IMG/VR virus record: IMGVR_UViG_3300031853_000009
Span: 32,001-96,000 of that record
Origin: a virus
Taxonomy: Duplodnaviria; Caudoviricetes
DNA: 64,000 nucleotides
Reading direction: 5' to 3' (one strand)
Part shown: positions 1 to 64,000 of the stretch, piece after piece
Numbering within the stretch: the stretch's first letter is position 1
How the letters are laid out: each line of letters starts with the position of its first letter
Notes under the pieces: generated by a model
Database searches by the model: none
What the model was told of the DNA's origin: nothing
Seen by the model: the letters and a program-made list of their open reading frames with translations, nothing else
Translations under genes and position numbers: made by a program

Positions 1-758
1 AGCCTAAAACCCCTATAGAGGTAGTAAACGATAGAGATAAGGAAATATGGAATCTTTTTAATGTAATTAGAACTAAACCGCAAGAGTTCAAAGATTCTTT
101 TAAGTATATGCTTAATTCAAGGTATCAGTTTTACCTATATAGGGAACAAGACCCTGAGCCTCTCTCTGACGTACAGAGGGCAGTTCGCTTTTTTTACATA
201 GTTCAAAACGCTTACGGAGGGAAAACTCAACATTCAGGTTTTTCCGTCTCTCGCATGAAAAGGGAAGGTCCTGATCTTTATACTTTACAAGACAAGATAG
301 ATATGGTATATGAGAGAATAAAGAATGTCAGAATAGAAAATTTAGACTATCAAGAGTGCATCCAACGACATGATTTTCCTGGAGCTTTCTTCTATTTAGA
401 CCCGCCGTACTACATGAATTTGAAAAAAGAACTTTACTATACACACAATTTTATTCACGAAGACTTCCTCAATCTTAAAACAGTCCTTGAGAACATAAAA
501 GGAAAGTTTCTAATGACTATTAACGACTGCAAAGTCACTAGAGATTTATACTCAAACTTTAACCAAAAGGTTATAGACGGTGTGTACTGTTTAAGAGCTA
601 CCGAAATGGCAAAAGGTACTTGCAAAGACGGTACACAGGATGTTAAGCAACTTTTAGTTGCAAACTATGACATAGAACCGAGACGGTTCAAACTCAAGAC
701 AGGAGGTCTGAAATGTTCTACATCGAAGGAATCAAGGTCAAGAACTTCAAGTCCCTAA
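1..758 (+). CDS. DNA adenine methyltransferase (D12/Dam-like), 5'-truncated by window edge
   Basis: Frame is open from position 3 (PKTPIEVVND...); IENLDY and FYLDPPY catalytic motif. Confidence 0.9.
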   Translation, partial: PKTPIEVVNDRDKEIWNLFNVIRTKPQEFKDSFKYMLNSRYQFYLYREQDPEPLSDVQRAVRFFYIVQNAYGGKTQHSGFSVSRMKREGPDLYTLQDKIDMVYERIKNVRIENLDYQECIQRHDFPGAFFYLDPPYYMNLKKELYYTHNFIHEDFLNLKTVLENIKGKFLMTINDCKVTRDLYSNFNQKVIDGVYCLRATEMAKGTCKDGTQDVKQLLVANYDIEPRRFKLKTGGLKCSTSKESRSRTSSP

Positions 759-1807
759 AGAATGTATCTATAGGGCGCAGCAGGAAACAAGATACCCAGA
801 GTCTTTCCAATATGACTTGCTTTATAGGCAAGACTAATACTGGTAAGTCTAATTTTCTGGATGTCTTTTCTTTCATTCGGGACATGAATACTTATGGCGT
901 AAACTATGCCTGTGGAATCAGAGGAGGTTTTGATGCAGTTCGTACAAGAGGAGAACGCGACTTTATTACTTTTGAGTTTCTGCTTTCTGATATTGTCGGC
1001 AATAAGTATGTATATTTACTTACTGTTGGACGAGATCGACTGAATCTGTTCCGTAACGATAGTATCAGAGTAGAGATTCCTAATACTCCTAGCGCTCAGT
1101 CGGATTACACTTCTAATATGGCTGCGTTCTTTATTGACAGTTTTATTCCTGAGTTTACTAAAGAGGCTCTTCTGAATAAGACTGAAATGGTTCCGCAGCC
1201 GAGACTCGATCCGACTGGAAGTAATCTTGTGTCTATTATGCACCGTCTTTCTCAGCGTAAAGAGAATGAATCTTTCTTTTCTTTTCATTTTAAGACGCTC
1301 CTTGGTTTGAAAGACTACAGCATAGAGGTCACAGAGGATACTATAGAAAACAGTCCTGTGCTTAATCAGCGTTTTACGTCTCTTGAGCATGGTGAAGCCC
1401 TTTCCGTGGATAATAGAGGCAGTCTATCCTACGGAACTTTGAAGTACATGGCTTACGCTGTTCTATGTAAAAGTTTACACGAGTATTCTTTAGTGTGTAT
1501 AGAAGGCATAGAGAACAGCTTGTACCACCAGCTTATCCCTTGGCTCATCGAGGCGTATAGTTCTTCTGCCGTAAGTAACCGGAAAAATGTTTTTATGTGC
1601 ACGCACTCCACCTTTGCTCTTGACTCTTTGCGCTGCAAAGATGTATATATCTGTCAAAAAAGCACAGATGGTTTTACGGAGATTACCAGAGTGAGTAACA
1701 TTCCCGGCATTTACGAGAAGGTGAGCATGGGGGATAACCTTGGCTACTTGTGGAAAATCGGGGCGCTCGATCCGAGCTTGGGAAAATTCACAAAAAACGA
1801 AGGTTGA
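713..1807 (+). CDS. ABC/AAA_21-type ATPase
   Basis: IKVKNFKSL start, Walker A GKTNTGKSN, signature-like LSYGTL, degenerate Walker B CIEGIEN, H-loop CTHS. Confidence 0.8.
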   Translation: MFYIEGIKVKNFKSLKNVSIGRSRKQDTQSLSNMTCFIGKTNTGKSNFLDVFSFIRDMNTYGVNYACGIRGGFDAVRTRGERDFITFEFLLSDIVGNKYVYLLTVGRDRLNLFRNDSIRVEIPNTPSAQSDYTSNMAAFFIDSFIPEFTKEALLNKTEMVPQPRLDPTGSNLVSIMHRLSQRKENESFFSFHFKTLLGLKDYSIEVTEDTIENSPVLNQRFTSLEHGEALSVDNRGSLSYGTLKYMAYAVLCKSLHEYSLVCIEGIENSLYHQLIPWLIEAYSSSAVSNRKNVFMCTHSTFALDSLRCKDVYICQKSTDGFTEITRVSNIPGIYEKVSMGDNLGYLWKIGALDPSLGKFTKNEG

Positions 1808-1819
1808 GTCACTTTTTTC

Positions 1820-1848
1820 TTGCTCGTTTTGTGAAAACCGAGTATAGT
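1820..1848 (+). promoter_or_regulatory. sigma70-like promoter for SSB/RecA operon
   Basis: TTGCTC-17bp-TATAGT in intergenic gap. Confidence 0.55.
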
Positions 1849-1868
1849 GTTCTCAACTGAAGCGGAAA

Positions 1869-2037
1869 TGAGCCTTGAGCAAATAGAATCCGCATAACGC
1901 TTTGAGCAGAATCTTGGGCCTTGAGCCACGAGTGATTTGAGTAGCGAATAGTTTAAGCCTTGAGCCTTGAGCCGACAGAGCAACTTTAGCCCATTTGGGA
2001 GGTATGGGACATCTAACAGTAGAGGTAAGCCTTGTGC
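1869..2037 (+). repeat. Leader with dispersed (GCC)TTGAGC repeats
   Basis: About 7 copies or variants near 1871, 1898, 1917, 1936, 1956 (x2) and 2028. Confidence 0.7.
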
Positions 2038-2066
2038 AGATCGCCTAACTTTAACAGGAGTAGAAA

Positions 2067-3077
2067 ATGGACATGAGTATTTATGATGGTTTGAAGATGC
2101 GCCATAAGCGTCAAATTGACACGAAGGATTTTATCCGCACCGTGAAGAGTAATCTCTTCAATAACACCTTTCCTTCGGACATCCCTTTTTGGTCCCCCAA
2201 AGACGGAGACCACTTGATCGATTTTGTTCCTTGGATCGCAGGGAAAGATATGCCTCTTGATCGAAAGACAGGAACAGTCACGACTAGAGAAGGAGAGGTT
2301 GAGTACGTCATCGATGTAGATGTACATTGCCGTATCGGTCCTGCTTCCCTCGATTTTATCTGCCCTAAACAGAACTTTGGTAAACGCTGTCCTATCTGTG
2401 AATACCTTCGTAATGAAGGCTCCGGTAGTGAAGAAGCATGGAAGAAGTACAAAACTACGCGCCGTACTTTTTATCTTGTGTGGGTACATGATACCCCTGA
2501 AGATGAAGCTAAAGGTCTTCAGCTTTGGAATGTAGCACACTTCTTTATGGAGAATAAGCTACAGCCTTTGGCTACTCTTCCTAGAGGAGGTGGGTACAAG
2601 ATGTACTCTCATCCTACTGAAGGTAGTAATATCTCTTTCACTATCAAGAAGAAGGGCATGGGCAACATTGAGTATCTGGGTCATGCTTTGTATGATCGGG
2701 AACAGCCTATTCCTCAGTCCCTCTTGGATAGAGCTAGTCAGATTCATCTCGACGAGACTATGGTTATGCACCCGTCTTACGATGAAATTAAGCAGGCTTT
2801 GAAAGAAGCTCTTGAATGTGAGACTGCTTTTTCTTCTCGTGTACAGACAGCACCGGGGTTTGGCACTGAGGATGATGTTCCTTTTGCAGGACAAAGTATT
2901 CCTAATGTGCCGAGTCCTCAAAACTCTCAGAATGTAGATTGGTATGACGAAGACGAAGGCAAAGAAGTACAGCAGGCCCCTATGCAAGCTGAATCTATGC
3001 CTCCTTATGAGTCTCCCAAGAAGGTTCTGAAGAGGCCCCTTCGCGGAAACCTCATCATAAAGAAGAAGAGCATCTGA
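2067..3077 (+). CDS. Single-stranded DNA-binding protein (T4 gp32-like)
   Basis: Zn motif H..FICP..GKRCPICE, acidic/disordered C-terminus, directly upstream of recombinase. Confidence 0.8.
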   Translation: MDMSIYDGLKMRHKRQIDTKDFIRTVKSNLFNNTFPSDIPFWSPKDGDHLIDFVPWIAGKDMPLDRKTGTVTTREGEVEYVIDVDVHCRIGPASLDFICPKQNFGKRCPICEYLRNEGSGSEEAWKKYKTTRRTFYLVWVHDTPEDEAKGLQLWNVAHFFMENKLQPLATLPRGGGYKMYSHPTEGSNISFTIKKKGMGNIEYLGHALYDREQPIPQSLLDRASQIHLDETMVMHPSYDEIKQALKEALECETAFSSRVQTAPGFGTEDDVPFAGQSIPNVPSPQNSQNVDWYDEDEGKEVQQAPMQAESMPPYESPKKVLKRPLRGNLIIKKKSI

Positions 3078-3078
3078 T

Positions 3079-4188
3079 ATGCCCAGACTAAAGAAAGCTG
3101 CCCCTCCTAGTGAGGGGCAGTCCCCAGAAGAGATTGTAGAGGATGTCATGGAGATGAAAGATACGCCTATACAGAAGACTGCTCCTTATGCAGTGAAGGA
3201 TTTAGTTTCTTCTGCTAGTACAGTACTGAATCTTCGCTGTTCTGGTTACTGCCAAGGCGCTTTCAAACTCGGCACTATGGTCAATATCGTAGGTGACTCT
3301 CATGTAGGTAAGAGTATTCTTGCTCTGAGTATTCTTGCTGAATGTGCCCACGACGATAGATTTAATGACTATACTCTAATCTATGACGACACGGAAAACG
3401 CCAGCTTCTTTGACATCGCCGAAATGTTTGGTAGTCTGGCTACACGCTTGGAGGTGGTACAGTCTAGATACTTTGAGGAATGGCAGTCTCGGTTGGAAAA
3501 GCTCTTCCAGTCTGGTAAACCTGTTATTTATGTTCTTGACAGCTTTGACGGTATGAAAACCATTGAATATGAAAAGCTACAAGACGAGAACATGAAGCGC
3601 AGGGAAAAAGGGCAAGAAGAGAAAGGCTCTTTTGGTGATGGTAAAGCTAAACTCATGTCTGGTTATGGAGGTAGGCTAAATGACTGGTTAAACAAGACTA
3701 ACTCTCTTTGTGTTGTAATTTCACAGACGAGGCAGAACATAGGGATTACTTCTATGTTTAATCCAAAGATTAGGTCGGGCGGAGATGCTTTGAAGTTTTA
3801 TGCCGCCCATGAGATTTGGCTCTCTGTGAAGCAGACTGAGAAGCATTCTAAGTACAAGAATGAAATACTCAGAACTCAAGTACAGGCTAAAATCACGAAG
3901 AATAAACTCACTGGTCGCCGTGGAGTAGCCGAGTTCACTGTACTTGAAGGTTACGGCATAGACGATATTTCTTCTTGTATTAAGTATCTATGTGAAGCTG
4001 GTGTCTGGAGCGGTTCTGCTATCAGTATAGACACTAAAGGCTTCGTAGATGAACATACTACCAGAGCTAAACTGGTTCAGTATATAGAGGAAAATGGCAA
4101 AGAAGAAGAGGTCTTCAATCTTTGCCAGCAGGCTTACAACGACCTTATTAAGGACATAACCCCAGTTAGAAAGAGGAGATTTGCATGA
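3079..4188 (+). CDS. recA: RecA/UvsX-like recombinase
   Basis: Walker A GDSHVGKS, YVLDS, SQTRQNIG, SGGDALKFYA, KNK motifs. Confidence 0.92.
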   Translation: MPRLKKAAPPSEGQSPEEIVEDVMEMKDTPIQKTAPYAVKDLVSSASTVLNLRCSGYCQGAFKLGTMVNIVGDSHVGKSILALSILAECAHDDRFNDYTLIYDDTENASFFDIAEMFGSLATRLEVVQSRYFEEWQSRLEKLFQSGKPVIYVLDSFDGMKTIEYEKLQDENMKRREKGQEEKGSFGDGKAKLMSGYGGRLNDWLNKTNSLCVVISQTRQNIGITSMFNPKIRSGGDALKFYAAHEIWLSVKQTEKHSKYKNEILRTQVQAKITKNKLTGRRGVAEFTVLEGYGIDDISSCIKYLCEAGVWSGSAISIDTKGFVDEHTTRAKLVQYIEENGKEEEVFNLCQQAYNDLIKDITPVRKRRFA

Positions 4189-4982
4189 AACTTACACGTC
4201 CTAATACCCAGAAACCTTTCAACAAGCCTACTAAACCGGCTCCTGTAGCTCAACCTGCACAGCAGGAAGAAGTAGATTTTCAGGATGTTATTCGGATGCT
4301 TACTAATGTTACTCAGCAAAACAAGGATTTTGCTGAAGGCTTGAGCATCTTGACTCAGAAAGTCGATCAGATCGTTAAGGCTATTTCTGAAGTGATGACG
4401 AATAACAAAGAGTTCTGTGAGTCTGTTATTCAAGAGATTTCTGCCATCTCTGAATACATCAACATCCCGCCTGAAGAGGAACAGACTGAAGAGCAGCCTG
4501 AAGCTCAAGAAGCAGAAGCTCAAGAGGCTGAAGAGGCAGAAGCTCAAGAAGAAGAAGGTATCACAGCCGAGGATATTATGCAGATGTCTAGAGGAGACCT
4601 TATTGCTCTCATTGAAGAGAATGAGCTTCCTATTAAGGCCAGCGACTACCGTAAAGTAGATGATCTGCGTAAAGCTCTAATCCAGTATCTTGAGAGTGAC
4701 GATGACGATGGTGACACTGCCGCTGAAGATTCCGCCCCAGAAGAAGAAAAAGGCGATGAAGATGATACAGAGGCAGAATCATCTGACGATTCTACTGAAG
4801 CAGATACTGGAGCAGATACCGAAGCAGACAGTGCCGACGCCGAACCCGACACTACCGGAGGAAATAAAGTAAAAAAAAAGCCCAGTGAAGACAGCGAGGA
4901 CTTCAATCCTTTGACTGAAGACTTCAAAGGGGCCTACCCTCCGCCCGGTAGTGAAGAAGACGAAGACGAGGAGGACTGGTAA
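4185..4982 (+). CDS. Highly acidic hypothetical protein (coiled coil + small HeH/Rho-N-like helical domain)
   Basis: ATGA overlap with recA; EAQEA repeats, D/E-rich tail; helical segment DIMQMSRGDLIALIEEN...DDLRKALIQYLE. Confidence 0.7.
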   Translation: MKLTRPNTQKPFNKPTKPAPVAQPAQQEEVDFQDVIRMLTNVTQQNKDFAEGLSILTQKVDQIVKAISEVMTNNKEFCESVIQEISAISEYINIPPEEEQTEEQPEAQEAEAQEAEEAEAQEEEGITAEDIMQMSRGDLIALIEENELPIKASDYRKVDDLRKALIQYLESDDDDGDTAAEDSAPEEEKGDEDDTEAESSDDSTEADTGADTEADSADAEPDTTGGNKVKKKPSEDSEDFNPLTEDFKGAYPPPGSEEDEDEEDW

Positions 4983-5002
4983 TTATCCTGTCTCTTAACT
5001 AG

Positions 5003-5028
5003 AAAGGGGGCTTTAAGCCCCCTTTTTT
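5003..5028 (+). terminator. Rho-independent terminator
   Basis: AAAGGGGGC-TTTAA-GCCCCCTTTTTT. Confidence 0.85.
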
Positions 5029-5042
5029 AATGAGGAAACCTT

Positions 5043-5945
5043 ATGAGCAACGACCATATCACTCTTTGCATTATAGACTTGCACGCTATTCTTCATCTTG
5101 TGAAGCACTCTGCTGTGTCTAAAGGCATCCATAAAGATGAAGAGAATACCTTTCTTATTCACGGCTTCCTATATAAGTTAAGGTATCTCTGTTCTAAAAT
5201 AGGACCTACTCATGTGGTCTTTGCTTGTGATTCTTTGACTAATCATCGTAAGCGGGTCTATAAAGATTATAAATATAAGCGTAGCGATAAGACTGAAGAG
5301 CAGATACGTTTAGATGGCATAGCCTATCCTCAATTTAGCGCTATTAAAGAGTACATTCTTCCCACTATAGGATACAGAAACATTATAGAGCTAGATGGCT
5401 TTGAAGCGGATGATGTCATGGCTTCTATTTGTAAATGCTATCCTAGAAATAATAAGATAGTGATTACAGAAGATAGGGATTTATATCAGGTCTTGCGTGA
5501 CAATACTATCATCTTGTCGCCTAGAACTCATAGGTTCTTTACCGTAGATGACTTCAAAGAGGCTTACGGTATTACGCCTGATAAATGGGCGCTCGTCAAA
5601 ACTTACGGAGGCTGTGTTTCTGATAGCGTTCCGGGGATCAATTTTATAACAGCTTCTGGACAAGTATCAAGTAAGCGCTTCGGTGAAAAGACAGCTCTTC
5701 AATACATTAGAGGAGAGTTCAGCCCAGTTAAGTCTCAATACCTTTCTGTTCAAGACGAAAGGAATAAAGAGATTATAGAAAGAAACAAAAAGTTAGTAAC
5801 TCTTCCTTACGAAGGAACCCCTAGAATAAAGATAAAAGCTAACAGACTTTCTTTTGAAGGGTTCTTAAGTATCGTAGAGAAGTACGGTTTTCGCCAAATG
5901 GATAATGATGCTCCTGAGTTCAAAAGAGTCTTGAGGTTAGCATGA
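5043..5945 (+). CDS. 5'-3' exonuclease / flap endonuclease (T5 D15 / T4 RNase H-like)
   Basis: IID, FACDS, YKYKR, FEADD, TEDRDLYQ, SDSVPGI motifs. Confidence 0.9.
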   Translation: MSNDHITLCIIDLHAILHLVKHSAVSKGIHKDEENTFLIHGFLYKLRYLCSKIGPTHVVFACDSLTNHRKRVYKDYKYKRSDKTEEQIRLDGIAYPQFSAIKEYILPTIGYRNIIELDGFEADDVMASICKCYPRNNKIVITEDRDLYQVLRDNTIILSPRTHRFFTVDDFKEAYGITPDKWALVKTYGGCVSDSVPGINFITASGQVSSKRFGEKTALQYIRGEFSPVKSQYLSVQDERNKEIIERNKKLVTLPYEGTPRIKIKANRLSFEGFLSIVEKYGFRQMDNDAPEFKRVLRLA

Positions 5946-6484
5946 ACAGCACACAAAACACACAAAGTATCACACAAAAAGAGTTAAGAGCCTTACGCAA
6001 AAAGATGCACGAGGCTCAAGGTGAAAAGTGTCCCATCTTACGCTGTAAATTCCCCGTAGAGATTATGGTAGTCGATCATTTACACAGGAGAGCCGGACAA
6101 AAACTGGGAGAAAATGGAGCCGGGTGTATCCGAGGTGTCATCCACAGGCAAGCTAATGTCCTCGAAGGAAAATTTATAAACGCTTTCTATAGATATGGCT
6201 TGCATAAATTCATCGATCCTGTTACATTTCTCCGTAACTTGGCAGACTACCTTGAGGCTAAAACCACAAACATCATCCATCCAGCGGAGGCACAGAAAGA
6301 GAGAAAGAAAACTACCCAAAGGCTTAAAAAATCGTCATTTGGTAAACTCAAAAAAGCGCTTGAGGAGGCAGGGTATAAAGGCAAGATGCCTGAGTATCCT
6401 AAACTGGGCAGAATGACAGCCTTTATCCTTAAGCTCTTTGAACGAGTTAATCTTCAACCCGAATACTACAAGGAACAGACATGA
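5942..6484 (+). CDS. Recombination endonuclease VII (T4 gp49-like)
   Basis: CPIL..VVDHLH..IRGVIHRQANVLEGK. Confidence 0.85.
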   Translation: MNSTQNTQSITQKELRALRKKMHEAQGEKCPILRCKFPVEIMVVDHLHRRAGQKLGENGAGCIRGVIHRQANVLEGKFINAFYRYGLHKFIDPVTFLRNLADYLEAKTTNIIHPAEAQKERKKTTQRLKKSSFGKLKKALEEAGYKGKMPEYPKLGRMTAFILKLFERVNLQPEYYKEQT

Positions 6485-7932
6485 ACTATTCTTTGCGATC
6501 TGTAGCAGAAAAAGTACGCTCTTTGCAGAGCGCTTCAGCGACTAACGACAAGATTGCTTTACTTAAAGAGTACCTGCAAGATGACATTTTCCGCAGGTGC
6601 TTTGTTGCCGCTTATTCAGAAAGTACGGACTTTAAGATTAACAAGTTAAAGTTCCGTGAAGGTCTCATATCAGCGCAAGACGCAGCCCGGCATTTCGGCT
6701 TCTCTGAATTGTCTGAAGACATTATCCTTCTAGTTTTGAAGAGAATCTCAAAACAGAAGGGAGTGTCTGCTTTAGATAAGATGCACTTGGCTACTCTTGC
6801 TAGTGTAGATAAAGATACCTTTAGCGTAGTCCTTATGATTTGTAATAAGGACATGAATTGTAAGGTATCTGCGACCACCTTGAATAAAGCAGTTCCCGGT
6901 CTGATTAAGATTACTCCGTACCAACGTTGTAGTACTATGTCAGCCTTCGGGAATATCTCTTTTGAGCCTAAAGCTATTATTCAGTGTAAGGCTAATGGGC
7001 TTTTTGCGTACTGTATAGTTCGCAATGTACAGGGTAAACCGAAGATTACGTTTAAGTCCCGTCGTGGTAACATTATCCATCAATTAGACCGCCTGAAAGA
7101 AAAGCTGTGTACTCCTATCGTGAATAGCGATAAAAAGGTTCAGCATATCTTTGCCGCTTCTAAAGAAGAAGTAGTTTTGATGGGTGAGCTTCGGGTATTT
7201 GAACACAACAAAACCATAATGTCGAGGACTAAAGGCAATGGAATCATCTCTTCCTGCATTAGTGGCACAGCAGATGCTGAATACTTGGACAATATCTTTT
7301 ATACTATTTGGGACTGTATTCCTCTTTCTGACTATGAGAGAGCAGAATCCTCTAGAGAGTACCGGCGTAGATTTCTCGACGCTCTCAACTATGTTAATGC
7401 TGTTAGTAATCGGGAGGTGCTTCAGCTTATACCTACTCGGTATGTAGAGACCAAGCAAGAAGCTAACGACTTCTACAAAGAGATGATAGCCCAAGGTGAA
7501 GAAGGAGCTATTATCAAGAATTTAACAGCTACATGGAAGAATAACACCAGCACTGACATGGTTAAGATGAAGCCCATCATGGAAGTGGAACTCAGGATTG
7601 TATCTGTCACTGAGCATACTAAACAAAAAGGCTGGATGGGTTCTCTTGTCCTTGAGAGTGAAGACAGAGTAGTTAAGGTAAACTGCGGTTCAGGTTTCAC
7701 TGAGAAGCAAAGGCAAGAAGACTGGTCTGCCCATATAGGAAAGGTAGTTTCTATAGAAGCGGAGAGTCTTATTCAGGATAAAAGGACTAGAGCGTACTCT
7801 TTGTATCTTCCTGTTTTTATAGAGCTTCGCGTAGATAAAACGAAAGCGAACACCTTTGAAGAGATTCAAGCTATGGAGGTTCGTCCAGAAGGGAGAGAAA
7901 AGCACATAACTTCTGCTCACCCTGAAGAGTAA
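6481..7932 (+). CDS. ATP-dependent DNA ligase
   Basis: Motif I KANG, LMGEL, EGAIIK, KMK, GSGFTE, LYLPVFIELRVDK. Confidence 0.9.
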   Translation: MNYSLRSVAEKVRSLQSASATNDKIALLKEYLQDDIFRRCFVAAYSESTDFKINKLKFREGLISAQDAARHFGFSELSEDIILLVLKRISKQKGVSALDKMHLATLASVDKDTFSVVLMICNKDMNCKVSATTLNKAVPGLIKITPYQRCSTMSAFGNISFEPKAIIQCKANGLFAYCIVRNVQGKPKITFKSRRGNIIHQLDRLKEKLCTPIVNSDKKVQHIFAASKEEVVLMGELRVFEHNKTIMSRTKGNGIISSCISGTADAEYLDNIFYTIWDCIPLSDYERAESSREYRRRFLDALNYVNAVSNREVLQLIPTRYVETKQEANDFYKEMIAQGEEGAIIKNLTATWKNNTSTDMVKMKPIMEVELRIVSVTEHTKQKGWMGSLVLESEDRVVKVNCGSGFTEKQRQEDWSAHIGKVVSIEAESLIQDKRTRAYSLYLPVFIELRVDKTKANTFEEIQAMEVRPEGREKHITSAHPEE

Positions 7933-7965
7933 CTCAAGGCTGTAACTTCTTGTTTAGGAGGATGT

Positions 7966-8403
7966 ATGGGACTTGCTTATAAGCGAAAGATAAGAAAGCC
8001 TTATCTTAAAAGGCTGGGTCTAAAAGAGAACACTGTTTACGGAGTTTCCAAGTTGCAAAGAATTACTGAAAACGACTTGGCTTTCCTCGTATATAGTTTC
8101 TCTCATCTGACTAAACAAGAAGTTACAGATGCTCTTAATCTCTTGTTTAACGCTTTGATAGAGGCTATGCGGTATAGAAAAGAAATCCGCATAAAGAATT
8201 TTGGTACGTTTGAATACGGACCAAAGAAGAAGCTCATAAAGAGGAAAGATAGCAGGTGGGTTACGATAACTTCACCGGAGTACATTAAACTCATCCCTGA
8301 AGGAATGCTGGAGGCTGCTCTACAAAGGAGACAGTATAATAGCGATGCTAATCAAAACACTAGATTTAAGAAATTTTCAGAAGCACAAGAACCTATCCCT
8401 TAA
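7966..8403 (+). CDS. HU/IHF-like DNA-binding protein
   Basis: LTKQEVTDAL...EIRIKNFGTFE; RBS AGGAGG. Confidence 0.75.
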   Translation: MGLAYKRKIRKPYLKRLGLKENTVYGVSKLQRITENDLAFLVYSFSHLTKQEVTDALNLLFNALIEAMRYRKEIRIKNFGTFEYGPKKKLIKRKDSRWVTITSPEYIKLIPEGMLEAALQRRQYNSDANQNTRFKKFSEAQEPIP

Positions 8404-9391
8404 GTTTTCAAGGTATCTTACCGCTATTAAGGGAACTTCTGGCGTAGGGAAGTCCGCTATTCTGCGTTCCTTATTTCAGTTAATAGATGAAAGTATCCCT
8501 TGGTCTGCGTGCTGTACTTGGGATACTAATGATACCAGTATTAAGATTCAAGGGAAGGTAGATGGCAAACTCTGCGTTATAGAGCGCTTACGTTCTTCTG
8601 ACGTTAATTCTGTCATTATAGACGGCGTTAGCTATGAGTACATAGGTAAGAGTACTCCCGACATTCTAACTAGAAAATTAAACATAAAAGCACATAACAT
8701 CCAGAAACAGAAGGACTTCTGGTTTTTAATTGACATGAAACCGGGACAGCTCAGTAAAGAGCTTAACTCTGTTTCCGGTCTGAACATTATAGACGCCTCT
8801 ATACAGGAAATATCCTCAAGAGTACGAAATGCTCAAGCTGAGATACGAGTATTAAAGGCTCAAGCTATTGTCTTGGAAAAAGAGATTCAAGCTCTCGAAT
8901 ACATTCATAAGGCAGATGTAGATTTAACTTCTCTGGAAGAAGCTGAAGAACGTCTAAAACAGTCAAAGAGTGACGTTTACATCCTTAAGGAAAAAGCTGA
9001 AGAGTACAGACGGTATAAAAGCCAACAAAAAGAGTCACCAGCTTTTTTGGAGAAAGCCCTAGACGAACTTATCTCTTTATGGTACACTATGTCTGACCTA
9101 AAAGCTAAGTACAATGAACTTAAAGCTCTTTATGACACTTTTAGCGACTTAAAGAGCAAGTGTATAGACTGTACAGGTTTAGAGGAGCATTTCAAGGCAC
9201 TCTCTACAGCTTATGACTCTCTTGTCTCCGTCAGGAAACAGAATGAAAGGCTCCAGCAGCTGTCCTGTACTTATAGGCAGTACGCCGATGAGCTTTCTTT
9301 GAAGAAAGTAAAGCTCAAAGAGCAAGAAGAATTGCTCTCTGGAGTACAGAGCAAAATAAAGATTTGCCCTGTGTGTAACAGACCCATGTAG
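8345..9391 (+). CDS. sbcC: SbcC/Rad50 (gp46-like) N-terminal half
   Basis: LRNFQKH, Walker A GTSGVGKS, Q-loop, coiled coil, ends at zinc hook CPVC. Confidence 0.85.
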   Translation: MLIKTLDLRNFQKHKNLSLKFSRYLTAIKGTSGVGKSAILRSLFQLIDESIPWSACCTWDTNDTSIKIQGKVDGKLCVIERLRSSDVNSVIIDGVSYEYIGKSTPDILTRKLNIKAHNIQKQKDFWFLIDMKPGQLSKELNSVSGLNIIDASIQEISSRVRNAQAEIRVLKAQAIVLEKEIQALEYIHKADVDLTSLEEAEERLKQSKSDVYILKEKAEEYRRYKSQQKESPAFLEKALDELISLWYTMSDLKAKYNELKALYDTFSDLKSKCIDCTGLEEHFKALSTAYDSLVSVRKQNERLQQLSCTYRQYADELSLKKVKLKEQEELLSGVQSKIKICPVCNRPM

Positions 9392-9440
9392 TACGCAACA
9401 GATTCGTGTAACTTTTTGACTCATAACCTATGGAGAAGCT

Positions 9441-10364
9441 ATGAACATTATCGCTACAGCTGACTGGCATCTTTCCAAGAGTACTCCGATTTCTAGGACA
9501 GACCCAGACTATTTTCAAACTGGTCTGGATAAGATACAGCAAGTGGCAAACTATGCCAGAAAGTACAAAGCTGTTATCTGTGTAGCCGGAGACATCTTTG
9601 ACAATCTTCGTGTAACTCCGTACATGATTAACAAAGTGTATGAGGTGCTTCAAGGTACTCTTGTCTTTTCAGTAGCTGGTCAACATGACATGGAGTACCG
9701 AAATATCACAGAAGCCTGTGCTTATAGTACTCTGGTGGAACTGTCTTGTATAAAACATCTGTCAAAAAATAACAGAACTTATGATAACATCCTCTTTTCC
9801 GGTGTATCTTTTAACGAAGATGTACCCCGCTCCTTATACTCTGACGTAGTACTCGTTCATAAAACCATAACGGAAAACGACCCTCCTTTCTTTCTAAAAG
9901 ACGCTGTGAAGTCTTCAAGCATTATGAAGCTCTTAAAAGACTGTCGTATCATCGTGTCTGGGGATTATCATGTGCCTTTTGTCAAAAAGAAACACGGTCA
10001 AGTTTTAGTTAATTGCGGCTCCCTTATGCGGAGAGGTAAAGACCAAATGGATTATGAGCCTTGTGTATGGCTTATAGACACTGATACTCTTGCAGTGAAA
10101 GCCATTCCTCTAGCTATTAAGCCTGTTAAAGAAGTGTTCTCTTTTGCCGTAAGAAACGAAAACGCACAGAATACACAGCAAGAATTTATCTTGGCTGATA
10201 TGGATAAGGTTATAGAGCGTTTGACCAGAGAGGAACTTAAACCCAGCTTTGAGAATATCCTTCTTGCTCTTGCTGAAGAAGAAAAACTTTCTGACACAGA
10301 GAAAGAGATTATGAAGGAGATTCTTGAAGTTGCAAAAAGTGGCATGAATAAGGAGGTGCTATGA
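9441..10364 (+). CDS. sbcD: SbcD/Mre11 metallophosphoesterase nuclease (gp47-like)
   Basis: TADWH, AGDIFD, AGQHD, SGDYH, NCGS motifs. Confidence 0.9.
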   Translation: MNIIATADWHLSKSTPISRTDPDYFQTGLDKIQQVANYARKYKAVICVAGDIFDNLRVTPYMINKVYEVLQGTLVFSVAGQHDMEYRNITEACAYSTLVELSCIKHLSKNNRTYDNILFSGVSFNEDVPRSLYSDVVLVHKTITENDPPFFLKDAVKSSSIMKLLKDCRIIVSGDYHVPFVKKKHGQVLVNCGSLMRRGKDQMDYEPCVWLIDTDTLAVKAIPLAIKPVKEVFSFAVRNENAQNTQQEFILADMDKVIERLTREELKPSFENILLALAEEEKLSDTEKEIMKEILEVAKSGMNKEVL

Positions 10365-10612
10365 CAGACTTGGACAGATTTAACTACATCAAGCGGCAGA
10401 TTGAGACCAGAAAACAAGAGATAGCCCAAAATCAAGGTGCTATCAACATGGTTAAAAAACAGCTTAAAGAGATGGGTATCAATTCCAAGAAGGAGTTGGA
10501 TGAAGCTCTCTCTAAAGCTGAAGCAGAGTACAAGGCAGCGCATGAAGATTATCATGCCAAGTTGAACAGGTTCGAGGAGATGTATAAAGACTTCTTTAGG
10601 AGGGACGCATGA
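10361..10612 (+). CDS. Small coiled-coil protein
   Basis: RBS AGGAGG, ATGA overlap, heptad-rich sequence. Confidence 0.7.
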   Translation: MTDLDRFNYIKRQIETRKQEIAQNQGAINMVKKQLKEMGINSKKELDEALSKAEAEYKAAHEDYHAKLNRFEEMYKDFFRRDA

Positions 10613-10899
10613 ATACTTTAGACTATATAGACCTTATTCAGACCATTAGAACAGTGCAGCTGTACGCAGCATGGTTTGACGAACAGGCAGAAAAAACCTT
10701 AAAGGATATTAAGGTAAACAAAGGTGAAGAAGTACAGGGTACTATTTCACCAGAGAACCTAGATGCTCTTGAGCAAAGCGCCTATCTGATTTCCAAGTAC
10801 TATCCTACTCTTTGTAATAAGATTAACTTGGCTATTAGTCATCTTAAGAAGGACTACCGTAGGCCATACTATAGCAAGGGCACAGGCTGGTACGTTTGA
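10609..10899 (+). CDS. Hypothetical protein
   Basis: RBS and ATGA overlap within operon. Confidence 0.65.
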   Translation: MNTLDYIDLIQTIRTVQLYAAWFDEQAEKTLKDIKVNKGEEVQGTISPENLDALEQSAYLISKYYPTLCNKINLAISHLKKDYRRPYYSKGTGWYV

Positions 10900-11498
10900 C
10901 TCTTGACACTTTTGGCAGGTTAATCATGCTAGCGTCTGAATATAGAAGCCTTCTTAATTATAAGAAGGAGGAGCGTAGAATAAAACAAGAGCAGTTAAAA
11001 GCTAAGCAAGAAGAAATTAAGACCTTGGAAAGTACTCTGTCTTCACTAAAGAAGATAGCCGGGATATTCAAGAGGTCTGCGGTCTCTTCCCAAGAGTATT
11101 TAAGTGCCTATTTGACTGCTCTTGTCACTGACTCTATCAAGGTAGTCTTCCCGGATAGAAATCTGATTTTCAGAGTACAGTTTAGTACTGTCCGGGATAC
11201 ACAGTGCAATGTATCTCTAGAAGAGGATGGCAGAAAGTTGTCACTCTTTGACTCTGAAGGGTACGGTGTCTTGGATATAATCTCTATTGTTTTAAGAGCG
11301 GCTTATATAGTCTTAGATAAGTCAGAGAAGATTATGATCCTTGATGAGCCTTTTAGAAACCTTTCTGTGGATAGGCATGAAGCAGCTTCTAAAATGCTTT
11401 ATGATTTGAGCCACAGATTGAAGATGCAGATTATCGTAAACACCCACCTCATCGGCATAGAAGATATTGCCGATAAAACCATTAACGTAAGAGGATAA
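10896..11498 (+). CDS. SbcC/Rad50 C-terminal half
   Basis: Coiled coil, signature-like SEGYG, Walker B MILDEPF, H-loop VNTH. Confidence 0.85.
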   Translation: MTLDTFGRLIMLASEYRSLLNYKKEERRIKQEQLKAKQEEIKTLESTLSSLKKIAGIFKRSAVSSQEYLSAYLTALVTDSIKVVFPDRNLIFRVQFSTVRDTQCNVSLEEDGRKLSLFDSEGYGVLDIISIVLRAAYIVLDKSEKIMILDEPFRNLSVDRHEAASKMLYDLSHRLKMQIIVNTHLIGIEDIADKTINVRG

Positions 11499-11499
11499 C

Positions 11500-14472
11500 A
11501 TGGAAGCAAAGAACTTCACCGACTTTTGTGAGATGCAGGAAAAGGAACCGAAGCCTCTTGAAGAGTATAAACCAAAATCTCCTGAAGAGTACCTTAACCA
11601 CGACGAAATGTGCATTTCTGTCGTAAAGAAAAAATATCTAGAATACCCGGAGCAGCCAGTGGAAGAGTTCTTTGAGCGTGTAATCGATAATGTTTGCGAC
11701 AACTCTATTGAGAACGAACAGCCGGATAAGGACGAGTTCGTTAAGCAGTGTAAGCAAGACTGGTATAAAGGCATCTGGAAGGGAGCCGGTAGTATCTTAT
11801 CCGCTTCCCTCTTAAAGGATCGGAAAATCTCTACTTTTAACTGCACCTGCCTTGAGATTCAAGAAGACAGCATCGAGAGTATTGCTAACACTAGAAAGTG
11901 GGCTGCACAGATGGCAGCGCATCGTCAAGGTTTAGGTGTCACTTTTAGCAAGTTACGCCCCAGAGGAGCAAAGATTAACAATAGCGCTATGGTGTCTGAA
12001 GGAGCGGTACACTGGATGAAATCTTTTGATAATCTTGCGAATGAAGTAGGTCAGAGAGGTCGCCTTCCAGCTATGCTCTTTGCATTAGATGTTAATCATC
12101 CTGATGTAGAAGAGTTCATCACTTGTAAGGATGACATCAATAATATCAATAACGCTAATATCTCCGTACTCCTTAATGATGAATTTATGCGCTGCGTAGA
12201 AGAAGATAAAGACTATACTTTATCTTTTACCTGTGGAGACGGAGAGGTGATAGAGAAGACAGTAAAAGCCAGTAAACTCTTCAAGAAGATTTGCAAACAG
12301 GCTTGGAAGAATGGTGAGCCAGGAGTGCTGTTCAAGGAAAAGTGCAAAAGATATGGTATCCAAGAATCTCTTGGACATGATATTGTAGGCACAAACGCCT
12401 GCACTACTGGCGACACTCCTGTACTTACGGATAAAGGATATATTCCCATTAGGGAACTTGTAGGTAAGAAGGTCAATGTCTGGAACGGTTTTGAATGGTC
12501 TGAAGTAGAGCCGAAAGTAACGGAACACAATCAGCGGATATATCGCGTAAAACTTGATATAGGCGATAAGTCATTGAAGTGTACTAGCTATCACGAATTT
12601 GTATTAAGTGATGGCCGCAGAGTTCAGTGCAAAGACCTTAAAGCAGGTGATGTTCTTCTTAATTGGACTGATCCATATCAGAGTGAGGTCAGAAAGAGTA
12701 ATGTCATCAATGGTGGCACTGTTGTAGCAGTAGAAGATACCGGTGTAGTAGAGCCTGAGGTGTACTGCTTTAATGAGCCTAAGAATCACACTGGCGTATT
12801 CAACGATATTCTTACAGGACAGTGCAGCGAGAAGCCTCTTCCTAATCAAGGTGTCTGTTGTTTAGCTCCTCTGAACATGGAGTTTGTACCTAATCCTTTA
12901 ACAGACCAAGAGAACTTTAATAACTTTATGAAGACTGTAGTACCGAGAATGGTTCGCTTCATGGATAATGTAGTTCAGTTTGAACTGGACCATCCTCATA
13001 AATCTCCTACTATAAAGCAGAGAGAGTCAGTGCAACAGCTTCGTGAGATAGGTCTAGGCATCTTGAACTTGCACAAGTGGTTTTACAATAATGGTGTAGC
13101 TTACGGTAGCGAAGAGTCTATCAAAATGACAGAGGCGTTCTTTAAGCAGTATCAGTACGAAGCCTTCAAAGCCTCTTGTGAACTTGCTCAGAAGCGCAAA
13201 CCTTGTCAGGCTTGGTTATTAGCTAAAGCACAGAATAAGCTACACGGCATGACTACTCCGTTTTTGGATCATCTATTTGAAGCCTTTCCTAATCTTAAGG
13301 AGATGTACTTCAAATACGGACTCAGAAATGCTGCTCTTTTGTCTGTAGCTCCTACCGGTACTATCTCTATGACGTTTCCGAATATGTTCAGTACCGGAAT
13401 TGAGCCTTTGATGGGTTATGCTTATTGGCGTAGGACTAGAGCCTTGTCTAATAATCAAGGGTACGAAAACTTCTTCGTTCTTCCGCACACTATTAAGACT
13501 ATGCTCCTAGACAGTATCTCTAAATCCGGCGAAAGTTCACAGGAGGATTACGACCTTATTAAGAACACCCCGATCTCTCAAGCAGATCAAGATGGAGCTA
13601 TAGGTAAAAAGGTCATTCAGATTCTTGACAAGTATTTGGATACAAAACTTATCCAGCCTTCTCATCTTGTTGACCCTTTTCAGAAGATTAAGTTGATGGC
13701 AGCAGCACAGCGTTGGATAGATGCTTCTATCTCTGTGACGTATAACGTACCTTTTACCTTTACAGAAGAGGATACGCAAAGGCTTTACATGGAAGCCTAT
13801 AAGAGTGGCTTGAAGAGTATCACTATCTATCGGGACGGCTCAAGGGAAGGGATTTATATCTTTGAAGACCCTATTACCTACGCAAAGAAGTTGCAGAAGT
13901 TGTATGGTACAGTTGAGCCTGTTCAAGAGGATAGACCTGTAGCTATTCAGTACCAAAGAGCGCCTAAACGTCCTGAAGAGCTTCCTTGTGAAATTCATCA
14001 TACTAGCATTCGTGGAGAGCAGTGGTTAGTGCTGGTAGGTATGTTGAATGATGCCCCGTATGAAATCTTCGCTGGTAAGAAGAATGAAGATTTTAATATC
14101 AGCAAAGGTATTCAGGCCGGAAGGATTATTAAAGAGGCTAAAGGAGTCTATACTTTGAGGATTCATACAGCCTCTTCTTGGATTGACTACCATAACATCA
14201 CTGACCTTTTTATGAATGTAGAATACAAGGCTTTGACTCGTCTTGTTTCTCTTTCTCTGCGCCACGGTGTATATTCCGAGCATATCATAAGTCAGTTAAA
14301 AAAATCTTCTGATTTCGTTTCTGACTTTATGGCGGTTATTTCTAGAGTGCTTAGTAAATATGTCGGAAGCACCAAGGTTGGTAAAGTTTGTCCCCAGTGT
14401 GGTGCTAGTATCGTTAGAATAGAAGGCTGCGAAAAGTGTTCTGCTGAGTGTGGTTATTCTCGTTGTGAATAG
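11500..14472 (+). CDS. nrdJ: Class II (B12-dependent) ribonucleotide reductase, intein-containing
   Basis: FNC, LRPRG, GEPG, TNA/CSE, APTGTIS, GIEP, GLKSITIYRDGSR, C-terminal Zn ribbon; no NrdB nearby. Confidence 0.88.
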   Translation: MEAKNFTDFCEMQEKEPKPLEEYKPKSPEEYLNHDEMCISVVKKKYLEYPEQPVEEFFERVIDNVCDNSIENEQPDKDEFVKQCKQDWYKGIWKGAGSILSASLLKDRKISTFNCTCLEIQEDSIESIANTRKWAAQMAAHRQGLGVTFSKLRPRGAKINNSAMVSEGAVHWMKSFDNLANEVGQRGRLPAMLFALDVNHPDVEEFITCKDDINNINNANISVLLNDEFMRCVEEDKDYTLSFTCGDGEVIEKTVKASKLFKKICKQAWKNGEPGVLFKEKCKRYGIQESLGHDIVGTNACTTGDTPVLTDKGYIPIRELVGKKVNVWNGFEWSEVEPKVTEHNQRIYRVKLDIGDKSLKCTSYHEFVLSDGRRVQCKDLKAGDVLLNWTDPYQSEVRKSNVINGGTVVAVEDTGVVEPEVYCFNEPKNHTGVFNDILTGQCSEKPLPNQGVCCLAPLNMEFVPNPLTDQENFNNFMKTVVPRMVRFMDNVVQFELDHPHKSPTIKQRESVQQLREIGLGILNLHKWFYNNGVAYGSEESIKMTEAFFKQYQYEAFKASCELAQKRKPCQAWLLAKAQNKLHGMTTPFLDHLFEAFPNLKEMYFKYGLRNAALLSVAPTGTISMTFPNMFSTGIEPLMGYAYWRRTRALSNNQGYENFFVLPHTIKTMLLDSISKSGESSQEDYDLIKNTPISQADQDGAIGKKVIQILDKYLDTKLIQPSHLVDPFQKIKLMAAAQRWIDASISVTYNVPFTFTEEDTQRLYMEAYKSGLKSITIYRDGSREGIYIFEDPITYAKKLQKLYGTVEPVQEDRPVAIQYQRAPKRPEELPCEIHHTSIRGEQWLVLVGMLNDAPYEIFAGKKNEDFNISKGIQAGRIIKEAKGVYTLRIHTASSWIDYHNITDLFMNVEYKALTRLVSLSLRHGVYSEHIISQLKKSSDFVSDFMAVISRVLSKYVGSTKVGKVCPQCGASIVRIEGCEKCSAECGYSRCE
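12400..12822 (+). mobile_element. Mini-intein (141 aa) in RNR, ending Gly-Gln
   Basis: CTTGDTPVLT..CTSYHEF..LKAGD..VYCFNEPKNHTGVFNDILTGQ|C; removal restores TNA-CSE. Confidence 0.9.
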
Positions 14473-14558
14473 ATACCTGCATAGAAAGATGAAGACAAAA
14501 GCAGCTAAACACAAAGAGTTTGTCGTGTACTCAAGTGAATTTTTGCATAGGAGTTGTT

Positions 14559-14750
14559 ATGGATTATACCGACAGAGAAGACCTCCGCCAGATGCTGGCG
14601 GATATTGTGAATAGGCAGAAGAGAGTGCGTAAGAGGGATATGCCCTTTTTAAGTACGACGATACAGAAGTTTAGAGAAGGAATTGATCTCTCTTACGAAG
14701 AGTCAGAACGTCTTGTACACATCTGGGATAAAGTAACTGAGGAGGGATGA
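14559..14750 (+). CDS. Hypothetical protein
   Basis: AGGAG RBS before ATG 14559 (ORF track start 14520 is non-ATG). Confidence 0.55.
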   Translation: MDYTDREDLRQMLADIVNRQKRVRKRDMPFLSTTIQKFREGIDLSYEESERLVHIWDKVTEEG

Positions 14751-14861
14751 TGACTATGTAAGTATAGCATTAGCGTGATAACGGGCAGGACAGGTCATAC
14801 CTGCGCTGCTCGTCCGTAAGTGTCAACTAAATTTTACTAAATCAAAGTACGAGGTGTTGTT

Positions 14862-15755
14862 ATGTTCGACCATCTTTCCAATTCTTCAGCCGTAACCCCT
14901 TTAACCTCGATCAAGGAGAACGCTATGAACGATGTCACTACTTTTAATTTCCGCAGCCATAATGTCCGCATGGTAATCCGTAACGGTGAGCCTTGGTTTG
15001 TCGCCAAAGATGTGTGCGCCGTGTTGGAACTCGGTAACACTACAGAAGCTCTACGCCCATTGGATGACGATGAAAAGATTACCCTCAGTAATTCTGAGGG
15101 TAATCCAAGGGCTGGAAATCCTTTGACTTTTAATGCTATCAACGAGTCCGGCCTTTACGCTCTCATTTTTAAGAGCCGTAAGCCGGAGGCCAAGGAATTT
15201 AGAAAATGGGTAACGAGCGAGGTGCTTCCATCTATTCGCAAGACGGGTAAGTATGAGGCTCAGTCTGTTACTCAAACTTCTACGCAGCCCCCAATCAGAG
15301 AGGAAATAGAAGCCCGAAGATTCAAGGCAGCTCAGGATATACTCAAGACCGGATACGAAATGGCGCAAATATTTGGTCTTACAGGGAATCAGGCTTTGCT
15401 TAAGGCGGATAAAGTTACTCGCCAGCTCAGTAACATCTCCCCTATGACCTTGTTAGAGATCGAGTTAAAATCACCCGATAATGAGGCTCTTATGATCGCT
15501 ACTGAGGTCGGCAAACGCCTTGATCCTGCCGTCTCGGCTAAAGCAGTAAATCTTGCCCTTGCAGCAATGGATTTTATGGAGAGGTTTGAGTATAGGGCTG
15601 GTAAATTTGAGTGGAGGCTTACCGAGAAAGGTAAAGAATATGGCGTTTACTTGGACACAGGTAAAGTCCATTCCAATGGCACTCCCATTCAGCAGATTAA
15701 ATGGCAAGAGTCTGTTATTCCTCTCATTCAGCAATATCTGCGTGTACAAGGCTAA
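14862..15755 (+). CDS. BRO-N domain antirepressor-like DNA-binding protein
   Basis: GEPWFVAKDVC, INESGLYALIFKSRKPEAKEFRKWVTSEVLPSIRKTG; alternative start 14925 with AAGGAG. Confidence 0.9.
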   Translation: MFDHLSNSSAVTPLTSIKENAMNDVTTFNFRSHNVRMVIRNGEPWFVAKDVCAVLELGNTTEALRPLDDDEKITLSNSEGNPRAGNPLTFNAINESGLYALIFKSRKPEAKEFRKWVTSEVLPSIRKTGKYEAQSVTQTSTQPPIREEIEARRFKAAQDILKTGYEMAQIFGLTGNQALLKADKVTRQLSNISPMTLLEIELKSPDNEALMIATEVGKRLDPAVSAKAVNLALAAMDFMERFEYRAGKFEWRLTEKGKEYGVYLDTGKVHSNGTPIQQIKWQESVIPLIQQYLRVQG

Positions 15756-15777
15756 TCACAAGTTTTAAGGAGGAATA

Positions 15778-16809
15778 ATGAGAGTACAAGACCCGGACTA
15801 TCAGATTCTTCGGCGTAAGAGTATGACACCCTTACAGAAAATCGAATCAGCTGCTCGCTTAGCTTATAAGTCAGAAGACAAGATAACAAAGGAGTCAGCT
15901 GCTCCCTTTTGCCTTAAACTTTTAGAGAACAGGCACTACCCTGTGTTTGAGTTCTGTAACTTACACTTTAAGTTTAATGGCTTTTTAGACTTTGAAGATG
16001 CACGGAAAGAAGAATATAAACAGACCGTTTTGGAGTTTATCTTGATCGCGAAGTCATTTAAGTACTTGAGCGTGACAGAGAAACTAGAGACGACAAAGAA
16101 CGGAAGTCTTCAGACCGCTGTGTATCTCTCTGGTACGGTTAGAGCTTTTGCTGAAGCCTGTAGCGGTATTATGAATGTACCAGCTAAATGTTCTACTAAT
16201 CTGATTTGGCTTACTCTTTGTAATTACTATCAAGAGTATGCAGATAAAGAAGGACTTCCTATCGGGATTCCTGAAGTCAGAGTTAGTGAGGCTACTTGGT
16301 ACGATAAGATTTCTTTTTCTGTGCTGGAACCGCATGACATATTTCGTTCCTTGAATGAGAATGAGCAGAAGAAACATTTTATGGTCCCTGTTAAGTTCAT
16401 TTGCTCAAGAGCGGTATCTCACGAGTTAGTACGGCATAGACCCTGTTCCTTCATTCAAGCATCCCAACGGTATTGTAATTACAGCCATGAAAAGTTCGGT
16501 AGAGAAGTCACGTTTATTACGCCTTCTGCTTTCTTTCCAAGCAATAGCCCAGAGTATAAGATATGGGAAGAAAGTATGCAAAGGGCTGAATCCGTGTATA
16601 TGGATATGCTGGATAAAGGATGCACTCCGCAAGCAGCAAGAAATGTGTTACCTAATTCTTGTGCTACTGAGATTATAGTCTATGCAACTTTGAAAGAATG
16701 GGAGCATATAATGTCTTTGAGGACAAACCCAAGAGCTGACCCGGCTATGAAGCAGTTAATGCTCCCTTTGAATACTAGGCTGTTCTTTTCTCTTGACTGT
16801 TTTGAGTAG
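15778..16809 (+). CDS. thyX: Flavin-dependent thymidylate synthase
   Basis: SHELVRHR...SQRY ThyX motif, ARNVLPN. Confidence 0.92.
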   Translation: MRVQDPDYQILRRKSMTPLQKIESAARLAYKSEDKITKESAAPFCLKLLENRHYPVFEFCNLHFKFNGFLDFEDARKEEYKQTVLEFILIAKSFKYLSVTEKLETTKNGSLQTAVYLSGTVRAFAEACSGIMNVPAKCSTNLIWLTLCNYYQEYADKEGLPIGIPEVRVSEATWYDKISFSVLEPHDIFRSLNENEQKKHFMVPVKFICSRAVSHELVRHRPCSFIQASQRYCNYSHEKFGREVTFITPSAFFPSNSPEYKIWEESMQRAESVYMDMLDKGCTPQAARNVLPNSCATEIIVYATLKEWEHIMSLRTNPRADPAMKQLMLPLNTRLFFSLDCFE

Positions 16810-16820
16810 AAGAGTATAAT
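16793..16820 (+). promoter_or_regulatory. sigma70-like promoter at end of thyX
   Basis: TTGACT-16bp-TATAAT. Confidence 0.6.
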
Positions 16821-16825
16821 AAAGA

Positions 16826-16919
16826 CTCATCCCGTGTCGCTTGTCGGCACGGTGCGGAAGGGGGTATCCTCTTCCCGCTTAGCCCAGAACGAAGCGCTTC
16901 GTTCTGGGCACTTCTTTTT
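16826..16919 (+). ncRNA. Candidate small RNA (three hairpins; last one terminator-like)
   Basis: Hairpins 16832-16852 and 16854-16878, 28-bp perfect palindrome 16882-16909, then T-rich tail. Confidence 0.45.
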
Positions 16920-16921
16920 AA

Positions 16922-17470
16922 TTATACGAAATAAGCAAACTGCCTAACAGAAACCCCATTGACGTACATATTCAACTTCGCTAGGCGGTTCATCCATCCC
17001 TTCAGGAAAGTACTTTGCGAGGAATTTCTCTTGACCAGATTGAAAAAAAAGGTACTGCGATAGGCATGAAGAGCCGCAACGAGTGCCTTCTGATCCACCG
17101 ATTTAACACCTTCTATAGACTTCGGTCCAATTTTGCCATCTACGGTGAGAGGAGCCGTTCCTTTCCCAGACAAGAGATAGTTAGTACACTTCTGCAAAGC
17201 CTTGGCAGCCGTAAGTGTCCCGGAGTTTACGGCGAAGTCCATAACATACAGACCAACAGCTTCATCAAATTCATCACACTTGCACACATCCCAGTACGAC
17301 TTTTTATAAATCGCTTTGGCTCCTTCTAGAGTCAAGTTCTTCACATCTACGTTAGGGTGTGCCTTTTGAGCGATACCGTACTTGGTATAGCCCCCTTTAT
17401 CTACTTTATGATTGGATATATAGCCTTCGACTTCAAAGATGAAGTTGATAGCCTTGTCAAACTTACTCAT
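16922..17470 (-). CDS. Endolysin, glycoside hydrolase family 108 with peptidoglycan-binding domain
   Basis: EGYISNHKVDKGGYTKYGI, DFAVNSG, VDGKIGPKS, FLKGWMNR. Confidence 0.9.
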   Translation of the reverse strand: MSKFDKAINFIFEVEGYISNHKVDKGGYTKYGIAQKAHPNVDVKNLTLEGAKAIYKKSYWDVCKCDEFDEAVGLYVMDFAVNSGTLTAAKALQKCTNYLLSGKGTAPLTVDGKIGPKSIEGVKSVDQKALVAALHAYRSTFFFNLVKRNSSQSTFLKGWMNRLAKLNMYVNGVSVRQFAYFV

Positions 17471-18021
17471 TTCGCACCTCCAAAACCTTGTGCTTTATAC
17501 AGTTTATAATACTCCCCTTTGAGTGCTAGATTGCCAGTTCTGTATTTCTTATTACAAGCCCATGCGTACCATCCAAATAGCCTCAAACCTATATAGGATA
17601 GAAGAGGGAGTATTTTAATCTTTGTCATTTCCTCAAAGACCATTTTGAACAATCTGTCGTGGAACTTTCTGCCCTTTCCTTTCAGAATTATCGTCTTTTT
17701 CGGAGTCAAATAAAAGTCATGCCTATATCCGAAGTCATGGATGAGAGAACAGGTCATCAAGATACCTGTAGGCTCTAGTCCAAAGGGCCAGAGTATTCTG
17801 GGTGTACTACCAAAGTCCGTACAGAAGCCTCTAGGAACCATAAAGCTAACTCCATTCTTTCCCGTATAGATAAAATCACGGACAAGAACATAAGGCATTT
17901 TTGCACGAATCGATTTTAACCTGTCTATGAAACTTAATTGTTCTGCCACTGGAATCATAGGAATCATAGCAGGAGGCCCATTAGGCATCCTGTGGTTCCA
18001 TGCTTTGGCTATGTACAACAT
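17467..18021 (-). CDS. DUF1353-like protein
   Basis: VPRGFCTDFGSTPR, IHDFGY; start 18021 has AAGGAGGT RBS. Confidence 0.75.
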   Translation of the reverse strand: MLYIAKAWNHRMPNGPPAMIPMIPVAEQLSFIDRLKSIRAKMPYVLVRDFIYTGKNGVSFMVPRGFCTDFGSTPRILWPFGLEPTGILMTCSLIHDFGYRHDFYLTPKKTIILKGKGRKFHDRLFKMVFEEMTKIKILPLLSYIGLRLFGWYAWACNKKYRTGNLALKGEYYKLYKAQGFGGAK

Positions 18022-18040
18022 ATTTACCTCCTTTGAGTAA

Positions 18041-18292
18041 TTAGCCAGTTTTCTCTCCAGTCCTCTCAGTTTCAATCACTTGTACATCTTCTATAATGAA
18101 AGCCTGCTCAAGACAGATTCCTACCATAGTCTTGATACGCTCTTGAATCTTTTTATTCTTAAACTGTTCTTCTGACAGATACAGGTGTCCACAGTACATG
18201 GTAAGAAACCCCGGAAGAACGATATTACACATATTGCAGTTTGAGCATTTGTTTTTATCTATGCGAATCTTTTTGATACTTACTGCCTTCAT
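18041..18292 (-). CDS. Monocluster ferredoxin-like protein
   Basis: IRIDKNKCSNCNMC (CxxCxxC) plus distal Cys in GICLEQAFII. Confidence 0.7.
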   Translation of the reverse strand: MKAVSIKKIRIDKNKCSNCNMCNIVLPGFLTMYCGHLYLSEEQFKNKKIQERIKTMVGICLEQAFIIEDVQVIETERTGEKTG

Positions 18293-18392
18293 TTTTCTTC
18301 TCCAGTAGAGTCAGAATGTATTTATAGAATGAACGGAAAAAATTCCTTAGTCGTTGGTTGGTTATTATTATGCTAGTTATCTTTTTGCTCAT
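18255..18392 (-). CDS. Unannotated 45-aa cationic peptide
   Basis: AGGAG RBS; MSKKITSIIITNQRLRNFFRSFYKYILTLLEKKNEGSKYQKDSHR; fills operon gap. Confidence 0.45.
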   Translation of the reverse strand: MSKKITSIIITNQRLRNFFRSFYKYILTLLEKKNEGSKYQKDSHR

Positions 18393-18416
18393 AGCCATTC
18401 TCCTATCGTCGCGCTA

Positions 18417-18992
18417 TTACTGCGCTAAAGAAGCCTTAACCCATTCCCAGACTTTCTGTAGAAACTCCGTAGCTGCCAGCACGATGACTATACCAGAGGC
18501 AAGATACTTATACCAAAAGGTAGTCTTCCACTCATTTATTTCTTCTACTGTTTTATTTAATGAGTCTATACTTTGAGTCAAATTAGCACGTTCTATATCA
18601 ACTTTAGTCTTCCATTCTACGAACTCCACAACCTTTTGCGCTTGTCCTTGGATACCTCTTTCGATCTCTCTTGTGACTCCTTTTAAGACATTCGAGTCTC
18701 CTAGTAGATTATCATATTTAATTTGCATCTCATTTAGTTTAGATCGCAATTCTTGAATGTCGGAGTTATTTTTCTGGACACCATTTTTATTTTCAGTGTA
18801 CTGCTCATTCTTCTCTTGCTGGAGCCTTGTCAGTAGGTCAGAAACCGTGGCGATCTTTGTGTCAATGATGACATTAAAGAGGCGCTCCCAAGCATCCATT
18901 TTCTCAGCCATATTTCTATTACGGCGCTCTTCTAGGCGATCCAGCCTCTCATCCACGGATGTCAGTACTTCGTGTGGTCCTATATTAGGCAT
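18417..18992 (-). CDS. Coiled-coil protein with C-terminal TM helix (holin-like candidate)
   Basis: Long heptad region then YLASGIVIVLAA; lysis-module position. Confidence 0.55.
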   Translation of the reverse strand: MPNIGPHEVLTSVDERLDRLEERRNRNMAEKMDAWERLFNVIIDTKIATVSDLLTRLQQEKNEQYTENKNGVQKNNSDIQELRSKLNEMQIKYDNLLGDSNVLKGVTREIERGIQGQAQKVVEFVEWKTKVDIERANLTQSIDSLNKTVEEINEWKTTFWYKYLASGIVIVLAATEFLQKVWEWVKASLAQ

Positions 18993-18993
18993 A

Positions 18994-19452
18994 TTACACC
19001 TGCTCTAAGCTGGGTTCATTGTATCCAGTATGAATCAGATTTTGTAGTATCTTCTTCTGTGTTAGTACGCTTATCCACTTAGCCATTATCCTTATCATGT
19101 TTTTCTTATCTACTATGCCGTCTATATTACAGCTCAGTAACTCTATTAGCTCATCGTCTGAATACTCGTCCGAAGCAATCAAGCACAATGTTCTTGGGTC
19201 TTCTACTTTTATCCTTCGGCAAATATCTACTCCGTTATATTTAGAGTCATCCCCTAAATACATAGTAGAGACAACAAGATCAAATCGTATTTTTTTTGTA
19301 CACGCTATCTCTACGGCTTCTTCGTATGTATTTACACAGTGTACTTTATCTATACCAAATGAGTTAATTAAGCTCTTTATTTTGTCAAGAACGGCTCTAT
19401 CTTGGTTAATGACAAGAATAGATATTCTTTGAAGTATTAGACTATCAGACAT
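18994..19452 (-). CDS. Atypical (pseudo-)receiver domain protein, CheY-like
   Basis: ILVINQD..EEAVE..FDLVVST..NGVDICRRIK..LIAS..DGIVDK; phospho-Asp replaced by Thr. Confidence 0.75.
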   Translation of the reverse strand: MSDSLILQRISILVINQDRAVLDKIKSLINSFGIDKVHCVNTYEEAVEIACTKKIRFDLVVSTMYLGDDSKYNGVDICRRIKVEDPRTLCLIASDEYSDDELIELLSCNIDGIVDKKNMIRIMAKWISVLTQKKILQNLIHTGYNEPSLEQV

Positions 19453-19465
19453 GGCTACTCTCCAG

Positions 19466-19714
19466 TTAAGCTACTAATTCAATCTCCAGTACATTATCGG
19501 CATTAGCCAATACAGTAGTAACTGTGCGGTCATTTAATAAAACATAAGTGCCGGTTTGTACTTCTTGGTCACACTCACACACAAGATTTACAGCCCTACT
19601 TCCTAATTGGTTTACATAGATGTGTCCTTCATCCAGTCTTCTAGCTACCTTGCCTATCCACTTAGAATGTCTGGGCAAGAGGTTCAAAAATCGTACATAA
19701 GGATTTCTAATCAC
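19466..19714 (-). CDS. Small tail-associated protein
   Basis: NPYVRFLNLLP start, follows tail-tip gene. Confidence 0.55.
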   Translation of the reverse strand: MIRNPYVRFLNLLPRHSKWIGKVARRLDEGHIYVNQLGSRAVNLVCECDQEVQTGTYVLLNDRTVTTVLANADNVLEIELVA

Positions 19715-19729
19715 GTCAGCCCTCCATAA

Positions 19730-22258
19730 TCACACTCTCATGTATTCATTTAAGCCCAGAGTCTGTGTTACATGAGTGGCATTGTTAGTCACTACTACAC
19801 TTATTTGTACTGACTCTACATCTCCGTACCACTCATCTTCACTTCTTCCTATACTATGGCCTTCTTGTACTTTCACTAAATCTCCGGGCCAGCACAATGG
19901 GGGTAGAGTATTATCGGTAGAGTTAGGGAAGCGTAAAGAGTACATTTTAAGAGTATGCTTTAACCAAAAGCCTGTTTCACAGAGTACTGGACGCCCCGCC
20001 TCTTGGCAAGCTCTAGTAGTTTGCAATTTCTCATCTACTATGTCAGGAGCATATACTCTAAAATCTACACCCACGTCTTTTTTGTATAGGTTTACTACGG
20101 GAAATCCTCTTTCAGCCCCTGAAGTTGTTGCGTTTTGGTCTGCGGCTTTCATTGTGCCCATAACCATAACAGCGTTGTAGTCAGCTTTATGCTCATAAGT
20201 TCTTCCTACTTCTACAGCTAATTCAGTAGAAATCATTTTACAGTGTTCTGTATCATGTACATCCCATGTAGTCTCCCACATCCAAGGAGGCCAGTTATAT
20301 CTGGGTCTTATGTATAGCTTTTGATAAGCCACAGGGTTTTCGGTTCCCGTACCTGCCCCTATAGAGTTTGGTTCTGTAATAATAAATGCACCGATACTAT
20401 CAGTCAAAGATTTAATAGCCTCTATTTGAGTAGTATCTTGCCAAGTTAAACTACCACTCTTAAATCCCCAATGACTAGCTAAAGAGGTATCAAAGCCAGT
20501 GTGTATTTTATGTTTATATCGGTCAAAGACAGCTCTCCACTCTGAGTCACTTCTTCCAAGCATAGTACCGTCAAGGATTTTAGCAATAATAGTCTCCCCT
20601 GCCGCCATACCATCATTTCCAGCAATAAAGGTATGAGAGAATTTCTCATTCTGCGGACTACCTAAACACATAGAAGGAGAGCGTCCGGTAATATTCCATG
20701 TCTTTTTGCCAAAGGATCGAGACTCGGAGTACCCATCTACCATACATACCCAGTAATGCTGATTTATGCTTATCAAAAGTGTAGTATAAGCAAGCGCTCT
20801 ATTTACTACCCTTGGCTTTAAGAGGTCGATAACTTCTCTGGACAGGTCATCTTTTGCGATAGTTATGTTAAAGGACCACAAGTAACTATCCTTGTCAGTG
20901 CTAATATCTATAGATGTTACATGGATAGGTACATCGGTTTCATTGAACGGCCAAATCTGTACAGTAACTAAGTTAATCATGTCATATTCATCCTTAGGCT
21001 TAAGAAGAAGTCTGTCCAAGTCCGACGGATCAATTATAGAATCTCTATGCCCAGATGTATTGTGTTGGTATGGGCAATATCTGGTTAGCGAATTTGAGTA
21101 CATAGGGCCTATAGATACAACTATACCTTGACAGACGTAAGGTACTATAGGCTCTGTAATATTGAATACGATAGGGTAACAAGGCGGGGGAGGATAGTAT
21201 TTTTCGCAACAAATGGCGCTTAAATCTATCGGTCCCCAAGGTATCTCAAACTCAGCATCTTTGTTGTGGTTACGGTTCCATTCTAAATGACCATACCAAG
21301 GAATAATCGATTCGTTGTCTTTTATTGGAAAAGTACTCCAAGGTATCTCTTTTTCTAAGTCCTTCGGCCACGGAGCGTTCCAAGTAATAATAAGCTCGTT
21401 TTCTATAGCAGTGAAACCACCCCATACTATACCCTTCAAATAGTCATAAGAGTGTCCGGCCTCTGGATTATTTGGGTCGTTTCTTTCCAACATTCTCCAT
21501 CTGATATCGATGGTAGAATCGTATTTTTTATGCAAATCTTTCCAAGGTATGTCAGTAGTCAGGTGCATAGATTCCATATCGCCCCAAGCTACATCCGCAG
21601 CTACACCACAATTTTTCTGTTGTTTGTACACTATATCTCTATGCACATCAACCTCTGGCATAGAATCCCATCTTATAGCATAGGAGACCTCTGTAAATTG
21701 ACTTCTCTTCTGCTCTGTAACTCGCCAAGGAATTATCGGTCCATTTATATCAGTAGAACGTACAGCTTTTCCAGTAGGCAAGTCGTTAGCTTCTGGTAGT
21801 CTTACTGAAGGAAAAGAGTCCGCTGGGCAACCAATAACAATTACAGAAGTAGTAATAACTACTCTTGGAACAAGCACATGGTCTATAGGAGCCTTGTCTA
21901 TACACTGAATCAGAATAACAGAATCTTGTGGTTTTACATCTACATCAACATGGTAGGCATTACCTGCCGTTTCACTGTATAACTCTATAACAGAGTCTTT
22001 AGGCTTAACAGGCGGAACTTTTATCTGTTCTACTATACAGGGAGTAGATGACAGAAGTAATGTACTATCTGTCATCTCCAAAAAGAAGAGTCCGCCTATT
22101 TTGCACGGCTCAGAAGTTAGTACTATCCTGCTTCTTCTAGCGACTACGTTACCATCTGCATCCCTTGGAATATTAAATCGTATATTACAAGGGTCGAGTT
22201 CATATGCAGCATTAAGAATAAATGATATGTTACAACCTTCTCTGCCGCCCGTAGTCAT
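19730..22258 (-). CDS. Tail-tip/hub protein
   Basis: Tail-module position; periodic xIxW repeats; hub-like C-terminal half. Confidence 0.65.
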   Translation of the reverse strand: MTTGGREGCNISFILNAAYELDPCNIRFNIPRDADGNVVARRSRIVLTSEPCKIGGLFFLEMTDSTLLLSSTPCIVEQIKVPPVKPKDSVIELYSETAGNAYHVDVDVKPQDSVILIQCIDKAPIDHVLVPRVVITTSVIVIGCPADSFPSVRLPEANDLPTGKAVRSTDINGPIIPWRVTEQKRSQFTEVSYAIRWDSMPEVDVHRDIVYKQQKNCGVAADVAWGDMESMHLTTDIPWKDLHKKYDSTIDIRWRMLERNDPNNPEAGHSYDYLKGIVWGGFTAIENELIITWNAPWPKDLEKEIPWSTFPIKDNESIIPWYGHLEWNRNHNKDAEFEIPWGPIDLSAICCEKYYPPPPCYPIVFNITEPIVPYVCQGIVVSIGPMYSNSLTRYCPYQHNTSGHRDSIIDPSDLDRLLLKPKDEYDMINLVTVQIWPFNETDVPIHVTSIDISTDKDSYLWSFNITIAKDDLSREVIDLLKPRVVNRALAYTTLLISINQHYWVCMVDGYSESRSFGKKTWNITGRSPSMCLGSPQNEKFSHTFIAGNDGMAAGETIIAKILDGTMLGRSDSEWRAVFDRYKHKIHTGFDTSLASHWGFKSGSLTWQDTTQIEAIKSLTDSIGAFIITEPNSIGAGTGTENPVAYQKLYIRPRYNWPPWMWETTWDVHDTEHCKMISTELAVEVGRTYEHKADYNAVMVMGTMKAADQNATTSGAERGFPVVNLYKKDVGVDFRVYAPDIVDEKLQTTRACQEAGRPVLCETGFWLKHTLKMYSLRFPNSTDNTLPPLCWPGDLVKVQEGHSIGRSEDEWYGDVESVQISVVVTNNATHVTQTLGLNEYMRV

Positions 22259-22273
22259 ACAAACCTCTGTGTA

Positions 22274-22978
22274 TTAAGGCCAGACAACCCTATGCTCTAT
22301 GGCATACGAGTACATAGTGGTTTTATTGCCGTTAATTAAGGTATATACAGTACTATTTGTGCCTCCCCCGGAACTACCGGAGTCTCCACCGGAACTACCA
22401 GAGCCACTCGTGTTCCCCATTGTAGGTACAGTGGCTTGTGTAATGTGTGTAATTGTGCTATCAGTGGTATTTATCAAAGCCACCCAGTTAGCTTGACCGT
22501 TCCGGTAAATCAAGTTATTCGTTTTTTCTCCGACTATCAATTTTCTACCTATCGGTCTATTAGCAGTATTTGTAAATTGATCGATAGGAGTAGTAGTTAT
22601 ATCCTCTATATTAAAATCAGTTGCAACCATATCAGCAGAAGCGAGCACCGTATTTCTATGCGTAGTCCAAGTTACACCCCCTTCAGTAAGTTGGTTTCCA
22701 ACTTGAGTAGGAAATGTAGGTTCATTATTACCTGATGTACCAGCGGTAATGCACTCATATATGAAGAATACCGTCTGTAATACTTGCTCCCCATAACCTC
22801 CGGGCAGAGGAGCAGTAACAAGGTCCCCTACCCCATAAGCTGTATTTTTTCTCCATTCTGCTTTTGGCCAATATGCTTCTTTATAAGAATTAGGTAATTC
22901 TGCCAACACAACCTGCATATTAGAGTTGGCGATTCTTTGTAACAAAACATCATGCCAATTTACAGGAATCCATCCCAT
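22274..22978 (-). CDS. Tail protein with CBM5/12-like motif
   Basis: WRKNTAYGVGDLV..YECITAGTSG..EPTFP..GGVTW. Confidence 0.6.
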   Translation of the reverse strand: MGWIPVNWHDVLLQRIANSNMQVVLAELPNSYKEAYWPKAEWRKNTAYGVGDLVTAPLPGGYGEQVLQTVFFIYECITAGTSGNNEPTFPTQVGNQLTEGGVTWTTHRNTVLASADMVATDFNIEDITTTPIDQFTNTANRPIGRKLIVGEKTNNLIYRNGQANWVALINTTDSTITHITQATVPTMGNTSGSGSSGGDSGSSGGGTNSTVYTLINGNKTTMYSYAIEHRVVWP

Positions 22979-22993
22979 ACTACACCTCTATAG

Positions 22994-25900
22994 TTAATTA
23001 TTAGAAGAACCTTGATAATCTTTTGCGTATATAGCCTTTAAGTCACCAGCTTTTATATTTAGCATACAAGGTTCTCTTCCGTTTCTCTTACTGGGATCAA
23101 AAGTTGCCATAAATTGAATATTTCCAGCATTTTCACTATTTTTTATGATACCGGGAACTTCCTCAAAATTTGTCAACTTTACCCATCCAGCTGTATTTGA
23201 TATATGAGAGTATAACTTAATACCAGATTCTTCTCCTACACTTAGCTGTTTAGACAGATATACACAAGTATGGTAATCAGTGTTACTAAAATCAGATAAG
23301 TTTATTATAGGCGACACCCATATTTTCAGTCCGTTCACAAGAATGTTTCTTACATACGGAGAGATACTGCCATCACACTTCATACCCACTGCCCAGTTTA
23401 TTACACCTATATTCTTATCGTACCAAGAAGCTATATTGGCAGGGGTAAGTGAGTTCACTACTCTTTTATTCATCTGGTTAGTTTGTACTTGCATAGCTAA
23501 GGCCATAGTGCTCCATTTATTGCTATTAGAGTTAGTCCACCCAGAGCTGCTCAAGTACTTCCAAGTATTACCTTCTTTGGTCATAATCTTAATCCATGCA
23601 TTCTTGAATACATAGTAATCAATATCGTTATTGGTAATAGCAAAGACTAGAGTCTGACCATTATCTTCTCCGTCTATTTTGATGGAGGACACATTCAAGC
23701 CAGCATATAAAGGATAAGCGTTCTTTTGGTAATAGAATGCTACTTGCATATCATTTTTGTACGCCTTCCCTTCATAATTTTGACTTACACTTCGTATCAT
23801 GGCATCAGAGAATCCAGTGTTATAAACCTTAAACTTATCAAGGCTGTAAACGTTTTTATAGGTGTTACTGAAATCTGAACCAAGATAAAGAGCGTTAGAG
23901 TCTGCATTTATAGAGGTTTTACTTATGTAGGGTAATACTTTAATTGGCGTTGTATCCACATTGTACACAGCATTGAACATCCAGCCCCGATTTGGCCTTA
24001 CCGTATGAACTACACTATGCCAAGACTCCGCAGTACTAGCAAGTTTATGATCCTTAGTAGCTGTACCGCTGTAGGCGTTTGTACTCAATGATGAACTCGC
24101 GGTAATGTGATAATTAGCTCTTCTATATTGCAGAGTATAAAAATTGTACAATCGTACCATGAAAGGATTATATATGCTATTATTCTTTAACCACTTTTTA
24201 TCAAATAAATTATAGTATCCAGTTATTGTCCATCCGTTTTCATTGTTGAACAGGGCCTCTTTATCGGTGTCATTTTTGGGAGATACCTGAAATACAAACC
24301 AACTGGGAGTATAATTAGCATCGTAGTAAGAGTAAGGTACTAATTTTTGCTTATCATAGCCAGGACCGAGTGTTAAATTATATTCTTCTCTAATATTAAG
24401 ATCAGCTAAACCGTCTCTTTCGTATCCGAACTTAAACCACTTCTGCACAGTACCGCATTTTGACCCAGAAGCGCAGATTTTTACATCAGATACCATTCCT
24501 GTGAACCCATAGCGGTCTGTACTGTTATATCTGTTTCCCCCGATAATAATTTGGCCTAACGTGTATTCTGTAGTGTTGCCGTCTAACGTGCACAGCTGAT
24601 CTACATATACAGTGGTGTCACTATATAACTTATATCCTCTTTTACGATTGGATACGTTTTGAGCTACTCCATTCACTATAATCTCTTCTTGTACATTCTC
24701 ACTGAGTAGCTCTAGAGTAAGCCATTTATTGAAAAATGTATCCCCTGATGGACTGTATATATCAAAAGAAGTGGAGCTATTTATTTGGGATTCACGAGGC
24801 CAAGATATAGTTAAGCGATTAGAGTTAAGTTGAATACTTATAAATTTATCATTTCCTAGATTATAGTTTCCTATAGTCAAGATACACCCTGCCTTTATAG
24901 CCTTAAATCGTACAAGTACATCAGACTTTGTACTGGTACTGTACGGCATGGTTTGAGTCATATCCATATCCGGTCTAGTGCCCAAAAAAGTATTGTACTC
25001 GGCAGATGTATTATTGCCAGTAAAAAAAACATAGTTTTTACCAAGTACGGGTGTTTTACTTAATATGTTTTCATTACTTTCATCGTCATAAGTATAAACA
25101 GTACTGGTGAAATTGTTGAGGCCAGTTTCAGTATGCCAACCATATAAATAATCTGGAATTGGTTTATAAGGAATACCCCCAAGATATGTAACATGACCAT
25201 CATCTTGTATGCCACGGATAGACGTTACTTCAGTATCTATAATAGGTTTTTCTAAAATCAACGTATTCAGCTGTGTACTATTAGGGATAAAGTCACTAAA
25301 CACTCTAAGTCCAGATATTCTGCCAGAATGACCTCTCAAATTACCTTGACCTAAAGTGAACTGTAAATTATACAACTTTTTATTAGGCATAGATATATTT
25401 TGATTTATTACTTGGTCTCCATTCCAGTACACTTGAATGGAGGAACCGGTCCAGACAAAAAGCACATGATGCCAAGGAGTCTCAACCCAATCGTGTACAG
25501 CTGAATCTACATGAGTATAGGTGTAACGACTCGTGTTTATTCTATAAAAAGAACAAATTGATTTAGTATAAGAAGGTACATAGCTTGACGTAGCTTTACA
25601 TCGAGAACCCATTCCAAAATATACATAACACTTTTTGTTGCTGTTGTCATAGTATGTCCCGTTGAACTCTATGACTCCGGGATAATCATCACCATCGTAG
25701 TATGTGAGATTTACAAAAAAGGAAGCAACTACTATTTCTGATTCTTGTGTCCATTTTATTGGGTATTCTACATAAGATTCACCAGAGCCTAATTCAGCTG
25801 AATTGGGGTTTTCGCCAAAAGTGAGACAAGGTTCTCCATATTTACCAATAGCTACTGTTTTATTATTTAATGAGTTTTGTCCAACATAACTTATTATGCC

Positions 25901-26608
25901 ACCAGAATAATGATCGTACCAAAGGCCATTTCTAATCTCTGGGAGGCATATTTCATGGTCGGTATTAAGGATGTTCAAAGTGTACTTTTTTAGAAGAGAA
26001 TTTCTCGCCGTTTTATCTACAATAGTAGAGCAACCGTTTACAAGTACAGAGTTGTTTGTAATAGTATTATTTACTTCGTTATTATTGGCATCGTAAAATT
26101 TTACAGCCTCCACTACTTCCATCTCAGAGTTTATATTACCATTAACACCTTGAGTAGTATCTACTTTTATTTTTTGTATGTTACCTTTTAATTCCTGAAG
26201 TTCTACGTTATAGGTATCGTGAGTACCTAACGGAGTTATGGCAGTATGAATGAAATCATAAGAAGGCCAGTATGCAGCATTCAAAGCTCCGGCGGGTACA
26301 GCATACTCTTTGGTGCATAGGGATACGCGATCATAGATGTCTCCGTTAAATTCTTCACCTTCATCCCTACAGACAATAAACATACTACCGTCACTCTGTC
26401 TTGGGTCAACACCAACCTCCCAAGTGCGAGTAGTTCTATCCACCATAGTGCTAGCAATGAGATGTCCAGAAGCTCTATCGTACACTAAAATACTCTTATC
26501 TGAATTGGACACTTCATTTATAGTACCTGAAATAGTGGCCTTAAGGTTTATAGGCTGCCCTACGTCAGACGTATATATCCCACGTTTTATTATTTTATTA
26601 GAATACAT
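22994..26608 (-). CDS. Tail fibre / receptor-binding protein with LamG/ConA-like domains
   Basis: WHHVLFVWTGSSIQVYWNG, GRISGLRVF, FTGMVSDVKI, LDKFKVYN motifs; N/Y/T-rich. Confidence 0.7.
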   Translation of the reverse strand: MYSNKIIKRGIYTSDVGQPINLKATISGTINEVSNSDKSILVYDRASGHLIASTMVDRTTRTWEVGVDPRQSDGSMFIVCRDEGEEFNGDIYDRVSLCTKEYAVPAGALNAAYWPSYDFIHTAITPLGTHDTYNVELQELKGNIQKIKVDTTQGVNGNINSEMEVVEAVKFYDANNNEVNNTITNNSVLVNGCSTIVDKTARNSLLKKYTLNILNTDHEICLPEIRNGLWYDHYSGGIISYVGQNSLNNKTVAIGKYGEPCLTFGENPNSAELGSGESYVEYPIKWTQESEIVVASFFVNLTYYDGDDYPGVIEFNGTYYDNSNKKCYVYFGMGSRCKATSSYVPSYTKSICSFYRINTSRYTYTHVDSAVHDWVETPWHHVLFVWTGSSIQVYWNGDQVINQNISMPNKKLYNLQFTLGQGNLRGHSGRISGLRVFSDFIPNSTQLNTLILEKPIIDTEVTSIRGIQDDGHVTYLGGIPYKPIPDYLYGWHTETGLNNFTSTVYTYDDESNENILSKTPVLGKNYVFFTGNNTSAEYNTFLGTRPDMDMTQTMPYSTSTKSDVLVRFKAIKAGCILTIGNYNLGNDKFISIQLNSNRLTISWPRESQINSSTSFDIYSPSGDTFFNKWLTLELLSENVQEEIIVNGVAQNVSNRKRGYKLYSDTTVYVDQLCTLDGNTTEYTLGQIIIGGNRYNSTDRYGFTGMVSDVKICASGSKCGTVQKWFKFGYERDGLADLNIREEYNLTLGPGYDKQKLVPYSYYDANYTPSWFVFQVSPKNDTDKEALFNNENGWTITGYYNLFDKKWLKNNSIYNPFMVRLYNFYTLQYRRANYHITASSSLSTNAYSGTATKDHKLASTAESWHSVVHTVRPNRGWMFNAVYNVDTTPIKVLPYISKTSINADSNALYLGSDFSNTYKNVYSLDKFKVYNTGFSDAMIRSVSQNYEGKAYKNDMQVAFYYQKNAYPLYAGLNVSSIKIDGEDNGQTLVFAITNNDIDYYVFKNAWIKIMTKEGNTWKYLSSSGWTNSNSNKWSTMALAMQVQTNQMNKRVVNSLTPANIASWYDKNIGVINWAVGMKCDGSISPYVRNILVNGLKIWVSPIINLSDFSNTDYHTCVYLSKQLSVGEESGIKLYSHISNTAGWVKLTNFEEVPGIIKNSENAGNIQFMATFDPSKRNGREPCMLNIKAGDLKAIYAKDYQGSSNN

Positions 26609-27539
26609 GACGAAACCTATCTCCTATTAAAATAGCTGCTCTGTACTCCATATCTGCCTCAGAAAATCTTTGACCTATTACAGGGAAACAGAATAATTTA
26701 TTCTTTTTATCTATTTCTTCGTACCACTCTTCTCCTAATCTATACTGATGACTAGGTACTGGTAAAATAGGTGCGAACATTCCCGGTATATTTATTTCAT
26801 AAGTGTTATAATCATAAAACTTCAGGTACACTGGCTCATATCCTATTACTCCAGCTATAGTTCCGTTTGTCTGTCTTCCTGATTTAGTACTATCACCTTC
26901 AGTAGTAACAGAACACCACCAGTCCACATCCTGCGTCATGTACCCTGCTGTTTGAGTTTTTGGATTCCGCATAAAGTGAGGCTGAGGATAAAGGTAAGTC
27001 ATTTGCATCGTCATTTGTAGCCAATTATAAGGCGTAGCAAAGGAAGTGTCCCCTAACACTATACCTTCCCCTATATATATAAGTGTTCTCCTCGAACGGA
27101 TACTAGCTGCCGCTTGTATATTAGGTTGAATTAAAAAATAGAAGCCCACTTCATCGCCTATAATAGTCCAATCACTCTCTGCTGTACCTGACTGCCGCAT
27201 TGTCTTAAGAATTGCGGCGGTTGAATTAGAAGTAGGCATTTTATGTACACCACTTACAGTATCAAACATACTTTCCCAGCTATAGGCGAAAGCAAATTGT
27301 ATATTTGTTTTTCCATCATCTATTATCTGTAGAAACATTCTAGACCCAGTTTTTGGTCTGAAGACGCAGATGTGATTGTTTATATCTTCATGCATTAAGT
27401 CCCATCCAAGGGCTGTCTTATCTCCATATCCATTTACAAGAACAGCTTTTAATACTTGGATAACAGAGCCGGGAGTCAATCCATTTAGCACGGGAGCATT
27501 AGCGTCTGAGCTTTTGAACTCTCTTGAAATGTAAGGCAT
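26598..27539 (-). CDS. Tail protein
   Basis: SSDANAPVLNG..LKAVLVNGYG..GW N-terminus typical of siphophage tail proteins. Confidence 0.65.
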   Translation of the reverse strand: MPYISREFKSSDANAPVLNGLTPGSVIQVLKAVLVNGYGDKTALGWDLMHEDINNHICVFRPKTGSRMFLQIIDDGKTNIQFAFAYSWESMFDTVSGVHKMPTSNSTAAILKTMRQSGTAESDWTIIGDEVGFYFLIQPNIQAAASIRSRRTLIYIGEGIVLGDTSFATPYNWLQMTMQMTYLYPQPHFMRNPKTQTAGYMTQDVDWWCSVTTEGDSTKSGRQTNGTIAGVIGYEPVYLKFYDYNTYEINIPGMFAPILPVPSHQYRLGEEWYEEIDKKNKLFCFPVIGQRFSEADMEYRAAILIGDRFRHVF

Positions 27540-27548
27540 AATACCTCC

Positions 27549-30500
27549 TTATATAGAATCTCCACGCATCAAGAATTGATACTTATCAGTAAATTCTTGA
27601 GCCGGATGTTGAAGCGTAGTTCTTACAAACCAGAAAGGAACGCCAGCGGCATCTGTATTAAAGCGGATACAGTCACCAGCCTTCCAACCAGTACTAAATC
27701 CATCATAAGCTATACACCAATACGGTCTGTTTGTTAAACGGCTAATCGCTTGCAAATAAAATTTACCACCAGCCGTGTACCAGCCATTGCCGTTTTGCGT
27801 TTGACCGGTTACTCTTGAGGCAGCAGCTCCTATAAGAGAACTTTCAACGTCTAAACCACTAGAACTTGTACCGCCTGTACTTGTACCACCTGTGCCTCCA
27901 GCAGTACTACCAGTGCCATTATTTGTTTCTTTTGTGGGGTCTCCTGAGCCGGTAGTGTACAAAAGTAGCCCTTGAGCTACCATACCTATTGTCTCACCAA
28001 TTATATCAATGTTATAAGCAGAGGTAAAACGAATGAGCCACCTTTCTTTAATCGCTCCTTTATTATCTACTTGAATAGGGTATGTAGCAAAGTCATATTT
28101 ACCTAACTTGATACTTCCTCGCGCATCATTACTCCATACGTCATCCCAGCTACCCTGAGTAAATTCATTATAAGCCGCAGCTTGTAAATCCTTACACGGA
28201 AGTACAGAAGACACTAAAGCTGTATTCTTCGAGTAGTTGTGCGTTAAAGGCTGATTTAGTCCAAGATGTCCAGTAATCTGAGTATCTACACACAGGCACA
28301 TATCCTCTATTCTATACCTAGCCCTAAAGGGGGGTTCATACTGTACATAAATTGGATTACCGCTAGGAGTAGTACCGGTAGAAGGTAGGTCATACACATT
28401 GAAATCCAGAGTATTAGACGTAGTAATTTTACCATTTAATAAATCCACGGTATAATTTCTTTTATCCTCAGCGTTAGTAGGGCAGTAAGCTCCACCTGTT
28501 ACTTCTGGGAAAAAGCGTCCATTCTTGTCATAAATTGCTATATCACCTAAATTTCCTTCCCCCATCAATATCTCTGTACTAGTACCTAAATTTCCTAATG
28601 CTCTTTCTTTAGTATCATGTATCAATACTACATCGCCCTTTCTGAATACAGGAACTTTACCGTCTATTGGTAAACGAATAGTGTCTATACCGAGAATGCC
28701 ACTATCAAGCGCAATGTAAGAAGCTACAGTACAGGAATACCTTAAAGTGTTAGCTATAATGGAACAAGGTTGCCATACTTGGGAACCGTCTGCTGAACGC
28801 ACTGCGTTTTCAAACCACAGCGGACGTTCACTTGCGTTCATACTAGTAAATGTGCTAGTATTCACCCATCTACCGAAATAAACTTGGCAGAAACCGGTCC
28901 TATAATCTACTGACCCTTCCATGCCTCCGCCGTACTCACTATTACTTATACCAGAGATTCCACCAAGTTCATTACTACTGCCTACAATATCTTCTCCATC
29001 TGACGCATCCTCAAAGGGAACACTTTTAGCGGTAATTTTCACTGAATTAAGAACAATAGGAGCACCCGGAAGCCTAAATACCACATAGGACACTGGCATG
29101 ATACCACTTGAAGCAGCTGCTTTTATAACTTTAATCTTCCTAATATCGAGATTAGCAGTACTTCCACTGGTAGTCAAAACATTATCTACAGTAATAGTTA
29201 CTACTCTTGTAGCATAGTCTATAATGCCGCACTCTTGTCCTATACCATTCGTGCCATCTATGTTATAATACAACTTACCGTTCCCATTGTCCACTAAATG
29301 AATATCACCAGCTTTAAGGTTCACAGAGCCGGGAACAAGGGAAACATTATAAGTCGGCCTAATACAAAAAGACCGAGGAGCAGGCTCTTGGTACTCTCTG
29401 TGAGTAGTACTATCCCCTCTTTTCCTAAATTTTACTTTAACCCAACCATTTATAGGAAACACACAAGGAGCTAATTTATAGTCCATGTGCGAAAAGCTAT
29501 ACTCCTGTTCTTGAACAAGGATTCTGGCGGGCATTTCTGCTACACCATATAAGGTTTGTACCTGTTGAGTACCATCTTCTGTCCAACTATTTCCAGTTTC
29601 GCGCCATTCGTATTGTGGCACAGGAAAAAATCCAACGCGGTCTGGCTTAAGTGTTATTATACCAGTTTCGTAATTAACAGTACTCAAGAGATTATTATCA
29701 ACGGTAGGATGGGCAGCCTCTTCAAGATCAGTACCGGCGGCTATTGCTTCATTTAGTGTGTCAGTTTGACTTGTAGTCAATAATGAAAAATCAGTACTTT
29801 CTCCCTTAAAGTGTCCAATGTTAGGATCAGAAGTCTCCTCATCTTCATAAATGTGAGTGGGATCGACTGGACCTATTTGAACAGTCCTCTTATCACCTAC
29901 AGCTATGTTTGAGGTGCTGGTTTCAGTTCCATATTGTTGAAGAAGAGTATGCCATTCTATCTCAAAGCTATTCTTTTGAATAGGGTACTTATCTCGCGGC
30001 AACTGCAAATTTAGTACTCCACCTGCCGCTCTAGGAGGCTCTGTAAAAATATGCTCTTCTACTGGACCGTAATCATACATAATGGTAAAGTTTTCAAGGC
30101 AAGAAGGGATTTGTTGCTGAGTCCCCGGCTTAAAAGATACTTTACCAGTAGCGTAGTTAATCGTGCCCACAATATCCCCGGTGGCTGACCAACCGCTGCT
30201 ATTCTTTGTAGCTACTTTTATATTAGTATGCCCATCATCTTTTACGCCAAATGCACCGTCTCCCCAATGACAAACAAAAGTGCTGCGTGCAATACCTTGG
30301 TCTTGTAAGGTAAAGGTAAACTCAAGATCATATTCTATTTTAGATTCTCCACCAGAAATGTCATAAACTCGTGATTCTTTAGCCCACGTTAAAAGGATCG
30401 TGCTATTTACATCGGGCATAGCTCCAAGAGCGAGACTAACTGAACCGGTGGCAAAGTTTACTGTACCAGCCCCTATTTCTTCTGATTCTCCTTTTAATGC

Positions 30501-31793
30501 ACCACGTCCATCGTCCTGTAATATATACCATTTTCCGCCAGACAGGTAATGCACTTTAAGAGTGCCGGGCATTGGTTCCGGTTTACAGTAGTACACATAG
30601 CTGAAACCCCTGTTACCTTGCAGTACTGCGATACTACCTGATAGTGCAGCTTGAGTGGCTGTTACTGCCGGTATATATGAAATAGTACCGGAGCCAGAGT
30701 TACTACTGACATTACTACCAAAGGTGATTATACCTGTAGAATAATCTATACTACCAATAGCTGACCCACTTCCGACAATATTTCCTCCTCCATCGTCAGT
30801 AAGAGTCATACCTCCGATTCTTAAATTGAGAGAGTTTCTTTGTACAGGAGTTCCAACATGGAACTGTCCATTAGGAGATACCCTGTAGGCTATGCTTTTA
30901 GTTATCTGCTCTTCACTATTAGCTGTAGTTCCTCCACTGGAAGTAGCCTCTACCGTAGTTCCATCTAAGGTCACATCTGTTACATTAGTAGTACTGGTAG
31001 TACAGGGGAGAAGAGGAGTTTGAATATCTTCTACTTGTACAATTAAAGAACCGGCAACTGCATCATCGGCTAACTTTTTAACGCCGTAGTAAGTAGCAGC
31101 ATCGGCTACCGTTGTAGTATAGATACAGGTAGCTAATTTAGAGTTATAACCAGACACTCCTTGAAAAATATCAGAACCTATGAAATCGTGTTCAAGGCGA
31201 GTGCTAATAGTTAGTGTAACTATCTTCTTTCTAAAGTAAGAGTTATCACCTGTAGCTAAGTTTTGAATAACTTCACTCATCTCTGCTATTCTGACGTACT
31301 GCTGAAACTCTTCCGCTGTACCTTGATTAGCTACAAGAACTAATACATCCCCAATTCTCGGCGCATCTACTACAGTAGGGCAGTGTATTGAGAGAGTATA
31401 AGTACCGGTAAAATGGTCATTACATAGTGCGGCTGTTAGCTGTGGACCTCTGGTCAGATAACTCTCCATTCTAGAACGAGCTGCCTTCCTCTGACTAAAA
31501 AAATCACCGTCAGAAAAGAAACAAACTGACACATTAGGGTCTTTAGCGTCTAAGGTCATCGCAGCATGAGCGCCGTAATAAGTACTACGGTCATTCGTCT
31601 CTACCTGCATATAGGCTTTACGCATACTAACACGTCCGTATGTCCTATCCATACGAGAGATGTCAGGAAAGAGATTATTCAATTCCCCTGACACTACTTC
31701 TCTATTAGTAATTTGCCCTCCGCCATAGTCTGTATCATCGAGGCGCTCGGACTGTCTGAGTTTTATATCAGTTCTATTTATTGGCATTATCAA
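27549..31793 (-). CDS. Large tail-tip structural protein
   Basis: DIKL..SERLDD..GGG..NNLFPDISRMDRTYG N-terminus; repeated GxIDYxTG motifs. Confidence 0.7.
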   Translation of the reverse strand: MIMPINRTDIKLRQSERLDDTDYGGGQITNREVVSGELNNLFPDISRMDRTYGRVSMRKAYMQVETNDRSTYYGAHAAMTLDAKDPNVSVCFFSDGDFFSQRKAARSRMESYLTRGPQLTAALCNDHFTGTYTLSIHCPTVVDAPRIGDVLVLVANQGTAEEFQQYVRIAEMSEVIQNLATGDNSYFRKKIVTLTISTRLEHDFIGSDIFQGVSGYNSKLATCIYTTTVADAATYYGVKKLADDAVAGSLIVQVEDIQTPLLPCTTSTTNVTDVTLDGTTVEATSSGGTTANSEEQITKSIAYRVSPNGQFHVGTPVQRNSLNLRIGGMTLTDDGGGNIVGSGSAIGSIDYSTGIITFGSNVSSNSGSGTISYIPAVTATQAALSGSIAVLQGNRGFSYVYYCKPEPMPGTLKVHYLSGGKWYILQDDGRGALKGESEEIGAGTVNFATGSVSLALGAMPDVNSTILLTWAKESRVYDISGGESKIEYDLEFTFTLQDQGIARSTFVCHWGDGAFGVKDDGHTNIKVATKNSSGWSATGDIVGTINYATGKVSFKPGTQQQIPSCLENFTIMYDYGPVEEHIFTEPPRAAGGVLNLQLPRDKYPIQKNSFEIEWHTLLQQYGTETSTSNIAVGDKRTVQIGPVDPTHIYEDEETSDPNIGHFKGESTDFSLLTTSQTDTLNEAIAAGTDLEEAAHPTVDNNLLSTVNYETGIITLKPDRVGFFPVPQYEWRETGNSWTEDGTQQVQTLYGVAEMPARILVQEQEYSFSHMDYKLAPCVFPINGWVKVKFRKRGDSTTHREYQEPAPRSFCIRPTYNVSLVPGSVNLKAGDIHLVDNGNGKLYYNIDGTNGIGQECGIIDYATRVVTITVDNVLTTSGSTANLDIRKIKVIKAAASSGIMPVSYVVFRLPGAPIVLNSVKITAKSVPFEDASDGEDIVGSSNELGGISGISNSEYGGGMEGSVDYRTGFCQVYFGRWVNTSTFTSMNASERPLWFENAVRSADGSQVWQPCSIIANTLRYSCTVASYIALDSGILGIDTIRLPIDGKVPVFRKGDVVLIHDTKERALGNLGTSTEILMGEGNLGDIAIYDKNGRFFPEVTGGAYCPTNAEDKRNYTVDLLNGKITTSNTLDFNVYDLPSTGTTPSGNPIYVQYEPPFRARYRIEDMCLCVDTQITGHLGLNQPLTHNYSKNTALVSSVLPCKDLQAAAYNEFTQGSWDDVWSNDARGSIKLGKYDFATYPIQVDNKGAIKERWLIRFTSAYNIDIIGETIGMVAQGLLLYTTGSGDPTKETNNGTGSTAGGTGGTSTGGTSSSGLDVESSLIGAAASRVTGQTQNGNGWYTAGGKFYLQAISRLTNRPYWCIAYDGFSTGWKAGDCIRFNTDAAGVPFWFVRTTLQHPAQEFTDKYQFLMRGDSI

Positions 31794-32332
31794 CCTCCTG
31801 ACGGAGCCTGTTCATTTGGTAAAACTTCCATGAACCTAATTGCGTTTATAATGTATAAAGCATCATTTTCATACTGATCAAAGTTCTTAACAAGAGTGTA
31901 CTCAAGGGCTGTATCCTGATGCCTAAACATGACCGTATATTCAAATGCAGTGGTTGTAGTATTAGTAGAAGAGTTTCTAGTTTCAAAGGTTAGAGTCATT
32001 TTTAGACCAGTAATATCTCTCATCGCTACCAGAATTTTCATATCCCCTCTATCAATCCAAGCCATATCATTATGCCCTACTAAGGTGATATGCCTTCCCT
32101 TCTTCTTTTTACTCTCTTGAATAAGAAAGTTACCCTCTACGGAATATTCATAGGCTTGAGCTACTGGGTCCCAAGAGAACTCATCTTGCCATATAAGCTC
32201 TTTAGGTAAATACACTGTATTATTATTACCTCCCAGCTCTGAGTAGGTTCCATTAGCTACGAGTTTATAATAATAGGCATCATGCCCAGCCATCTGCCTT
32301 CTTGTTGTAAAATCTGCGTCTCTCCAACTCAT
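31790..32332 (-). CDS. Distal tail (Dit-like) protein
   Basis: Directly after TMP; LPKELIWQDEFSW..GRHITL. Confidence 0.6.
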   Translation of the reverse strand: MSWRDADFTTRRQMAGHDAYYYKLVANGTYSELGGNNNTVYLPKELIWQDEFSWDPVAQAYEYSVEGNFLIQESKKKKGRHITLVGHNDMAWIDRGDMKILVAMRDITGLKMTLTFETRNSSTNTTTTAFEYTVMFRHQDTALEYTLVKNFDQYENDALYIINAIRFMEVLPNEQAPSGG

Positions 32333-35300
32333 ATCATACCCATCCGTGCTCTATCCATTGCGAACATAAAGGAATCTATAGTATCCTTTTCCCCTGTCAA
32401 TTCACCAATATGGGTATTATTCAAGGTTAAATCAAGAGCATAAACTGTCTTGTTCATTATTTTGTCTATAGCGCTTTCTTGTATCGGTGTACTCGCTCCT
32501 ACCATGCCGCCAGTAGCAAAAGCAGGTACTCTGAGGTTATTAAGGCTTTGCATAAAGTTTACGCCAAAGGTACGAACAGCCTTAGCTGACATAACAAACT
32601 CATTCGGAGACAAAAGAGACAAGACAGAATCAGTGTTAGCTTTAGCCCCTCTAGTGAAGGGAACTAAACCACCAGTAGCAAACTTAAATACACTACGCAT
32701 TCTCTTTATAATCTCTTCAAGAGAAGAGAGTGACAGTTTATCTAACTCTCTTGTACTCTGGGTCTGCGGTACACTCGCCGTAGCGATGGCTTCAGCTTTA
32801 CTCTTTCTAGCTGCGTTTATGGAAGCTGCCATCGCCTCTTTTGCGCTGCTGACAACTTGCGCAGTGTTATTCTTCAAAAGTCTGAGACGGTCAGAGTGCT
32901 GAACATTCGCCTGAGCAATGCTCTCCTGATTAGCCTCTTTCAACTCAGAAGTGCTCTTATCGTACTCTGCGTTTTCTTGCTGTACAAAGTTATCATAATC
33001 TTGTTTCAATTCAGCGAGTTTTTCTTTATGGGAAGTCTCTCTTTCATCTATAGCCTTCTTTCTTTCTATCAAGACCTCTTTTCTTTCTTCCTCTGCTTTC
33101 TGATTAGCAGCATTAAACTCTTCAGTCAGTTTTTTAATCTCTTTTGTGGCCTTGGTATCAGGATTATCCTCATCTTTCGCTTTCAAGTATTCATTCCTGG
33201 CTTGCTCAAGAGGAATAGTATAGTCAGAGTATAGATGCTGGAAGAGATAATTCACATAAGGAACATTCTGCTCAGGTGGAAGCTCTTGATAGCCACCAGT
33301 GAGCCTCTCTATAGTATCTAGATAAGCTGTCCGCCCATGTGACTTTTTAACAGACTCTAAATACTCATCTATAGCCCTATTATAATAGTCAGACTCTTTC
33401 TCTGCGCGATAATTAACATCTGACTCAGAGTAAGATGAGTCTAAACCCTTCATGTAGGTAGAAACAAGAGCCTCTATCGCACTTCTTTCAGAAGCGGTCA
33501 TCTTCTCAAGACGAGTAGCGTAAGACTGGACTTTATCTCCAGCGCTCTCTGACAGAATATCTGCGGTCTTAACTAAGCCGCCAAGATCAATTATGTAACG
33601 CTTATCTGATCCGTACTTCTGCTTTGCGTATTCCGCATGGGCTGTAATAAGTTCTTCAATACTAGCATTCTCGTGTCCAGCAAGACCTACAGGGTATTTA
33701 TCAGAGTGTAACTGATTCCTAAAGTCTTGGAGAGCGGCTTCCTTTTCTGTCAAAGTTTGTTGCTTAGAGAGTAGATCGGCTTCGTAACTTAAACGCTCCT
33801 CTTCGAGATTATCTTTAATCTCTTTTATGGAAGTGTCATAGCTCTCTTTGCGTTCCTTCTTGCTAGTTTCGTACTCTTCGTCTTCCTTCGTGTACTTTTT
33901 CTCATCGGCGTACACTTTCTCATCGTACTCAGCATTTTCTTCTCGTACACTCTTATCGTATTCAGTTCTCTTTTCTTGAAGCCTCCTATTATGCTCGCTA
34001 TTAAGACGGCTGACTTCTTCCGTGTACTGTCTATGAAGCTCTGCGAGATTTTGCTGAAGCTCTTCAGAGAGAACAGTAATTTGATTCCTTTCATCTCTCA
34101 AAGCTCTAGCAATAGTTGTGTTGCCCGTCGCCTGTGCTCTAGCAATGGATTTAGAGTACTCGTCAGCTATCGCTTGAGCTTGCTGAGCATTCAAAGCGGC
34201 ATTTTGTGGTGTACCACCTGTGACAAAATGACTGATACCTGCTTCTATATTCTTTGCCATCATTCCGATAGCTTGCAGACCTATAGGAGAAGTAAACTCA
34301 TTCGCTGCTTGTTCGAGCTTTGTACTAACATCCAGATTATTCACGTTCAAATTTATATCGGAACCTGCAAAAAGTTCCTCTAGCTTACGCTTAGTAGAAC
34401 GAATGAGTCCACCATTGGCATATTTCTGGACAAAACCTACAGTGCTGCCAACGATGCCGCCATTGGCGAACATCTTGGTAATGCTGGCAGGGATTTGTAG
34501 ATTATTGAGTTTATACATAAAGTCCACGCCGTACTTTTTGACTGCTGCGGCTCTATGCACAAACTCATTCTTCATAAGAAGAGCAGGTACGTCATCTTTA
34601 GTGCCTGACCCCTTGTTAATAAACCTAGACTGTAACCTCGGATACTTAGAAAGGATAAGACCGCCTGCCGCTTTTTGCTGTGTTGAAGATTCAGTAGCCA
34701 CATTTGTTTCTTGTACTACCACATCAACTCGTATTTTATTCGGAATCTCTTTAATCTTCTGTATAATCTGAGTGAGTCCTGCTGTAGCCCTTGTAGTATC
34801 TGCCTGTACAGTCACGTCAGCCTTGAGCTTATTGAAAGAAGCTACTAACTCTGTCACCTCTTTTCCTATTTCTTCTACTCTTTCCGGGGCTACCTCTACG
34901 TCCACTTCTATAGTATCTAGGCTGTTCTTGAGAATACGAATAGCATCACTCAATGTAGTCTGTAGCGCACTTGCAATAGCATTAGCTGTACCGTCCTTAG
35001 AACCAAGCTGTTTGAGTTTATCTTCCATATCTTGACTAAAGGATGTCAATTCCTTCTTAAGTTCTTCTATCGTATTCTTATAAGCAGAGTTGATATTAGT
35101 TGCACTTTGTTCACCTGCCTTTTGCGTACCCTTGAATGTAGCTTCTAACTCTTTAAGCATGGCATCATACTGTTCTTTATCGAGACCGTACTCTTTAAGT
35201 ACCTCTTGTGCACTCTTTTTAACAGAATCATCTCCTTGTCTAGCGCTATTGACCGCCCCTTGCCATGTGCCATTTTCATTTGTAGGCAAACCTGCTTCTC

Positions 35301-38300
35301 TTTGACCAGCAGGAACAGTCTTCTCTTGTGCTTTTAAGACTTCTCCCTTTGATATTTGTTCGTTATAAACTGACATTAACTCTTTAGCGAGTTCAATCTG
35401 TTCACGAATCTTCTCAGCCTCTTTCTCAAGATGACTCATAGCTAACTCATGTCTGCCATTTTCAGCAAGAAGAGCTTGTTCTGCTGAAGACTTAAGAACT
35501 TCTAGTCGGCGCTTATCTTGTTTTAACTCTCTCTGGAATTTTTCCTCCTCTTCCTTAAGTTCTATCTGCTTCTGAGCTTCAAGAATTTGTTTTCTGAGGT
35601 CAAAGGCTTTTTGTATATCTCCCTTATACTTACCGGGTTTTTCGGACCCCATTAGAGTACTGGTAGCAGACTGCAACTGATTAAACAAGGCTTCAAGTTC
35701 TTGCTTATCCCCTTCTTCTACAGCCGCCGCGATACTTCCACTGGCCTTCTTAATCCTTTTTTCTGCTCTTTGTGTTTTCTTTTTTTGGAGCTTTTTGCTG
35801 TTACCCTTAGCCTCTATAGTATCCATAGTATCTTGCCTTTCGTCTTCAAGGGCAAGAGCTTTAGCATCGTACTTCTTAATAATATCTAATTTCTTCTTTT
35901 CGTACTCTTCTTTTTTCTTAAGCATAGTCTGCTCAAGAGTTTCTCTTTTCTCAGCAGACTTAATAGCGATAGAGTCAACCTTATCATAATGCTTTCGTAC
36001 TTCTTCTGCTACTTTGCTCGTAGAGGAGAAAACAGTATCGTTTTCTAAATCAAAACCTTCCGCAATAAGTTTCTTTCTCTTCTCTACTTCTTTTTCGTAC
36101 TCAGCTGTAATAGCTGCCTGCTGATTCGCATTAAAGTCGCCAAGTGGATTAAATTTGAAAGATTCCCCTTGCAGCTCTTTAAGTTTTTTCTCGGCTTCAT
36201 ATACAGCTTTAGTCTGAGCCTCTATTCCTTGGCGTGCAGCTTTCACAGCGTCATAAGTACTCTTTTCTATTTCTTCTTCAAGCCTTACGATCTGCTGAAT
36301 GTTTTGTGCTTCATCTAACTGTTTGAGAGCTGCTATTTGCTCTTTGCGAGATTTTATAATCTCATCATGGTATTTAACAGAAATCTCAGCCTTCTTAAGT
36401 TCAGCCTTTTCGTGAGAGACGACACCTTTTGACTCAAGAGCAGTTACTTCATGCAAAGCCTTCTCTTGCCGATGTTTTCTTTGTTCATTGGCCTTTTTTT
36501 CTTGATTAGCAATAGCATCTCCTTGCTCCTTAGCTAAAAAGAAAGCAGCCTTGGCGTTTTTCTGGTCAAGCTCATGTTGCGCACGATAGCCTTCTTCTAC
36601 TATCGATTTTTTCATTTCTTGAATCTTTTCTAGGGCTTTCTTAGTTTCTTCATTGTCTGCCCTATAGCTATCTTTTATCTCCTTCTCGTAGCGTAAAATG
36701 TCAGCAAGTCTGGCAGCCATATACCTAACATGAGCTTCTTGCTCTTTAGCTCGTGCCTCTTTGAAAGCAAGACCTATTCTGCCTTCACTCTGTTTATAGG
36801 CGTCCTCTTGAATTTGGATGCGATTCAACTCGGACTGAAGAATAGTATCTCTACGCTTCTTATTCTCCTTCTCTTCTTTTGTGATTTCCTCCATGCGAGT
36901 ACTGATAGGAATAGCGGACCTAACCACTTCTTTAAGTCTCTCTGCCGTATCCTCTCTTAGTTTGCTCACATCAGCCTCAGCCCCTATCTCAATCTGCACT
37001 TTTTTCTTTGAATTATCTTTAGCAAGTCGATCTATTTCTGCATTGTACTCATTCCAGTTTATACGGTTTGCATTGTAACGATTCTTGACATCTTCCGATG
37101 CGGCTTCATAAGCCGAGTCACTTGCTTTAGCGCCCTCTTTTTCTCTAGTCCGTACCCTTTCTATTGCCCTATTGGCACTCTGTACAACACCAATTCCGCG
37201 CATCAAAGCAGCTATACCGATAGTCGTATTACGCTGTTTAAGAAACTCTTCGTTTACTTTTTCAAGCATTGAATTTAGCATACGGTACTGCTGGGTTAGC
37301 TCAGCAATCTTTTTACTTCTCTCTTTTTCATCCTCTATACTCTCTGCATCTTTTAGCTTATTATTATATTCTTCTCGCAGAGTAATAAGAGCTTGGTTTA
37401 ACTTAATAAAACCAGCAAATGCCTCTACAGCGGCTTTTTTATCCTCTTGGCTTATCGTTACTTTACCAGATTTACTATTTTTAGTGGCGCTCTCAATAGC
37501 AACAGCGGTCTCCTCTATCTGTTCTCTAAGCGCTTTAGTATTTACCGATATTTTACTTATTCTGTCTTTCAATGTATTAAAAGCCTGATCGTCTCCACCT
37601 CCCAATTCATCAAAAATAGATACTACTCCTTCTCCTTTTATATTTACATTCTTTATAGCTTCTTGTAAGTCGTGTGCCAATACACCAGAAAACGCCTTAC
37701 TCATATTAGCTTCTTGCAAAGACTTAAACTGTTCTTCTATTGCCTGAAGTTCTTCTGTCTTTAACTCACGATTAGCTTCCGCTAATTTCATAACCTGTTC
37801 TATAGGCGTATGTAGAGAAATCTTGCCTAGACTCAACATATTGTTGATGTATTTTTCGGCTCCTTGTGTAATCGTCGCGAAACGATCTCTAGCCTTAGTG
37901 TACTCTTCCATACTCCCATACATCTTTGACACAGAAACTTCGCCTATAGAAATATCACTCAATAGCTGCTTTAACTGAGAATAAGTTAAATCAGCATAAT
38001 CCCATTCTCCAGTAAAATCATCGAGCACTACTTTAGTGGCGTATTTTTCCTTAGCTTCAGTTGTAAGAGGGCCGCCCATCCAACCTCCAGTTTTTGTACT
38101 TTTTCTAAACAGCTTACCGGCTGTACTCAACTCTTGGACAGCTTGTACCACAGCAATTTCTCTCAACTTCTGCCTATAAGCATCAAGAGCAGCGCCCCCG
38201 TCAGTAAAAGCGTCGTTAGTTTCGTTGATAGCAGCCACTAATGCTTGAAATTCCGTCTCCGCCCCTAATACCGCTCCACCGTTATCCCTTATAGCCGCAA

Positions 38301-41300
38301 ATACCTCTTTAATCGCATTTGCGTACTCTTCAGTTCCAGCTTGTAGTTTAGTTATTTTATCTAAAGCGTCTGTGACACTTTTTGACTGATTATTGATTTT
38401 ATCTAATTGCTCACTGACTTTCTGGAGGTTGTGTTCAAGTTTCTCAACTGTCACTGTAAGAAGGTCAAAAGCAGTAAGCGCCAATAGAGGAAGGAGAGCT
38501 ATAGATAGAGTTCCAACTACACTGCCTAAAGTTCTGAGTGCCATCTCAAGCCTAGTAACACCGGGAACAACTTGACTTACTTGCTTAAGGGACATAGCTG
38601 TGTGAGTTAAACCTGTATTTACAGGCTTTATAAACTGCGGAGCTTGTACATAAGACCTACGCAATGCTTCAAAATCTTTCGCAGTAGCGGTAGTTGTGTA
38701 CTTTAAGTCGCTAAAATTCTGCTTTAGACCACTTATGCGTTTAGTAAAAGTTGGGAATAAAGTAACAAGATAAGAGACAGCAGCAGTTAAAGGACTAAAC
38801 ATAACTCCGCCTATCGCCCTCATAGCCCATAGTGCCTTAAAGGCTACAGTCAGGGAACCTACAGCTGCAACTAAAGCAATTAAGCGAATCGCAAATTTAC
38901 CGGGTATGGACTCATTCAAAGAATTTATAAAGTTAATAGCACCAGATAATACATTAACAAAACCACTAAGTATAGCCGTTAGGCCATTTTCTCCTAAAGT
39001 AACAGCTAACAACTGCGCTCTATCAGTAAGGTTCTTCCAACGAACATACAAACCTTCTTGCTGTTTCGCAGCCATTTCAGCAGCAGAGCCAACCCTAGTG
39101 ACAGAAGAATACAGCCTGTCATAGTCTTTGATGCCGTTAGTCAGAGACAAAACAGCCGTAGCGCCGCGTTTACCAAAGACATCCAAAGCTACTTGCGAGT
39201 CACGAACTACTACACCTAGATTAGAAAGAACGTCCCTAAAACTATTAACACGAGGGTCGAGGTCTGTTAAAGAGACACCCACCGTTGCTGCTGCTTCCGC
39301 TAGCTTTTTAGATGGGCTTAAAATCGTACTTAAGACGTTACGAAGACCAGTACCAATAGTAGAGGCTTTTTGACCGCTATTAGCAAGGAGCATCATAGCC
39401 ACGGCTGACTCTTCAAAAGAGATATTAGCATCTCTTGCTACCGGGCCTATGTAGTTAAAAGCTGTCCTAATCTTATCCATAGTGAGCTTGGATTTATTGA
39501 CAGCATTAGCAAACACGTCAGATACTCTCGCTGAGTTATTGGATTCAATCCCAAATACGACCATCGCAGAAGTAACCAAATCCACAACAGTGCGCATATC
39601 AGTCAAAGTACCAGTAGCCAAGTCAGAGATACTCTGCATCATTTGCATACTTTGCCCTGCGGTAAAACCAGCCTGTGCGATCATAGTCATACCGTCAGCT
39701 ACTTCTTGAGCAGAAAATTTAGTGGTGCTGGCGATCTCTTTTACAGTCACTCCCAGCTTAGCTATGGTCATGTCAGTAGCACCGGTGATGCTTTGTACAT
39801 TATACATAGCCTTCTCAAACTCTTTGATATTCTCAGGAATAGACTGTATCCAGTTAGTAATCTGATTAAAGACGTTACTAATTACTCTATACTGTAAAAA
39901 CGTTTTTACACGCTCTTGGAATTTAGTAAGAGGAGCGTCCACATCTTGCACGCTCTTGCCAAAGCGAGCAAAAACAGAAGTCGTATTATTTAACCTTCCT
40001 TCTACTGCACGGATAGCGTGTTCACAAACAACCAGTTTAGCAGTTAAGGCGTCTATAGCGGTTTGAGGCACATTCAAATTCAGAGTGTGCATAGTTTTGA
40101 TGAGATCAAGAAACTTCTTAGAGAAGTGCTCAATGTTCACCTTATTGATTGCTTCTATACCTTTAGCAAAACCAGCAAGATTGGAAGGCAAAGTAATCCC
40201 GGTAAACTTGCTGAGAATAGTAGCAAGGTCGCTAAGGTCTTTCGCCAGATTCGGACTAATTAACTCTCCGGTAGATTTCTTTGAAAATGAATCTAAAGAG
40301 TGCAAACCATCAGCAAAATTCTTGAGCTGTGGCGCTCTGAATCCGTTAATTACTTCAAGACCGCGTTTAAGAGTCTCCATATTTTGAGGAAGCTGCTGGT
40401 TTACAGTGGCTATATCATTCAGCCTCTTAAGACCATCCCCCAAATTCTTTATGTTAGGAATATCAAAGTTCTTACCTTCAAAACCTTGGAGGGCAGTGAT
40501 AATAGCGTTTATATTCCTCCGCATATTGTTTATATGAACACTGCCTTCCCTATTTCCGTGCTGTAAAGAAATCTCATTAAGAGTTTTGAAGCCTTTTGCA
40601 AGACTATCCAAATTAGGTAATGTTATTGGCTTACCTTTGTTAGTTAGCGCATATAGATCGTTAAAAGACTTAAGCGCATCCTTAATCTCTTTTATGTTAT
40701 TTCTAAAGGCTAAAGTATCTAAATCTTTCGGCTTAAAAGTATTTAGAGAATTATAAGCATCAGCCAGATTTTTAAGATTAGGAAGTCTAACCTTAGAAAG
40801 TTGCTCAGAATGCTCACTTAAAGCAGAAGCAATAGCTGCTATATTAGCCTTAAAGCGTTCTCCAACTTTAGTACTATCTGTATCTTTAGGAATCTTGTTT
40901 AGAATAGTAAAAGCATCGGCTATATTCTTAAGGTTAGGAAGTTTAACTACTCCTGTCTCTTTTAGCTGAGTAATCGCATCCTTTATAACCTTTACATTTT
41001 CATTTACGGCGAATACAGTTTTCTTAGTGCTAATGATAGAAAACTCCCGCAAAGTATTCTCATTAAAGATTCTAAAAGCGTCAGCGATATTCTTTACATT
41101 AGGCAGCCTTACTTTATCGAAATCTTTTAACTGATCAAGTGCATCTTTTATAGCAATAAAGTTATCGTTAAACTTGCCAGTAATGACTTTATCAGACTTA
41201 GGTATAGTATCAAGAATCCTAAAGGCTTCTGCTATATTCTTAAGATTTGGAAATTTAATATCCTGTAATTCAGCATCTCTCTTAAATGCACGCAGTTGTT

Positions 41301-44300
41301 CCCATACTTTATTCAAATTTTGAACAAAGTTATTATTCTTGTCATCTTTAACTTCTATATTGTTGAGGATTCTAAAAGCATCAGCTACATTTTTAATGTT
41401 AGGGAGTTTAACGTCCTTTAGAGTTTCATTAGCAGACTGAAAGGCTCTAGCTATTTCGTCAACATAATGTTTTACTCTTGTAGGAGTACCTTGAGCATCA
41501 GGGACTGTCTCAAGTTTTTCTATACTGTTAAGAGTCTTAAAAGCATCAGAGACATTTTTAAGATTAGGAATTTTTATAGTACTAAAATCAGTTGTAGCAA
41601 AGGCATCTTTCAGTGCTCTGAGATTCTGAGCTACTCTAGTTACACGCCCTTCTCCTTGTATATTAACACGCTCAAGGACTTCGCTATTAAGGGTCTTAAA
41701 AGCATCAGCAATATTCTTTACGTTAGGTAGCTTAATACTATCCCACTTAAACTGTGGGTCAGTAAGAACATCATACAGAGCTTTGATGTTTTCTTTAATA
41801 CGGGTAACTCTATTTATAGCATTGCCGTAATCGTCCACTCCTCCGCCTCTAATAACATTCAAGAACTCATTGTTAAATGTCTTAAAGGCATCAGTGATGT
41901 TTTTAAGATTAGGAATCTTATTAACTTCTTTTCCACCGAGAGCTTGAAGTTTAGTTACTGCCTCTGCGACTGCATCGATGTTTTTAGTTATGTTGGAAAT
42001 AAACTCTCCTTTCCCTTTCTCTTTAGTCCAAGTATTAGAACCTGCAAGGACGTTTTCATTAAGAACCTTAAAAGCCTCTGCTATACCTTTAAGATTAGGA
42101 ATCTTGGGTGCGCCTTCTGCATTTAGCTCTTGTAATTTTTTAATATTCTTTTTAAGTTCACTTATATTAGTGTCTATATTGGAGACAAACTTCCCAGACT
42201 TCTTGTTTTTAGTCCAAGTACTACTACCAAAAAGAACACTTTCATTCAATACTCTAAAAGCATCAGAGACATTTTTAAGGTTAGGGATTCCAGGCATTTC
42301 TTTACCACCGAGAGCCTGAAGCTCGGTAATAATATGCCTAATAGTAGCGAGGTTATTAAGCCAATTAGGATTTATTACATTCCCAAAATCATCAACAGTG
42401 CTACCTTTGATAAAAGTGTCATTTAGGACCTTAAAGGCATCAGTAACATTCTTAAGATTCGGGATACTCGGAGGTTTAACACCATCAGTTACTTTATTAA
42501 GTTTTTGTAAACCTTCGATGGCTTCTTTAATTTTTTTGATGTTCTCATCAAAGTTATATACAGTCTTAGCTTTACCCTTCTTATCTACTTCAGAGTATCC
42601 TTTAAGAATATCTTCATTAAAAGTCTTAAAAGCCTTAACTACATTAGAGAGATTAGGAATCTTAGGTGCGTCCTTCCCGCCAAGAGACTGAAGTTCCGTA
42701 ATAATATGCTTAACAGCGGCAAGGTTGTTAAGCATATTAGAGTATTGATTACCAAAGTCATCAGTAAAAGTACCCTTAAGAGTAGTATCGTTAAAAGTCT
42801 TAAAAGCAGTAGTTATATTAGAAAGATTAGGAATCCTATTGACATCTTTACCACCAAGAGACTGAAGTTCAGTAATAATGTGCTTAATAGTAGCTAGATT
42901 ATTAAGCAGATTAGAATGCTGACTACCGAAGTCGTCGGTAAAAGTACCCTTAAGCGCGGTGTCATTAAAAGTCTTAAAGGCAGTGGTTATATTGGAGAGA
43001 TTAGGAATCTTATTGACATCCTTACCACCAAGAGCTTGAAGCTCCTTAATAACGTGCTTAATAGCAGCAAGGTTATCGAGCATATTAGAATACTGATTAC
43101 CATAATTATCAGTAAATGCCCCTTTGAGAGTACTCTCATTAAATACCTTAAAAGCAGTAGTTACACTGGAGAGGTTAGGAATATTGACCTTGCCCACTTC
43201 AGACAATTTAAGAAGAGCATCCTTCAAGTACTCAGCGTTCTGCTGTACTCTCGTAATAGTCTGTCCTGTCCAATTACCTTTACCGTCAAAGAACCCTTCC
43301 TTTCTAATCTTCTCATTAAACGTCTTAAAGAAAGTAGTAACAGAAGAAAGGCTAGGCATAGCTCCGTCTGCCTTTTTGCCTAAAGACTGGAGCGTGGTGA
43401 TAACCGTAACAAGATGATTAAGGTTGGTCAGTATGTTCGAATACTGATTCCCGTAATCATCTGTACCCTTTCCCTTTAAGGAAGTATCATTCAGCTCCCT
43501 GAAAGCAGCCATAACCCCCTTAAGACTGGGAATCTTGGGAGCTTCTTTTGTACCAACAGATTGTAGGGCTGTATAGATAGCCTTAATAGCATCTATGTTC
43601 TCATAAATATGCCGGACGTTCTTTGGACCTCCTTCAGACAAAGAAGAGTATCCCTTGAGAACAGTCTCGTTCAATTCCTTAAAGGCTGCCATCACTCCCT
43701 TAAGGCTAGGAATCTTAGGCACATTGTCTCCACCCAGAGCCTGCAAATCTGAGATAGCTTTCTTGATAGTTTCCATGTTATTATGGAAACGATAAATAGA
43801 CTCAGACTGCAATCCGCCTTTACCCAACTTCCAAGACTCCTCTAGCTTCATAAGCGGAGAGTTCAAATCCTTAAAAGCGGTGACAATACTCTTAAGGTCA
43901 GGCATCTTAGGGGCATTGACATTCAGGTTCTGCAAGTCCTTAATAGCCTGCTTAATAATATCCATATTATTCTGAAGACGAAATACGGATTCAGAGCCTA
44001 TACCCATCTTGCCATGACGGAAGACTTCCTCAGTCTTCAGGGTAGTGTCATTCAAAACTTTGAAGGCGTCTGCTATATTCTTCAGATTAGGGATTCTGCC
44101 TTTTGAAGAATCAGAGAGGTCTCTGAGTTTATCAAGACCCCTTTTCAGCTCATCTATATTCTCTTGTATCTTTGTAGTAGTCTGTTTGGTATCAATAGAA
44201 GACTGACCACCGAGTACAGACTCGTTGAGGGTCTTAAATGCGTTAGAGATTTTAGTAAGATCAGGAGTCTTAACTCCATCTAGTTTTTTAACTGCATCTA

Positions 44301-46077
44301 CTATTGCGCTAATATGTACAGACGCAGTAGTACCCGCGTTTTCTGGAACCGCAGTGCTGAGTTTATGGATGGCGTTGGCTATACCTTGAATATTAGGAAG
44401 ACTGACTTTATCAGCACCCTTGAGTTGAGTTACAAGAGTTTTGATGCTGGTGGTCAGAGAGAGCATCTTTTCATCGCTTAAGCTGCCCGCATCTTGTAAA
44501 GCCTGAAAATCCTTAATTCCTTTAGTGAGACCAGCGATATTGGGGAGTTTTATCTCTTGCTTAGGTAAATTTTCGGTGATAGCTGTTAAGGAAGAGCTAA
44601 TTATATTAGATACCTTTTTCGCACTGACCGCTGAAGTACTGAGAGAAAGCAGACCAGATGCAAACTTGGTAAGATCGGGAACATTGATGCTTGCGATCTC
44701 TCTTAGCTTATTAGGAATACTTCTGATATTGTGGTTAATGTTCTGGAGGTGTTGCTCATCCAGACGCATACTGCCAAGATCGTGTATGCCTTTTACAAAA
44801 GAACTTAGATTGGAAGGAACCTTTATTTGATCCCATGCTCCTTCACTCGCGCTGGTTTTAAGTTCAGCTACTCTAGCAGTAAGAGCCTGAATCTTTGTGT
44901 TCATACCAGAGAAAGAAGTCTTCCCTAGTATCTCAAACCCCCTAAAGAAATTACCGATGTTAGGAAGCTGTACTCCATGTAGTCCTTTTAAGGAATCTTT
45001 GAAAGTATTTACATTGTCGGCAACCCTCTGAAAGTCATACTCACCAGAACTCAATAGCCTTAGATTCTTAGTCAAAGAACCTAGCTGAGGCATTTTTAGT
45101 TGTGAAAGTTTACCAAACTCTTCTACAAGAGTAGTAGCTATATGGCGAAGATTTTCAGGCTTTAAGTTCTCATAGGTCTTGTCCACCATGCCGAGACCTT
45201 GCATGAGACCTTTTATATTAGGAACTTTAACAGTCCTGAGGTCCTCAAATGCTTCTTTAATCCCGGCGTTGATCTGCTTTATATTTTTCCAGTCAACAGA
45301 GTTATAGTCAAACTGACCTAATTCTTGTAAGGCTTTAGTAAACTTTGAGAAGTCAACAGGCTCTGAATGGGCGAGCAGAGAAGCAGCTAGTGTAATCTGA
45401 CGGACTCTATACAGAAAGGTATCGCTTTGCTTCAAGCCAATAAGGCTACGCATACCGTCTGCAAGGTTACTCAGAGGATTCTTACCTTCTCCAAAGTCTT
45501 TGATAGAGCGCAGAGCGTAACCTAATCTAGAGATAGCCTCAATAGAAGTAAGATTAGCTCCTAGATTAAGTTCAGATAGAGCAGCGCTTATACTTCTGAG
45601 GTTAGCAGTATTTACACTCTCCATTTTCTGAAGACCGCCAAGTAAATCATTAACTTGCCTAGCGGTCTCAGCGCCACTAAATTTAGATTGAGCCTCTCCC
45701 ATACGCTTCATAGCGTCGGCAAAGGCTGAAGTGTTCTGTATTAAAGAAGGATCAAGACCAGCTTTAAGCCTCTCTACAGCAGCAGCGAAATTATTTAACT
45801 TCTGGTCATTGAGTGAATCAAGGGCTTTGCTCACTTTGTCAAAGCCCGTGTCTTTAATGGCTGCGATGGCGGTTTTTACTTCGCCGAGTGCAGAAACGAG
45901 ATGAGAACTGGAGAAGGTGGTCTTACCAGTACCGCCACTTATAGCATCTATGGCGGTCTGTAGCTCTTTTACCTTAGTGGTAACTTTAGAAACATTCTCC
46001 GCAAGAGCCTTTAACTGTTTGATATGCTCCCCGGATACATCTATCTTAATAGATACTTTCTGAGTATTATCTGCCAT
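32329..46077 (-). CDS. Tape measure protein (4582 aa, TP901-like core)
   Basis: Follows tail chaperones; TTKFSAQEVA..AQAGF..AGT/IGTGLRN core; coiled coils; C-terminal FATGG motifs. Confidence 0.92.
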   Translation of the reverse strand: MADNTQKVSIKIDVSGEHIKQLKALAENVSKVTTKVKELQTAIDAISGGTGKTTFSSSHLVSALGEVKTAIAAIKDTGFDKVSKALDSLNDQKLNNFAAAVERLKAGLDPSLIQNTSAFADAMKRMGEAQSKFSGAETARQVNDLLGGLQKMESVNTANLRSISAALSELNLGANLTSIEAISRLGYALRSIKDFGEGKNPLSNLADGMRSLIGLKQSDTFLYRVRQITLAASLLAHSEPVDFSKFTKALQELGQFDYNSVDWKNIKQINAGIKEAFEDLRTVKVPNIKGLMQGLGMVDKTYENLKPENLRHIATTLVEEFGKLSQLKMPQLGSLTKNLRLLSSGEYDFQRVADNVNTFKDSLKGLHGVQLPNIGNFFRGFEILGKTSFSGMNTKIQALTARVAELKTSASEGAWDQIKVPSNLSSFVKGIHDLGSMRLDEQHLQNINHNIRSIPNKLREIASINVPDLTKFASGLLSLSTSAVSAKKVSNIISSSLTAITENLPKQEIKLPNIAGLTKGIKDFQALQDAGSLSDEKMLSLTTSIKTLVTQLKGADKVSLPNIQGIANAIHKLSTAVPENAGTTASVHISAIVDAVKKLDGVKTPDLTKISNAFKTLNESVLGGQSSIDTKQTTTKIQENIDELKRGLDKLRDLSDSSKGRIPNLKNIADAFKVLNDTTLKTEEVFRHGKMGIGSESVFRLQNNMDIIKQAIKDLQNLNVNAPKMPDLKSIVTAFKDLNSPLMKLEESWKLGKGGLQSESIYRFHNNMETIKKAISDLQALGGDNVPKIPSLKGVMAAFKELNETVLKGYSSLSEGGPKNVRHIYENIDAIKAIYTALQSVGTKEAPKIPSLKGVMAAFRELNDTSLKGKGTDDYGNQYSNILTNLNHLVTVITTLQSLGKKADGAMPSLSSVTTFFKTFNEKIRKEGFFDGKGNWTGQTITRVQQNAEYLKDALLKLSEVGKVNIPNLSSVTTAFKVFNESTLKGAFTDNYGNQYSNMLDNLAAIKHVIKELQALGGKDVNKIPNLSNITTAFKTFNDTALKGTFTDDFGSQHSNLLNNLATIKHIITELQSLGGKDVNRIPNLSNITTAFKTFNDTTLKGTFTDDFGNQYSNMLNNLAAVKHIITELQSLGGKDAPKIPNLSNVVKAFKTFNEDILKGYSEVDKKGKAKTVYNFDENIKKIKEAIEGLQKLNKVTDGVKPPSIPNLKNVTDAFKVLNDTFIKGSTVDDFGNVINPNWLNNLATIRHIITELQALGGKEMPGIPNLKNVSDAFRVLNESVLFGSSTWTKNKKSGKFVSNIDTNISELKKNIKKLQELNAEGAPKIPNLKGIAEAFKVLNENVLAGSNTWTKEKGKGEFISNITKNIDAVAEAVTKLQALGGKEVNKIPNLKNITDAFKTFNNEFLNVIRGGGVDDYGNAINRVTRIKENIKALYDVLTDPQFKWDSIKLPNVKNIADAFKTLNSEVLERVNIQGEGRVTRVAQNLRALKDAFATTDFSTIKIPNLKNVSDAFKTLNSIEKLETVPDAQGTPTRVKHYVDEIARAFQSANETLKDVKLPNIKNVADAFRILNNIEVKDDKNNNFVQNLNKVWEQLRAFKRDAELQDIKFPNLKNIAEAFRILDTIPKSDKVITGKFNDNFIAIKDALDQLKDFDKVRLPNVKNIADAFRIFNENTLREFSIISTKKTVFAVNENVKVIKDAITQLKETGVVKLPNLKNIADAFTILNKIPKDTDSTKVGERFKANIAAIASALSEHSEQLSKVRLPNLKNLADAYNSLNTFKPKDLDTLAFRNNIKEIKDALKSFNDLYALTNKGKPITLPNLDSLAKGFKTLNEISLQHGNREGSVHINNMRRNINAIITALQGFEGKNFDIPNIKNLGDGLKRLNDIATVNQQLPQNMETLKRGLEVINGFRAPQLKNFADGLHSLDSFSKKSTGELISPNLAKDLSDLATILSKFTGITLPSNLAGFAKGIEAINKVNIEHFSKKFLDLIKTMHTLNLNVPQTAIDALTAKLVVCEHAIRAVEGRLNNTTSVFARFGKSVQDVDAPLTKFQERVKTFLQYRVISNVFNQITNWIQSIPENIKEFEKAMYNVQSITGATDMTIAKLGVTVKEIASTTKFSAQEVADGMTMIAQAGFTAGQSMQMMQSISDLATGTLTDMRTVVDLVTSAMVVFGIESNNSARVSDVFANAVNKSKLTMDKIRTAFNYIGPVARDANISFEESAVAMMLLANSGQKASTIGTGLRNVLSTILSPSKKLAEAAATVGVSLTDLDPRVNSFRDVLSNLGVVVRDSQVALDVFGKRGATAVLSLTNGIKDYDRLYSSVTRVGSAAEMAAKQQEGLYVRWKNLTDRAQLLAVTLGENGLTAILSGFVNVLSGAINFINSLNESIPGKFAIRLIALVAAVGSLTVAFKALWAMRAIGGVMFSPLTAAVSYLVTLFPTFTKRISGLKQNFSDLKYTTTATAKDFEALRRSYVQAPQFIKPVNTGLTHTAMSLKQVSQVVPGVTRLEMALRTLGSVVGTLSIALLPLLALTAFDLLTVTVEKLEHNLQKVSEQLDKINNQSKSVTDALDKITKLQAGTEEYANAIKEVFAAIRDNGGAVLGAETEFQALVAAINETNDAFTDGGAALDAYRQKLREIAVVQAVQELSTAGKLFRKSTKTGGWMGGPLTTEAKEKYATKVVLDDFTGEWDYADLTYSQLKQLLSDISIGEVSVSKMYGSMEEYTKARDRFATITQGAEKYINNMLSLGKISLHTPIEQVMKLAEANRELKTEELQAIEEQFKSLQEANMSKAFSGVLAHDLQEAIKNVNIKGEGVVSIFDELGGGDDQAFNTLKDRISKISVNTKALREQIEETAVAIESATKNSKSGKVTISQEDKKAAVEAFAGFIKLNQALITLREEYNNKLKDAESIEDEKERSKKIAELTQQYRMLNSMLEKVNEEFLKQRNTTIGIAALMRGIGVVQSANRAIERVRTREKEGAKASDSAYEAASEDVKNRYNANRINWNEYNAEIDRLAKDNSKKKVQIEIGAEADVSKLREDTAERLKEVVRSAIPISTRMEEITKEEKENKKRRDTILQSELNRIQIQEDAYKQSEGRIGLAFKEARAKEQEAHVRYMAARLADILRYEKEIKDSYRADNEETKKALEKIQEMKKSIVEEGYRAQHELDQKNAKAAFFLAKEQGDAIANQEKKANEQRKHRQEKALHEVTALESKGVVSHEKAELKKAEISVKYHDEIIKSRKEQIAALKQLDEAQNIQQIVRLEEEIEKSTYDAVKAARQGIEAQTKAVYEAEKKLKELQGESFKFNPLGDFNANQQAAITAEYEKEVEKRKKLIAEGFDLENDTVFSSTSKVAEEVRKHYDKVDSIAIKSAEKRETLEQTMLKKKEEYEKKKLDIIKKYDAKALALEDERQDTMDTIEAKGNSKKLQKKKTQRAEKRIKKASGSIAAAVEEGDKQELEALFNQLQSATSTLMGSEKPGKYKGDIQKAFDLRKQILEAQKQIELKEEEEKFQRELKQDKRRLEVLKSSAEQALLAENGRHELAMSHLEKEAEKIREQIELAKELMSVYNEQISKGEVLKAQEKTVPAGQREAGLPTNENGTWQGAVNSARQGDDSVKKSAQEVLKEYGLDKEQYDAMLKELEATFKGTQKAGEQSATNINSAYKNTIEELKKELTSFSQDMEDKLKQLGSKDGTANAIASALQTTLSDAIRILKNSLDTIEVDVEVAPERVEEIGKEVTELVASFNKLKADVTVQADTTRATAGLTQIIQKIKEIPNKIRVDVVVQETNVATESSTQQKAAGGLILSKYPRLQSRFINKGSGTKDDVPALLMKNEFVHRAAAVKKYGVDFMYKLNNLQIPASITKMFANGGIVGSTVGFVQKYANGGLIRSTKRKLEELFAGSDINLNVNNLDVSTKLEQAANEFTSPIGLQAIGMMAKNIEAGISHFVTGGTPQNAALNAQQAQAIADEYSKSIARAQATGNTTIARALRDERNQITVLSEELQQNLAELHRQYTEEVSRLNSEHNRRLQEKRTEYDKSVREENAEYDEKVYADEKKYTKEDEEYETSKKERKESYDTSIKEIKDNLEEERLSYEADLLSKQQTLTEKEAALQDFRNQLHSDKYPVGLAGHENASIEELITAHAEYAKQKYGSDKRYIIDLGGLVKTADILSESAGDKVQSYATRLEKMTASERSAIEALVSTYMKGLDSSYSESDVNYRAEKESDYYNRAIDEYLESVKKSHGRTAYLDTIERLTGGYQELPPEQNVPYVNYLFQHLYSDYTIPLEQARNEYLKAKDEDNPDTKATKEIKKLTEEFNAANQKAEEERKEVLIERKKAIDERETSHKEKLAELKQDYDNFVQQENAEYDKSTSELKEANQESIAQANVQHSDRLRLLKNNTAQVVSSAKEAMAASINAARKSKAEAIATASVPQTQSTRELDKLSLSSLEEIIKRMRSVFKFATGGLVPFTRGAKANTDSVLSLLSPNEFVMSAKAVRTFGVNFMQSLNNLRVPAFATGGMVGASTPIQESAIDKIMNKTVYALDLTLNNTHIGELTGEKDTIDSFMFAMDRARMGMI
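42651..43172 (-). repeat. Three 174-bp (58-aa) near-tandem units inside TMP repeat array
   Basis: GATTAGGAATC anchors at 42651, 42825 and 42999; IPNLSNITTAFKTFND..KGTFTDDFG.. unit. Confidence 0.85.
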
Positions 46078-46081
46078 ACTT

Positions 46082-46366
46082 TCACCTTAAAGAACTCATT
46101 CTTAATGCTAATCGCTTCCAGTTATCCAAAATTTCTTTTGGATCATCTGCTTCCTTCTTCGGTGAAGATAGTCTTTTATACCTACCCTGTAGCAGCTTTA
46201 TATGCTCAGCATATCCTTTAGCACTGTGGTGATTACCTAACCATGCAATGCTATAGCTTTCTAAAGACCTTCTCTCCTCCTGTCTTAATGATGCCTTAAG
46301 GAAAAACCCTATCTCTCCTAAAGCCATCTGTTGAATGCTTGACCACGAATGTCCATTATGGATCAT
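46082..46366 (-). CDS. Tail assembly chaperone, frameshift extension (gpGT-like part)
   Basis: In frame with -1 slip at A AAA AAC (46438-46432). Confidence 0.8.
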   Translation of the reverse strand: MIHNGHSWSSIQQMALGEIGFFLKASLRQEERRSLESYSIAWLGNHHSAKGYAEHIKLLQGRYKRLSSPKKEADDPKEILDNWKRLALRMSSLR

Positions 46367-46383
46367 CAGCTGAAAAGCGTCTT

Positions 46384-46797
46384 CTACTCCGATTCGGCTT
46401 GTTGAGTCAGCATTGCGGTCAAGCGATTGAAGTTTTTTTCCAAATCCGCCTTAGACGCGAGATTAACTTCAATCACGTTTCCAATAATATCTACGATGAT
46501 CTCAATCGGAAGAGCCTTCAAATCATCTTCGTGGATATTTGAGGCTTCAGACAAAATGTTAATAAAATCTGTCACAATAATCCGAGCAAGAGCCAAAGTC
46601 TTCATTGGAGAGCGATAATTCTCTAGAGTAATATCTTGCTCTTTGCACTTCGCAATAATAAGATCAGCTTTAGACAAAAGCTCTGCCCACTGTACATAAG
46701 TAAGAGGACGAATCGTAACCAGTGTCCCTCCGATGTCCATCGTAGTAGTCCTATACAGCTTACTGAAATCAATGCCTAGTCTAGTTTTCTCTTTCAT
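46384..46797 (-). CDS. Tail assembly chaperone (gpG-like)
   Basis: Position upstream of TMP; slippery heptamer near 3' end. Confidence 0.8.
   Translation of the reverse strand: MKEKTRLGIDFSKLYRTTTMDIGGTLVTIRPLTYVQWAELLSKADLIIAKCKEQDITLENYRSPMKTLALARIIVTDFINILSEASNIHEDDLKALPIEIIVDIIGNVIEVNLASKADLEKNFNRLTAMLTQQAESE
46432..46438 (-). other. Programmed -1 ribosomal frameshift site
   Basis: GAA AAA AAC; -1 frame reads KLQSLDRNADSTSRIGVEDAFQL into MIHNGH with no stop. Confidence 0.8.
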
Positions 46798-46844
46798 AAC
46801 TGTCTCCAGATGAATAATTAAAACAATAACTTAAACAAGTGAAA

Positions 46845-46872
46845 ATGATAAACACGAAGAAATAAGTGTCAA
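46845..46872 (-). promoter_or_regulatory. Promoter for chaperone/TMP operon
   Basis: TTGACA-16bp-TATCAT. Confidence 0.6.
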
Positions 46873-46902
46873 GCGGAGCAAAATAAAGCATAGCGCGACT
46901 AT

Positions 46903-46946
46903 GATGTGATAGTTTGACACTTAAATATGAGTCAAACTATCACATC
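46903..46946. promoter_or_regulatory. 16-bp perfect inverted repeat between divergent promoters
   Basis: GATGTGATAGTTTGAC-12bp-GTCAAACTATCACATC. Confidence 0.7.
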
Positions 46947-46998
46947 GAGATACACTAAGCGCGATTTAATATGAAAATTTGCGCTTTAATGTACATTC

Positions 46999-47027
46999 TT
47001 GACAGAAACAAAAAGCCTTAGTATAAT
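46999..47027 (+). promoter_or_regulatory. Consensus sigma70 promoter
   Basis: TTGACA-17bp-TATAAT. Confidence 0.8.
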
Positions 47028-47078
47028 ATCTTTTTTAGAATAGTTTGTGATCCTTTGAGCTAACAGGAGGAATATCTT

Positions 47079-47627
47079 ATGATGCGAAAAGTTAAGCCTT
47101 ACGGCTTAAATAAAACTGAGCTAGGGAAGATTCTCAAAGAAAAGATGCCCGAATACAACTTCGTGTATGAAAGGGCAGTACCCGGAGCGAGCCTAATCGG
47201 AGCAAGACCTGACTATCGCTGTGACATCCTTTCTTTAATTATAGAGATGCACGGATTTCATCACTACTGTAGTCCGCAGCAGATTTACGGAGACGACAAA
47301 AAGGAGAAGGACTGGCACATCGCTCTGGGTTATAGGATTGTGCGCATTCCTTATTTCGTACAGATGTGCGATGGTCTAATCAGTATGGTAACAAAAGGAC
47401 ACGTTAAAGCATACAGGCAAAAGTGGCTGCACGGATTTATAGGAGATAAGGTACTGCTTCCAGCCAATTTCTGCGAGAGAGGAGTACAGAGATTCAAGCA
47501 AGACTTGGAGATTTACTCTTTTGCTAAAGAGGAGATTATCCAGTCCTTGAAAGAGAAAGTAAACAAGAAAGGACACATTTCCCTCGTACTGCCTCCTTCT
47601 TTGTATTATCTATTAGACGAAAAGTGA
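47079..47627 (+). CDS. PD-(D/E)XK / DUF559-Vsr-like nuclease
   Basis: RPDY..LIIEMHGFHHY..D..K..LGYRIVRIPYF; RBS AGGAGG. Confidence 0.7.
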   Translation: MMRKVKPYGLNKTELGKILKEKMPEYNFVYERAVPGASLIGARPDYRCDILSLIIEMHGFHHYCSPQQIYGDDKKEKDWHIALGYRIVRIPYFVQMCDGLISMVTKGHVKAYRQKWLHGFIGDKVLLPANFCERGVQRFKQDLEIYSFAKEEIIQSLKEKVNKKGHISLVLPPSLYYLLDEK

Positions 47628-47630
47628 CAT

Positions 47631-47667
47631 AAAAAGCCCCAGAAAAAAGTTGTCTTTCTTCTGGGGC
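47631..47667 (-). terminator. Intrinsic terminator (U-tract on minus strand)
   Basis: AAAAA-GCCCCAGAA...TTCTGGGGC. Confidence 0.65.
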
Positions 47668-47801
47668 CTGAGTCCTATGGAGATTCCTACTGAAAAGCCC
47701 TACGGGCAAAACCTACGGAGGTCTATGCTATGTTTGAATATCAAGATAAGCAGTGAAGCCGTCCTGTCAATATAATCACAACGTTTACTAAAGAGCTGAG
47801 T

Positions 47802-48494
47802 ATGAACAACATAATATCGTTTTCTGGAGGAAAGGACTCTACAGCGATGCTGCATCTTATGCTGGAGCGAGGCGAACAAATAGAAGCAGTACTATACTGC
47901 GATATGGGAGATTGGGAATTTCCAGAAATGCAAGAGCATATTGATTTGGTGCAAGAAAGAACAGGACTGCATATTATTCATGTTTATCCACCTGACTTGA
48001 CCCACCGCGCCTTCTTTTACGAGTACGAGAATGCCTATAATAAGAAAGGATGGGGATGGCCCAGCCCTACCCAACGTTGGTGTACCGCATATAAAAGGGA
48101 TGCGCTAGAAAAAGAAGCAAAACAACATACTGGTGTCTCTTGTATAGGTATTGCCGCAGATGAAATAAGACGTAAAAAACACCCAGATAAAAGATACCCT
48201 CTTATTGAATACGGCTATACTGAAGAAATGTGTTTACAGTACTGTAAAAAGCTAGGATACACATGGGGTGGTCTCTACGAATGGAGCAAACGTGTATCTT
48301 GTTGGTGCTGTCCTCTACAGAGCTTAAACAGTCTAAGAGGCTTACGCAAAAATAAACCAGAACTATGGCGAAAACTCATCGATATGGATAGTCTGGCAGA
48401 AGGACACCCACATCGATATAAAGATGTGGGTGTAATCGCATTAGACGCAAGATTCTCTTTAGAAGAACTACGAGAAGAGTCCAATGCTCAATAA
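47802..48494 (+). CDS. PAPS-reductase family (PP-loop) protein
   Basis: ISFSGGKDSTAM PP-loop, RWCT, GIAADE, YPL, RVSCWCCP. Confidence 0.85.
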   Translation: MNNIISFSGGKDSTAMLHLMLERGEQIEAVLYCDMGDWEFPEMQEHIDLVQERTGLHIIHVYPPDLTHRAFFYEYENAYNKKGWGWPSPTQRWCTAYKRDALEKEAKQHTGVSCIGIAADEIRRKKHPDKRYPLIEYGYTEEMCLQYCKKLGYTWGGLYEWSKRVSCWCCPLQSLNSLRGLRKNKPELWRKLIDMDSLAEGHPHRYKDVGVIALDARFSLEELREESNAQ

Positions 48495-48524
48495 AAACCC
48501 GGATGGAGATGCCTCCATCCGGGT
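48493..48524 (-). terminator. Terminator after major tail gene (possibly bidirectional)
   Basis: AAAAACCCGGATGGAG-ATGC-CTCCATCCGGGT. Confidence 0.75.
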
Positions 48525-48551
48525 GTAAGAAACAACTTATTATGAAAAGGC

Positions 48552-49370
48552 TTATTCCATAGTAATATCAATATACGGAGAACCCACGTCAGCGGGGTCG
48601 GTGGATTTCAAGCATTCAGCGCTAAAGCTCAAAGTACTCCAGTCGTCCCCAATGAACGCCGTATCGCCCGATGGAGTGAGAGATACATTCTTAGCGAGAA
48701 AAGTGCACTGAGTACCAGTCGGATTATCGCTAACAAAACGGAGCCTACCCAGTATTTGAGTCTCAGTGAACAACTGAATCTTCTTCATAGTAGAAGCTGC
48801 GCAGTCATATACAACAGTGAAATCCTCAGTGCCACTAAGAGCAGCAGCTACAGCGGTAGAAGTGTCCACAATGGTAATTTGACCTGCCTTAGCATCTTCA
48901 ACAGACATGATCCAGTCAACACCTTCTGTTAAAAGTGTACCAGTGCTACCACCAATATATACCTTAGGACGCTTAGGACTTGTGCCCGTAGTTTCATAAA
49001 CAACATGATGCTTAGACAAGAAGAGCTTTTCATTCTTCTTGACCTGATCGACAGTAATGGTATCTTCTACGTCAGTCCCTGCTGACTGAGCCAAATCCAC
49101 AACCTTAGCAAGACCAAGAATACCGAAATTCTCGGCGGTAATCTCATCAAGCGTAAAGCTGCAAGACGGAGTAAGTTGCGAAATAATTTCTTTGTCCTTC
49201 ACACGAAGACCACCTCGACTAGAAAAGTGCTCCAGCTTTTCAATGTTTACAGTGAAGCTAAACGAAGGAGCATTACCCAGGTCACGCCAACCAGAATAAG
49301 TTCCAGTATCAGGGTTGTAGCGGTCAAAATACAGAATACCTTTTCCAAGTGTATAATTTTCAGCACCCAT
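48552..49370 (-). CDS. Major tail protein
   Basis: NYTLGKGILYF..RDLGNAP..EKLEHFSSRGG..DNPTG..LTPSGD..IGDDW. Confidence 0.85.
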   Translation of the reverse strand: MGAENYTLGKGILYFDRYNPDTGTYSGWRDLGNAPSFSFTVNIEKLEHFSSRGGLRVKDKEIISQLTPSCSFTLDEITAENFGILGLAKVVDLAQSAGTDVEDTITVDQVKKNEKLFLSKHHVVYETTGTSPKRPKVYIGGSTGTLLTEGVDWIMSVEDAKAGQITIVDTSTAVAAALSGTEDFTVVYDCAASTMKKIQLFTETQILGRLRFVSDNPTGTQCTFLAKNVSLTPSGDTAFIGDDWSTLSFSAECLKSTDPADVGSPYIDITME

Positions 49371-49391
49371 AATCTATCTCCTGAGTAAGGG

Positions 49392-49844
49392 TTAATAAGT
49401 ACCGTTGTCTTCATAAATTAGCCCAATCATCAATTTGATCCCCTCGATATAAGCTACCCTAAATGAATAAGGCCCATCTATACCCAATTCTTTGAAGTAC
49501 GTCGTCCTATCAGGTTTGCCATTATCTAGGAATAAAGGATAGGGCTTATCTAACACAATATCACGCATTAAGCATACAGACTTAATCAAGTCTATATTGG
49601 TGTTCTTTCTATTTATAATCAGCTCAGCTGTTATAGTGAAAGAACGCATCATCGGAATGCCTCTAGCATTATGAGTACTCTCCTTTAATATGACATCTGT
49701 CCCGCTAGTTAAGATTAAAGCGGGCATATCGGCATCATAAATCTCTGTATTAGGATTTAACTTTAGAGTTTCGATGTTAAGGTCTTCGCTATATTCGCGA
49801 AACCTGTTAATTAAAACATCTAGAGCTTGTACTCGTTTTTTCAT
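49392..49844 (-). CDS. Putative tail terminator
   Basis: Synteny and size. Confidence 0.55.
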   Translation of the reverse strand: MKKRVQALDVLINRFREYSEDLNIETLKLNPNTEIYDADMPALILTSGTDVILKESTHNARGIPMMRSFTITAELIINRKNTNIDLIKSVCLMRDIVLDKPYPLFLDNGKPDRTTYFKELGIDGPYSFRVAYIEGIKLMIGLIYEDNGTY

Positions 49845-49846
49845 AA

Positions 49847-50539
49847 TTAACCGTTCCTGAGAGCAGGTGCTGCTCCACCGTTAATAGGAGCCGTGTGATT
49901 TTTACTTATAATACTAAACACATCATTGATAACAGAAGTAATCAACGGAGAGTATGAAATATAGTGTTTACCGCCAGCGCTATAATCTCCGAAATCTGCA
50001 TTCTTGCTATACCGCCCAGCCTCTTGCATAGCTCTAGCAATCGGACCGCCTACAGTAATACTATGTCCGGGATTTAACCCTCCTGCCCAAACTCTGGTTC
50101 CGGTTTCTTGATGAAAATCGTTTATATTAGGGTCTTCAACTAGCGTAGTTCTACGGCTTGTTCTTCTCGTCCTATGCTTCCCATCACTTCTAAGACCGTT
50201 TCTAATTATACCTCTTGCACTAGAGCGAGGCCAAGGCCAGTAGCCCGGCTTACTACCATACTCTAAAAAATGAGCATACGGTCTTTCATTTGTAATGCTA
50301 ACAATTTGACCAGTGCCACTATTTATTATTTCTCCACGCCAAAGTGTATAAGCATGAACATAACCAGCATCGTCTTTATCGCTAACAGGAGTATATCTAC
50401 GAGTTAAAGGCAAAAGTACTTGTCTCAGCCACCACTGTATGGAATCAGGCAAAGCTGTGCGTCGCTTATTAACACCTTGCTTAAGGAAGTTAGCATAAGA
50501 AGCTATATCTACAGCTGTAGTACTAAAGTCAATCAACAT
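49847..50539 (-). CDS. Neck / tail-completion protein (HK97 gp10-like)
   Basis: TPV..NERPYAHFLEYG motif. Confidence 0.65.
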   Translation of the reverse strand: MLIDFSTTAVDIASYANFLKQGVNKRRTALPDSIQWWLRQVLLPLTRRYTPVSDKDDAGYVHAYTLWRGEIINSGTGQIVSITNERPYAHFLEYGSKPGYWPWPRSSARGIIRNGLRSDGKHRTRRTSRRTTLVEDPNINDFHQETGTRVWAGGLNPGHSITVGGPIARAMQEAGRYSKNADFGDYSAGGKHYISYSPLITSVINDVFSIISKNHTAPINGGAAPALRNG

Positions 50540-50541
50540 AA

Positions 50542-50907
50542 TTAGCCTACCTTCCGAAGTAAGAATATATAAAGGGCGTCAGCCGCAAGAATTTCTTGTT
50601 CGGCTACTTCATACATTTTATCTTCTACTTCGATTCGATCCCCATTTTGAATCTCAAAGTCTATATCTACGCCTCTAACATATCCTAAACGATCATTTGG
50701 CTGTATATCCTTAAAACGAAGAATATCTATATTCTCGTGATTAGTCTCTATAATAATCATGCTAAAAGTTCTAGGGTCTTGGGTATCCTCATCTAAAAGA
50801 TTCTGTGTAAAAGGATGCCAAGTGGCTTCAACGATTAAATCCTTGAAAACCTTGAATATCGTTACTGGAATATTCCTAAAAAGTTTTTTAATTCCTCTAT
50901 TAGCCAT
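50542..50907 (-). CDS. Putative head-closure protein
   Basis: Synteny; IQNGDRIEVEDKMYEV. Confidence 0.55.
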   Translation of the reverse strand: MANRGIKKLFRNIPVTIFKVFKDLIVEATWHPFTQNLLDEDTQDPRTFSMIIIETNHENIDILRFKDIQPNDRLGYVRGVDIDFEIQNGDRIEVEDKMYEVAEQEILAADALYIFLLRKVG

Positions 50908-50965
50908 AGCCTTTTAGCATATCAGTCAAAAGTATTAAGAACTAAAGGTGTCAAGACTGAATACA

Positions 50966-51469
50966 TCATCCTCGAATAAGCCGTATAACTCTAATACCAG
51001 AATTATCCATAAACTTCTTCAAGAGCATATATACAACTTCAGGAAGTTGACCATTGGAAGGAGGTCTTCCATTATCAGCCGTTTGAATCATAAGAGGACC
51101 AGCTTGTACCTTTCTGAGACCAGCTAGAGCATTATCCTCTAGTACGTCTTCTTCTAAGAGAACAAGAGCTAGTTCACAAGTAGCCATAACGACTTCTTTT
51201 GGAAGAGCGTCACTGGCGTACACGTCTTGTCCTATTACAATGCCAGCACGAGGCCACTGCATACTCTGAGTAACTACTGACCTTGTACCTTTATACACAT
51301 AATACCAGTCTATGATACTGGAGGCTGAAAGAATGGCAGCCTCCTTATCTGCATCCGGGGCAGAAGTCCAGCTATCGGCATGAAGCCTAGTGCTGAAATA
51401 GGTATTAGCTTCATCTAATGTGACATAAGCGTTACTGTCTGGTCCGCTTAGTGTAGCATCAATAGGCAT
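50966..51469 (-). CDS. Head-tail adaptor (DnaT-like domain family)
   Basis: SNAYVTLDEANTYF..QSMQWPR..MATCELA. Confidence 0.75.
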   Translation of the reverse strand: MPIDATLSGPDSNAYVTLDEANTYFSTRLHADSWTSAPDADKEAAILSASSIIDWYYVYKGTRSVVTQSMQWPRAGIVIGQDVYASDALPKEVVMATCELALVLLEEDVLEDNALAGLRKVQAGPLMIQTADNGRPPSNGQLPEVVYMLLKKFMDNSGIRVIRLIRG

Positions 51470-51470
51470 T

Positions 51471-51680
51471 TTACTCTTTCGGCCTCAAAATTTTACGAAT
51501 CTTCTTTTCTTCCATCGATTCTTCCTGCTTTTCTACAGGTTCTGTAGGCTGTGCAGATTGGACAGACTGTACAGGTTGCGAAGGTGATTTTTTCTCTCTA
51601 GTCCATCCAGCTTTCAGAAGAATCTGCACCTGATTCGGGGCTACTTCTGCGACTTCGCCCTGCGGTGTAAACATTTTCAT
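51471..51680 (-). CDS. Small head-associated hypothetical protein
   Basis: RBS AAGGAG; follows capsid gene. Confidence 0.6.
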   Translation of the reverse strand: MKMFTPQGEVAEVAPNQVQILLKAGWTREKKSPSQPVQSVQSAQPTEPVEKQEESMEEKKIRKILRPKE

Positions 51681-51760
51681 AAGCGTCTCCTTACGAAGGG
51701 GCCTGCCGAGGTAGCTCAGAAGGGTGAACCAGACCCCGGCAAGCCAATTATAAACAATGA

Positions 51761-52900
51761 TTAGCTTTCTTCCGCAAGCAAAGTCACATGACGCGGGTCG
51801 AGCATAAATGCACCGACAAGGAAGTCCATACTAAAAGTCGTAACCTTATGAACGATGTCATAAGATTTCACACAACGGACAGAGATGCCATTAGCAGACG
51901 CAACACCTGAAGTTTCAGAGTCAGGCAAGTCGAGCATCGGGAAAGCGACCGCAATAGACTTATTATCAAAAATAGCGCCACGATAAATCAAAGTCTTACC
52001 AGAACCAATAACGGTAACAGCAGCGGAATCAGGTACAATCTCAGTGATCGGATCAACCAGCTTAATCTCAGTACCAGTGCCATCTTCTGCTACGATAAGC
52101 GGACGACGAAGACCAGCCACCTGAATACGGTCGCCAGCCTTAAAGCCAGTAGCCGAAGCCACGACAAGAACCTTATCGCCAATGACGTTCTTGTCTGTAC
52201 CATTATTAGTGGTAGTAGCACCAGAGCCAGCCGCAAAACCGGTCAGATTGGTCGGGAACGCAATGCTGGAGAACCACTGCATACCCATAAGAGTACCCAT
52301 CTGACCGGTACGCAGCGTGGTAGTACCTTCAGTGCCACGGGTCTGTGCCTGATTGTACCAAGTCTGACCAAGCAACTTAGCTTCAAGGTCAAGATCAACC
52401 AGCACATAACGACCATCCATATTCAACTGCTGAATAATAGCTGCTTTACGAGCCTGTGCAATATCAGCAGCGGAACCGAGCAAATCAGTAGAAGTATAAA
52501 GACCAGCAGCTTGCAGAATCTTACCACCAAGATAAGTGTCGCAAGTCTCTGCCAGTTTATAAGCGGCGGGTTTCAGAACTTGAGCGGAGAAATCATCCAA
52601 ATCCAGAGCGAGTTCACGAGCGGTAAGCTCAACAGACACATCAAAGTGTTTCTCAATCTGCAAAGGACGAGTACTCGTGGTAATAGCCTGCGGAGTAATA
52701 GCGGTATTGAACTCATCAACTCTATATTCCCCATGGGTACGATACGAAACAGTATCGCCTACTTTCCAGCCATTAGAACGAGTGCTAAAATCGGAAGTTT
52801 TATCGATAGCACAAAGAGGCGCGATAACGAGAGCATCTTCCAAATGTACCAAAGCCTCCTGTGCAATAATGTTGGGGTGTTGCCAAATATTTGTAGCCAT
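51761..52900 (-). CDS. Major capsid protein (P22 coat-like, HK97 fold)
   Basis: IAQEAL..LE..KVGDTV..ELALDLDDFS..LKPAAYKLA; follows scaffold. Confidence 0.88.
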   Translation of the reverse strand: MATNIWQHPNIIAQEALVHLEDALVIAPLCAIDKTSDFSTRSNGWKVGDTVSYRTHGEYRVDEFNTAITPQAITTSTRPLQIEKHFDVSVELTARELALDLDDFSAQVLKPAAYKLAETCDTYLGGKILQAAGLYTSTDLLGSAADIAQARKAAIIQQLNMDGRYVLVDLDLEAKLLGQTWYNQAQTRGTEGTTTLRTGQMGTLMGMQWFSSIAFPTNLTGFAAGSGATTTNNGTDKNVIGDKVLVVASATGFKAGDRIQVAGLRRPLIVAEDGTGTEIKLVDPITEIVPDSAAVTVIGSGKTLIYRGAIFDNKSIAVAFPMLDLPDSETSGVASANGISVRCVKSYDIVHKVTTFSMDFLVGAFMLDPRHVTLLAEES

Positions 52901-53019
52901 ACAATGTCTCCTACAAGGGTTTAATAATTCAGTACATAGCTATAAGCTGTACTTGTTATACTTGCACTTCAAGACCCTCTAGGTCAGACTGGGCTATATT
53001 CCACCGGAATTTGACCTAT

Positions 53020-53047
53020 AATATAAGCACTTTTGTAAAAAAGTCAA
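53020..53047 (-). promoter_or_regulatory. Capsid promoter
   Basis: TTGACT-16bp-TATATT. Confidence 0.5.
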
Positions 53048-53134
53048 GAATCGTGAAGATGCAAGTATAAATCCGTTATATATCAATGTAAATAATAAAA
53101 CCGAATTACGAATATATAGATTACACTTTGTAAA

Positions 53135-53914
53135 TTATCCGTGCATCAGTTTTGCACGCTTAGCTCGAAGCTCGCGGTATTTAACAGAGTCGCCTTTATT
53201 AGCCGCAGCTGCAATAGCGGCGTCCAAATCTGACATATCGCCATTATTAGGATTAAAACGAGCCGACTCATTATCCGGCCAAAAATGACGAGCAGTTACT
53301 TTCAAATCATTTACCCATGCGTCGGGAGTAAGAATAGTAGTGCCGTCGCTGTTCATCAAGAGTTTGCCGTTTGAGTCTCTAGCTTCTACCGTTTTATTAT
53401 CATCACCCAAAGAGAAAATGGTATTACCCCGGAGAATAATATCGGTCAAAGCCTCTGGGCGAACTTTAGCTTTAATAGCAGCATTACGAAGGGCATCCTC
53501 TACCATTTTAGTCTTATACATCCCTTCATAACTATTTGCCCTTTCTTGAACAGCTTCAAAATTACTGTTCATCTCTGTCAATTTAGCTTCGTAGTCACTC
53601 TTCAAAGTCGCAGTACGACGCTCAAGTACTTCCTCAAACTTACCTTCTTTTAGAAGGCGAGCCATCTCATCTTCTTGCAAGAACTTCAAAGCGTCAAGAG
53701 CAGCCTGTGGGTCTTTAATGTCCCCATACTTCTCTTGCAACTTCTTCTTTTCAGACAGAAGTTCATTCACCTTATTCTTAAGACCAGTAGTAGCCTCTTC
53801 CAAGCGCTCATTCAAGAGAGACTCAGCCTTCTCTTTCATGGTCTCTTGTTCTTGGACATAAGCAGCCTCTAGCTTTGTGCGCAGATCATTATCTTCAACG
53901 AATGAGAAATCCAT
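53135..53914 (-). CDS. Capsid scaffolding protein
   Basis: GLKNKVNELLSEKK coiled coil; between portal and capsid. Confidence 0.75.
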   Translation of the reverse strand: MDFSFVEDNDLRTKLEAAYVQEQETMKEKAESLLNERLEEATTGLKNKVNELLSEKKKLQEKYGDIKDPQAALDALKFLQEDEMARLLKEGKFEEVLERRTATLKSDYEAKLTEMNSNFEAVQERANSYEGMYKTKMVEDALRNAAIKAKVRPEALTDIILRGNTIFSLGDDNKTVEARDSNGKLLMNSDGTTILTPDAWVNDLKVTARHFWPDNESARFNPNNGDMSDLDAAIAAAANKGDSVKYRELRAKRAKLMHG

Positions 53915-53966
53915 AATTAACTCCCTAAGTTAATTGTTAATAAACAACAAATGTCATTACGCGAGC

Positions 53967-53994
53967 ATCTTAAACATTTCACTTATTGTGTCAA
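53967..53994 (-). promoter_or_regulatory. Scaffold promoter
   Basis: TTGACA-16bp-TAAGAT. Confidence 0.55.
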
Positions 53995-54053
53995 TGTTTA
54001 ATAGTACACAAACTAGCACATAAAAATTAACGTGCTAGTTTGACTATGGCTTA

Positions 54054-55733
54054 CTAATTTTTCTTATTCTGAGTTCCAGCGACCACTTTACTTGTCTGTT
54101 CACTTACTAGACCTCCTGTTTTTCTCCTACGTTTCTGTGAACCGTTTTTATCCCAATTCTGATACCTGTCACTAGATTCAAAATTACCTTGATGACCTTG
54201 GAATTTACCTTCGAACCTATTCTTAAAGTCTTGATTACCAATAGGATCACCTGAACCATAATTTACAGTAGCCTGAACGGCTGAAGGGTCAGGTACTACA
54301 GGCATACTGTTGAGATAATTTTTAATATTGTGGTCTTCTTCAAGGAGAGTAACATACTCTTCAAAGGAGATGGTCTGGTCGAGGAGACCTGAAGACACTA
54401 AATACCTGTGTACCAGTTGGAGCGGGTACACAGAATTACCAACACCAGTAGCCAACTCTCGCATAACATTAGCGTCAGGTGTTCCAAGTACCAGAGAGGA
54501 AGGAGCGTCAATCACTACTTCATTTACATCATAGCCTCCCCATTCGCACATCATCTCTAGACAACTGCGAATAGCAGAAAGAGCAGAAAGGTAAATTGAA
54601 TACACAGAAGCAGACTGAGTAGCTTGCCTAATACGAAGAGCTTCAGCTGCCTCTACGCCTTTTCGAGCGTCAAGAATGGCTACACCATGACGAATCGCTT
54701 CTTCATACAAAGTGTCAATATGTTTCGCTACATGATTCAAAGCCGCTGTATCGGTCGTAGTATAATATACTCTAGCCTGTGAGTCAGGGAGAGCAAAAAG
54801 AACAGAGGAACCAACAACATTAGGTACGTTTTTGACATCGCCTGCTGAATCTACTTCTGCACCAGAGATACAAAGAGTAGGGTTACAAGAGAGAAATTCA
54901 GAGTTAGCCAAGTCTGCTTGCTTCCTATAAATTTGAATAGCACAGTTAGCCACAGGAATCAAAGGAATAGGCTGAATTTCTGGAGCATTACTAATACTTC
55001 CAGCGATAACAATGGGGAGTTTATCTAGGTTATTTCCGAAGAACTCAGGAACTACAGTCTCATCTTCTACCTCTTTAGAAGATGAGTCATAAGTAACTAC
55101 AGTGTACTTATCCCCTACAAGACGCATAACCCTGTAGTAATCTTCAGTCTCATGTGAAAAAATGTTGTCTGGATTTTTATACCTTTTCTGACGAATAACG
55201 GCTACCTGAATAGTTCTTTCATCGTTTAGAGTACCCGATTTCCAGTTGATTAAATCTTCGGCTTTATACTGAACGATGGTGAATCTATCTGGATTCGAAT
55301 CATCTAAGTCAACGACAAGAGGGACACGACCGGTCTGCATAATCTCAATGATAACGTCCAAAAAGAGTTGACGAAGATCGCGACCATCTCTTGTGGCATT
55401 ATCTATAAGGTATTCAAGCTCTTTAGGAAAATTAAACTCAGGCAGCTTAGTAATAATAATACCGAGTACACCCTGAAGAGCATAAGCTGTAACAAGAGGA
55501 AAGTGCGCTCTTTCTATATAGTCATTATAGGCTTCTGCGTATTCCCCTGACATACCTGCCGGTCTAGGTAGGTACTTCTCAGCAGCATTTTTAATTGCTT
55601 GCTCTCCTTTCATACAGTCACGGACTCTTTCCCACTCAGGCAGACGTACTATATAGTCAGGATGTTGAGTAGTAGCACCTCCGCTAGCAGAGCCTGTGGT
55701 ATTATTATATAAATTATTTACTTTCTTTGGCAT
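54054..55733 (-). CDS. Portal protein (DUF4055-like)
   Basis: HPDY..W..VRDC..G..IK..YLP..YNDYIERA; follows TerL. Confidence 0.85.
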   Translation of the reverse strand: MPKKVNNLYNNTTGSASGGATTQHPDYIVRLPEWERVRDCMKGEQAIKNAAEKYLPRPAGMSGEYAEAYNDYIERAHFPLVTAYALQGVLGIIITKLPEFNFPKELEYLIDNATRDGRDLRQLFLDVIIEIMQTGRVPLVVDLDDSNPDRFTIVQYKAEDLINWKSGTLNDERTIQVAVIRQKRYKNPDNIFSHETEDYYRVMRLVGDKYTVVTYDSSSKEVEDETVVPEFFGNNLDKLPIVIAGSISNAPEIQPIPLIPVANCAIQIYRKQADLANSEFLSCNPTLCISGAEVDSAGDVKNVPNVVGSSVLFALPDSQARVYYTTTDTAALNHVAKHIDTLYEEAIRHGVAILDARKGVEAAEALRIRQATQSASVYSIYLSALSAIRSCLEMMCEWGGYDVNEVVIDAPSSLVLGTPDANVMRELATGVGNSVYPLQLVHRYLVSSGLLDQTISFEEYVTLLEEDHNIKNYLNSMPVVPDPSAVQATVNYGSGDPIGNQDFKNRFEGKFQGHQGNFESSDRYQNWDKNGSQKRRRKTGGLVSEQTSKVVAGTQNKKN

Positions 55734-55768
55734 GATGTTCTCCTCTGTTTTTAGTCAAAAAGTGACGA

Positions 55769-58192
55769 CTACATCCGTACCCCGCCTCTTTTCATAACAG
55801 AATTTTTCCTTGATACCAGATACCTAAGTGCATCTGTACAATTATGTACTAATACACCGTTCACAAAAAACTCATGGGAACCTTCTACTGTTATGTCGTA
55901 CACAGTACACCTATTTCCCGTGTCTGTTACGGACAGCACAGGCACGGCTACAGTGTTGCGTCTTACTGTACTTATTGGTAATAAACTCTTCTCCACAATA
56001 AATGCACACCCTGGTTTCATTGTCAATGCCGCTTGCCCTCCTCCATGCGGATTTGCAATTATTTGAGCAGAACTTGCTGACACCCCCAATTTTTTTATCC
56101 AGAAATGTTTTCCCGCACTGTGTACATACGTTCTCAACGGGGACGTAATTTTTATAAGAATTTGCACCGTTTTGAACGTGCCATTGATGACCTTCCTCTG
56201 AAGCGTGCCATTCTTTTGTAAGGAGTCTGATTCTAGCAAGATGTTCTTTCTGCTTTTGTTGTCGTTCTTCAGAAAACGGGTGTCTTGCACTATGTTCTTT
56301 CGGGTCAACACATTCCAAATTTTCAATGGAGTTATTAGCCGTATTACCGTCTTTATGGTGGATATGGCAACCTTCTGGAATTTCCCCATTATAGAATTTC
56401 CATACTTCCCTATGTAAATACAGGGCAGTTTCTTTAGTACTTCGCTTAAAATAGTGCCTATCGCTAGCGTTCTTACTGTTTGGGTATCTTCTATAAGTGT
56501 ACCCATTAAAGAATACTTTTTCAACCATAATAACTTATCTCCAACAGTTAATGAATCTGCGCGAACAAAACCTCTATTTTCTGTCCAAATTTTATGATTT
56601 GGCGTACATCTTATAGTGCAACACTCAGTGGAAATCAATAAAGTTTTGGCATTATAAGAAGTAACCCACCAGTCCGTAACAAACCTCCATCCGTCTCTAG
56701 TTAAAACTTCATCTCCTATTTTCACCTGTTCTATAGGGATATTCCCTTTTTTAGTTAATACTAACTCACCTTTGGCGATACAATGGTCTTCCAAGTCAGT
56801 ATCGATGTCTTCAGGATCAAACTTTGAAGTCTGCTGAATAGGAATAGTCCTAATATGATTCACAGCAGATTGAAAGAAGTACAGATGCGGTTTCTCTGGG
56901 TCTTTCTTTTTAGCATTCAATAGCATATCTCTAATAGCAGCCAAACCAGCTTTTCTAGAACCTGGACCTTTCATACTTCTCTGCCAGTACAGATTATATT
57001 TAGACATACTATTACCGATGCTAGTACCGTCTAGTACATTCCAAATGGAATTATCAGCGGGTCCCGGTTGAATCTTAATACTCTTCATAGTCTCTGTAAA
57101 CGTATCATAAGTACTGTGCAGTTTTTCCAACATTCTATCACGCTTTAGAGTACGCTGAGCGATTTCAGCGGAAGTAGCTCCATCTCCTTCATTAGGCTTT
57201 CCGGTCCAGCCATAAATCTCATCTATCACAATAACAGAGCCTACAGGAAGAGTAAAATCTAGTCCTTCAGGCTGCTCCCCATTACAAAACGCACCATAAG
57301 TAACACACCAAGGACGAGCAGAACCCCAGTCAAAACTTCTTTGCACTCTCCAAGAGTAAGGAATCTTAAAGGCAGGGGCAAAAGGATTACCGAACTCTTT
57401 AGATTTGAGAACGTGTATCTTTGGGTCCCATACAGAAGAAAAGAAGCCACCAAGGAAAATATCCCAAGAGCCATAGAGCCAAGCCTTTCGAAGGTTCTCA
57501 TTACCTTCGGTCATAGCTCTTAAGGTATTTTGGTAATCTGGAGTAGCCTCTAGAAGAGCAGCGTTTTCTGTAGTTGGCAAAAATACATGAGCGCGAGTCT
57601 TACCAAATTCATCAGTGTATATTCTACCTTCTGGCACAGTGTCAATGAATCTTGTTTTTACCCATTGAGCACCCACTCCACCGGGGTTACAATTAGCGCG
57701 ATATTTAAGAGGTACATTCTTATTAGAAGTACGAAGACAAGACATCAACATTAAATAGACTTCATCCGTAGGATGATTTGTTAATTCTTCCCATCCTATA
57801 AACGAATTTTCACTACCGTGATACATTTCATAATCGGCAGGAGTCCTTGCGTAATTAAACCACAAAAACTCACCATCTGGGAAAGTCCATACCTTCGTAG
57901 TACCGTTAAATTTAGCTCCGGGAAATAATTTAGGAAAGTATTTGAGAGACTTAGAGATAATATCTTTCAGTTCAGTCGTATGCTCCCTTAATATAAGCCC
58001 TCTGTAATCTGGTCCATAACCTTTTCCTATACCAGAAGCAAAATCCATGAGAAGGACATCGCTCTTCCCAGACCCTCTAGGCCCATGAAACAGAGCTTCA
58101 AATGCTGGACAAGTTAAAGCCCGTTCTTGCCCTCCGGGATTAGGCTTCCATACTATGTGCATTCCTCTATTCATTTTAATGCCTATCCTCAA
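55769..58192 (-). CDS. terL: Terminase large subunit, intein-containing
   Basis: GPRGSGKS, WEELT, NPGG, SFDWGS, EDH|..|CTDALRY. Confidence 0.92.
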   Translation of the reverse strand: MRIGIKMNRGMHIVWKPNPGGQERALTCPAFEALFHGPRGSGKSDVLLMDFASGIGKGYGPDYRGLILREHTTELKDIISKSLKYFPKLFPGAKFNGTTKVWTFPDGEFLWFNYARTPADYEMYHGSENSFIGWEELTNHPTDEVYLMLMSCLRTSNKNVPLKYRANCNPGGVGAQWVKTRFIDTVPEGRIYTDEFGKTRAHVFLPTTENAALLEATPDYQNTLRAMTEGNENLRKAWLYGSWDIFLGGFFSSVWDPKIHVLKSKEFGNPFAPAFKIPYSWRVQRSFDWGSARPWCVTYGAFCNGEQPEGLDFTLPVGSVIVIDEIYGWTGKPNEGDGATSAEIAQRTLKRDRMLEKLHSTYDTFTETMKSIKIQPGPADNSIWNVLDGTSIGNSMSKYNLYWQRSMKGPGSRKAGLAAIRDMLLNAKKKDPEKPHLYFFQSAVNHIRTIPIQQTSKFDPEDIDTDLEDHCIAKGELVLTKKGNIPIEQVKIGDEVLTRDGWRFVTDWWVTSYNAKTLLISTECCTIRCTPNHKIWTENRGFVRADSLTVGDKLLWLKKYSLMGTLIEDTQTVRTLAIGTILSEVLKKLPCIYIGKYGNSIMGKFQKVAISTIKTVIRLITPLKIWNVLTRKNIVQDTRFLKNDNKSRKNILLESDSLQKNGTLQRKVINGTFKTVQILIKITSPLRTYVHSAGKHFWIKKLGVSASSAQIIANPHGGGQAALTMKPGCAFIVEKSLLPISTVRRNTVAVPVLSVTDTGNRCTVYDITVEGSHEFFVNGVLVHNCTDALRYLVSRKNSVMKRGGVRM
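55841..56782 (-). mobile_element. Intein (314 aa) in TerL nuclease domain
   Basis: CIAKGELVLT..CTPNHKIW..LTVGD ... VYDITVEGSHEFFVNGVLVHN|C. Confidence 0.92.
55911..56528 (-). CDS. HNH homing endonuclease nested out-of-frame inside the intein
   Basis: LHREVW..IHHKDGNTANNSIENLE..EH; two CxxC..CSxxC Zn modules; GGAG SD 10 nt before ATG. Confidence 0.88.
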   Translation of the reverse strand: MVEKVFFNGYTYRRYPNSKNASDRHYFKRSTKETALYLHREVWKFYNGEIPEGCHIHHKDGNTANNSIENLECVDPKEHSARHPFSEERQQKQKEHLARIRLLTKEWHASEEGHQWHVQNGANSYKNYVPVENVCTQCGKTFLDKKIGGVSKFCSNNCKSAWRRASGIDNETRVCIYCGEEFITNKYSKTQHCSRACAVRNRHGK

Positions 58193-59069
58193 CGCTTACA
58201 CGCTCTATACTATCAGGATTAAATTCTCTAAACAAAAGAAGATTCCGCCAATCTGACTCTTCTTTAGTCTCTTTTAGCTCAGAAGTGTCAAACAGTGTCT
58301 TAATTGTTGGGCTTTCTTCATAATATAGATTAGCTTGCTGTACTTTAGCCTCAGCAATGGCTGCTTTATCTACCTTTTCATCTTCAAAAATACTCTCAAA
58401 GTACCTCGAATTTGAAAATCTGTGCCTCTCTTTCAGCTTTTGAAACTTTTCTGTGGACATAACCCCGCTATAGGTATTACAAACGGGCGCTAGTCTGATA
58501 GATTTTCTAGGTTTTCTGTTCTGTGGGTACAAAAGCTGAATTTTTGGGTACTGTATAGTCAGATACTCATAGATTCTTTTGGCTTTTTCTTCCCCCTGCG
58601 GCAGTCTTCTGAAGTAAAAAAGCATTCTTTTTAGTACTTTATAGGCTATGCAGCGATTTAAGACTACATCTATAAAGCGCTGCGATCCCATTCTTTCGTA
58701 CAAGACAGAGAAAGGAGTCTTGTATTCTACTATAGTCCTTAATTTTTTATAAACAGTAAAGCGTTTTTTAGCTCTTTTCTCCCTTTTATGAGAGGATAAG
58801 TTATTAAGATACCTAAAACGCTTAGATTCCCTACATAGAACATTCAAATTCTCTGTCCTGAACAAGGATAGAGCTAAAAGATAAGTCCATGTCTTATGAA
58901 TGTACAGGACTTCTTGATTATCATGCTGAGAGATAAACACAGGAGGTATTCTTTGAGACAGAAAAGCATCAGATAAGAACCTAAATTCACTAAAATTAGG
59001 CACTTTAAGTGAAAGAATAGCCTCTTTATTATAGTCTGTAGAGGAAAAAGATTCAAAATTATGCTTCAT
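58176..59069 (-). CDS. Basic hypothetical protein
   Basis: 297-aa ORF abutting terL. Confidence 0.55.
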   Translation of the reverse strand: MKHNFESFSSTDYNKEAILSLKVPNFSEFRFLSDAFLSQRIPPVFISQHDNQEVLYIHKTWTYLLALSLFRTENLNVLCRESKRFRYLNNLSSHKREKRAKKRFTVYKKLRTIVEYKTPFSVLYERMGSQRFIDVVLNRCIAYKVLKRMLFYFRRLPQGEEKAKRIYEYLTIQYPKIQLLYPQNRKPRKSIRLAPVCNTYSGVMSTEKFQKLKERHRFSNSRYFESIFEDEKVDKAAIAEAKVQQANLYYEESPTIKTLFDTSELKETKEESDWRNLLLFREFNPDSIERVSVEDRH

Positions 59070-59311
59070 AACTTAGTTATGTTTCTTTTATCACTTTTTG
59101 ACACTTTGCATTTTGTGATTAAAGCCAGAGCTTCGCCTCGACTACTCTCGCAGCGATGGTTTTGATTTAATGACACAACTAGCAAAATACTGGGATTCAA
59201 GATAAGAGGAGGAAATAAACAAAAAGGACTATAAGCGTTATGAGAGCTATAGGTGTCATAATCGCTGCGAGTACTATAGGCTTTAGTATTGCGTTTTAGT
59301 GATGTCTTCAT
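59066..59311 (-). CDS. Hypothetical protein
   Basis: Coupled overlaps on both sides and RBS AGGAG; no motif. Confidence 0.35.
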   Translation of the reverse strand: MKTSLKRNTKAYSTRSDYDTYSSHNAYSPFCLFPPLILNPSILLVVSLNQNHRCESSRGEALALITKCKVSKSDKRNITKL

Positions 59312-60384
59312 TACTCTCCTAATTTAGTTAGTAATTTTTGAGTGACTTTGCTTATGTACCACGCAAGATTCACTGGAACAGCGTTTCCTACTTGCTCATA
59401 AATATTTGTCCTTCCACCACAAAAAACAAAGTCTTTAGGGAAAGTCTGAAGCGCAGCTGCCTCTCTCCAAGTGTAAGCCCTATATACTGGAGGATCGTCA
59501 ACAAAAACGTATTTATCCTTCTCTACATATCGCATTTTAGTACTGCTAGGATGTAGATTTTGAGTTTTGCTTGTGATGGTAAATGATACACCATCCCAAG
59601 ATGAACATCTATCCCTAGTCATAAATCTTCCATGCGGCTTGTATTGAATATTTACTTCAGACTCTACAAAAGGGATGTCTTTAAGAGCTTGTCTCTGAGT
59701 TATTCTATGCTCATGCTGTGCTGCGTGCTCAAGACCGAAAACAGGATAAAAATCTTTGAGCATTTCTTCAGTGACTGTAAATAGCCTTTTGTATGTTTTG
59801 TACTCACCTTGTATTTTTAAGCGCGTAGGCTTAGAGCACTTAGAAGACTTAGACTTGCATTGACTGCGATCATATAGCTCTTTTTGTACTCCAAAGATGA
59901 AAATCCTATTCCTGCTCTGTGGCACATCGTAGTCTTTAGCGTTTACTGAGATATAGGAAGTATAATATCCTATAGCAGAGAAGTCTTTCTGTATGACATC
60001 TATGACTCTTTCCCCAGAAGGAGCTTTCATACTCAATAAACCTTTTACATTTTCTGCTACAAAGACTTTAGGTCTCTTTCCTCGTACTACTCTCAAGTAC
60101 TCTTTATACAGAGAGTTTCTAGGGTCATCACAACTTCTAAACGAGTTAGCCAAGCTAAATCCTTGGCAAGGAAATCCTCCTATAACGACATCACAGTCTG
60201 GAAGCTCTTCTGTTTTTACCTCTGCTATGTCTTTGCACAAAACAGGATGCGAAAAATTACTTGAATAAGTCTGTACCGCTTTCTTGTTGTTATCTATCCC
60301 TAAAACAATCTCAAACCCTCCCTGTACAAAGCCGAGATCAAAGCCTCCCGCTCCACAAAATAAAGATAATACTCTAGGCTTCAT
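59311..60384 (-). CDS. C5 cytosine DNA methyltransferase
   Basis: SLFCGAGG, GGFPCQGFS, ENVKG, QSRNRIF, REAAALQTFP, QVGNAVP; ATG 60384 after GGAGG. Confidence 0.93.
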   Translation of the reverse strand: MKPRVLSLFCGAGGFDLGFVQGGFEIVLGIDNNKKAVQTYSSNFSHPVLCKDIAEVKTEELPDCDVVIGGFPCQGFSLANSFRSCDDPRNSLYKEYLRVVRGKRPKVFVAENVKGLLSMKAPSGERVIDVIQKDFSAIGYYTSYISVNAKDYDVPQSRNRIFIFGVQKELYDRSQCKSKSSKCSKPTRLKIQGEYKTYKRLFTVTEEMLKDFYPVFGLEHAAQHEHRITQRQALKDIPFVESEVNIQYKPHGRFMTRDRCSSWDGVSFTITSKTQNLHPSSTKMRYVEKDKYVFVDDPPVYRAYTWREAAALQTFPKDFVFCGGRTNIYEQVGNAVPVNLAWYISKVTQKLLTKLGE

Positions 60385-60530
60385 ATAGTCCTCCAAAGCA
60401 AAACTAAGAAGATCGGTGTATCAATTAAGAGTCAAAGAGTGTCATAGCATCGCGACTCGATTATTGTCAAAGAGTGTCATAACGAGCGCAGCGTATTCTT
60501 CGTCAGATAGTGTCATAACATTTATAGCAA

Positions 60531-61418
60531 TCATAGCGGAGGCTCTAATCTTCGCTTCTGGTCAAGAAGATCGAGCTGCTTTTCTTTCTCTTCCTTCGCT
60601 ATGCTCTGCGCTTCCCATTCCTGTATTGATAGAGTATTAGGTATAACCATAACCCCGTGTAGCCCTTGCATAGTACTCTTCGTTTCTACTTTATCACTAT
60701 ACCCTAACTTATTCATTGTCAAGTACTTAAACAAGACATTATTAAATCTGTCATTCTCAAGATTCTGCACCCCTTTAGTCAAGAAAAACGCTTCATACAT
60801 TGTCTGCCCTATCTCATACGCTTCTTTCATCTCTTCATAATCATGTACCCATCGCATCAGAGTACTTATGCTAATTTGAAACAAAGAAGCTATCTCTACA
60901 TCACTCTTCCCTTCCTTGCTTAATTTAATGTACAAGAGAGGATGTTTCCCTACATCGAATTTAGAACTAATGCCTCGACTGCTTTCATTAAGGGTAATGC
61001 TATAGTCTCTTTGCTCTCCTCGATCTTGACGTTCATGGCACTCTTTGACTCTAAAGCCTTCATATTGATCTTCCTTGCTTCTATCTTCGTCTTTCGATTT
61101 ACTTGCGTAATGCTCTCTTATAGTGTCCAATCGAGTCATTCCTACCATCCTCGAATGTACCGCACAAAGACTACTTCCTCTACAAGCATAACTTTTACAT
61201 CTCTCTCCTAAAGCAGATACATAAGCACAAAGCGAAGACTCTAAAGCAGAATCTTCGCTAGAACCGACACTGTAATCTTCTCGATCTCCTTTATAACGTT
61301 CTTGGCATTCTTTGACTCCAAAACCTTCGCTTTGATCTCTTCGAGGTCTTAGTAAAATTTTAGGTTTTGCTACTTTAGGCTTTTTTAATGTCTTCATATC
61401 GGTCCTCCTATAACTCAA
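60531..61418 (-). CDS. Terminase small subunit-like HTH protein with repetitive N-terminal extension
   Basis: LSKEGKSDVEIASLFQISISTLMRW..EMKEAYEIG..N.LGYSDKVE; upstream of terL. Confidence 0.65.
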   Translation of the reverse strand: MSYRRTDMKTLKKPKVAKPKILLRPRRDQSEGFGVKECQERYKGDREDYSVGSSEDSALESSLCAYVSALGERCKSYACRGSSLCAVHSRMVGMTRLDTIREHYASKSKDEDRSKEDQYEGFRVKECHERQDRGEQRDYSITLNESSRGISSKFDVGKHPLLYIKLSKEGKSDVEIASLFQISISTLMRWVHDYEEMKEAYEIGQTMYEAFFLTKGVQNLENDRFNNVLFKYLTMNKLGYSDKVETKSTMQGLHGVMVIPNTLSIQEWEAQSIAKEEKEKQLDLLDQKRRLEPPL

Positions 61419-61553
61419 CGCAGTGCTTTACTATATCGGTAAAATTTTCTATTTTACACATATATGTATATATTATTTCTTAGCTTATATCGATGCTATG
61501 ACCTATTATGACACTTTTTGACAATAATCGAATCGATGTTTTCGCAACCTACT

Positions 61554-62066
61554 TTAGCTTTGATTTCTGACCTTTTCTCCGCTATACTCTGCGATGTCTT
61601 GAATATCTATAGAAGCAGAATTAAACATCGTCTCGGAGAGCAGCTTAAGACATTTCTTATATTTAATTCGCTCAGGTCGGTCTAAAACTTCTTGTACTAT
61701 ACAAGAGTTAATATAGTCAGTAAGCCGAGTCTTCGATTCTAAAACAGAACCTTCGATAAGAGATACATTATGTGATACATTGTGAAGATTCTTATTTTGA
61801 CATTCTTTGACTCTAAAACTCTCGCTTCGATTTTCTTGATCTTTTTTGCTTTCGCTTTGACCTTCGATATATCGATTTTCAACTTTTTTCTTGCGCGGTG
61901 TTTCATATCGAGTTAAACAGCGTGATATGAACTTACGCACTTCCCGATGTACCTTGCTGTAGGTCATCTCCTCATCAGGAAAACAAAGTATATACCATAG
62001 TGCGAGGAGGTCATCTCGAATCCGTACTGAAGTATTTCTATGTCCGAGTCTTATCGTCATCTTCAT
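61554..62066 (-). CDS. Ribbon-helix-helix-like DNA-binding protein
   Basis: MKMTIRLGHRNTSVRIRDDLLALW resembles RHH_4-type N-terminus; RBS AAGGAG. Confidence 0.5.
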   Translation of the reverse strand: MKMTIRLGHRNTSVRIRDDLLALWYILCFPDEEMTYSKVHREVRKFISRCLTRYETPRKKKVENRYIEGQSESKKDQENRSESFRVKECQNKNLHNVSHNVSLIEGSVLESKTRLTDYINSCIVQEVLDRPERIKYKKCLKLLSETMFNSASIDIQDIAEYSGEKVRNQS

Positions 62067-62163
62067 TTCGATTCTCCTTTTATCGAGTTTATATCATTTC
62101 CGCAGTTTTAAGTTGCGTTTTAATCATTACGCAGCATATCGTCAAGATAAGCAAAGAGAGTCA

Positions 62164-62329
62164 TACAGCGTGCTTTGTACTCACGAGAATCGATTTTTCG
62201 TCTATGATGAGTAAAGAGCATCGTGTCATAGCAAGAGGCATCGTGTCATAGCAAGGGGCATCGTGTCATAGCAAGGGGCATCGTACAGCGCATTTTGTAC
62301 TCACGAGAATCGATTTTTCGTCTATGATG
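62164..62329. repeat. Two ~45-bp direct repeats (120-bp spacing) enclosing three 20-bp tandem repeats
   Basis: TTTGTACTCACGAGAATCGATTTTTCGTCTATGATG x2; GCATCGTGTCATAGCAAGRG x3 (62218-62284). Confidence 0.9.
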
Positions 62330-62574
62330 CGAAGGACACACCCTCGACGGCAGGGAAACGGCCCCATCTGGTCCAGAAAACTGCTATCATATAAGAGAAG
62401 TCAAGGAAAAATTGCTATGAATGTAGAGCAATCAGGCCAATAACTGCAAAGGGAAATGAAAAACTGCAATAAAACTGCAATAAAGTGTTACAATTTGACA
62501 CAAAAACAACAGAGATTGACAAGAAAACTGCAAGGAGTCAGGAAAAAATTACTATTTTTACTGCTATTTTTCTC

Positions 62575-62603
62575 TTGACAAGATGCAAGAAACCCTGTAA
62601 AAT
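62575..62603 (+). promoter_or_regulatory. sigma70-like promoter
   Basis: TTGACA-17bp-TAAAAT. Confidence 0.6.
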
Positions 62604-62661
62604 AAAGGGAAAATCAGTGAAAATTGTAATAGAGATGCAATTAAGTAAAAAGGCAGGATGA

Positions 62662-62820
62662 CCACCTATAGAGACAGCCTCTGGATGACCAGCTCTGGAT
62701 GCCCACCTATAGAGACAGCCTCTGGATGACCAGCTCTGGATGCCCACCTATAGAGACAGCCTCTGGATGACCAGCTCTGGATGCCCACCTATAGAGACAG
62801 CCTCTGGATGACCAGCTCTG
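62662..62820. repeat. 41-bp perfect tandem repeat x3.9
   Basis: CCACCTATAGAGACAGCCTCTGGATGACCAGCTCTGGATGC at 62662, 62703, 62744 and 62785. Confidence 0.95.
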
Positions 62821-63130
62821 TAAAGTTAGTTAATACTCTTTGACACTTTTGGACACTTTTTAGGGGTAATTTGTTGACAATAAATGACACTTTTGGACAC
62901 ATTTTTGTGACACTTTTTGACGGTTTTAGTGGTCTGGCTTTATCTGGTACTCCAGAGCATCAAAAGTGAAAATTAAAATCAAAAAAATCACTTGCTGGAA
63001 TACTAGGAAAATCGGGCATCTACGAACTTTTTGAAAGATTTTTCCGTTTTGAAAGTGGAAAAAGTGTCAAGTTGGCATGATGCTGGCAATAAAAGGAGGC
63101 AAAGCCAAAAACAAACACGGAGGGACGACA

Positions 63131-63237
63131 GAAAAAAACAAAAAAAGCTTGACGACAGACCGAAAACTTGTTAAGGTCTGGTCATGCTGAAAACGAGGCG
63201 AAACAAGAGACGCCTCCCCGATCCTTGAAAACTTGAG
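63131..63237 (+). promoter_or_regulatory. rrn-like early promoter with hairpin and boxA-like element
   Basis: A-tracts, TTGACG-17bp-TAAGGT (extended TG), GAGGCG/CGCCTC hairpin, GATCCTTGAAAACTTGA. Confidence 0.6.
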
Positions 63238-63332
63238 ATTTGCCGTGTACTACTCTTGACGCTTATCGGTACGCTGTATCGTTACCAGCGAGCGGCTATG
63301 GCACACGACAAATCTCAATACATAGCACGACA

Positions 63333-63625
63333 GCTTGCCAGCTTGCGTACCTTTTCCCATGTAGCAGATATGGATTGCTCGCTCGATGATATGCGCCAGA
63401 GATGCGCCGAGCAGAAACGCAAATCCCTGCACCAGGGAAAAGGGAAACAAGCCGGACAAACAAGCAAAATGCCGGTAACAATGACAGGAAAACCGGCGAC
63501 AGACAGATAAACCAGCTAAACTTGGCTTTCCTCTGCAACATGGGATTGCTCGTAACCAAAGATGCGCAAAGATGCCGGTTACGAAAAGCAAATTCCCTGC
63601 TTGCAGGGAAAACAAGGAAAAGCTG
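63333..63625 (+). ncRNA. Candidate structured RNA with two homologous long hairpin domains
   Basis: Shared GGATTGCTC..ATGCGC..AGATGC..GCAAAT(T)CCCTGC with different but complementary stems. Confidence 0.6.
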
Positions 63626-63693
63626 GAAAGCACAAAACAGACAGTCTTTCTTTTGGGCAATTCCGCCCATTTTTCAACCCATTGGAGGGTATT

Positions 63694-64000
63694 ATGGAAC
63701 GCGAAAAACTTATTAACGCTCTTTCTGAAGATGGTAAGAAGGCTTTAGCTGCCGACCAACGGGCAAGCCAGCTGGCAAGGATCGAAAGTGCCGCAGGCGT
63801 CCGTTTTGGAACAGTTCAGGATATGTATGTATTCCTGAAAAATGAAAAAATCTGGCCCCACGAAGTAAGAGCAGATTCTATTTATTCCGCGTTCAAACGC
63901 GGAAAGTTCACTGGGCGGGGCTGGGCTTGCCCTAGTCCGAGTTTTGACGATTTAACACCAGAGCGTCACGTCACCTTTGCCCAGGGCGGATGGGCGACTG
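63694..64000 (+). CDS. Hypothetical early protein, 3'-truncated by window
   Basis: GGAGG RBS; MEREKLINALSEDGKK... open to window end. Confidence 0.7.
   Translation, partial: MEREKLINALSEDGKKALAADQRASQLARIESAAGVRFGTVQDMYVFLKNEKIWPHEVRADSIYSAFKRGKFTGRGWACPSPSFDDLTPERHVTFAQGGWAT

Follow-up and report, generated by a model that had tools for sequence, protein, structure and literature searches.

An HNH homing-type endonuclease gene nested out of frame within the intein of a phage large terminase gene

The large terminase gene (terL) of a 110-kb phage in all likelihood carries a composite mobile element, made up of a class-1 intein and a complete HNH_3/zinc-ribbon endonuclease gene that lies within it in another reading frame. 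The element was found in a 64,000-nucleotide stretch of DNA (positions 32,001 to 96,000 of IMG/VR record IMGVR_UViG_3300031853_000009), hereafter the window. A first-pass annotation had proposed a dual-coded composite selfish element with a separately translated HNH, and the comparisons described below, of selection, of the gene's own start, of alleles and of co-conversion, favour that reading. In the mechanism that we propose, terL mRNA would be translated through a linker, and the intein would remove itself together with the linker to yield active TerL, while ribosomes would also initiate independently at an internal GGAG-N10-ATG and produce a nuclease of ~24 kDa. In a mixed infection this nuclease would nick or cut terL alleles lacking the intein, at the insertion site or close to it, and repair from the intein-bearing copy would carry over the intein and the HNH gene together with sequence on either side. 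Translation of the HNH, splicing of the intein and cleavage of the empty site are steps that we infer. With its family the element provides a large, cross-phylum example of the recently recognised inteins whose homing nuclease is a separate overlapping gene and not an in-frame domain. Its parts are as follows (slashes mark junctions here and below).

55769..58192, minus strand: terL (large terminase) precursor ORF, intein-containing, 807 aa from the first possible start, TTG
56783..58192, minus strand: terL N-extein, ending ..DTDLEDH; the empty allele P0002 is continuous here (..LEEH/AIDSLRY)
55841..56782, minus strand: class-1 intein of 314 aa, C1 ... H313-N314 followed by a +1 Cys (Pfam Intein_splicing)
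56519..56782, minus strand: N-terminal HINT lobe, intein residues 1-88 with blocks A and B (AlphaFold2 pLDDT 85-98, beta-strand architecture, alignment)
55955..56518, minus strand: read-through linker in the terL frame, intein residues 89-276, wholly inside the HNH ORF
55841..55954, minus strand: C-terminal HINT lobe, intein residues 277-314 with blocks F and G (pLDDT 96-98)
55769..55840, minus strand: terL C-extein, CTDALRY..., stop codon included
56539..56542, minus strand: Shine-Dalgarno-like GGAG, 10 nt upstream of the HNH ATG, within intein Gly-Asp codons
56535..56537, minus strand: TAA in the HNH frame, 2 codons before the ATG
55911..56528, minus strand: HNH_3 plus two zinc-ribbon homing-type endonuclease gene, 205 aa and TAG, in the -1 (+2, 'frame 3') frame of terL
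55911..55913, minus strand: TAG stop of the HNH, ~3 codons before block F (VYDITVEG)
55968..56471, minus strand: segment missing from the mini-intein allele P0001/L091, a 504-nt deletion that is in frame for both ORFs

The host gene matches PHROG terminase large subunit families at 1e-28 and 1e-24, and its N-extein shows ~40% identity in tblastn to terL genes without an intein in Rhodobacter, Achromobacter and Pseudomonas phages. The 314-aa intein that had been proposed to split the TerL motif EDH/CTDALRY is present in the sequence; it runs from ..EDH/CIAKGEL to ..VLVHN/CTDALRY and matches Pfam Intein_splicing (PF14890) with 54.4 bits, above the cut-off of 35.8. Its insertion site (..DH/C...HN/C.DALRY) is the conserved nuclease motif of terL. 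The sequence and fold features of a class-1 intein are all found, namely a C1 nucleophile, a block B TPNH (TxxH), the ending ..LVHN/C and a HINT profile and fold. In an alignment of 35 homologues C1, H63 and N314 are invariant and T60 nearly so. Both HINT lobes are modelled as beta lobes with pLDDT mostly above 95 (range 85-98), and the C-terminal one keeps the conserved pattern ..VYD.TVE..HEFF.NG.LVHN. Since terL is essential and its frame stays open in each of the 54 unique nested copies, we infer that the intein splices. HNH_3 nucleases such as I-HmuI are typically intron-encoded, and on that ground the insert might be read as a group I intron with an HNH ORF, the open terL frame being coincidental. 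We regard this as extremely improbable: intein blocks A, B, F and G lie in frame with support from Pfam, which makes an intron unnecessary; the insert has a length divisible by three and a frame free of stops in all of those nested copies; and an Rfam search of 55500-57200 gave no family match at E<=1.

The shifted frame, between the two splicing lobes and on the same strand as terL, holds the complete HNH nuclease that had been read at 56528-55911. Its product matches Pfam HNH_3 (PF13392) with 62.9 bits (cut-off 24.8, 2e-17) and phrog_15471 'HNH endonuclease' at 8e-36, and its Pfam matches are confined to HNH_3 and zinc-ribbon families. The HMM comparison of both frames that had been proposed as a check returns Intein_splicing in the terL frame and HNH_3 in the shifted one. 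Across 45 homologues H57, H58 and H79 never vary and N66 and N70 rarely do; the two zinc modules claimed earlier are borne out by the same alignment, in which seven of their eight cysteines are invariant and the eighth (C197) nearly invariant. The predicted fold has a mean pLDDT of 96.5 across all 205 aa. Its best solved structural match is I-HmuI (PDB 1U3E; Z 7.9, rmsd 2.8, 73 residues), the next reaching only Z 4.8, and the Foldseek E-value of the I-HmuI match is only 0.034. Foldseek with the whole HNH model against the PDB returned nothing at E<=0.001, because the protein is multi-domain and extended.

Inspection of the ends of the HNH ORF confirmed the arrangement that had been described, with a GGAG in intein codons, an ATG over Leu-Trp codons and a TAG just before the C-terminal splicing block. 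The ATG starts on the third base of a terL codon (tta/tgg). The GGAGAT, the N10 spacing and the ATG are kept in the nearest relatives (L090 and L091), and an ATG stands at the aligned HNH N-terminus in nearly all nested homologues, while a Shine-Dalgarno-like core is found in only 16 of 50. The 10-nt spacer of the window exceeds the optimum, and the Shine-Dalgarno is only moderate. A promoter scan upstream of the HNH found no site above chance, so expression must rely on the terL transcript, and RNA folding around the ribosome-binding site gave a z-score of 0.16, with no regulatory hairpin above chance. Production of the nuclease by programmed ribosomal frameshifting from terL would suit a gene in the -1 frame, since most programmed frameshifts go that way. 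This is contradicted by the TAA at 56535..56537, which closes the HNH frame to upstream ribosomes and makes an upstream fusion impossible. Nor does a sequencing artefact explain the frame relation, which recurs in 54 unique independent sequences from many assemblies and isolate genomes, each of which would need two compensating errors to give an in-frame version. Taken as one alternative, frameshift or artefact seems to us very improbable.

Both frames are open throughout, as had been noted: the terL frame is stop-free and the HNH ORF complete. The earlier description of the central intein region as lacking a recognisable domain in the terL frame also agrees with our data, since a Pfam search of the linker found no domain and it was modelled at pLDDT 30-74, against a mean of 96.5 in the HNH frame. 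How readily such an open frame would arise was estimated in two ways. When the HNH protein was recoded with window codon usage, the terL frame was stop-free in 0.21% of 20,000 trials (mean 4.8 stops), and when the ORF's own synonymous codons were permuted it was stop-free in 3.2%. Among real copies, stops in the terL frame over the HNH number zero in all 54 unique nested copies and 3-14 in the corresponding frame of 20 unique HNH copies outside a contiguous intein, with ~25 stops in the third frame of both groups. The terL-frame translation of the ~560 nt of this region appears to be an unconserved, unstructured linker that is only kept stop-free. Dual coding in which both products are functional would be limited to the flanking lobes, ~3 codons at the 5' end and ~15 codons at the 3' end, where the first ~15 codons of the C-terminal HINT lobe overlap the end of the HNH.

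The comparison of frame-specific dN/dS, another check proposed at first pass, separates the two frames: nested pairs gave 0.11-0.59 in the HNH frame versus 0.58-1.35 in the terL frame, by a simple Nei-Gojobori count that is biased in overlapping genes and with synonymous sites saturated in several pairs. Three saturated nested pairs gave no HNH ratio, but their pN is far below pS. Against its nearest full relative (L090) the window HNH is 72% identical and gap-free, the differences falling 44/40/96 on the first, second and third positions of the HNH codons, with pN 0.183 and pS 0.758. Over the same ORF the terL frame shows 45% amino acid identity versus 46% in the unused third frame, with pN 0.307 and pS 0.237. 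In free-standing pairs the terL-equivalent frame gave dN/dS of 1.5-2.1, compared with 0.58-1.35 in nested ones, a contrast that might hint at some constraint on the linker itself, though the pairs differ in divergence and saturation. The pairwise counts show purifying selection on the HNH frame, and the terL frame over it seems to behave like non-coding sequence apart from the avoidance of stops.

The selection data also bear on whether the HNH ORF is an unexpressed relic, left in an intein that has become fixed and is rarely lost precisely, its frame open as a result of recent capture. Decay in the family is real (L035/L037 have stops in the HNH frame, and P0001 and P0004 are mini-inteins), and the window gene has no promoter and only a moderate Shine-Dalgarno. 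We nevertheless give this reading little credence, given that HNH dN/dS is far below 1 in the nested pairs giving a ratio, with the overlapping frame near 1; that 52 of the 54 unique nested copies, which share 37-55% identity with the window, carry an intact HNH; and that a protein modelled with such high confidence has invariant or nearly invariant catalytic and zinc residues. Disruption of the HNH frame in close homologues, which had been named as an outcome speaking against a composite element, does occur, only as an expected stage of decay: one deletion allele and one pseudogene (L035/L037, in which two internal stops interrupt the HNH frame and the terL frame is still open).

We fetched 84 loci with this HNH, and in 60 of them it is nested in a contiguous terL intein, always in frame 3 and never in the intein frame. 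The family occurs in four settings: beside an intein-less terL, beside a mini-intein terL, between the halves of a split-intein terL (L045, L047, L049, L058, L059, L068 and L082) and nested out of frame. A quick tree was built of the HNH, and its deep branches are poorly supported. Hosts of the nested form include Acinetobacter, Clostridium and Tetrasphaera phages, the 110-kb uncultured phage of the window and many metagenomic viruses. The records of phages TJE1, phiCDHM19 and Highwayman label the nested region simply as terminase; gene callers give only the long terL ORF, so the nested nucleases stay unannotated. A DNA search of a phage collection with the whole terL gave only two short HNH-related matches and no close cultured relatives, and an N-extein search of the IMG/VR loci gave one relative only, at 31%; the close alleles came from a large protein search.

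Collecting terL alleles with and without the intein, as had been advised, revealed that empty, mini and full forms coexist in the lineage of the window: an empty allele (P0002, 92% identity), two mini-inteins (P0001, 99%, and P0004, 88%) and a full one (P0003, 89%), the mini and empty alleles having been compared with the window by local blastn pieces. The extein of P0001/L091 is 99% identical in amino acids to that of the window, and its 504-nt deletion is bounded by two copies of the 9-nt repeat ACAGTAAGA. It follows from the empty and HNH-deleted alleles that the phage does not need the HNH. Acinetobacter phage Highwayman carries the homologous element as an exact insertion of 981 nt, which all of its other listed relatives (Obolenskvirus) lack; Highwayman is the sole record that covers most of the query among ~56 Acinetobacter records matched. 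The 15 mismatches between Highwayman and Acba_21 all lie close to the insertion, no more than 162 nt away on the upstream side and 14 nt on the downstream side. We read these flanking mismatches as a co-conversion tract, which is a signature of homing. Cultured pairs such as these two phages open homing and co-conversion to experiment.

The free-standing relatives of the HNH all adjoin terminase genes: the one in phage BP10 is upstream of terS, and those in PAE1, SN1 and several IMG/VR loci stand between terL and portal. This position fits homing into terL and also a packaging role. Zinc-ribbon HNH nickases beside terminase genes have been reported, with a suggested role in packaging (Xu and Gupta 2012, PMC3592412). 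Both the direct adjacency of the free-standing relatives and that report would suit a nested HNH that mainly serves the phage, either as a terminase-accessory packaging nuclease or as a weapon cutting the terL of competitors. A packaging factor should be conserved in all close relatives, and the HNH is not: it is sporadic among near-identical terL genes, being missing from the listed relatives of Highwayman, and is absent or deleted in alleles whose terL is 92-99% identical. The co-conversion tract at the Highwayman insertion, and a fold and Pfam family that match the homing nickase I-HmuI, argue for a homing function as well. We therefore consider a mainly phage-serving nuclease unlikely, if less so than the alternatives weighed above.

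As to the origin of the composite element, an HNH gene standing free beside terL probably invaded a mini-intein and so gave rise to the nested form. The stop codons needing removal are 7.6 in the nested frame versus 21 in the other, and the nested frame is thus the one requiring fewest removals. Contiguous and split terL inteins may also interconvert by loss and gain of stops in the linker over the same HNH gene, a tentative proposal to which we give somewhat less than an even chance. If true, this family would preserve in living phages a path from a gene free-standing beside terL, through a mini-intein with a neighbouring nuclease and a split intein, to the nested -1-frame form; the frame would have been set by scarcity of stop codons, and the origin of mobile and of natural split inteins would be directly testable. 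Together the four settings offer a natural series in which to study the colonisation of inteins by free-standing nucleases and the origin of split inteins, and the mini-intein derivatives may serve as compact splicing modules.

Among the closest known systems are inteins of actinophages that carry an endonuclease VII-like nuclease in 'reading frame 3' (Gosselin, Arsenault and Gogarten, bioRxiv 10.1101/2025.01.02.630785). As in the window, the nuclease lies between splicing blocks on the same strand in frame 3, and the extein frame runs through an unstructured region; that study also lists terL among the host genes of non-canonical inteins and proposes that a free-standing nuclease gene invaded an intein. 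The window has the layout of their type D, with a same-strand frame-3 nuclease and an open extein frame. However, its nuclease is an HNH_3 protein with two zinc ribbons, I-HmuI-like, and not an Endonuclease_7 (IPR004211), and its family extends well beyond actinophages and also exists in free-standing, mini-intein-plus-neighbour and split-intein states. The architecture is hence the same and the element family different. A cyanobacterial dnaX intein has an out-of-frame (+2) LAGLIDADG nuclease (Phillips, DeSimone and Gogarten, bioRxiv 10.64898/2026.09.14.751524), and that paper credits Gorbalenya 1998 with first proposing alternate-ORF nucleases in the dnaX intein. It resembles the window in the +2 frame, in a low dN/dS of the nuclease frame with a high ratio of the extein frame over the overlap, and in the coexistence of empty, mini and full alleles, but dnaX is a cellular gene with a LAGLIDADG nuclease and the window a phage terL with an HNH.

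In fractured genes, split inteins have a free-standing nuclease gene between their halves (Dassa et al. 2009, PMC2677866). There, as in the window, the nuclease occupies the canonical endonuclease position and overlaps the coding region of the downstream C-intein. Those nucleases are GIY-YIG and Vsr-like, fracturing by an HNH being only predicted (PMC2677866). In the split-intein relatives of our family terL is likewise broken by stops, whereas that of the window is unbroken; without a stop in the terL frame its intein is contiguous and should splice in cis. ShiLan contains a 'hidden' out-of-frame HNH insertion in a phage DNA methylase (Arsenault et al. 2025, PMC11855218), again an out-of-frame HNH ORF inside an open host gene, and with the same puzzle of how the hidden ORF is translated. 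There is no splicing domain there, and the peptide stays in the host protein, whereas in the window the intein is predicted to remove it; the start in ShiLan is a GTG without a ribosome-binding site, in contrast to the GGAG-N10-ATG of the window. I-HmuI, the nicking homing endonuclease of phage SPO1, shares with the window HNH an N-terminal sheet and HNH core (23% identity, Pfam HNH_3). It is encoded by a group I intron and has helical and HTH DNA-binding modules, in place of which the window protein carries a helical hairpin and two CxxC...CxxxC zinc ribbons. Nucleases encoded out of frame or antisense within inteins have already been published (Gosselin 2025, Phillips 2026, Arsenault 2025); what is new here is the nuclease family, its breadth across phages, and the occurrence of one family in free-standing form, in split inteins and nested within a contiguous intein.

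The first-pass annotation had proposed that the window's large terminase gene (terL) contains an intein hiding a homing nuclease of the HNH type in a shifted reading frame, and had suggested profile searches of both frames. These searches identified Pfam Intein_splicing in the terL frame and HNH_3 in the shifted one, and the observation is confirmed. The window spans bases 32001-96000 of an IMG/VR record that is 110,104 bp long and has direct terminal repeats; the features of the element are as follows.

58192-55769, minus strand: large terminase terL ORF, 807 aa, matching PHROG terL families (1e-28 and 1e-24)
56782-55841, minus strand: class-1 intein, terL residues 471-784, with Pfam Intein_splicing and splicing motifs
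56528-55911, minus strand: HNH_3 nuclease ORF, 205 aa, matching Pfam HNH_3 and phrog_15471

The terL N-extein is ~40% identical to the intein-less terL of many siphophages. The intein scores 54.4 bits (cut-off 35.8), starts at ..EDH/CIAKGEL (slashes mark junctions), has TPNH as block B and ends at ..VYDITVEGSHEFFVNGVLVHN/CTDALRY. The HNH ORF has its first base at the third position of a terL codon and runs in the -1 (or +2) frame, which published work calls "frame 3"; it scores 62.9 bits with HNH_3 (cut-off 24.8) and 8e-36 with phrog_15471, and encodes two CxxC...CxxxC modules. The GGAG, ATG and TAG previously described for it are all correct, and an HNH-frame TAA lies just two codons upstream of the ATG. 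We built AlphaFold2 models of both frames from alignments of natural homologues. In the terL frame the two HINT lobes (intein residues 1-88 and 277-314) have pLDDT >95 and residues 91-274 only 30-74, while the HNH model averages 96.5 across all 205 residues. The best solved structure for the latter is the homing nickase I-HmuI (Z 7.9, rmsd 2.8 over 73 residues; runner-up 4.8). The nuclease's catalytic and zinc-binding positions are invariant, or almost invariant, across 45 HNH homologues. The HNH ORF covers intein codons 85-291, so only ~3 codons at its 5' end and ~15 at its 3' end truly serve two functions; the 3' ones also specify the initial strand of the C-terminal HINT lobe.

Using tblastn with the HNH, we found homologues within the annotated terL of three cultured phages, Acinetobacter Highwayman, Tetrasphaera TJE1 and Clostridium phiCDHM19, and an IMG/VR scan listed 80 more loci (37-55% identity). 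The HNH lies inside a contiguous 700-1000-aa terL ORF in 60 of 84 loci; two more end at a contig edge and duplicate nested ones. The frame relation is constant in all 60, none having the HNH in frame with the intein or in the other shifted frame, and each of them carries intein blocks A, B, F and G, all at one shared terL motif, ..DH/C...HN/C.D..RY. In GenBank OZ038341 (Highwayman), HQ225832 (TJE1) and LK985322 (phiCDHM19) the region is annotated solely as terminase large subunit, the nested ORF being unannotated in all three.

A frame-specific dN/dS comparison had also been called for. Nei-Gojobori counts on aligned nested pairs gave 0.11-0.59 for the HNH frame versus 0.58-1.35 for the terL frame over the same bases; in free-standing control pairs the values were 0.08-0.14 and 1.5-2.1. 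Three saturated pairs yielded no HNH-frame ratio, but all had pN much lower than pS. The window's nearest full relative, L090 (105.7-kb contig, extein 89% identical in aa), has an intact HNH, 72% identical to the window's with zero gaps. Counted by HNH codon position (first, second, third), the two differ at 44, 40 and 96 sites, with pN 0.183 and pS 0.758 in the HNH frame and pN 0.307 and pS 0.237 in the terL frame over the same bases, where aa identity (45%) is the same as in the unused third frame (46%).

When the HNH protein was back-coded with the window's own codon usage, the terL frame was free of stops in 0.21% of 20,000 trials (mean 4.8 stops); the third frame over the actual sequence has 29. 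All 54 unique nested copies have no terL-frame stops (third-frame mean 25), and the 20 unique copies outside a contiguous intein average 7.6 (range 3-14) in the terL frame versus 21 in the third, so the chosen frame is the one with fewest stops to remove. There, synonymous HNH changes can erase every stop, save where ATG precedes A. The same scarcity of stops, mostly removable synonymously, probably explains why frame 3 or +2 recurs in the published cases too.

Relatives of the window HNH cover free-standing, split and nested states. The HNH directly follows an intact intein-less terL in, for example, L041, L044, L050, L054, L065, L067, L069 and L073, and likewise in Yuavirus phages PAE1 and SN1; in phage BP10 it precedes terS. 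In L081 (1156-3633) a ~130-aa mini-intein occupies the same terL site and a free-standing HNH lies just past the terL stop, which looks like an intermediate with intein and nuclease as neighbours, not yet nested. At least eight loci (L045, L047, L049, L058, L059, L068, L082, and L064, which ends at a contig edge) have terL in two ORFs, N-extein with N-intein and C-intein with C-extein, and an HNH homologue between them, the same fractured-gene layout as in Dassa et al. 2009 (PMC2677866). The ATG of the L049 C-intein ORF overlaps the HNH stop, and its 35-aa C-intein is similar in length to known split C-inteins. These states are intermingled in a quick maximum-likelihood tree, whose deep support is weak, and a minimum of four changes is required.

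Almost every nested homologue starts with ATG where the N-termini align, preceded by an in-frame stop at a distance of 0-31 codons (90 in one high-GC locus, L003), which argues for independent initiation and against frameshifting. GGAGAT-N10-ATG is common to the window, L090 and L091. No promoter scored above chance at the HNH, its start showed no structured RNA in a fold check, and an Rfam search matched no family, group I introns included; from this we infer that the HNH is translated from the terL transcript. In L044, L054, L065 and L067 the free-standing HNH is immediately preceded by tattttgtatatttg, whose similarity to the Bacteroidota promoter motif TAnnTTTG suggests that the gene is transcribed independently in these phages.

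Homologous alleles with and without the intein, another proposed check, were obtained by a large protein search and alignment. The intein is absent from P0002 (491 aa, 92% identity), which reads ..LEEH/AIDSLRY; P0003 (89%) is a full allele and P0004 (88%) a mini-intein allele. A further mini-intein allele, P0001 (L091/L092; extein 99% aa and 93.5% nt identical to the window), has the same intein minus 504 nt. The deletion (window ~55968-56471) lies between a pair of ACAGTAAGA repeats, keeps both ORFs in frame and takes out the HNH core, so that 134 aa remain as a mini-intein and 35 aa of the HNH; the P0001 cluster has 41 member sequences, so this form is common in public assemblies. Disruption of the HNH frame in close homologues had been named as evidence against the proposal: the frame is intact in L090, lost at its core in P0001, and interrupted in L035/L037 (3001-3624) by two stops at Tyr and Trp positions of relatives. 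The terL frame of this one nested copy stays open and its intein is otherwise intact: here the nuclease has decayed, a stage of the homing cycle.

The Highwayman terL (L001) has an exact 981-nt insertion relative to the listed Obolenskvirus relatives (~56 Acinetobacter records matched). Insertion aside, it is 99.5% identical to that of Acba_21 (L089); of 1302 aligned bases 15 differ. None of these differences falls in the first ~1050 nt, and all 15 lie close to the insertion, at most 162 nt upstream of it or 14 nt downstream, and mark a co-conversion tract. The residue that follows the insertion is Leu in Acba_21 and the +1 Cys in Highwayman. The two make a cultured pair fit for homing crosses.

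Other inteins occur in this terL clade. P0005 (L095; 86% extein identity) is empty at the window's site and has a different ~400-aa intein-like insert (1294-2331, minus strand) at HGAEF/C...NQN/CYIGWEE, whose centre shows no domain in the terL frame and bears an antisense 345-aa ORF with HNH_3 (2e-10) and several HTH domains. P0006 combines this insert with a mini-intein at the intein site of the window. The terL relatives P0008, P0010, P0060, P0062 and P0085 (53-63% identity, 816-835 aa) have LAGLIDADG_3 domains, so the clade also hosts canonical in-frame LAGLIDADG inteins.

Taken together, the comparative evidence supports the composite-element reading, in which the intein would splice and a separately translated HNH would cleave and drive homing. 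In the part of the journal literature covered, we found no prior report of the HNH_3/zinc-ribbon family nested in terL inteins. Out-of-frame intein nucleases are already known. For actinophages, Gosselin, Arsenault and Gogarten (bioRxiv 10.1101/2025.01.02.630785) described inteins whose endonuclease VII-like nuclease is read in frame 3, together with antisense LAGLIDADG and Vsr-like ones, and proposed that free-standing nuclease genes invaded inteins. A dnaX intein has a +2-frame LAGLIDADG nuclease (Phillips et al., bioRxiv 10.64898/2026.09.14.751524) and a frame-specific selection pattern like the window's; those authors credit Gorbalenya 1998 with first proposing alternate-ORF nucleases there. 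A methylase insertion has an out-of-frame HNH and no intein (Arsenault et al. 2025, PMC11855218). What is new here is a large, widely distributed case with a different nuclease family.

Follow-up and report, generated by a model that had tools for sequence, protein, structure and literature searches.

The phage record containing the locus is a 110,104-bp IMG/VR virus with a 96-bp terminal overlap. The window, a stretch of 64,000 nucleotides, corresponds to bases 32001-96000 of the record, so that a window coordinate is the genome coordinate minus 32000; positions below refer to the window unless marked as genome. The genes for the portal, the large terminase and the major capsid protein and a 4582-aa tape measure gene all lie on the minus strand, a gene set that suggests a siphovirus. 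Among isolated phages, the capsid finds only distant relatives. Near-identical DNA is present in one bovine-gut run, and partial relatives are spread across several cattle or gut studies. The source is an uncultured siphophage of the rumen or cattle gut, of the Firmicute type. The tape measure reading frame (32329-46077, minus strand) matches tape measure proteins only in its middle (residues 1850-3300) and at its end (residues 4315-4529), and its 4582 residues would imply an exceptionally long tail.

A non-coding gap of 1.6 kb (62067-63693) houses two structured domains, Domain 1 (D1; 63333-63465) and Domain 2 (D2; 63509-63631), both given here on the plus strand. One flank of the gap is the start of the minus-strand late block, which includes a small-terminase-like gene, and the other is a block of plus-strand ORFan genes that runs from 63694 past the window end. 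The first gene of this early block has a GGAGGG ribosome-binding site (RBS) and an ATG at 63694 (63684-64000, plus strand). It encodes a 252-aa ORFan, P0001, that extends past the window end, and a strong intrinsic terminator lies 3′ of it. A search of 5.8 billion proteins found only three homologues of P0001, at 52-56% identity, and none were added by an N-terminal-only search or an exhaustive profile search. The predicted structure of the protein was unusable (pLDDT of 40). Among 15 early proteins compared with PHROGs and Pfam there was no regulator; the hits comprised one peptidase-like match (14020-15417 of L232) and one marginal match to an unnamed family.

The surroundings of the domains contain four families of tandem repeats: a 20-bp unit in three copies, a 41-bp unit in four copies, TGACAC boxes at a 10-bp phase and (GCGTATGTAT)n. 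They are located at 62210-62284, 62656-62820 and 62831-62927 and at genome 96571-96680, and possible roles for them are as origin, packaging or regulator sites. L009, one of the relatives described below, lacks the 41-bp array. In addition, a 36-nt inverted repeat with 83% complementarity (63613-63648 and genome 96797-96832) brackets the first early gene, its arms being 1148 nt apart.

Architecture and conservation of the two domains

Each domain folds as a single extended hairpin of 115-135 nt, in which ~40-45 stacked pairs are interrupted by small internal loops. From base to tip, the imperfect hairpin of D1 is built of outer stems, a CCTTTTCCC/GGGAAAAGG stem, a GCAG/CTGC stem, a GGATTGC/GCAAATCC stem and a variable apical stem. 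Common to both domains are a pyrimidine 5′ arm (CCTTTTCCC/CTTTCC) set against a purine 3′ arm (GGGAAAAGG/GGAAA), and a bulged A carried by the GGATTGC/GCAAATCC stem. The apical loop holds two direct GATGCGC words, the GCGC parts of which can form a 4-bp mini-stem. In the D1 loop, which has this GCGC/GCGC mini-stem, the two words read ATGCGC (GATGCGC in other copies), and across copies the loops read GATGCGC or GATGCGT. A linker hairpin, GCCGGT-N15-ACCGGC (63471-63497, plus strand), separates the domains.

The minimum-free-energy fold of D1 (63331-63471) has an energy of -52.8 kcal/mol and a z-score of -5.18, and that of D2 (63509-63631) has an energy of -49.2 kcal/mol and a z-score of -6.54; in neither case was any of 200 shuffles as good. 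The entire 454-nt stretch has a folding z-score of -5.4. A first-pass annotation of this DNA had listed individual pairings for both domains, and all of them are found in the respective minimum-free-energy folds. Its GCCGGT/ACCGGC hairpin between the domains likewise folds, and its view of D1 and D2 as homologues is borne out by their common architecture and 62% identity, as expected of paralogues.

At the DNA level, the window was compared with the contigs of two of the three P0001 homologues. The first, L010 (1320 nt), contains both domains and the linker immediately upstream of its P0001 homologue, with the linker stem kept and its loop variable. The second, L009 (2237 nt), contains one domain only. 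The resulting five copies (D1, D2, the L010 pair and the single L009 domain) were used to build a covariance model, under which their scores range from 61 to 121 bits, with D1 at 121 and D2 at 108 bits. Besides D1 and D2, the model found no extra copies in the searched 88% of the genome, genome 20001-32000 being left out. The folding z-scores are -5.2 to -7.1 in four of the five copies and -3.7 in the fifth.

Standard pairs fill 85% of the pair cells in the model-based alignment; sliding the partners by 1-3 columns lowers this to 32-51%. Among the five copies, which come from only three phages, seven pairs are changed on both sides, and the covariation score was reached by none of 500 shuffles. 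The upper four to five pairs of the apical stem have a different sequence in each of the five copies, and every one is complementary. When orthologous domains are compared, there are five double compensatory changes and no broken pairs in the apical stem. Apparent breaks in the outer stems are register shifts, since L010's own folds pair there. Thus, the earlier proposal that apical stems that differ yet still pair reflect selection on structure is upheld by the homologues in L009 and L010: D1 and D2 are real structures whose pairing is under selection.

Between the window and L010, the interval that runs from D1 to the RBS has 80% identity and includes fully conserved blocks of 28 and 40 nt, whereas for the adjacent early gene identity falls to 59% of nucleotides and 52% of amino acids. 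Across copies, conservation of the loop sequences is strong. Gut contigs from four runs (80% likeness) keep the 3′ arms, and their 5′ arms and apices differ. The alignment of the region with L010 contains around twenty-five 1-nt indels and a few longer ones, and such scattered indels leave no conserved ORF. No homologue of the longest antisense ORF exists among 5.8 billion proteins, and as bait it matched no contig. A conserved translated reading frame, raised at the outset as the competing account of the region, therefore does not explain it.

These comparisons also bear on whether the domains have a function at all. Recent repeats are abundant in the region and three phages are available for comparison, so that D1 and D2 might be incidental inverted duplications in a repeat-rich spacer. 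However, changes in the pairs are compensatory and leave every apical pair intact, the non-coding stretch is better conserved than the gene beside it (80% versus 59%) and blocks of 28-40 nt are perfectly conserved. We regard an absence of function as distinctly improbable.

Database searches agree with the expectation that the region belongs to no known RNA family. With Rfam 15 at a permissive threshold, the sole hit in 61000-64000 was a chance match to mir-640 elsewhere in that interval (E of 3.8), and L009 and L010 gave only sub-threshold microRNA-hairpin hits (21-28 bits, against cut-offs of 50-117). A blastn search of 62800-64000 against 50,697 phage records returned zero matches. When viral contigs were scanned with P0001 or the 18-nt motif described below, only the phage genome itself was recovered. 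A scan of metagenomes and GTDB genomes with the pattern GCAAAT-N0-1-CCCTG-N3-4-CAGGGAAAA produced ~220 hits; all those inspected, including a 110-kb contig and Acutalibacteraceae MAGs, were chance or coding matches. The D1/D2 element is novel as a family and lies outside the RNA families described in Rfam. Structured non-coding elements are known from the early control regions of phages; what is new is the architecture, in which extended hairpins in tandem hide copies of a genome-wide hairpin signal.

Predicted transcription signals around the domains

The best sigma-A-like promoter of the gap is TTGACA-17-TAAAAT (62575-62603, plus strand), with 11 of 12 consensus matches. This region is covered in the relatives' contigs and the promoter is kept in L009. 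Transcription from this site, which points toward the early genes from 1.1 kb upstream, could yield a leader longer than 1 kb with both D1 and D2 in it. A second promoter-like sequence read from the DNA, TTGACG-17-TAAGGT, has TGT just 5′ of the -10 hexamer (63149-63177, plus strand). Both of its hexamers are identical in L009, where the spacer differs, and a third relative, at a contig end from run X7, has TTGACG followed by another spacer, the 30-letter read stopping before the -10 hexamer. The D1-D2 leader most likely starts from this predicted promoter, in which case D1 would begin ~150 nt after the start.

Between this promoter and D1 there are two further signals. A GAGGCG/CGCCTC hairpin is followed by the boxA-like GATCCTTGAAAACTT (63195-63234, plus strand). 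The boxA-like 12-mer has a single exact match in the genome, but it is statistically weak, since sites within two mismatches of it number 12 over both strands. The other is TTGACG-15-TATCGT (63256-63282, plus strand), a weak consensus match that is absent from the consensus scan list; the segment 63253-63337 is ~96% conserved in a contig of run X2. The first-pass annotation had placed a strong promoter ahead of the ~450-nt stretch. That description does not suit the poor match at 63256-63282, and the part of the claim that stands is the presence of a promoter-like sequence, with the better-supported candidate at 63149-63177. In L010, a TATAAT lies 8 nt upstream of D1.

The arrangement in L009 is different. 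Its single domain lies upstream of the TTGACG-17-TAAGGT promoter and downstream of the TTGACA-17-TAAAAT promoter common to both phages, and because of this position it would be transcribed only if the far-upstream promoter is used. A fixed layout of promoter, two domains and gene is thus not general.

Between D2 and the RBS, the hairpin TGGGC-AATTCC-GCCCA is followed by TTTTT (63654-63675, plus strand) and scored as terminator-like in a scan. By its sequence it looks like a terminator or attenuator, or else a 5′-UTR module. This small GGGCAAT..GCCC hairpin with its T-run recurs 10-20 nt before the RBSs of several early genes, with copies at genome 97170-97200 and 99291-99335 and at 838-865 and 1265-1290 of L009, and it shows a compensatory change from GGGCAA/TTGCCC to GGACAA/TTGTCC.

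Promoter, structured domains and terminator-like hairpin follow one another in the right order for a stand-alone trans-acting RNA of ~400-480 nt that would end at 63654-63675 and serve as a decoy or sponge, for example for a host defence protein, an RNase or a polymerase. The strong conservation of the loop sequences suits such an RNA, and the tandem paralogous domains could be two binding sites. However, the terminator is weak, with a 5-bp stem, a hairpin of the same kind stands before other early genes that have no such domains, and L009 has one domain in a different place. A free RNA of this type is quite unlikely.

A dispersed palindrome and the strand of the element

The 3′ arms of both domains contain copies of an 18-nt palindrome, TTCCCTGCTTGCAGGGAA. 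Allowing 0-2 mismatches, it is present in 11 copies in the genome, all in a single orientation, all within genome 95593-104995 and each in a non-coding gap; nearly all precede an ORFan early gene or gene cluster. The first copy (63593-63610, plus strand) is in the 3′ arm of D2 and is paired to the 5′ arm in the fold. A degenerate copy, ATCCCTGCACCAGGGAA (a CCCTG-CAC-CAGGG variant; 63423-63439, plus strand), is in the 3′ arm of D1, and the 28-nt block around it is 100% identical in L010. As plus-strand RNA, TTCCCTGCTTGCAGGGAA forms a 7-bp stem with a G(CUUG)C tetraloop in 10 of the 11 copies (CCCUG-CUUG-CAGGG). T4 intercistronic regions have CUUCGG tetraloop hairpins, which the dispersed motif resembles as a stable, repeated tetraloop stem-loop.

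In D1 and D2 the motif is masked because its halves pair with the 5′ arm, and the extended fold is more stable by 8-9 kcal/mol than one in which the motif forms its local hairpin. Competing partners exist for other copies as well: those at genome 97536 and 102352 have an upstream partial inverted copy, and another faces a downstream 24-bp hairpin (genome 96517-96582). At genome 96721-96780, the motif is at the apex of a long hairpin. Four copies adjoin a TTGACA box or a partial inverted copy. No -10 hexamer of the sigma-70 type follows those TTGACA boxes, and no U-tract follows the motif hairpin on the plus strand, so that a classical attenuator logic is not apparent. Both TTACGAAAAG and the motif are common to the copy at genome 97131 and the 3′ arm of D2.

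Since the loop and bulge sequences shared by the 3′ arms are copies of the dispersed palindrome, the domains are tied to general early-gene control modules. This link argues against a stand-alone RNA gene, and D1 and D2 appear to be elaborate members of an early-region control repertoire rather than an isolated gene for an RNA.

The distribution of the motif is reminiscent of the PeSLs of T4-type phages. These are composite terminator/promoter motifs that mediate modular shuffling (PMC4122927), in which a terminator is paired with a sigma-70 early promoter (PMC2839356, PMC4122927). Like such cassettes, the 18-nt motif is a stable tetraloop stem-loop that stands before ORFan early genes and at shuffling boundaries. 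Unlike them, it has neither a -10 hexamer nor a U-tract, and D1 and D2 are far larger and mask the motif, for which no PeSL counterpart has been described. Observed here are the repetition before ORFans, one shuffling boundary consistent with a PeSL, and TTGACA boxes without a -10 hexamer. The boundary concerns a 98-aa early gene, which lies upstream of the P0001 homologue in L009 (877-1167) and downstream of P0001 in this phage (genome 97232-97528). That gene order breaks at the repeated motif/UTR modules is consistent with cassette shuffling.

This raises the possibility that the element works at the level of DNA, as a PeSL-like protein-binding or promoter-terminator cassette, prone to duplication and recombination, of which D1 and D2 would be elaborated inverted duplications, with the hairpin a by-product or an aid to recombination. 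The 11 same-orientation copies at ORFan early genes, four of them abutting a TTGACA box or a partial inverted copy, would be accounted for, as would the sequence that the genome 97131 copy shares with D2, a gene order that differs from that of L009 exactly at such modules and the 36-nt inverted copy of the D2 flank 1.1 kb downstream. Double-stranded binding sites, however, do not evolve as the apical stems have, changing yet staying complementary. Moreover, the changes compatible with wobble pairing favour one strand, the 5′ arms show conservation only insofar as they pair and the TTGACA boxes have no -10 hexamer of the sigma-70 type. On balance, we consider a DNA cassette rather unlikely.

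The pairing itself gives some indication of strand. The plus strand has the more negative z-score in all five copies, and single-sided changes produce six U.G pairs on the plus strand versus one A.C mismatch, which would be a wobble on the minus strand. Watson-Crick pairs dominate, with 0-3 G.U pairs of ~45 in each domain, and the minus strand folds about as well, so that stability alone cannot identify the strand. The small number of G.U pairs and the near-equal minus-strand fold also fit a DNA hairpin or a requirement on both strands. Taken together, the promoter context, the z-scores of the five copies, the wobble pairs and a tetraloop orientation that coincides with the direction of the early genes lean toward a plus-strand RNA.

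Known phage elements and a proposed role in the early leader

Structured elements of phage early regions, such as nut and put sites, RNase III sites and origin transcripts, have been highly informative about transcription and RNA processing. To our knowledge, almost all of those described come from a few model coliphages. D1 and D2 are large, conserved and covarying, have no Rfam family and belong to a phage whose early genes are all ORFans, and the 11-copy hairpin signal linked to them seems to organise the whole early region. If they act as RNA, they would give tractable access to the early-gene control of gut phages of the Firmicute type; if as DNA, they may mark the origin. The family at present numbers three phages.

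The putL and putR sites of HK022 are cis-acting, polymerase-binding antiterminator RNAs of ~70 nt, each with two short adjacent stem-loops; they suppress downstream terminators with no need of a phage protein, and one lies behind each of two promoters. D1 and D2 are like them in being paralogous, structured, non-coding and covarying between copies, and in lying, in this phage and L010, just downstream of predicted early promoters and upstream of predicted terminators. Unlike put, D1 and D2 share a single promoter region, are arranged in tandem as extended hairpins of ~125 nt each and show no likeness in sequence. Single hairpins of 115-135 nt thus depart from the put type in both size and shape.

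Lambda-type nut sites comprise a boxA and a 15-nt boxB hairpin with a GNRA-like pentaloop, and act with an N-type protein. Here, there is no boxB-like hairpin, as the motif has a CUUG loop and a 7-bp stem, and the boxA-like word at 63220-63234 is not significant by itself. As to an N-type antiterminator partner, none of the 15 early proteins matches any PHROGs or Pfam family beyond the peptidase-like and the marginal unnamed-family hits.

The RNase III signals of T7 (R0.3 and others), with sites of ~50-60 nt, and the hairpin of the lambda N leader control the stability and translation of early messages. D1 and D2 share with these sites the form of long irregular hairpins with internal loops, a place in what would be an early-mRNA leader or intercistronic region, and membership of a homologous family within one genome. 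The predicted folds provide the RNase III type of structure, at least about two turns of near-continuous double strand with an internal loop. Unlike the T7 sites, the two domains keep loop words (GAUGCGC twice and GGAUUGC/GCAAAUCC), which suggest sequence-specific recognition beyond a requirement for double-stranded RNA.

Plasmid sso elements and Frpo of the F plasmid, which are single-strand initiation signals or promoters, are imperfect hairpins 100-300 nt long that are orientation-specific and contain conserved loop words; D1 and D2 are comparable in both length and loop words. The loop word of ssoA is TAGCGT, and in Frpo the -35 and -10 hexamers are inside the hairpin stem. In D1 and D2, neither arm contains a hexamer pair at a spacing of 16-18 nt, and TAGCGT is absent, the loops reading GATGCGC or GATGCGT. 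We know of no single-stranded stage of a dsDNA siphophage beyond replication forks.

The origin of lactococcal c2-type phages is reportedly a transcribed and structured stretch of DNA, and its early transcript is said, in the title of a 2004 report by Schiemann, to be essential. It lies between PE1 and PE2, has neither an ORF nor a ribosome-binding site and supports plasmid replication (PMC7150918). An origin-of-replication element of this type, in which a structured early transcript or hairpins on displaced single-stranded DNA would prime or open the origin, is unlikely for D1 and D2, although we give it appreciable weight. The element is placed in the 1.6-kb gap between the minus-strand late and plus-strand early modules, and the domain of L009 is placed between two predicted early promoters. 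Iteron-like repeats are nearby (20 bp in three copies, 41 bp in four copies and the 10-bp-phased TGACAC boxes), and nearly pure Watson-Crick pairing suits DNA equally. As in c2-type phages (Ceduovirus), the stretch is non-coding and sits in the gap where the early and late modules of a Firmicute-type siphophage diverge. The inter-module position and the lack of an ORF are seen directly, flanking by promoters is only predicted and holds for L009, and in the window an RBS directly follows D2. On the other side, there is zero sequence similarity to c2-type origins or to any of the 50,697 phage records in the blastn search, and the phage, at five times the size, presumably encodes replication functions of its own. 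The adjacent genes are ORFans, with no origin-binding protein or replication gene among them, and the repeats could equally be packaging or regulator sites. Furthermore, 10 other early genes are preceded by the motif that the 3′ arms copy, a pattern more like gene control than origin function.

The best explanation, held tentatively and at less than even confidence, is that the first early transcription unit has a structured leader, formed by D1 and D2, that acts in cis. We infer their RNA nature, strand and cis mechanism. The domains would be part of an untranslated plus-strand leader transcribed by the host RNA polymerase from TTGACG-17-TAAGGT, from the stronger promoter 600 nt further upstream, or from both. 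Each domain would then form a coaxial stack of ~40 base pairs, with the 5′ pyrimidine arm on the 3′ purine arm and the intercistronic motif masked. The apical part, a variable pairing stem that closes a loop with two GAUGCGC words, may present a recognition surface for a protein or for RNA polymerase.

Folded in this way, the leader would set in cis the amount of transcription or of message that reaches the first early genes. It might do so by making the polymerase resistant to the hairpin-plus-U-tract before the RBS and to the strong terminator after the gene, as put and nut sites do. Alternatively, it might be a site for double-strand-specific processing or message stability, like T7 R0.3 and the RNase III site of the lambda N leader. 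The likely objects of control would be the masked motif copies, the downstream hairpin-plus-U-tract and the terminators. In favor of a leader, the terminator-like hairpin before the RBS and the strong terminator after the first gene supply something to regulate. Against it are the position of the L009 domain upstream of a conserved promoter, a copy number that is one or two, and a surrounding 1.6 kb full of tandem repeats and 10-bp-phased boxes of a kind typical of origins or packaging sites.

A more specific form of the leader reading would make it a new class of phage leader RNA. D1 and D2 would act as a structural switch that keeps two copies of the CUUG hairpin masked until a phage or host factor bound to the GAUGCGC loops unmasks them, and early-gene timing would be set through the 10 other copies, for example by loading of an antitermination or processing factor. 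We assign this version a low, if real, probability.

At genome 96460-96585, 3′ of the first early gene, the strong intrinsic terminator is followed by a motif copy and then by a perfect 24-bp hairpin with a T-rich tail. The same unit is kept in L010 (1222-1320), where the centre of the motif is AA instead of TT, and it may be a tiny sRNA unit. A second palindrome, CTGTGAC-NGT-CACAG, lies ~10 nt upstream of the TTGACA boxes that precede the motif at genome ~100690, 102340 and 104900, and a AAAAAAGGGGATATAGGGGGG box occurs five times between genome 99150 and 102470.
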